NCBI GenBank assembly: GCA_964609155.1
Contig: CAZSRF010000007.1
Span: 839-64,838 of the forward strand
Origin: an uncultured Gammaproteobacteria bacterium
GTDB lineage: Bacteria > Pseudomonadota > Gammaproteobacteria > JAGOUU01
Direction: 5' to 3'
Length of the DNA stretch: 64,000 bases
The translations under genes were made by a program, and so were the position numbers. Shown one piece after another: positions 1 to 64,000 of the stretch (positions are counted from its first letter, which is position 1; each line of letters starts with the position of its first letter). The notes below the pieces were generated by a model that saw nothing but the letters and a program-made list of their open reading frames with translations, was not told the origin of the DNA and ran no database searches.

Positions 1-85
1 CAACGGAAACAACCAATACTAACCATGTAATCACAACTTTTAAAGATAAAATTGCTGCTTTAAAAAATAACTTTTATGGTCATGA

Positions 86-2281
86 TTAAAAACCACTTTC
101 TCGCAACATGATGGCGACAGCTCGCCGCCAAAACCTAGACATTATACTTACTTTTTCGCCATATAGATATAACTTTCCTTTTACAGAAAAATTAGGCAAA
201 TCTTTTATTGACACGTTACTTGGCTTAGCTATAACCTGATAAACTGCATCATGTAAAATTAAATTTTCAACTTCTCTTGTACGCTTAGTTTCTGCATTTT
301 TGTTTAAAAAAGTTGTCAACTCACCACCATATAGTGATGCTAAATATTTATTATCTAAATATTTACTGCCTGCCTTATTAAATCTTATTAATTGCACCTG
401 TATTGGAGCAAATCTCATTCGTTCAAAATAAAATTGTCCGTTAATTTTTGTAATATCCACATTAAGCCTAGCCACATCATGTTCATCCATATAACCCGTT
501 ATAGATAATGTTCCAGGATCGCTGACAGTAAACAAATAATTATTTTGATCATGCCAGGTATTTACCTTCAAATATTTTGATATATCTGTAATTTGACCAT
601 CATAAGGAGCAGCTATAGTAAGTTTAGCTTTTTCAGCTAAAGCACCTGCCAACTCAGATTCTTTGTCCATCAGCTCTTGTGCAGATGCCTGCTTCTCACC
701 TAAAACACGCCCCAAACCACTTTGTTCTCGTAATTTATTTTTGATAATATTTAACTCAACGGTTGACTTATTTACTTGATAATCGATTTCATCTGAAGTA
801 AATGCTGCTAAAACAGCATCTTTTTTCACCCAATCCCCCTGTTTAATATCTAATTTTTTTAACAACCCAGGGTTAAGAGTATATATTTTTACTTCTTTTT
901 CATATGTTAAAACAGCAGGAGTTTCGATTCTATTTTGCAATGGTACAAATAAAAGAATAACTCCAAATACAAAAATTGTTATTGTGACTAATGCTCGAGT
1001 AGGTAAATGTTCTGTTTTTTTCAAAAGCGCAGCACAAGCTATTGCTTCTTTATAGGCTGGATTAAGAATAAACAAATAAACTTCTGCTATCATCAATACA
1101 ACACCAAGTATTTTGAAAAAATAAAAATACACAATAGTAGCCACAGATAGATACAAACTAATTCTATATACCCATGAGAAATAAGCATAAAATAAATACA
1201 GCCTTAAGTCAGATTTTGAACATGGAACAGGTTGAGCGCCCTTGATTCCAAACAACTGCTTTCTAAAGTACCATGTAGCCAAGTTGTAAGCTTTAGTTTG
1301 CAAATTATCAGTCGCTAAAATCTCAGAGATAATATGATACCCATCATACCGTAATAATGGATTAGCATTAATTAAAATTGTGCTTATTATTGAAACAGTT
1401 GGTATATAAATTAAAATACTACGTAACACTCCATCATCTATCAACCCCCACAAAAATAGAGCTATAATGGCTACCCCAGTTTCTGCAATAATACCAGCAC
1501 TGGCAACAACAGTTCTATGATGTCGACTTTTAAGACGCCAAGTATCTGTTGTATCTGTATAAAAAACAGGCCAAAAAACTAACAAAGCTATCCCCATAGT
1601 AGGTATTTTACAACCATAATACTTTGCTACAAACGCATGACCAAGCTCATGAAAGAATTTGGTTACAAGTACAGCGACAGATAAAATAAACATATTCTGT
1701 GGTGTAAATAAATAGTCAAACTGACCTATAAATTCACCCCATTGTCGCATTATAAGATACAATCCCATCACAAGAATAAAAAATAATACATATAAAGTTT
1801 TTTTGGTAAATAAAACTTTGACATATTTCAACATGTGCCTCAAAGCCTTATCTGGCTTAAACAACGGCACTTGCAAGAATAAATATTTTTGTAGCGCTTT
1901 TTGAATAATATGTTTTTTACTGTCAGAATGTACTTGGTATAGATAATCACCAGTATTGCTTTGATCTATCTCTAGTAATTCGTTCAATTTTAAGAACTCT
2001 AATATTTTCTCTATATTTACAGTATTTATTTTTGTGGTCGTCGTAGCATTAACTATTTTACAAATATCATCTGGATTACCAAGATACCAGTGAGATATTA
2101 TTTCAAACTCCTGCCATCCAATACGAAAAAACTTTTCTTTCAATGGATCATGAATAACCCATGTTGGAGCACCAAATTTGTCATGCCCTCCATCAATAAT
2201 ATCAAGCTCCGATCTTAAGTTTGGTAAAGATTGAATAGCTACAGTGGCCATAATTAAATTCCAATTGTTCGGCGCAACCAA
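86..2281 (-). CDS. Site-2-protease (peptidase M50) intramembrane zinc metalloprotease fused to a C-terminal HlyD-family membrane-fusion (periplasmic adaptor) domain
   Basis: HELGH motif lies in a hydrophobic segment (FFHELGHAFVAKYYG). A second S2P motif NxxPxxxxDG is present (INANPLLRYDGYHI). Several TM helices precede a C-terminal ~290 aa with lipoyl half-motifs (KQGDWVKKDAVLA ... IAAPYDGQITD), a coiled coil and a beta-barrel region typical of HlyD. It overlaps the upstream gene by 28 nt, which suggests translational coupling. Confidence 0.7.
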   Translation of the reverse strand: MVAPNNWNLIMATVAIQSLPNLRSELDIIDGGHDKFGAPTWVIHDPLKEKFFRIGWQEFEIISHWYLGNPDDICKIVNATTTTKINTVNIEKILEFLKLNELLEIDQSNTGDYLYQVHSDSKKHIIQKALQKYLFLQVPLFKPDKALRHMLKYVKVLFTKKTLYVLFFILVMGLYLIMRQWGEFIGQFDYLFTPQNMFILSVAVLVTKFFHELGHAFVAKYYGCKIPTMGIALLVFWPVFYTDTTDTWRLKSRHHRTVVASAGIIAETGVAIIALFLWGLIDDGVLRSILIYIPTVSIISTILINANPLLRYDGYHIISEILATDNLQTKAYNLATWYFRKQLFGIKGAQPVPCSKSDLRLYLFYAYFSWVYRISLYLSVATIVYFYFFKILGVVLMIAEVYLFILNPAYKEAIACAALLKKTEHLPTRALVTITIFVFGVILLFVPLQNRIETPAVLTYEKEVKIYTLNPGLLKKLDIKQGDWVKKDAVLAAFTSDEIDYQVNKSTVELNIIKNKLREQSGLGRVLGEKQASAQELMDKESELAGALAEKAKLTIAAPYDGQITDISKYLKVNTWHDQNNYLFTVSDPGTLSITGYMDEHDVARLNVDITKINGQFYFERMRFAPIQVQLIRFNKAGSKYLDNKYLASLYGGELTTFLNKNAETKRTREVENLILHDAVYQVIAKPSNVSIKDLPNFSVKGKLYLYGEKVSIMSRFWRRAVAIMLRESGF

Positions 2282-3618
2282 GAAATCGGTTTTCTAAATA
2301 TATAATATATCAACAGTACCCTGTTGCCATATATTTTAGCTGTACCCTTTATTCCAAATCGTTCATCTTTATTGAATTCATTTGTAAAATCTGCAACACC
2401 GTAATAAGCAAGTTTATCATCAGGCTGTAAGTCTGCATGTTTACTGATAAAATTTATATTAGCTTTCATTGGAGACAATGGCTTAGGATTGGGATAAAAC
2501 ACAACTTGTGATCTATCTGGCATTTCAATAAGATCATCAATTGGAATAAAAAGATCTAATTGTTTATTACTCTCACTCGCCAAGAGCATCACACGTTCAC
2601 CAATTTCTACTGGTCGACCTAGCCAGTTTTTTGGGTCTGAAAATATTACTGTACCAGCAAATTCAGCTCTTATCACAGCTCGATCTAACAATAGCTTATT
2701 ATAATTTGCTTCTATTTCTGCAATTTTAATGTCATCACTTAACACCCTTAGGTCGTTTTTGGCTTGAGCATCATTGTAGGATTGTTGATATCCTTTCCTA
2801 TACTTTTCTCTAACGACATCAAGACCTTTCTCTGATTGATCATATTTATTCTGCAAAGTAATTGTATCTAGCTTAAATAACGGTTGTCCTGCTCTAACCA
2901 TCTGATTTGGTAGAACATAAATCTCTTTAATCATTCCTTTTATTGACGAAGCTATAACTGTAGGGTTTTTAGGAGAGATTTCCGCAGGAACCAGTACTGA
3001 ATCCCGAATGGGATAAAACAAAACTAATAAAATTATAAATATAATAGTCTTCCTAGACTCATGAACTTTTTTTAATTTTTTATAAGAAGATACTTTATTT
3101 TGATATAAACGCCATATGTTTGAATAATATGTCATTACTTTCGGTATTTTTTCAATTACTTCAGGCGTCCAGTTCTCTGATGCTAATAGTATCAAACCAC
3201 CTTTCCTGGCACCTGGAAACAACACAGACACCATATACTTATACATTTCACCATCGTAACTTGCTATTGCGTCTTTAAATTTATCGATAGAAAAAAATGT
3301 TACTTTATTAGTTTCAAAAGCCAATTTTGGTAACAAGACTTTTTCCCATAAATGAATGTATGGAGCATGATGATTAACCACGCTAATAGCAGAGACTGCA
3401 AAAATCTTATAACCGTGCAAACTTTCTTGCCAAACAATAGCTTGATCATAAGGAATAATTTTTTTAGTATGATTTACTATATGAAAAGCTAATTGGGTGA
3501 TACTTGTAGACGTGAGTGCTTTACTAATTAACCAGGTTAAAGTTTTATCGTAACTATTTTCCTTTTGTTCTTCTGCGTTTGATTGGTTAGATGGAGTAAA
3601 TTTTATTTCTGTAGCCAT
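2254..3618 (-). CDS. HlyD-family secretion/adaptor protein with a ~190-aa N-terminal cytoplasmic domain and a single TM helix
   Basis: A TM segment (IIFIILLVLFYPI) is followed by lipoyl motifs (GMIKEIYVLPNQMVRAGQPLFKLD ... IRAEFAGTVIF), a coiled coil and a barrel. There is a 2-nt gap to the next gene. Confidence 0.7.
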   Translation of the reverse strand: MATEIKFTPSNQSNAEEQKENSYDKTLTWLISKALTSTSITQLAFHIVNHTKKIIPYDQAIVWQESLHGYKIFAVSAISVVNHHAPYIHLWEKVLLPKLAFETNKVTFFSIDKFKDAIASYDGEMYKYMVSVLFPGARKGGLILLASENWTPEVIEKIPKVMTYYSNIWRLYQNKVSSYKKLKKVHESRKTIIFIILLVLFYPIRDSVLVPAEISPKNPTVIASSIKGMIKEIYVLPNQMVRAGQPLFKLDTITLQNKYDQSEKGLDVVREKYRKGYQQSYNDAQAKNDLRVLSDDIKIAEIEANYNKLLLDRAVIRAEFAGTVIFSDPKNWLGRPVEIGERVMLLASESNKQLDLFIPIDDLIEMPDRSQVVFYPNPKPLSPMKANINFISKHADLQPDDKLAYYGVADFTNEFNKDERFGIKGTAKIYGNRVLLIYYIFRKPISWLRRTIGI

Positions 3619-3620
3619 GT

Positions 3621-4466
3621 TTATGGCCCTTTAAATGTAGCATTACCACTTTCCCCTACAAAAAGCCCTGTGCTCTCACTAGTTATTTTACCAATCAACT
3701 TCACTGATTGACTAACAGCATCAGCATTGTAAATAATTTTGGTGACTTTTGCTTTATATTTACTACTAGTCTCTTTTATTGAAACTTCAAAATCGTCATT
3801 AATTTTTATCCAACTTAACCATTCTGATGGTACAATTGCAGTTACGTCTAAGTTCTTATTGTCTATTATGCTAAACAATTTATCACCTGCTTTTACAGTT
3901 TCAAAGTTTCTTACCTTTAATTCCATTAGTTGACCATCAAATGGAGCTTTTTGTATACAACGTTCAGCTTTGTATTGTGCAATCTTCAGCTTAGCTAATG
4001 AACTTTCGTAATCTCCTTGGCTTGTTAGTAATTCTGTTTTACTAGCACCATCTAAATTTGCTAGATTCTTCATAGCTTGATATTTTTTTTCATTAACAAT
4101 ATTTTCTGCTTTACTTTTTTCTAAATCTGCCGTGTAAACCGTACAATCAAATTTTAATAATACGTCATTTGCTTTAAAGTAATCACCTTCTTTGACTAAA
4201 ATTTCTTTAATTGTTCCATCTATTTCTGTCGAGATGACTGCTTGATTAGTTGTGGTTAATACTGCAGGAACTGCATACTTATCTATATTTAATTCACTAC
4301 CCAATGAAGTTATATGTGAATTTGGCAAATTAGTGGAATTATTTTGATTGGCTGTACTTTTATTATGTTGATTATTAACATCATTAGAAATAAACGTATT
4401 TTGCGCTTGCAAAATACTAATCGTAGTAATCATGACTAATGTAATTTTTTTTACTTTATGCTTCAT
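3621..4466 (-). CDS. Short periplasmic adaptor, biotin-lipoyl/HlyD_D23-like, with signal peptide
   Basis: The N-terminal signal is MKHKVKKITLVMITTISILQA. Lipoyl-like halves are present (IDGTIKEILVKEGDYFKANDVLLKFD ... APFDGQLMELKV) with a coiled coil between them. A 4-nt ATGA overlap joins it to the OMF gene. Confidence 0.6.
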   Translation of the reverse strand: MKHKVKKITLVMITTISILQAQNTFISNDVNNQHNKSTANQNNSTNLPNSHITSLGSELNIDKYAVPAVLTTTNQAVISTEIDGTIKEILVKEGDYFKANDVLLKFDCTVYTADLEKSKAENIVNEKKYQAMKNLANLDGASKTELLTSQGDYESSLAKLKIAQYKAERCIQKAPFDGQLMELKVRNFETVKAGDKLFSIIDNKNLDVTAIVPSEWLSWIKINDDFEVSIKETSSKYKAKVTKIIYNADAVSQSVKLIGKITSESTGLFVGESGNATFKGP

Positions 4467-6595
4467 AGCACGGCACTAATTAAATTTTTCTCTATATTTT
4501 TAGTATTATTTATCACACGCACCTGAGTTTGCATTTTACCTCTTGCTTGTGGCTCAGAGTTTGGTATCTGCTTTGGAAGCACTGAAGCAGGAGCAGGTGG
4601 ATTAACAGGTTCTACAGGAGTTGAACTAGGTTGTTGTTGCACAGGTTCTGGTGTAACTACAGGAGTAACTGGTGTATTAGATGGCAAAGGAGGATTAACA
4701 TTTCCTTCAATCTGGGTAGTTACAGGAGCAACCGGTGCACTAGATGGCAAAGGAGGATTAACATTTCCTTCAGTCTGGGTAGTTACAGGAGCAACAGGTG
4801 TACTAGATTGCAAAGGAGGAGCGACATTTTTTCCTTCATCCGGTGTAACTACCTTTAATTTTGCCTGTGCATTCTCAGGACGTCGGCGTATTCTCGAAAC
4901 TTTGTTTTTTTTATGATTGGATTTAATCTTAGCATCATTCTTAGATTTATCTTTCATGTTAATTACAGATGTATTATCCAATTTAGCTTGTTTCAACTTA
5001 GGCGACTCTAATCGAAGACCTTGCATTGGGATATCATTAATAGATTGGGATTTAGGTTTATTTATTTTTGATTTATTAAATTTAGCATATTTGCCCTTAA
5101 TCTCATCTAATGTTATATAAAACCCTTGCTTGCTTTTAAGAGAATCTGCTATCTCTTTAGCAATTGCTTTTATTGGCTGATTTAATGTAGTTAATTTATG
5201 CACACTGTTATAACCAACAGAATCTAATAATTCATGATAAGCGGAGAGTTTATCAAAATGCGCAGTTAAAACCCTTAATTTAGCGTCAAAATAATTAATT
5301 TTAGCATTGTATACTTCTAATTGACTTGCCAGATCAGATACCGAACGTTTTTTAAGATTTTCATAGACTATCTCATTATCTTCATAAAAACCTTGAGCCA
5401 GAACACTATTTCTTTCTGCCTCTAATAATCTCACATAAGCAATATTAACTTGAGTCAAAATAGATACTGCCAAAGCCTGACGACGAATTTTGCCAAGATC
5501 TTTATTTGCATTAGCTTTTTCTAAACGAGTATATTTACTAAAAAGATCTAATAAATTACCCGTCAATTGAACTGCTGTCTGCTTCCAAAAATTATAAACT
5601 AGAAAAGATGTGCTGTCATGAAATGCGCCATAATTTAGAGTAAAATTTGGTATCATTTGAAGCCGAGCTTTATAAATCTCATCCATATCAATACGGTTTT
5701 TTAACAACTCCTCTCTTATTTCAGAACGATTATGCAAAGCTAACAATTCGATTTGCTGTATATTATACGGTAAAGAGTTTAACTGTATTTTATCATCATA
5801 AGCCGTATTTAATTCAATTTTTGAGGCTGTTGGCACATTAATCAATAACGCTAATGTTACCACCGCTCTTTCAAGATTATTTTTCATTTTATTTATTTCG
5901 GTAGATTTATCCCATAATGCTATCCGAAATTCAGCTGCTTTTTCTTTAGATATTAACTGCTCTTTTTCCTGTTTTTTAGACTTTTCTATAGCTTGATCAA
6001 TTTCTTTGCTAAGTAGATTAATTTGTGGAATAATATTATTAGTAACGTGACTAGCCCAATATGCGGTACGTGTATCTCGAACAATCTCTTGTAATAGGGT
6101 TTTCTTTTTTTCTTCAAGCATTAAATATTCATTGGCTTTTTGTTTTGAGTTATAGTAGCTAATCCCAAAATCAAGAATACTCCATGACAATTGTAAATCT
6201 AATGTATTCGTATATTTATTACGCGACAAAGATACTTGATTTGTATTAGGCGATAAAACTTTACCTGGTCGATCACGGGCTGTGTAATTAAAATTTGCAA
6301 CAAGATCTGGAAGCATTTCATAGGTAACAGCACGATGCTCTATCAAACCTACTGCAGCTTCTTGAATTTTTTGTTTGTAACTTAAATTATATTTAATAGC
6401 TCTTGCAATTGCTTCTGAAAGGGTCAATGGCTTGATTAATGGTTCAGTAGTACGATAACGCTCAGAACGATCTAGATATAATGCTTTTTTAATCTCATCT
6501 TTAGTTAATGGTTCAGGATTAACTGAGCAACCATTAATAACCAAAATTAACAATAAAAAAGGTAAAAAAACTAACTTAGTATAATTGCTCTTCAT
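4463..6595 (-). CDS. TolC-like outer-membrane efflux factor (OMF) lipoprotein with a ~240-aa Lys/Pro-rich C-terminal extension
   Basis: A lipoprotein signal ends in Cys (LLILVINGC). Two OEP-like halves carry extensive coiled-coil and beta content typical of the NodT/TolC family. The C-terminal tail is K-rich and is followed by a tandem 21-aa Pro-rich repeat. Confidence 0.7.
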   Translation of the reverse strand: MKSNYTKLVFLPFLLLILVINGCSVNPEPLTKDEIKKALYLDRSERYRTTEPLIKPLTLSEAIARAIKYNLSYKQKIQEAAVGLIEHRAVTYEMLPDLVANFNYTARDRPGKVLSPNTNQVSLSRNKYTNTLDLQLSWSILDFGISYYNSKQKANEYLMLEEKKKTLLQEIVRDTRTAYWASHVTNNIIPQINLLSKEIDQAIEKSKKQEKEQLISKEKAAEFRIALWDKSTEINKMKNNLERAVVTLALLINVPTASKIELNTAYDDKIQLNSLPYNIQQIELLALHNRSEIREELLKNRIDMDEIYKARLQMIPNFTLNYGAFHDSTSFLVYNFWKQTAVQLTGNLLDLFSKYTRLEKANANKDLGKIRRQALAVSILTQVNIAYVRLLEAERNSVLAQGFYEDNEIVYENLKKRSVSDLASQLEVYNAKINYFDAKLRVLTAHFDKLSAYHELLDSVGYNSVHKLTTLNQPIKAIAKEIADSLKSKQGFYITLDEIKGKYAKFNKSKINKPKSQSINDIPMQGLRLESPKLKQAKLDNTSVINMKDKSKNDAKIKSNHKKNKVSRIRRRPENAQAKLKVVTPDEGKNVAPPLQSSTPVAPVTTQTEGNVNPPLPSSAPVAPVTTQIEGNVNPPLPSNTPVTPVVTPEPVQQQPSSTPVEPVNPPAPASVLPKQIPNSEPQARGKMQTQVRVINNTKNIEKNLISAVL
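4650..4860. repeat. 63-bp tandem repeat of about 3.3 copies, in frame, encoding the Pro-rich tail of the OMF
   Basis: Near-identical 63-nt units begin at 4671, 4734 and 4797 (ggtg[t/c]a[t/c]tagat[g/t]gcaaaggagga...). The encoded unit is PVAPVTTQ(T/I)EGNVNPPLPS(S/N)(A/T). Confidence 0.85.
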
Positions 6596-6836
6596 ATTCT
6601 TCTTATTTGCTTTGCTTATTTAATATAAAAATTATACGTCTATGTATACATTATAGATGGTATTTTTTTATCTTAAAGTTTATAGTTACAAACAATTACA
6701 AAACATGAAATAAACACTTAAAATTTAAAATAATAAAACTAACTCTAACGAATGTTATACCAAAAGATTATTAGAATCTTTTAGTATTACTTATTATAAT
6801 AATAATCAACAACCACTACACCCTATATACAGCCTA

Positions 6837-7403
6837 ATGACTAATTTAAGCAATGCATTTCTATTCTTAACTAACTTTTTATTTGACTTTTATATTTCTC
6901 TTGTGCTGTTACGTTTTATACTTCAGTTAGTTCGAGCTCCTTTTAATAACGATATTGGCCAGTTTATTATTAAATTAACCAACCCGGGTGTATTATTATT
7001 TCGAAAATTTGTACCGGGTATCCGGGGTATTGATTTCGCGACCGTTGCGCTAGCATATCTTTTAGCTATTTTGAAAATGCTAATGGTCGTTGTTTTCTCT
7101 ACCCGAGGTTTCTTACCTGTTTATGCAAATTTTCCTGCCTATTTATTATTAGCATTCATATGCCTAATTGAGTTGACTTTAACAATTTATTTTTGGGGTA
7201 TCATCTTACGAGTTATACTAAGCTTTATGGTTAGTAGCTCACCATCTGTTTATAATAACCCTTTTTATACTATGGTTTACTTACTAACAGAGCCAGTATT
7301 AAGTTTTATCAGAAAATTTGTACCATTAATTGGCGGATTTGATCTATCACCAATGATTGCTTTACTAATGATAGCGGTATTAAGAATAGTCTTTAATGTT
7401 TAA
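6837..7403 (+). CDS. yggT: YggT/Ycf19-family integral membrane protein
   Basis: Two YGGT repeats are present (…LTNPGVLLFRKFVPGIRGIDFA… and …LTEPVLSFIRKFVPLIGGFDLSPMIALL…). Confidence 0.75.
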   Translation: MTNLSNAFLFLTNFLFDFYISLVLLRFILQLVRAPFNNDIGQFIIKLTNPGVLLFRKFVPGIRGIDFATVALAYLLAILKMLMVVVFSTRGFLPVYANFPAYLLLAFICLIELTLTIYFWGIILRVILSFMVSSSPSVYNNPFYTMVYLLTEPVLSFIRKFVPLIGGFDLSPMIALLMIAVLRIVFNV

Positions 7404-7412
7404 CGAAAGTGA

Positions 7413-7772
7413 TTAATGCACTAAATGTTTTGAGCGCGGGATAATAAAATGGTTATAAGGAAAATATTCCAAATTACTTATTAAGTGTTTTATATCTCGC
7501 ACAGTTGGTAAGACTAATAAGTAAGTAACATCTTCCACCAACTCTTCGTAATCTTCGCCTAAGCTATTTAATAAAATAATTTCATGTTGATCACCAGACT
7601 CCCAACGTCTTAAAAAATCTTCAGCTAAAGATTTATTTGGGAAAGCTAAATAGGCGCGCTCTTCATTGATAGAAAAACACCAAGGTCCACCGACAACTTC
7701 ATCTTCGGTTTCTATTATAGGATCGTATATTGTATAAAATTCTATCTTTGCAGTTGGAACTTTATCGGCCAT
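7413..7772 (-). CDS. Hypothetical acidic cytoplasmic protein
   Basis: The ORF has good coding appearance but no recognisable motif. Confidence 0.35.
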   Translation of the reverse strand: MADKVPTAKIEFYTIYDPIIETEDEVVGGPWCFSINEERAYLAFPNKSLAEDFLRRWESGDQHEIILLNSLGEDYEELVEDVTYLLVLPTVRDIKHLISNLEYFPYNHFIIPRSKHLVH

Positions 7773-7879
7773 TTTATTTCTCCTTGACTAGAAATATAGC
7801 ATAAATAAAAAAAAAGTTATTTTTGTTAATTTATGATAAAATTGGTCCCTTCAATTCGCCATTTTATATACTCGTATTC

Positions 7880-8506
7880 ATGAATACATTTACTACCACT
7901 CCATCCTATTGGGTGCTTGCAAGTAACAACAACGGTAAAATTGCTGAGCTAAATGATTTAGTTAAAGAATATAATCTTATTCTTAAACCCCAACGGGAAT
8001 TCGATATCCTCGAAATACCCGAGACAGGTTCTACTTTTATTGAAAATGCTTTACTTAAAGCAAGACATGCAAGCAGTATTGCACAGTGCCCTGCTCTAGC
8101 AGATGATTCAGGGCTTGTAGTTGCAGATCTAAACGGCGCACCTGGTATTTACTCCGCTCGTTACGCTGGAACCCAAGATCCTAAAGATAATATTGCTAAA
8201 TTAACTACTACACTTAAAGAATTAAATTTTCCACCTGAGCATAGATTTGCCGCTTTTTTTTATTGTATTATTGTGCTCTTAAAATTCCCTGATGATCCTA
8301 CACCTTTCATTGCAGAAGGTACGTGGTATGGTGAAGTTATTTTAGAACCTCGGGGAAACAATGGGTTTGGTTATGATCCTGTATTTTTTGACCCTAAATT
8401 AAACTGCACTGCTGCTGAGCTATCAGCTTCCCAAAAGCATATGTATAGCCATAGAGGAAAAGCGCTCAGTAAATTATTGACAGGTTTGAAGAAGATTAGA
8501 GATTAG
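7880..8506 (+). CDS. rdgB: Non-canonical purine NTP pyrophosphatase (dITP/XTP pyrophosphatase, RdgB/HAM1 family)
   Basis: Motifs WVLASNNNGKIAEL, SGLVVADLNGAPGIYSARYAG and GFGYDPVF are present. The start was moved to the internal ATG at 7880 (MNTFTT) because the ORF N-extension is not RdgB-like. Confidence 0.8.
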   Translation: MNTFTTTPSYWVLASNNNGKIAELNDLVKEYNLILKPQREFDILEIPETGSTFIENALLKARHASSIAQCPALADDSGLVVADLNGAPGIYSARYAGTQDPKDNIAKLTTTLKELNFPPEHRFAAFFYCIIVLLKFPDDPTPFIAEGTWYGEVILEPRGNNGFGYDPVFFDPKLNCTAAELSASQKHMYSHRGKALSKLLTGLKKIRD

Positions 8507-9558
8507 ATAGAACTAGGCCATAAAGCAACAACAGATCTAACCAAAATAGCCATTGGGATAGCAAAAACCACCCCCCAAAAACCTAAAACACCACCAGACA
8601 ATATTATCGACAAAATAATGGCTATAGAACTCATATTTAATGCCTTAGACAATAAAACTGGCACTAAAATATAGCCATCAATCAAATGAATGGCTGCATG
8701 GACCATCATAAGTTGAATAAAATAGTATCCCAACCCCATTTGAAATAAACCTACAATAGCAATAGGAACAGTCACTATAGTAGCGCCTATATAAGGGAAA
8801 AATACAGAAATACCAACTAGAACACTTAGCAACGCATTATATTGTAAATTATAGTAGCGAAATGCAAAATAGGTTACAACGCCAATTATTATAGCTTCTA
8901 GAAATTTTCCTCGAATATAATTGCCTACTCCTATGTGAGCATCATCAAGAACACGATAAATTAAGCTGCTTTCTTCTGGCATAAATGAATCAGCTTGATG
9001 AATTAATTTTTCTTTATCTTTAAGCAACAAGAAAACTAATACTGGAACAAGAACTAAATACAAAATAATAGTCATTATATTACTTATTGATGCTATTGAT
9101 AGCGACAGAAGATACTTCCCTGCACTGGTACCTGAATTTTTTATATTATCAACAAATTCTATTAGTTGATTATCATTAAAAATAGTAGGATATTCTTTTT
9201 GTATGGCAACCAACAACTTTTTGCCCTCTGTAAACATATCCGGAAGAGTATTTAGTAAAGATAACAATTGAAGCTTTAATACAGGAACGACCCCCAGGAT
9301 AACCAGAACCACTGTTGTAATAAAACATACAAAAATTATTGAAACTGATAATAACCGTGGTACTCTCATTTTAGATAACCAGGCTACTGGCCATTCCAAA
9401 AGATAGGCCATAACTAAAGCAATTAATAGCGGTAACAGAATACTGCCTAATGAGAACAAAAGAATGGACATAATCACAATGAAGACCAGAAGTGCAACTA
9501 CTTCAGGATCCCCTAAATGACGTTTATACCATTTTTTAAAGAAGCCTGGAACTGACAT
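8503..9558 (-). CDS. AI-2E family (PerM/YdiK-type) transporter
   Basis: It has about 8 TM helices and a C-terminal GVLGFWGVVFAIPMAILV signature typical of the AI-2E/UPF0118 family. Confidence 0.7.
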   Translation of the reverse strand: MSVPGFFKKWYKRHLGDPEVVALLVFIVIMSILLFSLGSILLPLLIALVMAYLLEWPVAWLSKMRVPRLLSVSIIFVCFITTVVLVILGVVPVLKLQLLSLLNTLPDMFTEGKKLLVAIQKEYPTIFNDNQLIEFVDNIKNSGTSAGKYLLSLSIASISNIMTIILYLVLVPVLVFLLLKDKEKLIHQADSFMPEESSLIYRVLDDAHIGVGNYIRGKFLEAIIIGVVTYFAFRYYNLQYNALLSVLVGISVFFPYIGATIVTVPIAIVGLFQMGLGYYFIQLMMVHAAIHLIDGYILVPVLLSKALNMSSIAIILSIILSGGVLGFWGVVFAIPMAILVRSVVALWPSSI

Positions 9559-9630
9559 AGCTACACCCAGTAATAGTAATAATATTAGATATTAAGTAAG
9601 TTACATATTTACATCAACTTTAATATATTA

Positions 9631-10572
9631 TCACTTATTACTATCAACCGAAAGTTCTTTTTCTTCTTCACTATTGTAAAGTGGCTGATAAAATTTATGT
9701 GAAAACTCAACTAATTCTTTAACATTTAACACTGGAAACTTTTGCTTTTTATAAACAAACGATAATGTATTAGTAAATGATGGCGTCAAGTGCAGTGTTT
9801 TAAGACGGTTAGTTTCGATGTCTTTTGCAACTGAACTATGAGGCAAAACTGATACTCCCAATCCACTTTCAACCGCATTCTTAATAGCCTCTATACTTCC
9901 TAGTTCCATTAAAATATTTAGTTTATCGTAATTCAATCCGTTAGCAATTAAATATTTAGTGAAATCTGTATGAATACCCGAACCCTGCTCTAGTAAAACT
10001 AAAGGTTGAGTAATCAATTGATTGATATCTATGTTATTGCCTTGCGCTAGCGGATGGGAAGGACTACAAACAGCAACCATTTCATCATAGGTTATTTTTT
10101 CTGTTCCAATCATCTTGTTATCTAACTCTGTATCTATAACTCCAATATCAATAATGCTATTTTCAACCATAGAAGCAATACTGCCTGTATGCGACAATTT
10201 AAGCTGAATATTTACTTCAGGAAAATCTTTCTTAAATGCTACTAATAATTTAGGCAGGACATAGTCTCCTATAGCAATGGTGGCTCCTAAACGCAGAGTC
10301 CCAGATACATTACCAGTGACCTCCCGTATTGAATTCTCCATTTCACGATAGAGATCAAAAAGCTTTTCAGAATACTCATACATTCTTCTTCCAGCTTCTG
10401 TAAGATTGATTTTATTATGTGATCTATCAAACAACCTGGCATTAAAGGTCTCTTCCAACTGTCTTATCTGAAATGTTACAGCCGGTTGAGTCATTTGTAA
10501 AACTTCAGCAGCTTTTGTAAAACTAAGTAATTTTGCCACCGTATGAAAAACTTGCAATCGCTTATCGGCCAT
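9631..10572 (-). CDS. LysR-family transcriptional regulator
   Basis: An N-terminal HTH is present (FHTVAKLLSFTKAAEVLQMTQPAVTFQIRQLEE), followed by a LysR substrate-binding domain. Confidence 0.8.
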   Translation of the reverse strand: MADKRLQVFHTVAKLLSFTKAAEVLQMTQPAVTFQIRQLEETFNARLFDRSHNKINLTEAGRRMYEYSEKLFDLYREMENSIREVTGNVSGTLRLGATIAIGDYVLPKLLVAFKKDFPEVNIQLKLSHTGSIASMVENSIIDIGVIDTELDNKMIGTEKITYDEMVAVCSPSHPLAQGNNIDINQLITQPLVLLEQGSGIHTDFTKYLIANGLNYDKLNILMELGSIEAIKNAVESGLGVSVLPHSSVAKDIETNRLKTLHLTPSFTNTLSFVYKKQKFPVLNVKELVEFSHKFYQPLYNSEEEKELSVDSNK

Positions 10573-10809
10573 AGTCTTTATCCTTACTCATCTTTGATAT
10601 TATTATAATTGTCTATACTTTAGATTATAGTAAGAATTTTTAAATTAAGTATGATTATCAGGGCATCAATGTAATTTTTTTACAAATTTATAAATCTTAA
10701 TAACTAACTCAAGATATCAAGCAATATCAATAGCATCAGATATTTGGTTCTTTTGTGAGAAACAACTATAATAGCGATACTAGAAAATAAAAATAATAAT
10801 AATAGTCAA

Positions 10810-12294
10810 ATGCCTCCTTTTTCAAAAAAAATACTCATTCTCTTAAGTGTTATCATTAGTATACAGGTGCAATCTTACAATTTACCCGACATTGGTAACT
10901 CTTCTGCTATTTCTTTGTCATATAAAGACGAACGCATTCTAGGAGAGCATATCTATGTAGATGTTCAAAGAGAGTTACCCTTGATTAATGACCCACTTAT
11001 CGAAGCGTACATTCAAAACTTGGGTACCAAACTATTAAATAGTAGCAACAAGCATTATGAAGACTTTCATTTCTTTATCGTCGATAGCACGCAAATCAAT
11101 GCGTTTGCACTTCCTGGAGGATATATAGGTGTTAATCGAGGTTTAATAACTGCAGCAGAAGATGAAAGCGAATTGGCTGCCGTTCTGGCTCATGAAATAA
11201 CCCATGTAAATCAACGTCATATAGCAAGAAGTTTTGAAAAGCAACAACAATTACAACTACCCATGATTGCTGGTGTCATAGCTGGAGCTCTAGTCTCCGC
11301 CTACAATCCTTATGCTGGCCAATCTTTGATAGCTGGATCTATGGCTGCTGGTAATCAAGCCTTAATAAATTACACTAGAAGCAATGAAGAAGAAGCAGAC
11401 CGAATAGGTATGTCAGTGTTAGTAAAAAGCGGTTATTCGCCTTATAGTATGGGATCATTTTTTAATAAACTACAACGCGGCTCGTACGCCGATAAAGACA
11501 GTTTTCCAGAATATTTAAGAACTCACCCAGTAACCGATAATCGTATCTCTGATGCAAATAGCCGTGCTGATGAGATCTTTATCGGCAAAAATAAAAATCG
11601 AAATAAATCTCAAATGAAACTAACTCTTCAACAAGTACCAACTGTCTCCAACCAAAATGAAGACGAAATTAATTTTGTGCTTATCAAAAGCTTACTTAAC
11701 TATAATAAGAATAATAATTTACGCGCGTTTAAATATAGCGAAGATACCGGTGCCCAGCAATTTGCTATGGGGTATCATTTATTAAGAAGCAATAATTTTC
11801 AAGAAGCCAATGGTATTTTTAAAAATTTACATGCTAAATTTCCTAAAAATACAACTATTACTTCTTTATATGCTGAAACGATGAATAAAGATCCAAAAGC
11901 CGCGCTATCACTATTAGCTGAACAATTAAAATTTACCCCCAATAACACTACAATTAGCTTACAATATGCAAGACTAGCTTTGGCAAATAATCAAATTCAA
12001 GAAAGCATAGATATACTAAAAAAAATAACGAAATCTTCTAATAGTTATCCACCCACCGTCAATCTTTTACTAGCTGAGTGTTACAACAAATTAAATCAAA
12101 AATGGCAAGCTAATATCGCTTATGCCGATTACTCTATCCAGAAAGGTGATTTATCAGCGGCCATTATGCAGTTAAAATCTACAAATAAGTTTGATAAACT
12201 TACAAACTATCAACAGAAAATAACTGATTATAAAATTCAACAATTAGAAGAACGATACAAAGAACGTCAAGAACAATTAAAAGCATGGCTATAG
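10810..12294 (+). CDS. bepA: Periplasmic M48 zinc metalloprotease with C-terminal TPR repeats (BepA/YfgC-like)
   Basis: It has a signal peptide, an HEITHVNQRH (HExxH) motif and a downstream EEADRIG motif. The C-terminal half is TPR-like. Confidence 0.7.
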   Translation: MPPFSKKILILLSVIISIQVQSYNLPDIGNSSAISLSYKDERILGEHIYVDVQRELPLINDPLIEAYIQNLGTKLLNSSNKHYEDFHFFIVDSTQINAFALPGGYIGVNRGLITAAEDESELAAVLAHEITHVNQRHIARSFEKQQQLQLPMIAGVIAGALVSAYNPYAGQSLIAGSMAAGNQALINYTRSNEEEADRIGMSVLVKSGYSPYSMGSFFNKLQRGSYADKDSFPEYLRTHPVTDNRISDANSRADEIFIGKNKNRNKSQMKLTLQQVPTVSNQNEDEINFVLIKSLLNYNKNNNLRAFKYSEDTGAQQFAMGYHLLRSNNFQEANGIFKNLHAKFPKNTTITSLYAETMNKDPKAALSLLAEQLKFTPNNTTISLQYARLALANNQIQESIDILKKITKSSNSYPPTVNLLLAECYNKLNQKWQANIAYADYSIQKGDLSAAIMQLKSTNKFDKLTNYQQKITDYKIQQLEERYKERQEQLKAWL

Positions 12295-12314
12295 ATTACA
12301 GATACCACTACTCT

Positions 12315-13031
12315 TTAGACCTGCCAGTCTATAACTTCTTGATTATGACTCCGTAAATATTTATTAATAGTAGAAAAATGTTTACACCCAAAAAAACCTC
12401 TATAAGATGACAACGGTGACGGATGCGCTGAAGTCAAAACTAAATGTTTATTTGTATCTATTAAATTAATCTTTGCTTTGGCTGGCGAACCCCACAATAC
12501 AAAAATTAATTTATTTTTATCATGACTCAATATCTTAATTATACTATCTGTGAACATCTCCCAACCCTGGTTGCGGTGTGAGAAAGCCTGATTTGCTCTT
12601 ACTGTCAGCACGGTATTTAATAGTAACACACCCTGTGTTGCCCAATGAGTTAAATTACCATGTTTAGGAATAATAAATTTCTCACCATTACTATTAAGAT
12701 CATCAGCAAGTTCTTTATATATATTTACTAAAGACGGTGGTGATGCAATGCCATTTGGCACGGAAAAAGCTAACCCATGTGCCTGCCCAACCCCATGATA
12801 GGGATCTTGCCCTAAAATAACAACTTTTACTTTATCGAACGGTGTAGTATTTAACGCATTAAAAGTTAAATTATTTGGAGGATAGATAGTTTGACCATCT
12901 TTTTTTTCTTTAACTAGAAATTCTTTTAGATTTGCCATAAACGGCTGATTAAAAACATGTTCTAATTTTTTTTGCCAGGATATATCTAAATTTTTCACCA
13001 TATCATGCCATATAGAGTAAGTAGTAGACAA
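12315..13031 (-). CDS. ung: Uracil-DNA glycosylase
   Basis: Motifs VVILGQDPYHG, GVLLLNTVLTV and HPSPLS are present. Confidence 0.85.
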   Translation of the reverse strand: MSTTYSIWHDMVKNLDISWQKKLEHVFNQPFMANLKEFLVKEKKDGQTIYPPNNLTFNALNTTPFDKVKVVILGQDPYHGVGQAHGLAFSVPNGIASPPSLVNIYKELADDLNSNGEKFIIPKHGNLTHWATQGVLLLNTVLTVRANQAFSHRNQGWEMFTDSIIKILSHDKNKLIFVLWGSPAKAKINLIDTNKHLVLTSAHPSPLSSYRGFFGCKHFSTINKYLRSHNQEVIDWQV

Positions 13032-13061
13032 CAGAACTTACTCATAATAGTACTATGGAGT

Positions 13062-14732
13062 CTAATAGATAGTCAAAGGAGAAATCATTTCACCGCAAAC
13101 GTTTGATTGAGCTAGTGGAGCATCACTTTCTAATGGTATTGGTAATGGCTTTTGTTGAAATTTATAACAATGATAAGTTCGCATAGGTTTCACTGCGGCA
13201 GCCACATCTACTCCTGGTGCAACAGAATCTGCTACTCCAGCTACTCTAACTACTCTAACTACTCTAAGAGACGCTGGATAGTCTGAAGCATCAGGTAAAG
13301 GGCTAAATGCATCAATAGACGCTTTGCTGTTAGCAGTAAAAGACGCAGTATAAATTAGACCAAAAGCTAAATACTTTAAAACCCACACACTAGTTAACAA
13401 CGCCGAAACACCTGTCGCTACTCCCGTTGCATTACCTATGCAAAATAGTACCAACACACCTATAATTGTGTAGTTTATAATATTATTATACCATCTCTTA
13501 CTACCTAAATTTAAAGGATCTGTCGACGACTCAGCTTTCGTTCTATCTGCCGTCCCACTAAAGTATCTGTAGATGGTGTTTTTAATTGTGCCTAAAAACT
13601 GATATAAATTTTTGCCGTAAAATATACCATTTAAGCAACCAAGAACACTTATTATACCTGCTGATATTTGACTGGTAGTGATGCCAAAACCAAATAAACT
13701 TGTTAGTAATTGAAAAGATTCATTATAAAACCAAAGCTGAGCAAAAATAATCGCCGCTGCTGATAAACTAAGAGAAATCAAATCTGAGAAACCTAATTTC
13801 TTCCAACCAGATTCTGCAAAGAATTTTTTAAAACTTAAATAAGTCTTGTAACAAATTGGCTTAAATAATGCTATATTGGCCAAAGCAGTAACCGTTGCAA
13901 AAAATACTGATGCGATAAATAACAAGGGCAATGATGCTGACATAACAGCAGCAGCGGAACCTAAGCCATAGATCAGCATCCCAGCTGGCACATAAATAGA
14001 ATTAAATAAAAGTATTCCCATCGCTACACCAGCGAATACAGTAATAAAATTTAGGACCTGTTCTTCAAAAGAATTTATTTTAGGTTTTTTTGCTGCTTTT
14101 TTCTCTGATTTAAAAAAATTTTTTATAAATGAATAAATATCATTTTTATACAAAAAATAACTTACACAAAAAGCAGATAAACCAAAAACTGCCACATTAA
14201 ATAATGTAAAAACTCCATAACCATAAACTGCTAAAGCTCCTTCTGGAAAGGCCACTAAGAAAGCCAAAGCGAAAGCTAAATATCCAAAAAAATCTTTAAA
14301 ACGACGACGGGAAATTCTTTCTTTTTTTAGATTATTATACTCATTCCATGTGAATTCTTTAGACAAATCATGCCTACTAATTAGATAATTAAGATTGTGT
14401 GCATCAAGATATCTATTGATAGCAACTTTGATTTTTTTTAAACCAGGATCTTTGTGATCACTAGTTACACTGTGCTTTATAAATGTCTGTAATAAAATAT
14501 TGGCAAAACCGTCCTGGGTTAAATCTTTGGCGTGTTCGCAGCAAGCAGTTTGCAAGTCCTCTATAAACTTGTAACGCTTGGTATTTATGGCACATTCAAG
14601 TATATCTAAAAGATTTGCGTCGTAGTAACCACTAAAAAAAGGAATTTTGTTGAGTTTACTTTTTACATAATAACCTAAAGCGCTTGATTCGGTTATTATC
14701 CTAATAGTTCTTAATTCTCTTTCTACACTCAT
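13062..14732 (-). CDS. Hypothetical polytopic inner-membrane protein with a ~150-aa soluble N-terminal domain and an Arg/Val short-repeat C-terminus
   Basis: About 8-10 hydrophobic helices follow a charged N-domain. The C-terminal RVVRVVRVAGVAD is encoded by a 9-bp DNA repeat. No known family was recognised. Confidence 0.4.
   Translation of the reverse strand: MSVERELRTIRIITESSALGYYVKSKLNKIPFFSGYYDANLLDILECAINTKRYKFIEDLQTACCEHAKDLTQDGFANILLQTFIKHSVTSDHKDPGLKKIKVAINRYLDAHNLNYLISRHDLSKEFTWNEYNNLKKERISRRRFKDFFGYLAFALAFLVAFPEGALAVYGYGVFTLFNVAVFGLSAFCVSYFLYKNDIYSFIKNFFKSEKKAAKKPKINSFEEQVLNFITVFAGVAMGILLFNSIYVPAGMLIYGLGSAAAVMSASLPLLFIASVFFATVTALANIALFKPICYKTYLSFKKFFAESGWKKLGFSDLISLSLSAAAIIFAQLWFYNESFQLLTSLFGFGITTSQISAGIISVLGCLNGIFYGKNLYQFLGTIKNTIYRYFSGTADRTKAESSTDPLNLGSKRWYNNIINYTIIGVLVLFCIGNATGVATGVSALLTSVWVLKYLAFGLIYTASFTANSKASIDAFSPLPDASDYPASLRVVRVVRVAGVADSVAPGVDVAAAVKPMRTYHCYKFQQKPLPIPLESDAPLAQSNVCGEMISPLTIY
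13241..13278. repeat. 9-bp tandem repeat (tactctaac-like) of about 4 copies, in frame within the membrane-protein gene
   Basis: The sequence is ctactccag ctactctaac tactctaac tactctaag. It encodes the (RVV)n block. Confidence 0.7.
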
Positions 14733-14854
14733 TACAGCTACCCACTATAAAACTTCTGTATGTCTGTTATAAAACTACGTTACAATACTATTGCATAGTT
14801 GTAAAGGGGTACAATAAATAAATTCAGCTTTTGAATTGTGAGTTTTCTACGCTT

Positions 14855-15943
14855 TTACCCACCCGGACTGATTTCAATAGCATCTATTGCCATTAATTTA
14901 TAGTACTCGTATGTCATGTAAAATTCACCATTATCCCCTGATGTACTACCCCATGAATTACGTATTTTTAATACTTGTTGCGCATCGTTATAACCTACTA
15001 CAATAACTTCATGACCACTAGCCTCATTATTCGCAATTTGTTCGTCTAATTCTTTAAAAAAGCTCTCAAGTCCTGTCTTACTAGTAGGCAAAGCCCATAA
15101 ACCAGAAGTTTTATTATTAATAGGATATCCATTAGCATACTCAATTTTTGAAGGGTTGATTAAAAACCCCATAGCGACTCTATTGCCGTTATTTAAAGCT
15201 TTTTTTAATTCTTCAATATTGCCACTCTCAATAAATTTCCAGTTGAAATCTTTCGACCATTGGCCATTGAAACTTAAATTTTTATATTCATCTGTTGATA
15301 ATTTTTTATTTTTAACTGGATATTTATTTAAACATTGTGCTTTAGCAATTACTCCGTGACTTTGAACTCGCGCTAATTGGCATTCAGCAAAATAGCCATC
15401 CCAACCCGATAAATTATTACATAAATCATATTCAATGTTATTAGGTATATAATAAGTGCTACTTAACTCTAATAAACACTGTTGACTCACAAAATCACCT
15501 GCTTGCTTCAAAGCATCTAAAGCTGCAGTAATAGCAAAAGTAACACAGGTTCCCAAAGATCCTTGATCTAAAACAGGTACATTAGCCATTTTTAGATCCA
15601 CATTGAAATTTGTGTCACTCACATAAGATGGGGTTCCCTGTGTACCAAAACTTAAATGCTCATCAATAATATTTTCCGCTTTGTTTATAATACGCTGTTG
15701 AGATTTTGGGCTGATCTCTATTGTAGATAGTCTAATAGTCTTATGTTGTTTAAAGTACTCTTTTGCAAAAACTAAATCTAATGGACTATTTTCTAACGAA
15801 ATGCTTACAGATGTAGTACCAATTACATTGATCTCTTCAGCAGCTATAGTAGTAGTCTGCGAAATAGCTATATTAGACGTTACAATAAAAAATGTAACTA
15901 TAGATAGTCCTAACCAGTAATTCATTAAGTTAAACATACCCAC
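14855..15943 (-). CDS. Secreted papain-like (C1 family) cysteine peptidase
   Basis: A signal peptide is present. The catalytic Cys is in the QGSLGTCVTFA context, the His in GHEVIVVGY, and the Asn in an NSWGS motif. Confidence 0.7.
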   Translation of the reverse strand: MGMFNLMNYWLGLSIVTFFIVTSNIAISQTTTIAAEEINVIGTTSVSISLENSPLDLVFAKEYFKQHKTIRLSTIEISPKSQQRIINKAENIIDEHLSFGTQGTPSYVSDTNFNVDLKMANVPVLDQGSLGTCVTFAITAALDALKQAGDFVSQQCLLELSSTYYIPNNIEYDLCNNLSGWDGYFAECQLARVQSHGVIAKAQCLNKYPVKNKKLSTDEYKNLSFNGQWSKDFNWKFIESGNIEELKKALNNGNRVAMGFLINPSKIEYANGYPINNKTSGLWALPTSKTGLESFFKELDEQIANNEASGHEVIVVGYNDAQQVLKIRNSWGSTSGDNGEFYMTYEYYKLMAIDAIEISPGG

Positions 15944-16135
15944 CTCATCAAATCTCTAGAATGTAACTTACCACATGGGCTTAGTAAAGTAAACACCTTG
16001 TTGTAAACACGTTATTGACCTCCCTGTCTAAAATATATATAAGTTTAACTAGTTACCCTTAATTTACACTTAACGAAGCCTCTATCTCCTGATAAAATTT
16101 CCTAAATTAAATACATATAAGATCAAGGGGTTAAC

Positions 16136-17383
16136 ATGACTGCCAAAAATATTTTTTACGCTCAATCTGGCGGTGTTACAGCCGTTATTAATGCAACAGC
16201 CTGTGGGCTCATAGAAACAGCAAGGCAATTCCCTGAATTTTTTGGCAAAGTGTTAGTAGGTAAAAATGGCATTATTGGAGCTCTAAACGAACAACTTATT
16301 GATACTAGCCTTGAATCAAGCAACGATATCGCTAAGCTTAAATACACACCCGCAGGCGCTTTTGGATCATGCAGACACAAACTCCCCAATCCCAAACAAA
16401 ATATTGAACCTTATAAAAAGATCATAGAAGTCTTTAAAAAATATAATATTGGCTATTTTTTCTACAATGGCGGCGGTGATTCCCAAGACACTGCCCATAA
16501 AATATCCCAAATAAGCCGCGAGTTAGACTATGCTCTTGTTTGTATAGGTCTGCCTAAAACAATAGACAACGATCTACCTGCAACAGACACCTGCCCTGGG
16601 TTTGGCTCTGTTGCCAAATATGTCGCTGTTTCCATTCGTGAGGCCGGGCTTGATGTATTCTCTATGGCTGAAACATCTACTAAAATCTTTGTTATGGAAG
16701 TAATGGGTAGGCATACAGGTTGGATTGCCGCAGCGAGTGGTTTAGCAGCTGAATTAAAAAATCAAGCACCTCATATTATTTTATTGCCTGAAGTGCCTTT
16801 TGACCAAGACAGGTTTTTGGTCAAGGTTAAAGAATGCACTAAAGCGTATGGCCATTGTGCAATTGTTGTTTCTGAGGGTGTCAAAGATACAGATGGTAAT
16901 TTGCTGCAAAAAAGCGCCTTAACAGACTCTTTTGGCCATGCTCAGTTAGGTGGCATCGCACCTATCATAGCTAATATAGTTACAAAAAATTTAGGCTACA
17001 AAAATCATTGGGCCGTCTGTGATTACCTACAAAGAGCAGCACGCCATATAGCATCTAAAACTGATGTAGAACAAGCTTATGCACTTGGCAAGGCAGGTAT
17101 TGAACTAGCAATAAAAAACCTGAATGGTGTTATGTTGACTATCAAAAGAACCTCTAATAATCCTTATCAATGGGTCATCGACCATGTGCCCCTAGAAGCC
17201 GTTGCTAATCAAGAAAAACATCTTCCTAAAGAATACATCAGTGAAGATGGTTTTCATATAACTGCTCAATGTCGCGAATATTTAAGTCCTTTAATTCAAG
17301 GAGAAGACTACCCTCCATACAAGAATGGCTTACCGGATTACGTGCAGCTTAAAAATGAATTATTGACATTCCCACCTCCCTAA
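16136..17383 (+). CDS. pfk: 6-phosphofructokinase, PfkA family, possibly pyrophosphate-dependent
   Basis: The N-terminus QSGGVTAVINA, the motif GGGDSQ, and MGRHTGW with PKTIDND are present. Confidence 0.75.
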   Translation: MTAKNIFYAQSGGVTAVINATACGLIETARQFPEFFGKVLVGKNGIIGALNEQLIDTSLESSNDIAKLKYTPAGAFGSCRHKLPNPKQNIEPYKKIIEVFKKYNIGYFFYNGGGDSQDTAHKISQISRELDYALVCIGLPKTIDNDLPATDTCPGFGSVAKYVAVSIREAGLDVFSMAETSTKIFVMEVMGRHTGWIAAASGLAAELKNQAPHIILLPEVPFDQDRFLVKVKECTKAYGHCAIVVSEGVKDTDGNLLQKSALTDSFGHAQLGGIAPIIANIVTKNLGYKNHWAVCDYLQRAARHIASKTDVEQAYALGKAGIELAIKNLNGVMLTIKRTSNNPYQWVIDHVPLEAVANQEKHLPKEYISEDGFHITAQCREYLSPLIQGEDYPPYKNGLPDYVQLKNELLTFPPP

Positions 17384-17552
17384 AAAGAGGTGATTCCCTG
17401 ATTATTGCATTAACGCCGCACTTATGCACTTACTTGCTCTGCAAGCCAACAGGACATGCTGCTCTTTCAATTGTTGGATTATTTTTTTAATACATTACAA
17501 GCGATTTGATGCCGATTATATTTTATTTTTAAATTTACGTCAAAGTCGAATT

Positions 17553-18542
17553 TTATTTTGCTCGCTCGTACCCCATTAACTGTAATATTCTATTTGTATT
17601 AATTAATAAATTTTCCGCCGTCACACCACGGCACTCACTTAAGAATTGCCGCCATAACCTTGCCCCTGGCTGATCTTTAAACAACCCCATAAAATGACGA
17701 GCCATTTTTATCCAGGCTGTACCATTATTTAATTCACTTAATATGTAAGGATACAATTGCTCTAAAATATCATCGCGAGAGATAAGATTATTTTTATAAA
17801 TTATTTGACTAATTGTGGCCAATAAATAAGGGTTCGCATAGGCTGCTCGGCCAATCATTACACCGTCAATATGCTCTAGACTTTGTGTAATTTGGTGTAT
17901 ATTTTCAAATCCGCCGTTAATAATAATTTTTAAATTTGGGAAATCTTTTTTGATTTGATAAACCCGCGAATAATCTAACTCTGGAATTTCGCGATTTTGT
18001 TTAGGGTTAAGCCCTGATAACCAAGCTTTACGAGCATGGATAATAAATTTTTTGCAACCTGCTTTATTTACTATCTCAATAAAACGATATAAAAACTCAT
18101 AACTGTCATGGTTATCTATGCCTATACGCGTTTTAACTGTTACAGGAATTGAAACTTCATCTTGCATAGCTTTAACACTGTCAGCAACTAATAGAGGTTC
18201 AGCCATTAAGCATGCCCCTATCTTTGCTTTTTGTACTCTATCACTTGGACAACCCACATTCAGATTAACTTCACAAAACCCATAATCTTGTGCAAGCTTT
18301 GCACCAAAAGCTAGGTCTTTAGGTACACTACCGCCTAACTGTATTGCAAGAGGATGTTCCGCAGGCGTGTATCGTAAAAACCGCTGTTTATCTCCATAAA
18401 TTAATGCATTAACAGTAATCATTTCTGTGTACAATTTTATATGAGGAGAAAATAGTCTTAAAAAATAACGACAATGCCGATCTGTTAGATCCATCATAGG
18501 GGCTACAGAAATTTCAGGAAAGATTTCAGATTGATCGTGCAT
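17553..18542 (-). CDS. dusA: tRNA-dihydrouridine synthase A
   Basis: The protein starts MHDQSEIFPEISVAPMMDLTDRHCRYF and contains NVGCPSDRVQKAKIGACLM. Confidence 0.8.
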   Translation of the reverse strand: MHDQSEIFPEISVAPMMDLTDRHCRYFLRLFSPHIKLYTEMITVNALIYGDKQRFLRYTPAEHPLAIQLGGSVPKDLAFGAKLAQDYGFCEVNLNVGCPSDRVQKAKIGACLMAEPLLVADSVKAMQDEVSIPVTVKTRIGIDNHDSYEFLYRFIEIVNKAGCKKFIIHARKAWLSGLNPKQNREIPELDYSRVYQIKKDFPNLKIIINGGFENIHQITQSLEHIDGVMIGRAAYANPYLLATISQIIYKNNLISRDDILEQLYPYILSELNNGTAWIKMARHFMGLFKDQPGARLWRQFLSECRGVTAENLLINTNRILQLMGYERAK

Positions 18543-18672
18543 ACTTATATTCTAATAAAGCCCAACTAGGGACACACAAACGACAAATATTTATGTTTTT
18601 ATGTTCGCAAATGTGGTGGTATTATATTACAATCTTGCAATAAAACCTATATTTAAGCTCTAGAGAATACCT

Positions 18673-19194
18673 ATGTTTGATAAAATACCTCCTGGAAAAA
18701 ATATTCCAGATGAAATCAATGTGATAATAGAAATTGCAGCTAATCAAAACCCTATAAAATACGAAGTTGATAAAGTTTCAGGGGCTATTTTCGTTGATCG
18801 CTTTATGAGCACTTGTATGCATTATCCTTGCAACTATGGTTATATACCCCAAACTCTGGCAGAAGACGGCGATCCTGCTGACGTCTTAGTTGTAACGCCT
18901 TTCCCTGTGATTCCAGGCTCAGTTATAAGATCTCGACCTATCGGCTGTTTAATGATGTCTGATGAGGCTGGTACTGATATAAAAATTTTAGCTGTCCCAA
19001 TAACAAAATTGTGCCCTATTTATGAAAAAATAGCAAATTACCTAGATATGCCTGACTTACTAATAAAACAAATCGAGCATTTTTTCACTCATTATAAAGA
19101 TCTTGAACCAAACAAATGGGTAAAAATTGAAGGTTGGCAAGATACAAACGCAGCAAAACAGGCAATTCTAAATGCAGTAAATAAATATGTGTAA
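18673..19194 (+). CDS. ppa: Inorganic pyrophosphatase (family I)
   Basis: It is 173 aa and contains [20 protein letters not shown] and [13 protein letters not shown]. Confidence 0.9.
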
Positions 19195-19243
19195 TAATAC
19201 TCTCGATGTATTATTAACATCTTTAATTCTATCTTAATTGATT

Positions 19244-19278
19244 GACAAATTAGGTAAAAACAGGCATATTCTGTTTTT
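19244..19278 (+). promoter_or_regulatory. Candidate sigma70 promoter of rpsT
   Basis: TTGACA at 19244 is followed by a 17-nt spacer and then CATATT. A GGAG RBS lies upstream of the GTG start. Confidence 0.3.
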
Positions 19279-19314
19279 AAATAATTAGTTATAAGTTTAT
19301 TCGGAGTAAGTTAA

Positions 19315-19590
19315 GTGGCTAATACCAAGCAAGCAAAAAAACGTGTTCGTCAAGGGCTGAAACGCCGCCAGCGCACAATGACATTACGCTCTATGATGCG
19401 TACTAGTCTTAAAAAAGTAGTTGCAGCAATTACTAAAAAAGAATCTGATAAAGCACAAGAAGCTTATCACGCAGCAACTAAAATAGTAGACAAAATGGTT
19501 ACCAAAGGGATAATCCATAAAAACAAAGCTGCTCGCCATAAAAGCCGTTTAAATGCTCAATTAAAACAACTTGGTTCTAACGCAGCTTAG
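19315..19590 (+). CDS. rpsT: 30S ribosomal protein S20
   Basis: The protein begins MANTKQAKKRVRQ and has a GTG start. Confidence 0.9.
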   Translation: MANTKQAKKRVRQGLKRRQRTMTLRSMMRTSLKKVVAAITKKESDKAQEAYHAATKIVDKMVTKGIIHKNKAARHKSRLNAQLKQLGSNAA

Positions 19591-19599
19591 TTTATTGTA

Positions 19600-19619
19600 A
19601 TCCCGGCGCCTAGCGGGAT
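19600..19619. terminator. GC hairpin between convergent rpsT and the DOT1-like gene, probably a bidirectional terminator
   Basis: The stem atcccg/cgggat flanks the loop gcgcctag. It lies immediately after the rpsT stop and overlaps the stop of the minus-strand gene. Confidence 0.4.
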
Positions 19620-29545: not shown

Positions 29546-32110
29546 TTACTCTTGAATTCTCGCAACACTTACCAACTTTTCACCATTAGATAAGTTAATT
29601 AAACGAACACCTTGTGCTGTACGCCCTACTTCAGAAATCCCAGAAATTTCAGTTCTCACCAAAGTACCACCGTCACTAATTAACATAATTTCATCTTCAC
29701 TGGTAACTTTAATAGCACTAACTGTTTTACCATTTCTTACTGAAGTCGATATAGCAATAACACCTTGCCCACCACGATTATGAATTGGATACTGATCTAG
29801 TAATGTACGCTTACCAAAACCATTTTCTGTTGCCGTTAGAATAGTATTGTTATCTGATTTAGCAACAGTTATTAAGGCAATTAATTTTTGATCTTCTGCT
29901 AGTTTTATCCCTCGCACTCCACGCGCTGTTCTCCCCATGGCCCGAACCGCTGACTCAGCAAATCTTATAGCTTTTCCTGAATCTGAGAATAACATAATGT
30001 CATAGTTGCCATCTGTTAAACTTACGTCAATTAATTGATCATTATCGACTAATTCTAATGCTATAATACCGCTTGCTCTTGGACGAGAAAACTCATCTAA
30101 ACATGTTTTCTTAATCAGCCCTGACGACGTCGCCATGACAATATAATGTTCTGATCCGTTTTTTATATCTGCAGCTTTCAAGGGTAAAATAGCACTTATT
30201 TTTTCATCTTTTTCTAACGGCAAGAGATTTACAATAGGACGACCACGAGCAGTACGACTAGCTTGAGGTAACTGATAGACTTTTAACCAATAGACTTTAC
30301 CCTTACTTGAAAAACACAAAATAGTATCATGGGTATTTGCAACTAGCAGTTTATCTACAAAATCTTCATCACTCGTTGTGGTCGCTGTTTTCCCTCTACC
30401 GCCCCGCTTTTGAGTCTGATAAACATTTAAAGACTGATACTTAACATAACCTTTGTGTGATAACGTAACTACCACATCTTCCTGCTCAATTAAATCTTCA
30501 AGTACAATGTCATTTTGGCTATTTTGAATTTCTGTACATCTAGGATCGGCAAATTCATTTTTGACCTCGAGTAGTTCTTGATCAATAACAGCCATTAAAC
30601 GCTCAGGTTTATTTAAAATGTCTAAAAGATCTTTAATAAGCAATAAAAGATTCTCATACTCTTTGATTATTTTATCTTTCTCTAGACCGGTTAATCTGTG
30701 TAATCTTAAGTCTAAGATAGCTTGAGCTTGAACTGAAGATAACTTATATTGATTATTATTAATTAAACCAAAGTCTGCAGCTAAATCAGCTAATCTTGCA
30801 TTTTTTAAATCTTCCTTGCTTATATTAGCCAACAGTGATTCTAATGATCCTGCCTGCCAATTTTGATTCAGTAATCGCTCTTTAGCTTCCGCGGGAGATG
30901 CAGAGGTCTTAATTAAATTGATTATATCATCTATATTCGCTAACGCTACGGCCAGCCCCTCTAGTATATGGGCCCGTTCACGAGCTTTACGTAAATCATA
31001 AATACTTCGACGAGTAACGACTTCTCGGCGATGTCTTAAAAAAGCTTGTAATAACTGTTTTAAATTAAATAATTTTGGCTGTCCATCGATAAGAGCAACC
31101 ATATTAATGCCATAGACTGTCTGTAGCTGAGTATAAGAATACAATTTATTCAGGATGATTTCTGCCGAATCACCTTTTCTTACTTCTATGACAACCCTCA
31201 TCCCTTCTTTATTAGACTCATCACGCAGAGCGACAATACCTTCAATTTTCTTTTCTTTTACTAATTCCGCTATTTTTTCTACTAAACGAGCTTTATTAAC
31301 TTGAAATGGTAGCTCAGTTACTATTATAGTCTGTTTACCGCTACGTTCATTTTCTTCAATTTCAGTCCTTGCTCTTACATATATCCTACCGCGACCAGTT
31401 CTATAAGCAGAGACGATGCCTTCACAACCATTAATGATTCCAGCGGTAGGAAAATCTGGACCTTTAATATGGCTCATTAATTGTTCTAACGTGATATCAG
31501 GGTTGGCTAATAAAGCTCGACAGCCATCTATCACCTCACCCAAGTTATGCGTTGGAATATTAGTTGCCATCCCTACTGCAATTCCAGAAGAACCATTAAC
31601 TAATAAATTAGGAATTTTCGTTGGCAATACCGTAGGACAAAACTCTGTTTCGTCGTAATTAGGAGCAAAGTCGACAGTCTCTTTATCTAAATCAGCTAAT
31701 AAGCTATGAGAAAGCTTAGACATTCTTACTTCAGTGTAACGCATTGCTGCTGGAGGATCGCCATCGACAGAACCAAAGTTACCTTGCCCATCTACTAAAA
31801 GATAACGCATAGAAAAAGGCTGCGCCATACGAACAATAGTATCATACACTGCCGTATCACCATGCGGATGATATTTACCGATTACATCACCCACTACACG
31901 AGCAGATTTTTTATGAGGCTTATTCCAATCATTACCTAACTCCCGCATCGCAAACAACACCCGACGATGTACAGGCTTTAAACCATCGCGCACGTCTGGT
32001 AATGCCCGGCCTACAATTACGCTCATTGCATAGTCTAGATATGACTGTTTTAACTCGTCCTCTATATTAACTGGTATGATATTATTTGAACGTTGCGTAG
32101 TTTCTGACAT
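29546..32110 (-). CDS. gyrA: DNA gyrase subunit A
   Basis: Motifs [24 protein letters not shown] and HPHGD are present. C-terminal beta-pinwheel repeats follow. Confidence 0.9.
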
Positions 32111-32215
32111 AAATTTATCCTATTTCAACATGCTATATATTAACATATTTAATGAATATTTTTTCAATAAAAGTTATGATGAGATTAATTAAATCTACTT
32201 ATATTAAACCAACAC

Positions 32216-33586
32216 ATGGAAAGTATTCAAAAAAGTATCAATAACAATAATCAGTTACAATATTTATCTGGTTTTAATAGTTATCATCAATCAGAAGCTG
32301 AGCCAGGTGCTCTGCCTAAAGAACAGAACTCTCCTCAAAAAGCTCCCTTAGGGCTTTATGCAGAGCAGCTTAGTGGAAGTGCCTTTACTACCCCCAGAGA
32401 ACAAACAAAGTTTAGTTGGTGTTATAGAACACTACCTTCAGTGACACATACACCATTTAAGAAAATACAACAAACCCAATGGCTAAGCCCCCCGTATAAC
32501 TTAAGTCTACAAACACCTAATCAATACCGCTGGTCACCTTTTGTCAATGCTGATCATATTCACAATCAAGCTAAAACAACCTTTTTCACCGGGATTAAGA
32601 CAGTTGCTGGTTTTGGTTCGGCTCAAAGTTTGCATGGCGCCAATGCTAATGTATTCTTTGCTAATCAATCCATGAGCGAAGAAAACATTTACTTTTCTAA
32701 TCATGATGCAGAAATGCTTATTGTTATGCAAAGTGGTAGTGCTTTATTTATCACAGAATTTGGCCAATTAGCTGTAGCATGTAATGCCGAAAAATCTGAA
32801 ATAATTGTTATTCCTAGGGGAATTAGATTTAAAGTCGATCTGATTTCAGACAGTATTTCAGGTTATATAGCTGAAAACTTTGGTAATCCTTTTAATTTAC
32901 CAGAACTAGGTCCTATTGGAGCCAATAGCCTTGCGAATCCTCGGCATTTTTTATACCCTCATGCAAGCTTTGAACATCCTCAAGCTCTCAAATCTCATCT
33001 TCCCGTTAAATGGCTTTGTAAATACCAAGGTTCTTTTTTTGCAGCAGAACTTCAAACATCGCCTTGTAACATAGTTGCATGGCATGGCAATTATGCGCCT
33101 TATAAATATAATCTCGATTTATTTAATACTATTAATACAGTAAGTTTTGATCATCCTGATCCTTCTATTTTTACTGTACTAACCTCTCCTACTGAAAGAC
33201 CAGGAGTTGCTAATCTAGATTTTGTTATTTTCCCTCCACGTTGGATGGTAGCAGAGAATACATTTAGACCACCTTATTTTCATCGTAATATTATGAGTGA
33301 ATTTATGGGGTTAATCAGAGGCGTGTATGATGCCAAACAGGGTGGATTCATACCTGGCAGCTACAGCATTCATAACCGCATGACGCCGCATGGTCCAGAT
33401 ACAGAGTCGTTGTTAAGTGCACAAAATGCAACACTCACTCCTGTAAAATTAATAAACACTCTAGCATTCATGTTCGAAAGTAATATGGCATGGGATATTA
33501 CTGAAGCTGAGTTAAATTCAAAACGTTTAGATCATGATTACTACAAGTGTTGGCAGAATATTCCACAACAAACCACGATCTCCTAA
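32216..33586 (+). CDS. hmgA: Homogentisate 1,2-dioxygenase
   Basis: The N-terminus has YLSGFNSYHQSEAEPGALP and the C-terminus has PHGPD. The length fits. Confidence 0.85.
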   Translation: MESIQKSINNNNQLQYLSGFNSYHQSEAEPGALPKEQNSPQKAPLGLYAEQLSGSAFTTPREQTKFSWCYRTLPSVTHTPFKKIQQTQWLSPPYNLSLQTPNQYRWSPFVNADHIHNQAKTTFFTGIKTVAGFGSAQSLHGANANVFFANQSMSEENIYFSNHDAEMLIVMQSGSALFITEFGQLAVACNAEKSEIIVIPRGIRFKVDLISDSISGYIAENFGNPFNLPELGPIGANSLANPRHFLYPHASFEHPQALKSHLPVKWLCKYQGSFFAAELQTSPCNIVAWHGNYAPYKYNLDLFNTINTVSFDHPDPSIFTVLTSPTERPGVANLDFVIFPPRWMVAENTFRPPYFHRNIMSEFMGLIRGVYDAKQGGFIPGSYSIHNRMTPHGPDTESLLSAQNATLTPVKLINTLAFMFESNMAWDITEAELNSKRLDHDYYKCWQNIPQQTTIS

Positions 33587-34088
33587 ACACGATGCCTTTA
33601 CTATTATAGAATTATTAGTAGTCGTATCTTTGATCTCTGTAATTACTATAACCTCTTTAAAAATTATAGAGAGGTATGTTTATTATTATAAAACACAAAT
33701 CACTCTTACTAAAATAAAAGCTCTAATTATACAGGCTCGCACCACTGCTCTTATAACGAATAAATCTATTAGCATCTGTGCTTATAACAAAACACTTAAA
33801 TACTGTGATGTTGACTGGCATCATCCTATTATAATTTTTTATCACACCGAAAATAAAGAAACATTCTCTCAAAGCCAAATTATACTTTTTGAACAACTCA
33901 ATCTATCACCTATTGAGACAATTAGTTTTGCTCAGTTTAAAAAAAATCACATCCTGACTTTCAACCAATACGGCGATTTGCCGCAAAATGGCAGTATTAT
34001 TTATACTAATAATTACAACAAGGCCATCCTTAACATTAATAAGCAAGGGCTAATTAAAGATAAGTTAGAGACTCTTCCTAACTTTTAA
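33534..34088 (+). CDS. Type IV pilus minor pilin, GspH/FimT-like (pseudopilin) with an atypical long leader
   Basis: The prepilin-like helix is AFTIIELLVVVSLISV with Glu at +5. The GspH-like C-terminal region is SICAYNKT...DVDW. It overlaps the hmgA 3' end by 53 nt, and no alternative in-frame start exists. Confidence 0.5.
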   Translation: MITTSVGRIFHNKPRSPKHDAFTIIELLVVVSLISVITITSLKIIERYVYYYKTQITLTKIKALIIQARTTALITNKSISICAYNKTLKYCDVDWHHPIIIFYHTENKETFSQSQIILFEQLNLSPIETISFAQFKKNHILTFNQYGDLPQNGSIIYTNNYNKAILNINKQGLIKDKLETLPNF

Positions 34089-34262
34089 TGACCTTTCTTT
34101 ATTCATTAGTCTTCACAGAATTACTAGACAAACCAACTTAATACACTTTAATGTATACTATAATTAACAACGAGAAGTAATTAGGACTTACACAGAATGA
34201 TCCTAGGTTGTCATCTAGGTCAAACGCTAAGTGTGCAGAACTGAGATCTGTTTTGCAAGACA

Positions 34263-34292
34263 CCGGCTCTTCGGCCGGTATGACAGGTTTTT
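34263..34292 (+). terminator. GC hairpin (ccggctcttcggccgg) followed about 9 nt later by a T6 run
   Basis: It is seen directly in the sequence, downstream of the FimT-like gene. Confidence 0.3.
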
Positions 34293-34415
34293 TGCGTAAG
34301 CCCTGGTAATGTTAGTTTTGTACCCAGTGCAAAACAGGATTGTGCCATAAATTTTTTTTATGTCCTGTAACATTTGTAACCATAAAAACAAATATAAAAT
34401 AGAGTTAATCAAGAG

Positions 34416-34970
34416 GTGTGCATTGTGTCTCAGTTTAAAAATTTTATTATCGCTGCATTTTCATTAATAGAAACTGTAATCATTGTTGCAATTGTAGGGA
34501 TTGTTGCAATATTGGTCGTGCCTAATATGAATACCTTACTTAACCAAAATCAAGCTACCCAACAATCACATGACTTTGTTACAGCAATACAATTAGCCTC
34601 AAGCCAAGCTGAAAACAGTGGGACCAAGGTTTCAATATGCGCAAAAAAATCTACTACAGAAGAATGCGTTAGTTACACGGCTTCTCCAGATAAAACAATT
34701 TGGAGCAATGGTTGGTTAATTTTTATTGATAACAATGATAATGCTATTTATGACTCCGGAGATACTCTAGTCAAAGTACAAGCAAACTCAACTAATCAAG
34801 TTTCTATCACCGCGCCAAGCTCAACTGTAACAATTACAGACGGAGGTATTGTCACCAGAGGTTCGGGAAATTTTGACTTTACCCCTGTTGCTTGTAAAGT
34901 TAATGGCACACATCGAGTCAAGCTTACAACTAACGGAAATATTACCGTGGAAGGTGTTGCGTGCAGCTAA
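34416..34970 (+). CDS. Type IV pilus minor pilin, GspH/FimU-like
   Basis: AAFSLIETVIIVAIVGIVAILVVPNM resembles the prepilin N-terminal methylation segment. The GspH-type C-terminal region is SICAKKS...NGWLIFIDNNDN. Confidence 0.6.
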   Translation: MCIVSQFKNFIIAAFSLIETVIIVAIVGIVAILVVPNMNTLLNQNQATQQSHDFVTAIQLASSQAENSGTKVSICAKKSTTEECVSYTASPDKTIWSNGWLIFIDNNDNAIYDSGDTLVKVQANSTNQVSITAPSSTVTITDGGIVTRGSGNFDFTPVACKVNGTHRVKLTTNGNITVEGVACS

Positions 34971-35434
34971 AATATATGAAACCCCGAGGTATTGGGCTTC
35001 TAGAAACATTGAGTACGGTCCTGATTGTTACCTTTGGCCTAGTAGGCCTAGCAAATCTTCAAACAAAAAATATAGCTTATGTAAATAATAGTTACAGCCT
35101 ATTAAAATCTTCTTTCTATGCTGATGAATTAATGCAAAAAATTACAAATAACCTCACTCTTGCTAAATCAGATCCATCCCCTTATGTGCTGGCCAGCTTT
35201 ACAGATACCCCATCGGTTCAAGCCACCAGTGCCTGTATTACCACTGATTGCACTCCGGATCAATTAGCTGTTTTTGATATGTCGACTTGGCTTTTTAAAG
35301 TTAAAAATGGGCTACCTAATGGCAAAGCTAGAGTTACAAAAGACACTAGTGGTAGCTCTGTACTGTATACCATTGAAATACAATGGCAATATAAAACAGA
35401 TACAAAAAATTATAAATTTGTGGGGCAGTTATGA
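34961..35434 (+). CDS. pilV: Type IV pilus minor pilin PilV
   Basis: PRGIGLLETLSTVLIVTFGLVGLANLQ is present. The size and its position in the operon fit PilV. Confidence 0.65.
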   Translation: MQLKYMKPRGIGLLETLSTVLIVTFGLVGLANLQTKNIAYVNNSYSLLKSSFYADELMQKITNNLTLAKSDPSPYVLASFTDTPSVQATSACITTDCTPDQLAVFDMSTWLFKVKNGLPNGKARVTKDTSGSSVLYTIEIQWQYKTDTKNYKFVGQL

Positions 35435-36450
35435 TACGTAAAATAAAAGGTCTAACGCTCACCGAATTAATGGTTGATCTGGTATTATCCTCTATGGTGA
35501 TAAGCGCTGTTTTAGGTTTATATATTAATTATAAGCGTAGCTTTAACTACCAATCAGATATGATATTTATGTACCAAAATGCACAAAATGTCTACGATTA
35601 CTTAAATAATGATGTACAATTAGCTGGTTTCTATGGCTGTGATTCTGATCCAAGCTCTATTCAATACGCACTAACTGCTAGCTATGACTACAATTTATCA
35701 AATATTGTTACAGGTAACGAAGCCACAGGAACTGGTATCAATACAACCTATTCACTTGCATCACCAGCATCCGGTTGGTCGCCAACTTTGCAAGGGCAGG
35801 TTGCAACAGTTACCCCAAACGCAGGCTCAGATATTGTAACTATAAGATTTGTTGATACCAATACAGTAGGTGTCCTTTCTGCAGATACAACCGGACTCAC
35901 TATTGCAAGCACTGGCATTCAAAATAATGTTGCAGTAGGTGATATATTATTAATTTCAGATTGTAGACGCACTGTTGTATTTCAAGTAGCTACTGTTAGC
36001 ACTAATCAAATAACTCCAACTGCTTCCATTGGTAGTTTAAACTCTGGAGCTGAAATTTATCCTATTAATATTAATAGCTACTATGTTAGAACAGTCAATA
36101 ATATCTCCAGCTTATATAGATTACATAATGGAATCGAGGAAATGCTAGTACCTTATGTAGAAAATCTCCAATTGCTATATGGCCAAGATACTAACTCTGA
36201 TGGGGTAATCAATAGAATTAATACGGCAAGCACAATCAGTGCCAATCCAATTAACAGCATACTGGTAAGCGTATTAATGCGTTCCATTGACAAGCAAATG
36301 CAAACACCTGTTTCTGTAACTAGCTATTCAATAATGGCTGCCCCGACAGCAATACAAATGACAAGCACAATTAATGTAACCAATGATAAATACCAGCGAA
36401 AAGTTTTTGATTATAACTTAGACTTTCCTAACATAGGAGGTAACGTATGA
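35431..36450 (+). CDS. pilW: Type IV pilus assembly protein PilW
   Basis: IKGLTLTELMVDLVLSSMVISAVLGLY is present. The size is about 340 aa and the start overlaps pilV by 4 nt. Confidence 0.65.
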   Translation: MIRKIKGLTLTELMVDLVLSSMVISAVLGLYINYKRSFNYQSDMIFMYQNAQNVYDYLNNDVQLAGFYGCDSDPSSIQYALTASYDYNLSNIVTGNEATGTGINTTYSLASPASGWSPTLQGQVATVTPNAGSDIVTIRFVDTNTVGVLSADTTGLTIASTGIQNNVAVGDILLISDCRRTVVFQVATVSTNQITPTASIGSLNSGAEIYPININSYYVRTVNNISSLYRLHNGIEEMLVPYVENLQLLYGQDTNSDGVINRINTASTISANPINSILVSVLMRSIDKQMQTPVSVTSYSIMAAPTAIQMTSTINVTNDKYQRKVFDYNLDFPNIGGNV

Positions 36451-36983
36451 GGCACTTAAAATCGTCACAAAGATCTAAAGGCATGGCTTTACTTATTAGT
36501 GGGGTAGTACTACTAGTGGTGTTAATGCTTACTATGACAAGTATCAAAAACACACAGTCTAACCAACAAATTGCCACAAACTTTCAAAGTAAAATTGAAG
36601 GACAAGCCGCTGCTCAAGCGGCAGTAAATGAAGCAAAAACATTTTTATCTTCACAAAAACCTAACACTGTTTTATTTACAAGCAATTGCCAAAATGGTTT
36701 ATGTACAGATCAAAAAACTGGCTCCATATGGAACAGTGCATCAGCTTGGACTAACCCAGTGCAGTTACAAAGCAATCTGCAAAGCAAAACTAATATTTTA
36801 AGCAATCCTAAATATATAATAGAATATGTAGGCGATAAAACATCGCAAGACTCTTTATCTGTTGGGAGCGGTGATTATGGCAATAACAAAGACGTTTCTA
36901 CTAAGCCTGTCTATAGAATCACAGGTAAAGCGCAGGGGCAAAAAGGTACAAAACAAACTATCATTCAATCAACAGTATATTAA
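36447..36983 (+). CDS. pilX: Type IV pilus minor pilin PilX
   Basis: KGMALLISGVVLLVVLMLT, a PilX-type N-terminus without Glu5, is present. The start overlaps pilW by 4 nt. Confidence 0.6.
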   Translation: MRHLKSSQRSKGMALLISGVVLLVVLMLTMTSIKNTQSNQQIATNFQSKIEGQAAAQAAVNEAKTFLSSQKPNTVLFTSNCQNGLCTDQKTGSIWNSASAWTNPVQLQSNLQSKTNILSNPKYIIEYVGDKTSQDSLSVGSGDYGNNKDVSTKPVYRITGKAQGQKGTKQTIIQSTVY

Positions 36984-37001
36984 CAATTATCAATATAAGT
37001 T

Positions 37002-37400
37002 ATGAAAAATTATAGATACAGCAATATCAATGGATTTAGTCTTATCGAGATGCTGATTGTCATTGTGATTATAAGCATATTAGTGGGTATAGCATTTCCA
37101 ACTTATACTAAGCAAATTCAATCCTCAAAAAGAACAGAAGGTCGTAATAGCTTATTAGATTATGCCATGAAGTTTGAAGAATATTATGGAACAAACTTCA
37201 CCTATACTGGCGCTGACACCTATTACGGTTTAAATGCTACGCCCGTAACAGATAATGGCCTATACAAAATCTCTGCAGCAGTAACTACAAACACTTACAC
37301 TCTAACAGCAACAGCACAAGGTGCGCAAACCAAAGATACGACCTGCCCCACCTTAACTTTAACTCAAACAGGAAGCAAAGCACCTAGCGCCTGCTGGTAA
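37002..37400 (+). CDS. pilE: Type IV pilin (PilE/PilA-like, class II prepilin)
   Basis: The canonical NGFSLIEMLIVIVIISILVGIA is present. The protein has a C-terminal Cys pair. Confidence 0.7.
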   Translation: MKNYRYSNINGFSLIEMLIVIVIISILVGIAFPTYTKQIQSSKRTEGRNSLLDYAMKFEEYYGTNFTYTGADTYYGLNATPVTDNGLYKISAAVTTNTYTLTATAQGAQTKDTTCPTLTLTQTGSKAPSACW

Positions 37401-37441
37401 CTAACCTTTACAGCTAAGCAGGTGCAAAAGCTGTTATCTAG

Positions 37442-40045
37442 TTAATTTTTATTAAAAATAATCTCACCTTCTTTATTTAAATTCACTTTTATATTATCCT
37501 TTGGCATGAATTTCCCAGCTAATATCTCTTGCGCCAAAGGATTCTCTATATAAGACTGAATAGCTCTCTTTAAAGGTCGTGCACCGTAGACTGGATCAAA
37601 ACCTGATTCAGACAGCTTCTCTAATGCTTCATTAGATAAATCTAATGTAATCTCTCTCTGTGCCAAACGTTTACGTAAATACTCCAATTGAATTAAAGCA
37701 ATCTGTTTAATATTATTTTTATCCAATGGATGAAACACTACTGTCTCATCAATACGGTTAATAAACTCAGGCCTAAAACTTTGAGCAACAATTTCTAGCA
37801 CCTGTTGTTTTAATTGATTATAGTCTAATCGATGTGCCGATTCTTGAATAATATGAGAACCCAAATTTGAGGTCATAACAATTACAGTATTTTTAAAATC
37901 AACTGTCACTCCCTGCCCGGTAGTTAATCTACCATCATCCAATACTTGAAGCAGCACATTAAAAACATCATTATGTGCTTTTTCAATTTCATCAAATAAA
38001 ATAACAGAATAAGGTTTTCTACGCACCGCTTCGGTTAATTGTCCACCTTCTTCATAACCAACATATCCAGGAGGAGCACCAATAAGTCTTGCTACAGAGT
38101 GTTTTTCCATATATTCAGACATATCAAGTCTAATCATAGCGCTTTGTGTATCAAATAAGAAACTAGCTAAAGCTTTACAAAGCTCTGTTTTTCCAACACC
38201 TGTAGGACCTAAAAATAAAAAAGAGCCTATTGGCCTATTAGGATCAGATAACCCAGCACGAGAACGCCTGATAGCATTAGCAACTGCATTGACAGCTTCA
38301 TCTTGACCAATAACTTGTTTATGTAACTCGTCTTCCATTTTTAATAGTTTTTCTCGCTCTGACTCTAGCATTTTAGACACGGGGATACCCGTCCAGCGAG
38401 ATACAACATGCGCTATTTCATCAGTAGTTACTTTATTACGGATAAGCTTGTGATTATCTGCACCTGTATCAGCAGCCTGAACAGACGCAGCAGCTTGTAA
38501 TTGTTTCTCTAGCTCAGGAATCTTACCATACTGCAATTCTGACATACGAGCAAGATCACCTGCACGTCTGGCTGATTCTAACTCTATACGTGTTCTATCT
38601 AGCTCTTCTTTAATATGCTGAGTTCCCTGTAAACTAGCTTTTTCAGCTTGCCAGATCTCATTAAAGTTTGCGTATTCTGCTTCTAACTTATTTATCTCAG
38701 CTTCAAGTAGACTTAATCTTTTTTTAGAAGCTTCATCGGATTCTCTTCTCAAAGCCTCACGTTCAATTTTATATTGAATTAACCTACGCTCAAGTTTATC
38801 CATTACTTCTGGCTTAGAGTCTATTTCAATTCTTATTTGGCTAGCCGCTTCATCTATTAAATCAATCGCTTTATCTGGCAACTGCCTACCACTGATATAT
38901 CTATGCGATAAAACAGCTGCAGAAACCAATGCCGGATCGGTTATTTCAACACCATGATGCAATTCATAACGCTCATAAAGACCTCGTAAAATAGCAATTG
39001 TATCCTCCACTGAAGGTTCATTTACTAAAACTTTTTGAAATCTTCTTTCAAGTGCTGCATCTTTTTCTATATATTTTCTATACTCATCTAAAGTAGTTGC
39101 ACCCACACAATGTAATTCTCCACGCGCTAAAGCGGGTTTTAACATATTACCAGCATCCATAGCCCCTTCAGCCTTACCAGCGCCAACCATCGTATGAATC
39201 TCATCGATAAATAATATAATTTGACCTTCTTGTTTTGCTAAGTCATTCAATAAAGCTTTTAAACGCTCTTCAAATTCTCCTCTAAACTTTGCACCCGCGA
39301 TTAGAGCTCCCATGTCCAATGATAATAATCTTTTACCTCTTAGGCCCTCGGGTACTTCATTGTTTACTATTCTTTGCGCAAGACCTTCCGCAATAGCTGT
39401 TTTACCTACCCCAGGCTCTCCAATCAATACTGGGTTATTTTTAGTACGTCGTTGTAATACCTGAATAGTACGTCTAATTTCATCATCACGACCTATCACC
39501 GGATCTAGTTTTCCCTGCTCAGCTCGCTCGGTCAAATCAATAGTATATTTACTCAAAGCCTGTCTATTATCTTCTGCATTTTGATCATCTACTTGCTGAC
39601 CACCTCTAATTTTATCAATAGCAGCTTCTAATTTAGTTTTATCACAACCACTTTTTTGTAAAATCTTTGTCAATTCACTTTGACGATTGTTATTTTCTAA
39701 TGCAGCTAACACAAATAATTCACTAGAAATAAACGCATCTTTGCGTTTTTGAGCTAAACGATCAGTCAAATTAAGTAAGTTATTAAGCTCTTGCGATACA
39801 GTTATATCTCCCGTTGCATTACCCAATTGAGGTAATTTATCTATAGCTTCATCTAGTAACGTTCTTAAATTTGGAATGGAAACCCCAGCACTTACTAATA
39901 GTGGTCTGATAGTCCCTCCCTGTTGGTCTAATAACGCTTTCATAAGATGAAGCGAGTCGATAGATGGATGATCTCGACCCACAGCTAAAGATTGTGCATC
40001 TGCAATAGCTTGTTGAAACTTATTAGTAAGTTTGTCTAATCTCAT
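37442..40045 (-). CDS. clpB: ATP-dependent chaperone ClpB
   Basis: It has two AAA+ modules ([10 protein letters not shown] and [10 protein letters not shown]), a long middle coiled coil and an N-terminal Clp_N domain. Confidence 0.9.
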
Positions 40046-40170
40046 ATATTGCCCTTATTAAATATCTTCTTAATCTTAGATATAATTTAATATAGGGGCG
40101 AGTTAGTAAATTTCAATACAAGTCTTAGATAAAAGCTTTAAGTCTTTTTAATATACTTTACTATATTTTA

Positions 40171-40503
40171 TTATATTTTGTAGACTCTGCGAGTTATCGT
40201 TAAGTAATCTCCGTATCGATCAAGAGTAAGCTGTCGCATTTTCTGCGCATGATTTACAAAGTAATCATCTAAATATTCTTGTGAGCTAATTTCATATTGT
40301 ACTAACAAGTAGCTATGAGACAGTTTTTTATTATTACCTGTGGTGTTACAACTATCAGTATAGATATCAGTAATATCTAAGAATATTTTTGCCGTTAAAA
40401 ACCCTTCAAAATTTAGCATATCCTTGATGTGATCTTGTAACCATATTTTGTACTCTTCAAATATCACATTGGATACTTGTATATTAACTTCATAAATTAG
40501 CAT
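40171..40503 (-). CDS. Hypothetical small cytoplasmic protein
   Basis: The ORF has no recognised motif. Confidence 0.35.
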   Translation of the reverse strand: MLIYEVNIQVSNVIFEEYKIWLQDHIKDMLNFEGFLTAKIFLDITDIYTDSCNTTGNNKKLSHSYLLVQYEISSQEYLDDYFVNHAQKMRQLTLDRYGDYLTITRRVYKI

Positions 40504-40563
40504 TGTAAATTCTTAATATTACATTATAATCGCTGCTAATATACTATATAAATATATATTATT

Positions 40564-41142
40564 GTGGCAAATAAATTATTTTTTCTTTATTCATTTTTTA
40601 ATTTAATAATATTAAATATTAAGAACATTATTATTAATAAAATTAAAATTATTGGTAAATTTTATTATAGTGCCTTTAAGAATATCAATAACGAATATAA
40701 TTTAATACTAGAAAAAATAATCTTCTCTCCTAAACATAACCAAAAAATTCCGGTACTCCGTTTAACTGGTTCTGGCGGTTATATTTTAGAAACTGCAGCT
40801 AGTATTTTAAAAAATGAGAAATTTAAATGTTATCTACATCCAGATGATTTAATTACTATCTATAAATTAAATGAAGAACTACAAAGTAACAACCATATTG
40901 TTCAAGAAGATTTTAGTGGACAAATATATTTATCAAATGGTGACAAAGTAAATATCTATACACCCAATTTGGAAGAAATAGATCTTAATAAATTATTTTC
41001 ACTCCCCAAAAACCAGGCAGCTCGTTTACTCGAACAACGGGGGTTTAAAAAGGGCCGAGAAATTAGCCAAGAAATTGCCGAACTTAAATCAAATATTGTT
41101 AAATTAACCAGAAATAGTTTTAAGGTCATTACCAGACGCTAA
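40564..41142 (+). CDS. Hypothetical protein; the N-terminal ~50 codons lie in extremely AT-rich DNA and may be non-coding
   Basis: The C-terminal two-thirds look coding. The start is uncertain. Confidence 0.3.
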   Translation: MANKLFFLYSFFNLIILNIKNIIINKIKIIGKFYYSAFKNINNEYNLILEKIIFSPKHNQKIPVLRLTGSGGYILETAASILKNEKFKCYLHPDDLITIYKLNEELQSNNHIVQEDFSGQIYLSNGDKVNIYTPNLEEIDLNKLFSLPKNQAARLLEQRGFKKGREISQEIAELKSNIVKLTRNSFKVITRR

Positions 41143-41144
41143 AC

Positions 41145-41969
41145 TCAAGAAAACCAATGTGTCAGCATGGTACTATTAGCTAAAGAAAAGACTACTTCTA
41201 TCGCAATAAGTATAATAATAATTACCTCTAGTCTTGTGGAATGCTTATAATTTAACTCGTTAGATAAAATATGATATAACTCATGTATTGTATCTAATCT
41301 GTGATTTAAAATATTTTGTCTTATTTGAATATCTTGGAACTCTGCTGTCATTAGATACAGAGGCTCAAAACTTGGGCGGCGCCAAAAAAACTCCGGCGTA
41401 TCCAAAATATCACTATGTAAATTTACAGAATATCTTTCACTGAATAAAATACCAATCTGCTTAGAAATTTGTTTTTTTGATAAAGAAACACTACCTGTAT
41501 GAGCTAATTCTTTCTGTAACGGAGATGCTTGCTCTAAAAGATTAGAAACGGATTGTTCCAATGTGTTTAATTTTACAGACTGCGCCAATGCGTGCGAGAT
41601 TGATAATTTTATAAAAACTGAATCATCATTAAGAATAATCTCATTTTTTTCTTCATTGATAAAGGTCCTGGACTCACTATCATCACGCCTGTAGTAAATA
41701 AAATCACTTGATGGATTATTTAATTTGTCTATAGCATATTTATTAATTTGCTGAATTATTGCCTGCTCTTGCATTTCATCAGCCCCCCAAATCGTCACGC
41801 ACCCAAAAGGGAAAAAGAAAATATCTATATTAGATTCCATATATTTATTATCTTTCTGGACGTGAACAACGTCATCAAAATATTTAGGCTCAAGCCCAAT
41901 ATCACTCAGATGGGTAACAAAATCTTTTATATTGTATTCTGCAGCAGTACAGTAAGATGCACATCTCAT
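41145..41969 (-). CDS. RMD1/DUF155-family protein with a C-terminal TM helix
   Basis: It has a DUF155-like core with conserved HxL and acidic patches. The C-terminal hydrophobic segment is IIIILIAIEVVFSLA. Confidence 0.45.
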   Translation of the reverse strand: MRCASYCTAAEYNIKDFVTHLSDIGLEPKYFDDVVHVQKDNKYMESNIDIFFFPFGCVTIWGADEMQEQAIIQQINKYAIDKLNNPSSDFIYYRRDDSESRTFINEEKNEIILNDDSVFIKLSISHALAQSVKLNTLEQSVSNLLEQASPLQKELAHTGSVSLSKKQISKQIGILFSERYSVNLHSDILDTPEFFWRRPSFEPLYLMTAEFQDIQIRQNILNHRLDTIHELYHILSNELNYKHSTRLEVIIIILIAIEVVFSLANSTMLTHWFS

Positions 41970-42038
41970 ATTAATAATGTATATAATAACTCGTATCTTT
42001 ATGATATCTATTAAATAAATAAAGTCAAATTAAGCCGC

Positions 42039-43625
42039 TTACTCCCACTCTATAGTCGCAGGTGGCTTACTTGAAATATCATAAACAACTCGTGAAATAC
42101 CCGGAACTTCGTTTATTATTCTATTAGAAGCTCTAGCTAACAATTCATAGGGCAGTGGCGACCAATCTGCAGACATAAAATCATGAGTACTTACTGCCCT
42201 TAAAGCGACAACATAATCATAGCTTCTAGCATCTCCCAAAACTGCAACTGATTTTACAGGCATAAAAACGACAAAAGCCTGGCTGGTTTTATCATACCAA
42301 TCATATTCTCTTAAGATTTCAATAAAAATACGATCTGCCTGGCGTAATAAATTCAAATATTCCGGTTTAATTTCACCTAGTATTCTAACAGCAAGCCCTG
42401 GGCCTGGAAAAGGATGTCTGTATACCATGGCATAAGGGATATTCAGCTGCAATCCTATTTTTCTTATTTCATCTTTAAATAGCTCTTTAAAAGGCTCTAA
42501 TAATTTGAAGGGTAATTGTTCTGGTAACCCGCCAACATTATGATGAGATTTAATCACTGTTGCTTTACCAGTTTTAGATGCAGCTGATTCAATAACATCA
42601 GGATAAATAGTACCTTGTGCTAGCCATTTAATCTTATTATTCTTATTAATCTTTTTTGCTTCTGCAACAAAAACATCAATAAAAACATGACCAATAATTT
42701 TACGTTTTTCCTCAGGATCGCTAATGTTTTTTAAAGCGTTTAAGAATTGTTTTTGCGCATCTACTACAATAAGATTAATTTCGAATTGGTTTTTAAAAGT
42801 ATTAACTACTTCTGTGACTTCATTATGTCTTAGTAAACCATTATCTACTAGGACACACACTAATTGTTTACCTATCGCTTTATGCAGCAATAAAGCCAAA
42901 ACTGATGAGTCCACACCACCAGATAAACCAAGTAACACCTGATCATCTTTAACTTGCTCACGAATTTGTTTAACACTATCGTCTATAATATTATTTATTG
43001 TCCATGATTTACTGCATGTACAAATATTACAAATAAAATTGCTTAACAACACATTACCACATTCAGTATGTGTCACTTCCGGGTGGAACTGTAATCCATA
43101 ATATGGCTTAGCTACATGCGCCATAGCTGCTACAGAAGTATTTTCTGTAGTCGCTGTAACAATAAAATCTTTGGGTAATTTTGTGACTTTATCACCATGG
43201 CTCATCCAAACATGAGTATTATTAACAATGTGCTCAAATAGATTATATTGTGCTTTATTCGTATTTATTTGGTTATTTTGAATCTCTATAGGTGCATGCC
43301 CAAATTCACGATGCTCAGAACTCTCCACTTGTCCACCTAATTGTACAGCCATAGTTTGCATACCATAGCAAATTCCTAATATGGGGCAATTGAGCTCAAA
43401 AATAATTTTTGGCGCCCGATACGTATCATTACTAGTAACAGAAGCTGGTCCTCCTGATAAAATAATTCCTTTAGGATTAAAGGCTTTAATTAAATCATCT
43501 CCAACATCACAATGATAAATCTCACAATAGACACCCAGCTCTCGTACTCTGCGGGCTATTAATTGAGTAGTCTGCGAACCAAAATCTAAAATTAATATGT
43601 TATCCATATTTTTTATATGACTCAT
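42039..43625 (-). CDS. guaA: GMP synthase (glutamine-hydrolysing)
   Basis: The GATase domain has LGICYGMQ. The PP-loop is SGGVDSSV. The C-terminus is TIEWE. Confidence 0.9.
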
Positions 43626-43636
43626 TTTAATTAAAT

Positions 43637-45112
43637 CTAATCTTTCGTAAGCTGATAATTAGGTGGTTCTTTAGTTATAGTGACATCATGAACATGACTT
43701 TCCATCATGCCAGCACCAGTGATTTTTACAAATTTTGCAATATGTTGTAAGGTGGAAATATCCTTACTGCCCATATATCCCATACCTGATCGCAAACCAC
43801 CTACCAGTTGATGCAAAATAGCAACTACTGATCCCTTATATGGTACTCGACCTTCTATGCCCTCTGGGACAAGTTTCTCAGCACCACTGGAACTATCTTG
43901 AAAGTAACGATCGCTTGAGCCATCTTTTCTAACCATGGCCCCTAAAGATCCCATTCCCCTATATGATTTATAAGATCTGCCCTGAAATAATTCTACTTCT
44001 CCAGGCGCCTCTTCAGTACCCGCAAACATTCCACCCATCATAACAGTATCAGCACCCGCTGCAATGGCTTTGACTATATCTCCTGAATGTCTAATACCTC
44101 CATCTGCTATGACAGCAACACCTGTATTTTTTAATGCCTTACTTACATTACTGATTGCTGTGATCTGAGGAACGCCAACGCCAGCTATAATTCTAGTCGT
44201 ACAAATAGATCCCGGACCAATGCCTACTTTTACAGCATCAACTCCTGCTTTATAAAGCGCCTTTGCAGCTTCCGCAGTAGCTATATTACCAGCGATTACT
44301 TGAAGATTAGGATATTTTTTCTTAACCCAAGTAACTCTATCAATAACACCTTGTGAATGGCCATGAGCTGTATCCACCACTAAAACATCCACTCCCGCAG
44401 ATACCAAGGCAGCAACACGTTCTTCAGTATCTCCGCCTACACCCACGGCAGCTCCAACTAGTAAACGACCTAAGTCATCTTTTGAAGCATTAGGCTTTTC
44501 TTTTTCTTTTAAAATATCTCTAACCGTAATTAAACCCACTAGTTCAAAATTGTTATTTACCATTAAAATTTTTTCAATACGATGTTGATGCAATAAATTT
44601 AACACTGTTTCTCTCGTCGCTTCACCTTCTTTTACAGTAACTAATTTACTTTTAGGTGTCATAATGTTCGCAACAGGTTGTTCTAAGTTAGTTTCGAAAC
44701 GCATATCTCTATTTGTTACTATACCAACTACTTTATTGTTCTCAATGACAGGAACGCCCGAAAAATTATGCTTTTTAGTTAAAGCTAGAAGCTCCGCCAC
44801 CGTTGCTGTAGGCGAAATCGTAATAGCGTCTTTTACAACCCCACTTTCATATTTTTTAACTTGATTGACCTCAGCAGCTTGTCGCTCTATGGACATACTT
44901 TTGTGAATAATACCAATACCGCCTTCTTTGGCTAATGCAATTGCTAACTTAAACTCTGTCACTGTATCCATAGCAGCTGATAAAACAGGTATATTAATAT
45001 TAATTTTTTTTGTTAACTTTGAGTTAGTATTAACATCGCGAGGTAATACTTCTGAATGTAATGGAATTAAAGAGACATCATCAAAGGTAAAAGCTTCTTC
45101 TATAATCTGCAT
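43637..45112 (-). CDS. guaB: IMP dehydrogenase
   Basis: Tandem CBS domains and the catalytic [11 protein letters not shown] are present. Confidence 0.9.
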
Positions 45113-45188
45113 AGTATAAAACCCAAATGTAATTTGTAGGCCATTATAGAGAATATTTTCTCTCTTATCAAAACTTAGATTGTTTGAT

Positions 45189-48100
45189 TTACTGCATCCT
45201 TTCTTCTGTAAACATCTTGCTGTCTTCCTTTTCTTTAGGCAGATCTTTCAACCAACTAAGCTCTATTAGACTCCCTCGCTTATTCTTAAGTTTCTTTACT
45301 TTAGGATCTCTCCATGCGCCTGTAATAGAATAAGCACGCTCAGATATTTGATCAACTGGGGACTCTAGTATTTTATCTACTAAAAACACTACAGCCCCTG
45401 CAACTGGCGTACCTACAACGGCCGCGGCAACAGGCAATCCGCTGGTAACATGAGGTGTTATATCAGCTTTCATATCATAAGTTTTTTCAATAATATTTAC
45501 CCCCCCGTATAATTCAACATCCGCCGATCCTGCTGCAAGCTTAGCTTTTGTTGTAGTTAATATACCATTTTTTAACGTAAATTTTCCACGCAAATCATCA
45601 AACTTAAATCCTGGTTCAAAAACATCAGAAAAATCTAATCGTAGGCGCTTTTCCAATGAACCCAAATTAAAGAACCCAAACAATCTCCCAATCCCTAGCT
45701 CTACATCATAGATTTTGCCATACCCTGAGTCTATTGTTAACTCTCCACCAGCTATACTCATATCAAAATCTAATAGATTCTTAGGCCAAGAAATATTGTA
45801 GTGACCATCAAATTTGATTTTTTCTCGAAAAACAACATCATCAAATACACTAACTACTTTCGGTAAATTTTTAATTTTATACGTCCCCTGTATCTTAGAC
45901 TCACCATCTACAATATATTCTGCCTTTAAATTTAAATTTAAATTTTGACCATTGAGCGAACTATTGCTAACGATAAATTTCTTTTCTTTTTTCTCTACTT
46001 TCGTATTTACCAGCAACTTGCCCAAATCTACATTATTGTAATTAAAATTATCTATCTTCAATACTATATTAGGAAAATTAAGAAACTCTTTATTTTGCAA
46101 AGTAAATGGCTCTCGTTTAGGGTTATCATCTTGATATAAAATAAGTTTATTTAAATCTGCAAATATTGCTTCTACATCTTCGTTTTTATTTTTAATAAAA
46201 TTAACATTACCTATTATATCATCCGTATCTATAGCTATAGATGAGAGCTTTGGAGAATTAAAATAAGAAAAACTACTTATTTTGTGACTCTTTTGCTTAA
46301 GACTCGTACTCCCATTAGAATGGTGAACTGTTAAGTTACTAACATGCTTGAAAGCATCTTCTTGCATAATTAATTTTACAACTAATTTTTGCTGAGGCTT
46401 TTTATTAAATGCACTATTAAACCATGTCTTGGGTAAATTAATAGCAACTCCATCTAACTCAGAATTAGCTCTTATCGTTAAATCCTTACCTTTTTGTTTC
46501 AAATTAAAAATAAATGGGGTTATACCGGTAATATATTTATCAGAAATGAGGTTGAAATATTTATTCAAATTATCAAAATCGAACCATCCTGTTAAATTTA
46601 GACTTAATCCTTTTTTATTGTTTTGATCTAAATTCAAGTTAATTTTCGCTTCTTTGTTATTAAAAGAAGATCTAATATTATCTCCAGATACTCCATGATC
46701 AGTAAAAAATAATTTACCAGTTAAATCATTAAACACAAATGGTGTATCTTTGATTTCTAATTTATTCTTCAAAAACCCTAAATTACCTGCTATAGCCATT
46801 TTTTTATAATCAAGCAAAGGTATGGATAAATTTAATGAAAGATCCATAGGGCCAAAAAATTTTGTAACATTAGTGACAACACCGATACTCGTATTAAGTG
46901 GCGTATGTTGAATAATATGAACTAAGTCTTCACTTGTTGTTTTAATCTCGCTTTCCAGTTGCAAGGTATATGCTGATGCTATATTATCTATTCCTAATCC
47001 CGGAATTTTCACAGAAATATTGTTAATACTACTATTACTAATCTTTGCATCAGTAGATGCTATATTTAGCTCTCTTCCACGCAACAATAATACAGCATTC
47101 ATATCATAAATTTTTGGCCAAACTTTGCTATAATCTACGTTGACATTTAACAACTCTGCTCTCAATAAAAATACGCCTTCAGGCTTATCATATTGACTAT
47201 CATAGGGGAAACTAGCGTTAAGGTTACCTCGCCACAGAATTCTTGCATCTCCTATTTGCCCAGACTCCACATGGTTTTTCAGCCAGTTACCAGTATCATT
47301 TTCTAGTAAATAAACTGGCAAATGAGAAATAAATTTTTTGATGTCAACATATCCAAATTCTATGTTACTGGTAATCTGCAAATTCTCTTTCTTACCTTCG
47401 CGCAGCACATCAGCTTTTACAATAAAATTTGAACCAGCTAAGTTTACTCTAACATCATCCAGCTTAAGATGAAATTTATCAAAAAAATTAAATTTACTTT
47501 TGTTAGAGTATGTAAGATCACCATGTATTTCTTTTAGTTCTAAGACTTTATCCACGTCTAAAACTATTTTAATTTGTGGTGAATCTACATGTATCTGTAG
47601 ATCTGGTGACAATTCTAAATTTTCAATATCTGTATTCTTAAGGCTACCCCATATTTTTAACAAAGTATTGGGATGAAAATTTATTGCCTTTAATCGATTG
47701 CTGTCAATTAATTTTTTTGTGATAAATGTGTATAATTGGCAACTGTTTGTAGCAAAATAAAACTGATGATCTGCCCTAGAAATATTTTCTACATTTGCTT
47801 TATTATATCTAGCCGCAAACTCAAGTTTTTCTAATGATTCTGGCAATAATAATGAAGTGTATAATGACAGATAATATTTACTATTATGAATCTTTAGTTT
47901 ATCTAATCTATATTGATTAAAACTAATATTTTTCAACCTAAAATTTTGGATAAAAAACTTATTCTGATCACGCAGATCGTTAATATATTTTCTTATAATA
48001 TCTTCAGGATTTTTTGTGAAACTTGAGTCTTTTGCTATCTCCTGGTTAAAAATTAATTTTCCATCTTCTATACTTACTTGATCAACAACAAGCTTACCGA

Positions 48101-48452
48101 ATAAGATAGTTTTCATGGGATGCATCAATATTTTAACATCAGAAACCTCAATACTTTCTTCAGGCTTTAAAGATAAATCATTAATAGCTTTATTTTTAAG
48201 AACAACATCACTCGCCTGAATGTATATTTTAAGGCCGTGCCAACTGGCCGTAATTTTAGGGATATTAATATGATAGTCTGTTGATTTTTCTATATAACTT
48301 ATGATTTCTTGCTTATAGCTTGGAATGATGCTTACTATAATTGCACACATCCCGTAAAAACCTAGGATAATAATAAATAATGCACACAACAGTTTATAGA
48401 TAACTGTTTTTATTTTATAAATATTGTCAATTATTTTAAACATAACTAACAT
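45189..48452 (-). CDS. Large YhdP/AsmA-like family envelope protein (N-terminal TM anchor)
   Basis: It is 1087 aa with an N-terminal TM anchor and a long Asn/Lys-rich beta-rich body. The C-terminal motif is [11 protein letters not shown], as in the YhdP family. Confidence 0.5.
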
Positions 48453-48543
48453 CCTAGCATTATTTTATAAGCATGCACAGCGTTTATTATATTATTAAAT
48501 ATACACTATACATGATAAACTATAGAGCATTACATTGCTATGC

Positions 48544-49026
48544 TTATCGCTTAGCTTTAAAAAAATCTTTTAACAATCTTGAGCATTCCTCAGACAAGAT
48601 ATTGCCTATAATATCTATCTGATGATTAACAAGGTATATTTTAGATAAATCAATCAACCCACCAATACTCCCTGTTTTTGGATCAGTTGCTCCAAAATAT
48701 AATTTTTTAACTCTTGCATGCAATAACGCACCTAGACACATCATACAAGGTTCCAGTGTTACATAAATCTCACAATCAATTAATCTATAATTATTTAACT
48801 TTTTACTAGCAGCGCGCATACACTCAATTTCAGCATGAGCAGTGGGATCACAAGATACAATATTGCTATTAAAAGCTTTTGCGATTAAAGCATTATTTTT
48901 CACAATAACAGCTCCAACAGGAACATCACCTTTGGATTCTGCAATCTTTGCTTGCTCTAAAGCTACAGTCATCCAATACTCAGGATGATTGCCTGTGGAA
49001 GACATATTAGCTGAATTTTCTACCAT
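48544..49026 (-). CDS. tadA: tRNA adenosine(34) deaminase
   Basis: HAEIECM ... LEPCMMCLGAL is present. Confidence 0.85.
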   Translation of the reverse strand: MVENSANMSSTGNHPEYWMTVALEQAKIAESKGDVPVGAVIVKNNALIAKAFNSNIVSCDPTAHAEIECMRAASKKLNNYRLIDCEIYVTLEPCMMCLGALLHARVKKLYFGATDPKTGSIGGLIDLSKIYLVNHQIDIIGNILSEECSRLLKDFFKAKR

Positions 49027-49063
49027 AGACTAATAGACCTACAATATACTAACACTTAACTGT

Positions 49064-49987
49064 CTATGGCAGATAATCAACTTGTCTCTTTGCTGGTAAC
49101 AAATCTGATTTATTTAATCCAAGCACTAATGCTAAAGCACCTGCTATATAAATAGAAGAATAAGTACCAACTAATATGCCTATACATAATGATAATGAAA
49201 AACCATGAAGAGTGGGGCCACCGAAAATCAATAGGGCAATAACAACCAAAAGAGTTAAACCAGATGTCATAATTGTTCTGGATAGTGTTTGATTTATAGA
49301 TAGATTAATAACCTCTAATGGGGTTGCTTTTCTTAACTTAATGAAATTTTCTTTCACTCTATCAAACACAACAATTGTATCATTCAAAGAATACCCAATA
49401 ACTGCAAGGATACCAGCTAGTGTAGTCAAATCGAATTCGACTTGAAACAATGAGAATAACAATAAAATCACTATAGGATCGTGGGCTAAAGCAACCGCTG
49501 CTGCAATAGCAAACCTCTTTTCAAAACGCATTGCAATATAGATCATTGTAGCTACTAATGCCACAAGAATAGCCAAGCTCCCTTGTTCTGCCAATTCAGC
49601 TCCAACTTGTGCACCTATAGCATCTACTCTACGCAACTCAACCTTATCGCCTGTAGAGGTTAATAACTTTATTATATTTTCCGCAACTACTTTTTCATTG
49701 ACATCTTTTCTTGCTGCTAACCGTATAATAACTTCTTTTGGTGAACCAAAACTTTGAACTACTGCTTCAGAATAATCTGTTTTTAATCTGTTTCTAATTT
49801 CCGTTAATGGCGCGTCTTGCTCATAACCTAATTCAACAACAATACCACCTGTAAAATCTAAACTCCAATTTATTCCTTTAAGATATATGCTAACAAAAGA
49901 AGCTATTATCAATATCCCTGATACAATAGCTGTCAGACCTCTAATACGCATGAAGTCAATTCTTGTGGTTTTTGGGAAAAACTCCAT
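49064..49987 (-). CDS. secF: Protein translocase subunit SecF
   Basis: It has a 6-TM SecD/SecF core. The protein begins MEFFPKTTRIDFMRIRG. Confidence 0.85.
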   Translation of the reverse strand: MEFFPKTTRIDFMRIRGLTAIVSGILIIASFVSIYLKGINWSLDFTGGIVVELGYEQDAPLTEIRNRLKTDYSEAVVQSFGSPKEVIIRLAARKDVNEKVVAENIIKLLTSTGDKVELRRVDAIGAQVGAELAEQGSLAILVALVATMIYIAMRFEKRFAIAAAVALAHDPIVILLLFSLFQVEFDLTTLAGILAVIGYSLNDTIVVFDRVKENFIKLRKATPLEVINLSINQTLSRTIMTSGLTLLVVIALLIFGGPTLHGFSLSLCIGILVGTYSSIYIAGALALVLGLNKSDLLPAKRQVDYLP

Positions 49988-50010
49988 GATTACTCCTAAT
50001 TTAATTAATT

Positions 50011-51960
50011 TTAAATCCCTATTGGTAACTTAGACAATCTTCTATCACCATACACTAAATTAACAATTGCTCTGGAACCTGTGATAGCAGTGAACATTGA
50101 GGTTAAAAGACCAATAGTTAAGACTAAAGCAAAGCCTTTTACAGCACCTGATCCAATGCTAAACAATACGATAGCTGCAATTAACGTTGTAACATTAGAG
50201 TCAATAATGGTAGAAAGAGCTTTATCATAACCTGCTTTAATGCTTGCCTGTATAGGAGTACCCAGTCTTAATTCTTCTCTGATACGCTCAAAAATTAAAA
50301 CATTTGCATCCACGGCCATACCTAAAGTTAAAACAATACCAGCAATACCAGGTAGTGTCATTGTAACACCAATTAAAGAGCATACTGCCACTAGTAATAC
50401 TAAATTCATAAATAATGCCATATTAGCAATTATGCCAAAAACTCTGTAGTATAGAATCATAAATAATACAACAAACATCAAGCCATAGATTACAGAGTTC
50501 AGCCCCATAGCGATATTGTCTTTACCAAGACTAGGGCCAATCGTCCGTTCAGAAACGATATGAACAGGTGCAGGCAAAGCACCTGCACGAAGTAATAATG
50601 CTAAGTTTTTAGCTTCTTGCATCGACTGCAATCCTGTGATTTGGAAACGTTTACCTAAAGCGGTTGTAATAGTTGCAATCGAAATAATCTCTTTAGTAAT
50701 TTCTTTAGAAACTTTAACCTCACCACCCTTATCATCAGGCGTCTCTTTCATTCTGGTTTCAACATAGACTGTAGCCATTGGCTTACCCTGATTCTCGAGC
50801 GTAACTTGACTAAATTTTCTTATAGAAGCTGAACTCCCACTTAAAGTGATAACTACTGATGGTCGGCTATTTTGGGGATCAACATCAGCATAGGCGGTTA
50901 CAATAGATTCTCCAGTTATAATAACATCATTTTTAACAGCCTCTTTGTAGCCATTACTTTGCATGGGTAACATAACATAACCAACAGGTACTGAAGAACC
51001 ATAATCTCTACCAGCATAGGCTAAACGAAATTCAACAGTTGCAGTTTTGCCTATAATGTCTTTAGCACGAGCTGTATCCTGTATCCCAGGTAATTCCACA
51101 ACAACTCGGTTAGTCCCTTGTCTTTGAACAATAGCCTCAGCTACCCCCAATTCATTGACACGCTTACGCAACGTAATAATACTTTGCTCCATTGCATAAT
51201 TTCTTATTTTAGTTTTTTCTGTATCAGAAAACTTTAAGACGAGAACGTTATTATCTTTGTCATTTGCTTTAGAAATGACCAAGTGAGAAAATTGTTTTTG
51301 CAATAAAATACTTGCGTTATCTAGATCTTCGACTGTTTTTAATCGCACTAGTATCGCTGTATCATCTGCTGTATCTGCTACAGTAACAGGGCTTTCTGTA
51401 CCAACATTATCTGAATTGAGATTAGAGTTAGAGCTAGACTTTAACGTCACTCCTCTATAGCGGATATTCTCTTCTCTTAATTGTTTTCTGATCTCCTCAA
51501 TATCACTTTCTATGTAGCGAGTCAAAGCTGCCTTAGTGTCAACTTCCATTAAGAAATGTACACCACCACGCAAATCTAAACCCAATTTCATAGGCTCAGC
51601 TCCGATGCTTGTCAACCACTTAGGCGTCGCAGGAGCTATATTTAGAGCAACTATGTAATTATCACCTAAGGTTGCTTTGACCCATGTCTTTGCTGTTAAT
51701 TGAGACTCAGAATCGTTCAACCGTATTAAGAGACCGTTATCTTGCTTCTCAATACTTTTGTAAACAATACTTTTTTGAGCTAAAACTGTTTCCACTTGTT
51801 CCTGCATTTCAACAAGCTGCTCAGGGGCGATTCCTTTGCTAGAACTTACCTGTAAAGCATAATCTTCGCCAAACAAGTTAGGCAATGAGTACAATGCACC
51901 TAATATGACTATAAATAATACTAACAAATTTTTCCAAAGAGGGTATTTATTCATAGCCAT
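50011..51960 (-). CDS. secD: Protein translocase subunit SecD
   Basis: It is 649 aa with a large periplasmic domain and a C-terminal 6-TM bundle. It lies upstream of secF. Confidence 0.85.
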   Translation of the reverse strand: MAMNKYPLWKNLLVLFIVILGALYSLPNLFGEDYALQVSSSKGIAPEQLVEMQEQVETVLAQKSIVYKSIEKQDNGLLIRLNDSESQLTAKTWVKATLGDNYIVALNIAPATPKWLTSIGAEPMKLGLDLRGGVHFLMEVDTKAALTRYIESDIEEIRKQLREENIRYRGVTLKSSSNSNLNSDNVGTESPVTVADTADDTAILVRLKTVEDLDNASILLQKQFSHLVISKANDKDNNVLVLKFSDTEKTKIRNYAMEQSIITLRKRVNELGVAEAIVQRQGTNRVVVELPGIQDTARAKDIIGKTATVEFRLAYAGRDYGSSVPVGYVMLPMQSNGYKEAVKNDVIITGESIVTAYADVDPQNSRPSVVITLSGSSASIRKFSQVTLENQGKPMATVYVETRMKETPDDKGGEVKVSKEITKEIISIATITTALGKRFQITGLQSMQEAKNLALLLRAGALPAPVHIVSERTIGPSLGKDNIAMGLNSVIYGLMFVVLFMILYYRVFGIIANMALFMNLVLLVAVCSLIGVTMTLPGIAGIVLTLGMAVDANVLIFERIREELRLGTPIQASIKAGYDKALSTIIDSNVTTLIAAIVLFSIGSGAVKGFALVLTIGLLTSMFTAITGSRAIVNLVYGDRRLSKLPIGI

Positions 51961-52017
51961 GTTATATTCTTCCTAAACATTTATCTACAGATTATATATA
52001 CTTATTTCCTAAGAGTA

Positions 52018-52341
52018 TCAAATAGACTTTAAAGTTCCCTTGGGCAATACACTACGGATGTGACTTTTTTGCATCTTAATCTCGACATTATCTGCAATAT
52101 TGAGAATAATATAATCGTCTTTTAACCTCACTATTTTACCCATTATTCCAGAGTAAGTGATTACCTCATCATTTTTATCAAGTTTACTGATAAGATTGTT
52201 TTGTTCTTGTTCTTTTTTTTGCCTAGGACGGATAGAAAGAAAATAAAATACCAAAAAAAAGCTAGCCATTAAAATCAGCAGAGAAAAATTACTCGCTTGA
52301 CTTTGCGCAACATCAGATGCTGCATATGCAGTTGGAAACAT
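52018..52341 (-). CDS. yajC: Preprotein translocase subunit YajC
   Basis: FYFLSIRPRQKKEQE...GDEVITYSGIMGKIV is present. Confidence 0.8.
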   Translation of the reverse strand: MFPTAYAASDVAQSQASNFSLLILMASFFLVFYFLSIRPRQKKEQEQNNLISKLDKNDEVITYSGIMGKIVRLKDDYIILNIADNVEIKMQKSHIRSVLPKGTLKSI

Positions 52342-52436
52342 TTCGTACCTCTTATAAATTTATTACAATTATTCTAATATGTTTTAATATGCCTTTTAAG
52401 CAATGTAATTTCGTCTATTATATACAACTCTATTTT

Positions 52437-53537
52437 TTAATCTAGACGATCTAACCACATCGCATCACCATAAGAATAAAATCTATATTTATTCTCAATG
52501 GCCTGTTGGTAATAATACCCAATATTATCTAAGCCAGCAAAGGCACTCACTAGCATCATTAAAGTAGAACCTGGCAGGTGAAAATTTGTCACCAGAGAAT
52601 CGACTATTTTAAATTTATAGCCTGGATAGATAAAAATATCTGTCTCACCCGTGATATCTTTAATCCCTGTAGACTGCTCTTTATTTGCTGCCTGATTATA
52701 AGCAACAAGATTTAAATCTGTATGATTTAAAATAACATCTGCGACTGATTCTAAACATCGTAGACTTGTGGTTCCTACAGCTACTATTTTATTTTTATTT
52801 TTTTGCACTCTTAAGATACTCTCAATAGTATCTGCTTTGATTTCATACACTTCACTGTGCATTTTGTGCTCTAAAATATTTTCTGTTCGGACTGGCTGAA
52901 ATGTTCCTGATCCCACGTGTAAAGTCACGTACTTAATTTCTATACCTTTTGCTTTAATCAAAGCTAATAATTCTTGATCAAAATGCAAACCAGCCGTGGG
53001 TGCTGCAACTGCCCCATCATTCTTAGCATAGACTGTCTGATAGCGCTCTTGATCTTCTATAGATAAATTTCTATTTATATAAGGCGGTAATGGTAAATGA
53101 CCATGTTTATTTAATAACTCTATCCATACATTATCCTTGTTTAATTTAATTAAAAACAAGTTGTCTTGCTTTTCAATGACTGTAATACTGTAGTTGTTAT
53201 CTATATTGACAACCAATCCAGGTTTAGGTGATTTATTAGCTTTTATATAAACTAGAGCTAAATTATTCTCCTGAATCCGTTCTAATAAAAACTCTATTTT
53301 AGCTCCTGTTAGTTTATGCCCATAGAATCTAGCTGGCAATACTTTGGTATTGTTTAACACCAATAAGTCACCTGGATTTAAGAGCTCTATAATATTTTTG
53401 AAATATGAATGGCTAATTTTATCGATGTTATCTCTATGATTCTCACATATCATCAGCCTACTCCCTGTACGATTAGGCGAAGGGAACTTTGCTATTAGTT
53501 CCTCAGGAAGCTCATAAGAAAATTGAGACAAGTGCAT
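52437..53537 (-). CDS. queA: S-adenosylmethionine:tRNA ribosyltransferase-isomerase
   Basis: The protein begins MHLSQFSYELPEELIAKFP and contains GHLPLPPYI. Confidence 0.85.
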   Translation of the reverse strand: MHLSQFSYELPEELIAKFPSPNRTGSRLMICENHRDNIDKISHSYFKNIIELLNPGDLLVLNNTKVLPARFYGHKLTGAKIEFLLERIQENNLALVYIKANKSPKPGLVVNIDNNYSITVIEKQDNLFLIKLNKDNVWIELLNKHGHLPLPPYINRNLSIEDQERYQTVYAKNDGAVAAPTAGLHFDQELLALIKAKGIEIKYVTLHVGSGTFQPVRTENILEHKMHSEVYEIKADTIESILRVQKNKNKIVAVGTTSLRCLESVADVILNHTDLNLVAYNQAANKEQSTGIKDITGETDIFIYPGYKFKIVDSLVTNFHLPGSTLMMLVSAFAGLDNIGYYYQQAIENKYRFYSYGDAMWLDRLD

Positions 53538-53667
53538 GTTCTAGCAGACTGATTAATATTAATAAAGCAAGATCTTATCATATCCTAACTAATATGCACT
53601 ATTAGTTTAAAATAAATCCTTACGAGTAATCTCTAAATTTGCCTCACCACCAACCTAATTTTAACAA

Positions 53668-53682
53668 TTTCTATGTTATAAT
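53668..53682 (+). promoter_or_regulatory. Candidate extended -10 promoter (TGtTATAAT) upstream of leuS
   Basis: tgttataat at 53674-53682 lies about 40 nt upstream of the leuS ATG. Confidence 0.3.
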
Positions 53683-53720
53683 GCCCAAATCACTGAGATA
53701 TAAGTAATAAAATATATACT

Positions 53721-64000: not shown

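Follow-up and report, generated by a model that had tools for sequence, protein, structure and literature searches.

To our knowledge, ABC-driven type I systems and two-partner systems are the only routes for which the delivery of giant adhesins to the cell surface has been explained. In the type I systems (LapA-LapBCE, SiiE-SiiCDF and MpIBP), a giant protein of Ig, cadherin or VCBS repeats is encoded beside the genes of an outer-membrane factor (OMF) and an adaptor, and for LapA-type adhesins proteolytic release is an established principle. PCATs that work with an adaptor and TolC, such as colicin V CvaAB-TolC, combine an N-terminal cargo leader, a peptidase joined to the machinery and an adaptor/OMF duct; their cytoplasmic C39 cysteine peptidase is fused to an ABC transporter and their cargo is a peptide. 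Among site-2 proteases (S2Ps), RseP and SpoIVFB have the HExxH and NxxPxxxxDG motifs in membrane helices, and the daptide protease MpaP and the epipeptide protease EpeP/YydH carry an N-terminal RRE on an S2P core. The daptide enzyme has been described as an “RRE-dependent intramembrane peptidase” that takes off the leader (bioRxiv 10.1101/2023.03.08.531785).

The four-gene cassette analysed here, at positions 86-6595 of a 64-kb window (the whole stretch of DNA under study), follows the PCAT logic of a conserved cargo leader, a machinery-bound peptidase and an adaptor/OMF duct, but it uses as its peptidase an RRE-bearing intramembrane zinc S2P that is fused to an adaptor without any ATPase, and its putative cargo is thousands of residues long. 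As in the type I giant-adhesin systems, related cassettes are accompanied by giants with a conserved C-terminal motif, and adhesion is also the likely role; it differs from them in having no linked ABC gene, three adaptor paralogues instead of one and a LEPR-type leader on the giants. Lap-type retention depends on the periplasmic protease LapG (BTLCP) and the c-di-GMP receptor LapD, encoded next to the adhesin and its type I system; neither LapG- nor LapD-type genes were noticed in the annotated operons examined. MpaP and EpeP provide the best HMM matches to the fusion protein, which in contrast to them adds a C-terminal periplasmic adaptor domain and pairs with an OMF in diderm bacteria, while the short precursor and modifying enzymes are absent from the cassette. 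The catalytic fold and both motifs are common to RseP and SpoIVFB, whereas the fusion has no detected PDZ or CBS domain, carries an RRE and an adaptor domain, and lacks an anti-sigma context. An earlier note on this DNA had not recognised it as a characterised system, in agreement with a literature search that found no paper describing the cassette; NCBIfam likewise has no model dedicated to it.

The operon comprises four ORFs on the minus strand and encodes, in 5' to 3' order, a TolC-type channel, a soluble periplasmic adaptor, a GAF-TM-adaptor protein and an RRE-S2P-adaptor fusion (Table 1). The ORF coordinates confirm that these genes are tightly coupled as first reported, with successive junctions of a 4-nt overlap, a 2-nt gap and, for a fusion starting at TTG (86-2281), a 28-nt overlap. 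Based on relatives' gene calls and the family alignment, the ATG at 2251 is the preferred start, and the 28-nt overlap thus becomes a 2-nt gap. The upstream region separates the operon from the divergent yggT (6837-7403; YGGT Pfam 3e-33), and a promoter scan of it performed no better than on shuffled sequence.

Table 1. Features of the operon and its flanks in the window.
Feature	Coordinates	Strand	Evidence
OMF (TolC/OEP family), 710 aa	4463..6595	-	PF02321 OEP 6e-27, two stretches
Short periplasmic adaptor (MFP), 281 aa	3621..4466	-	TIGR01730 RND_mfp 99.7 bits (cutoff 94.9)
Long adaptor, 454 aa: cytoplasmic GAF-fold domain, one TM segment, periplasmic adaptor domain	2254..3618	-	HlyD_3 match
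GAF-fold cytoplasmic domain of long adaptor, about aa 14-150	3169..3579	-	
Single TM helix of long adaptor, aa 192-210	2989..3045	-	Kyte-Doolittle peak 2.33
RRE-S2P(M50)-adaptor fusion, 721 aa from ATG at 2251 (731 aa from TTG at 2281)	86..2251	-	
N-terminal RRE (PqqD-like winged helix, beta3-alpha3), aa 17-89, predicted cytoplasmic	1985..2203	-	
Site-2-protease membrane core, aa 134-435, about 7 TM helices	947..1852	-	
HELGH zinc-binding motif of fusion	1637..1651	-	direct translation
NANPLLRYDG motif of fusion, third zinc ligand = Asp	1340..1369	-	direct translation
C-terminal periplasmic adaptor domain of fusion, aa 439-721	89..937	-	
Last 28 codons + stop of Big_9/Cadherin_4 repeat protein gene, convergent with operon	3..89	+	translation TETTNTNHVITTFKDKIAALKNNFYGHD, then stop
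Upstream intergenic region, divergent from yggT; presumed promoter region	6596..6836	.	ORF map

The OMF, whose gene keeps its place at the head of the cassette in most related loci, begins with a hydrophobic signal peptide and a lipobox-like LVING↓C (Cys24) and ends in a K/P-rich tail of ~240 aa. The short adaptor has a cleavable-type signal peptide without a Cys and no TM segments past its N-terminus, and matches HlyD_D23 (7e-17) and HlyD_3 (8e-17) in addition to RND_mfp, all three above cutoff; together with the OEP match, these assignments bear out the proposed OMF lipoprotein and HlyD-type adaptors. The extra cytoplasmic N-domain of ~190 aa claimed for the second adaptor is present, and its fold can now be named as GAF; the helix at residues 152-200 that follows it is continuous in the predicted model.

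The fusion matches both Peptidase_M50 (33.7 bits, cutoff 27.2) and HlyD_3 (23.7 bits, cutoff 22.2), and the predicted union of the two domains on one polypeptide therefore stands above cutoff in a profile search. Its protease part has HExxH and NxxPxxxxDG in membrane helices together with the PF02163 match, as expected of an M50 site-2 protease, and residues H201, E202, H205, N295, D303 and G304 are invariant across 93 sequences. Lipoyl halves, an alpha-helical hairpin, a beta-barrel and the HMM match establish the MFP fold that had been assigned to the C-terminus of the 731-aa protein, which closes with a conserved terminal helix ending in RESGF. The N-terminal RRE joined to the S2P is the arrangement of RRE-dependent leader peptidases. 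The scores against NF041824 (daptide_HExxH; 1.2e-43, 149.8 bits, cutoff 300) and NF058609 (EpeP/LiaK; 4.5e-15, 56 bits, cutoff 225) miss both curated cutoffs, and the fusion is related to, rather than a member of, the MpaP or EpeP equivalog families; because the daptide_HExxH score is far below its cutoff, the homology is one of clade level. A weak match to the NHLP bacteriocin HlyD was also obtained. The S2P fold matches RseP and SpoIVFB, and no RseP-type NCBIfam model was matched. We place the protease in the clade of RRE-dependent leader peptidases, with daptide MpaP and EpeP, and not among the RseP-type signalling proteases.

No Walker A, ABC signature or other ATPase motif was found in the four operon proteins, and no ORF across the window carries the ABC motifs (Walker A plus ABC signature); its sole MFS gene (58047-59231) lies 51 kb from the operon. 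The earlier note had placed a possible refutation beyond coordinate 1, where an ABC, RND or MFS gene might follow. The gene past the fusion is convergent in relatives of 95-99% identity; the operon therefore does not continue into a pump, and no co-directional transporter is seen there. The claim that the cassette has no pump is thus upheld in the four proteins, in the window and in the gene downstream in relatives. Among 75 related loci, an ORF with ABC motifs occurred within 7 genes in only six, with inconsistent size, strand and position, and no conserved RND-sized polytopic ORF lay near the cassette; likewise, the annotated operons of Burkholderia anthina, Azospirillum and E. coli IncF plasmids contain no ABC transporter. 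The operon was accordingly not classed as a type I secretion system, which has a dedicated ABC gene, or as a tripartite efflux pump, which has an energised inner-membrane transporter. These results support the M50 protease-adaptor fusion as the inner-membrane partner in place of an ABC, RND or MFS pump.

The M50-adaptor architecture is not rare. The fusion family comprises 3,128 clusters at 50% identity and reaches at least 599 species representatives. E. coli IncF plasmids, Pseudomonas, SAR11 and Nitrospira are among its carriers, and the cassette is also carried by clinical E. coli and Citrobacter plasmids, Azospirillum and Burkholderia. All four components were present in 37 of the 75 loci, with their order mostly kept. 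In the PGAP-annotated operons of B. anthina, Azospirillum and the IncF plasmids, the genes overlap or are closely spaced and run giant gene, TolC, adaptor, HlyD, HlyD, with all three adaptor proteins labelled “efflux transporter periplasmic adaptor subunit”.

Across related genomes, giant repeat proteins with a conserved N-terminal leader show a specific linkage to the cassette. The giants carry Ig, cadherin or VCBS repeats, and their leader consists of a basic stretch followed by ...LL-A-L-E-P-R-(I/M)-(L/M)-F-D-G-A-A-V-A-T-A..., which scores 16.7-19.5 against NF012209 LEPR-XLL (cutoff 17). In a survey of 80 loci, this motif occurred in 25 of 45 large neighbouring ORFs compared with 3 of 702 others (p = 3e-31), and those three are giant genes cut by a contig end. 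The leader is present on the E. coli giant that adjoins a cassette. It is missing from the start of a Phaeobacter DUF4347 protein whose plasmid carries no cassette. A giant gene was absent nearby in about a third of the loci with adequate flanks. The giants also share the C-terminal motif GK-P[SA]L[ST]xQ[LF], and an HMM of it finds independent giants in Burkholderia (E 0.005) and E. coli (E 0.011). The likely substrate is therefore not the membrane-anchored precursor suggested by the earlier note but a giant soluble repeat protein with a LEPR-type leader.

The corresponding gene in this lineage is represented in the window by its last 28 codons. Their translation matches the C-terminus of a product of at least 308 aa in a 95%-identical relative, L095, which contains Big_9 (2e-11) and Cadherin_4 (2e-8) repeats; the repeat-protein gene abuts the cassette in L095, L096 and L103, and a 7193-nt contig bearing 69%-identical cassette genes also encodes a 57%-identical partial repeat protein. 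The rest of the gene lies past coordinate 1, and its N-terminus was not recovered because every relative's assembly breaks inside it. No frame of the window contains a LEPR-type leader motif, and the 28-residue fragment does not match the HMM of the giants' C-terminal motif (E about 70-110). The convergent Big_9/Cadherin_4 protein, with a putative leader, is the probable cargo of the operon.

Based on these observations, we regard as evenly balanced the proposal that the operon specifies a self-sufficient, envelope-spanning machine that serves a giant repeat protein, built on the plan of a peptidase-containing type I exporter but with an intramembrane protease in place of an ABC transporter. 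The cytoplasmic RRE would bind the giant's leader, as RREs do with RiPP leaders, and the S2P active site, near the cytoplasmic face, would remove it. The giant, here the convergent Big_9/Cadherin_4 protein, would then pass through a ring formed by the three adaptor paralogues, of which two have an inner-membrane anchor, and enter the OMF channel, to be either secreted or shown at the cell surface. Gating of export in response to a small ligand would fall to the GAF domain, and the process may draw its energy from the proton-motive force or from a ratchet in which the repeats fold outside the cell. We know of no S2P that translocates a protein and of no precedent for moving thousands of residues without an ATPase. 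More tentatively, and at somewhat less than an even chance, the family as a whole may constitute a widespread, unrecognised diderm secretion pathway in which a LEPR leader is read by an RRE and cut by an S2P, with export through a three-adaptor/TolC duct without an ATPase.

An alternative that we consider unlikely is Lap-like retention and release, in which an unlinked type I ABC transporter exports the giant C-terminus first, the RRE-S2P-adaptor, GAF-adaptor and OMF complex tethers the N-terminal leader at the inner membrane, and regulated cleavage, gated by GAF or c-di-GMP-linked inputs, releases it. Type I cargo carries an uncleaved C-terminal secretion signal, usually after RTX repeats, and the conserved C-terminal motif of the giants could serve as such a signal to an ABC exporter encoded elsewhere. 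One adaptor bears a GAF sensor domain, and 2 nt past the fusion gene two loci (L104 and L105) continue with a PAS-GGDEF-EAL gene and a Che-like cluster. A LEPR-XLL giant with C-terminal RTX domains has also been mentioned (PMC10868602), but no RTX repeats were found in the last ~1000 aa of four giants. Moreover, adaptor genes normally adjoin the gene of their inner-membrane partner, whereas the cassette has its own OMF and three adaptors and never a linked ABC gene, and E. coli IncF and Burkholderia conjugative plasmids move the operon as a unit without one. It would also be odd for a cytoplasmic RRE to retain the end of a type I substrate that leaves the cell last.

It is highly improbable that the RRE-S2P instead cuts the leader of a short RiPP or bacteriocin precursor that the duct then exports, with the giants mere neighbours. 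The closest HMMs are indeed RiPP leader peptidases, EpeP has been proposed to cleave and export a peptide, and the NHLP match is in keeping with such a role; however, the only recurrent leader-like sequence in the 80 loci is the N-terminus of the giants and never sits on a genuinely short ORF, the window has no leader-like motif in any frame, and the annotated operons contain no RiPP-modifying enzymes. We give still less credence to the adaptors serving an unlinked RND, ABC or MFS pump, or to the S2P cutting a membrane regulator to signal envelope state, although PGAP names the proteins efflux adaptors and the S2P fold resembles RseP and SpoIVFB. Three adaptor paralogues and an OMF that lack a linked pump in about 75 loci would have no parallel among efflux systems, and signalling is at odds with the RRE, the undetected PDZ domain, the unmatched RseP-type models and the absence of an anti-sigma/sigma gene pair from the annotated operons.

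In summary, the cassette and its leader-bearing giants suggest an undescribed route of giant proteins to the cell surface. The cassette occurs in thousands of lineages, from the most abundant marine bacteria and nitrifiers to plant-associated bacteria and clinical plasmids, and is annotated only as “efflux adaptor”. If export or tethering without an ATPase proves true, the requirements for trans-envelope protein transport would change, the orphan LEPR-XLL motif would gain a function, and RRE-guided leader recognition would no longer be confined to small peptides but would also cover proteins several thousand residues long. The proposed pathway, if real, would need a secretion-system number of its own or would be a fundamentally new kind of type I system, with members in SAR11, Nitrospira and Pseudomonas and on E. 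coli plasmids.

The four minus-strand genes of the cassette encode a TolC-type outer-membrane factor (OMF), two adaptors (membrane-fusion proteins, MFPs) and a fusion of an RRE (a RiPP leader-recognition fold), a site-2 protease (S2P, M50) and a third adaptor. As the earlier note had proposed, the ORF map shows a 4-nt overlap at the first junction, a 2-nt gap at the second and a 28-nt overlap at the third, the last with the fusion read from TTG (86-2281, 731 aa). With the ATG at 2251 as start, which is preferred on the gene calls of relatives and the alignment of the family, the fusion has 721 aa and the 28-nt overlap becomes a 2-nt gap. Scanning the operon for promoters and terminators gave nothing above shuffled-sequence expectation. 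Pfam and NCBIfam searches bear out the proposed gene assignments: Peptidase_M50 and HlyD_3 both exceed their cutoffs on a single polypeptide, both S2P motifs are read directly in its translation, the predicted lipoprotein matches OEP, and the short and long adaptors match RND_mfp and HlyD_3, respectively.

Cassette features in the window, and giant ORFs next to the cassette in other hosts
Feature	Window position or host	Strand	Length and evidence
Outer-membrane factor	4463-6595	-	710 aa; OEP 6e-27 (Pfam/NCBIfam)
Short adaptor	3621-4466	-	281 aa; RND_mfp 99.7 bits, cutoff 94.9 (Pfam/NCBIfam)
Long adaptor	2254-3618	-	454 aa; HlyD_3 8e-9, C-terminal half only (Pfam/NCBIfam)
Protease-adaptor fusion	86-2251	-	Peptidase_M50 33.7 bits (cutoff 27.2); HlyD_3 23.7 bits (cutoff 22.2)
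HELGH motif of fusion	1637-1651	-	Direct reading; invariant in 93 homologs
NANPLLRYDG motif of fusion	1340-1369	-	Direct reading; invariant in 93 homologs
Giant next to cassette	D. litoralis		3,761 aa; Cadherin/Big_9
Giant next to cassette	Azospirillum canadense		4,388 aa; DUF4347/Big_13/Cadherin_4
Giant next to cassette	Burkholderia anthina plasmid		3,302 aa; DUF4347; 4-nt overlap with TolC gene
Giant next to cassette	E. coli pABWA45_1		4,457 aa; Ig-like; then TolC, adaptor, HlyD, HlyD, IS1

Based on simple hydropathy analysis, the OMF carries a lipobox-like LVING|C, the short adaptor a signal peptide without Cys, and the long adaptor a single TM segment (residues 192-210). About seven TM segments are predicted in the fusion, which puts the N-domain on the cytoplasmic side and the adaptor half on the periplasmic side. 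Structures allowed an assignment of every module, including this N-domain, for which sequence methods alone had not sufficed. The OMF ends in an unusual Lys/Pro-rich C-terminal tail of ~240 aa (window 4463-5200) holding a 63-nt (21-aa) tandem repeat in 2.6 copies (4658-4820); the protein has 715 aa in the 99%-identical relative and 710 aa here, which suggests that the tail varies in length. The fusion terminates in a strongly conserved helix ending ...(I/V)(L/I)RESGF (window 86-160; R 97%, E 100%, S 94%, G 92%, F 86%), and the long adaptor in a strongly conserved helix ending ...LFRKPIxxxRxxIG (2254-2330). These terminal helices of both inner-membrane-anchored adaptors are a family-specific feature.

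The best HMM match of the fusion is the daptide intramembrane metalloprotease NF041824 (1.2e-43, residues 40-399 aligned), followed by NF058609, the YydH/LiaK epipeptide protease (4.5e-15), with scores far under the equivalog cutoff in either case; RseP-type models are not among the best. The daptide protease is described as a site-2 protease that has an RRE at its N-terminus and removes the leader (bioRxiv 10.1101/2023.03.08.531785), and EpeP is thought both to cleave its peptide and to export it, according to a review (PMC10885120). Judged by these matches and descriptions, the fusion appears to belong to the branch of M50 made up of RRE-dependent leader peptidases. It shares the leader-peptidase relation with the daptide MpaP/EpeP-type proteases, whereas the periplasmic adaptor domain is its own addition.

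A pump is absent. No Walker A or ABC signature was found in any of the four cassette proteins, nor any ORF with both in the 64-kb window, whose sole MFS gene lies 51 kb from the cassette. The window starts 85 nt beyond the end of the fusion gene. In the relatives L095 (95% identical) and L096 (99% identical), the gene after the fusion is convergent and overlaps its stop codon, and the first 85 nt of the window are colinear with that gene. With this convergent gene and the lack of ABC motifs, neither outcome that the earlier note had named beforehand as speaking against it was found: the position just downstream holds no transporter gene in L095 or L096, and the C-terminal half of the fusion does score as an MFP. 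Across the 75 loci in which the fusion could be called, an ORF with ABC motifs occurs within seven genes in six, inconsistent in size, strand and position.

What does accompany the cassette is a giant ORF (at least 1,300 aa, often cut solely by the 10-kb flank limit), present in 42 of the 75 loci. It usually precedes the OMF gene directly and in the same orientation, a picture matched by PGAP-annotated records and by gene lists that carry precomputed Pfam hits. In all giants with a visible N-terminus, a basic stretch precedes a conserved leader motif, P-x-(L/I)-(L/M)-A-L-E-P-R-(I/M)-(L/M)-F-D-G-A-A-V-A-T-A, beginning 3-78 residues from the N-terminus; scores with the NCBIfam LEPR-XLL model NF012209 are 16.7-19.5 (cutoff 17). 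Among 45 large ORFs near the cassette, 25 have the motif within their first 160 residues, compared with three of 702 other ORFs (Fisher p = 3e-31), and those three are giants cut at a contig end. DUF4347 was rejected as a cargo marker for being too broad, occurring on 40 Phaeobacter and several cyanobacterial plasmids without the cassette. The leader, rather than DUF4347, is the marker: the E. coli giant adjoining the cassette has it (MTTIKNRRLRPRAHRFALESRQLFDGAALAETA...), whereas a Phaeobacter DUF4347 protein on a cassette-free plasmid goes straight into DUF4347. The giants also have in common a C-terminal motif, GK-P[SA]L[ST]xQ[LF], with an amphipathic stretch after it (among others in loci L028, L032, L033, L041, L045, L050, L055, L063, L064, L079, L081, L082 and L084), and an HMM of this motif also picks up independent giants, at E 0.011 in E. 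coli and at E 0.005 in Burkholderia. On Azospirillum argentinense Az39 p2 and a Burkholderia anthina plasmid (L098, 4994-6853, and L099, 5457-6071), the LEPR/DUF4347 giant is immediately preceded by small genes for a 'tail fiber protein' (~205-228 aa).

In the window, positions 3-89 encode the last 28 residues of the convergent gene's product, which in L095 (at least 308 aa, truncated where the contig stops) matches Big_9 (2e-11) and Cadherin_4 (2e-8). A convergent repeat gene likewise abuts the cassette in L096, and the more distant L103 has a convergent gene with SdrD_B/Cna_B-type repeats; a 69%-identical relative carries a 57%-identical partial repeat protein and cassette genes on one 7,193-nt contig. 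No assembly spans this gene, which is in keeping with a long repetitive one, and none therefore reaches the N-terminus: contigs of the 95-99% identical relatives stop about 0.9 kb into it, the 308-aa C-terminal fragment matches partial proteins only, and a metagenome scan found no close relatives. By analogy with the family, it may encode leader-bearing cargo. No LEPR-type motif occurs anywhere in the 64-kb window. The C-terminal fragment (...TTFKDKIAALKNNFYGHD) resembles the giants' C-terminal motif by eye and was rejected as a carrier of it, neither the general nor the low-GC subgroup HMM being significant (E about 70-110). The remainder of the window is ordinary chromosomal core of ~32% GC (ClpB, GyrA, LeuS, SecD, RpsA, GuaAB, YhdP, BepA), with closest database relatives labelled Gammaproteobacteria. 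It includes a 556-aa ORF with about eight predicted TM segments and no Pfam/NCBIfam match (13062-14732, minus strand), whose counterpart position in the 99%-identical relative also holds a called gene for which no Pfam hit is recorded, and a 119-aa acidic ORF without Pfam match between yggT and a Ham1-like gene (7413-7772, minus strand), at whose position a gene of 119 aa is called in L096 too.

The reading best supported by these results, to which we give an even chance, is a PCAT-like device without an ABC transporter. Its overall logic resembles that of PCAT and type I systems, but the ABC transporter of PCAT systems is missing. While the architecture, the lack of a pump and the tie to the leader are shown, we infer binding, cleavage, translocation and the energy source: the cytoplasmic RRE would bind the LEPR leader of the giant, the S2P would take it off, and the giant would pass a ring of three adaptor paralogues and then the OMF, with the GAF domain of the long adaptor as a possible regulatory input. 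The main rival, which we consider unlikely, is that the cassette retains and releases, in a Lap-like manner, a giant exported by an unlinked type I system. The conserved C-terminal motif of the giants and the GAF domain speak for this rival. So do L104 (5294-11702) and L105 (4656-10176), related loci by a 43%-identical long adaptor, in which a PAS-GGDEF-EAL gene begins 2 nt after the fusion and a CheW/CheR/MCP/Hpt cluster follows; these neighbours connect the cassette with the control of surface behaviour by c-di-GMP and chemosensory systems. What speaks against the rival is that an OMF and adaptors come with the cassette itself, which travels on plasmids with no ABC gene. An exporter of small peptides fits poorly and is very improbable, and adaptors serving a remote pump, or classical RIP signalling, likewise fit poorly and are slightly less probable still.

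The RRE-S2P-adaptor fusion is not rare. A word-indexed search returned at least 1,776 full-length relatives and an exhaustive search (E <= 1e-30) 3,128 clusters at 50% identity, the best 150 of which nearly all match in one stretch at about 700-760 aa. At least 599 GTDB species representatives carry it, and hosts include Pseudomonas, Burkholderia, Rhizobium, Azospirillum, Methylococcaceae, Nitrospira, Scalindua, Pelagibacteraceae, Coxiellaceae and Desulfovibrio; plasmid copies occur in E. coli (about 17, IncF), Citrobacter (8), Hafnia and Kosakonia. The neighbourhood search suggested in the earlier note found all four components together, mostly in conserved order, in 37 of the 75 loci, many of the others being short contigs.

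All components are of known kinds. Literature searches, including reviews of tripartite systems, S2Ps and RiPP proteases, yielded no description of an M50-adaptor fusion and nothing that connects LEPR-XLL proteins with a secretion apparatus; LEPR-XLL and DUF4347 receive passing mentions only. No NCBIfam model is dedicated to the fusion, which PGAP names 'HlyD family efflux transporter periplasmic adaptor subunit'. The cassette may, somewhat short of an even chance, represent a new pathway that secretes giant proteins without an ATPase. An identical, IS-flanked five-gene operon (giant/TolC/adaptor/adaptor/fusion) is found on about 25 plasmids of clinical and wastewater isolates of E. coli, Citrobacter and Hafnia (records including NZ_CP022155.1, NZ_CP081687.1 and NZ_CP104683.1), and offers a tractable system for experiments.
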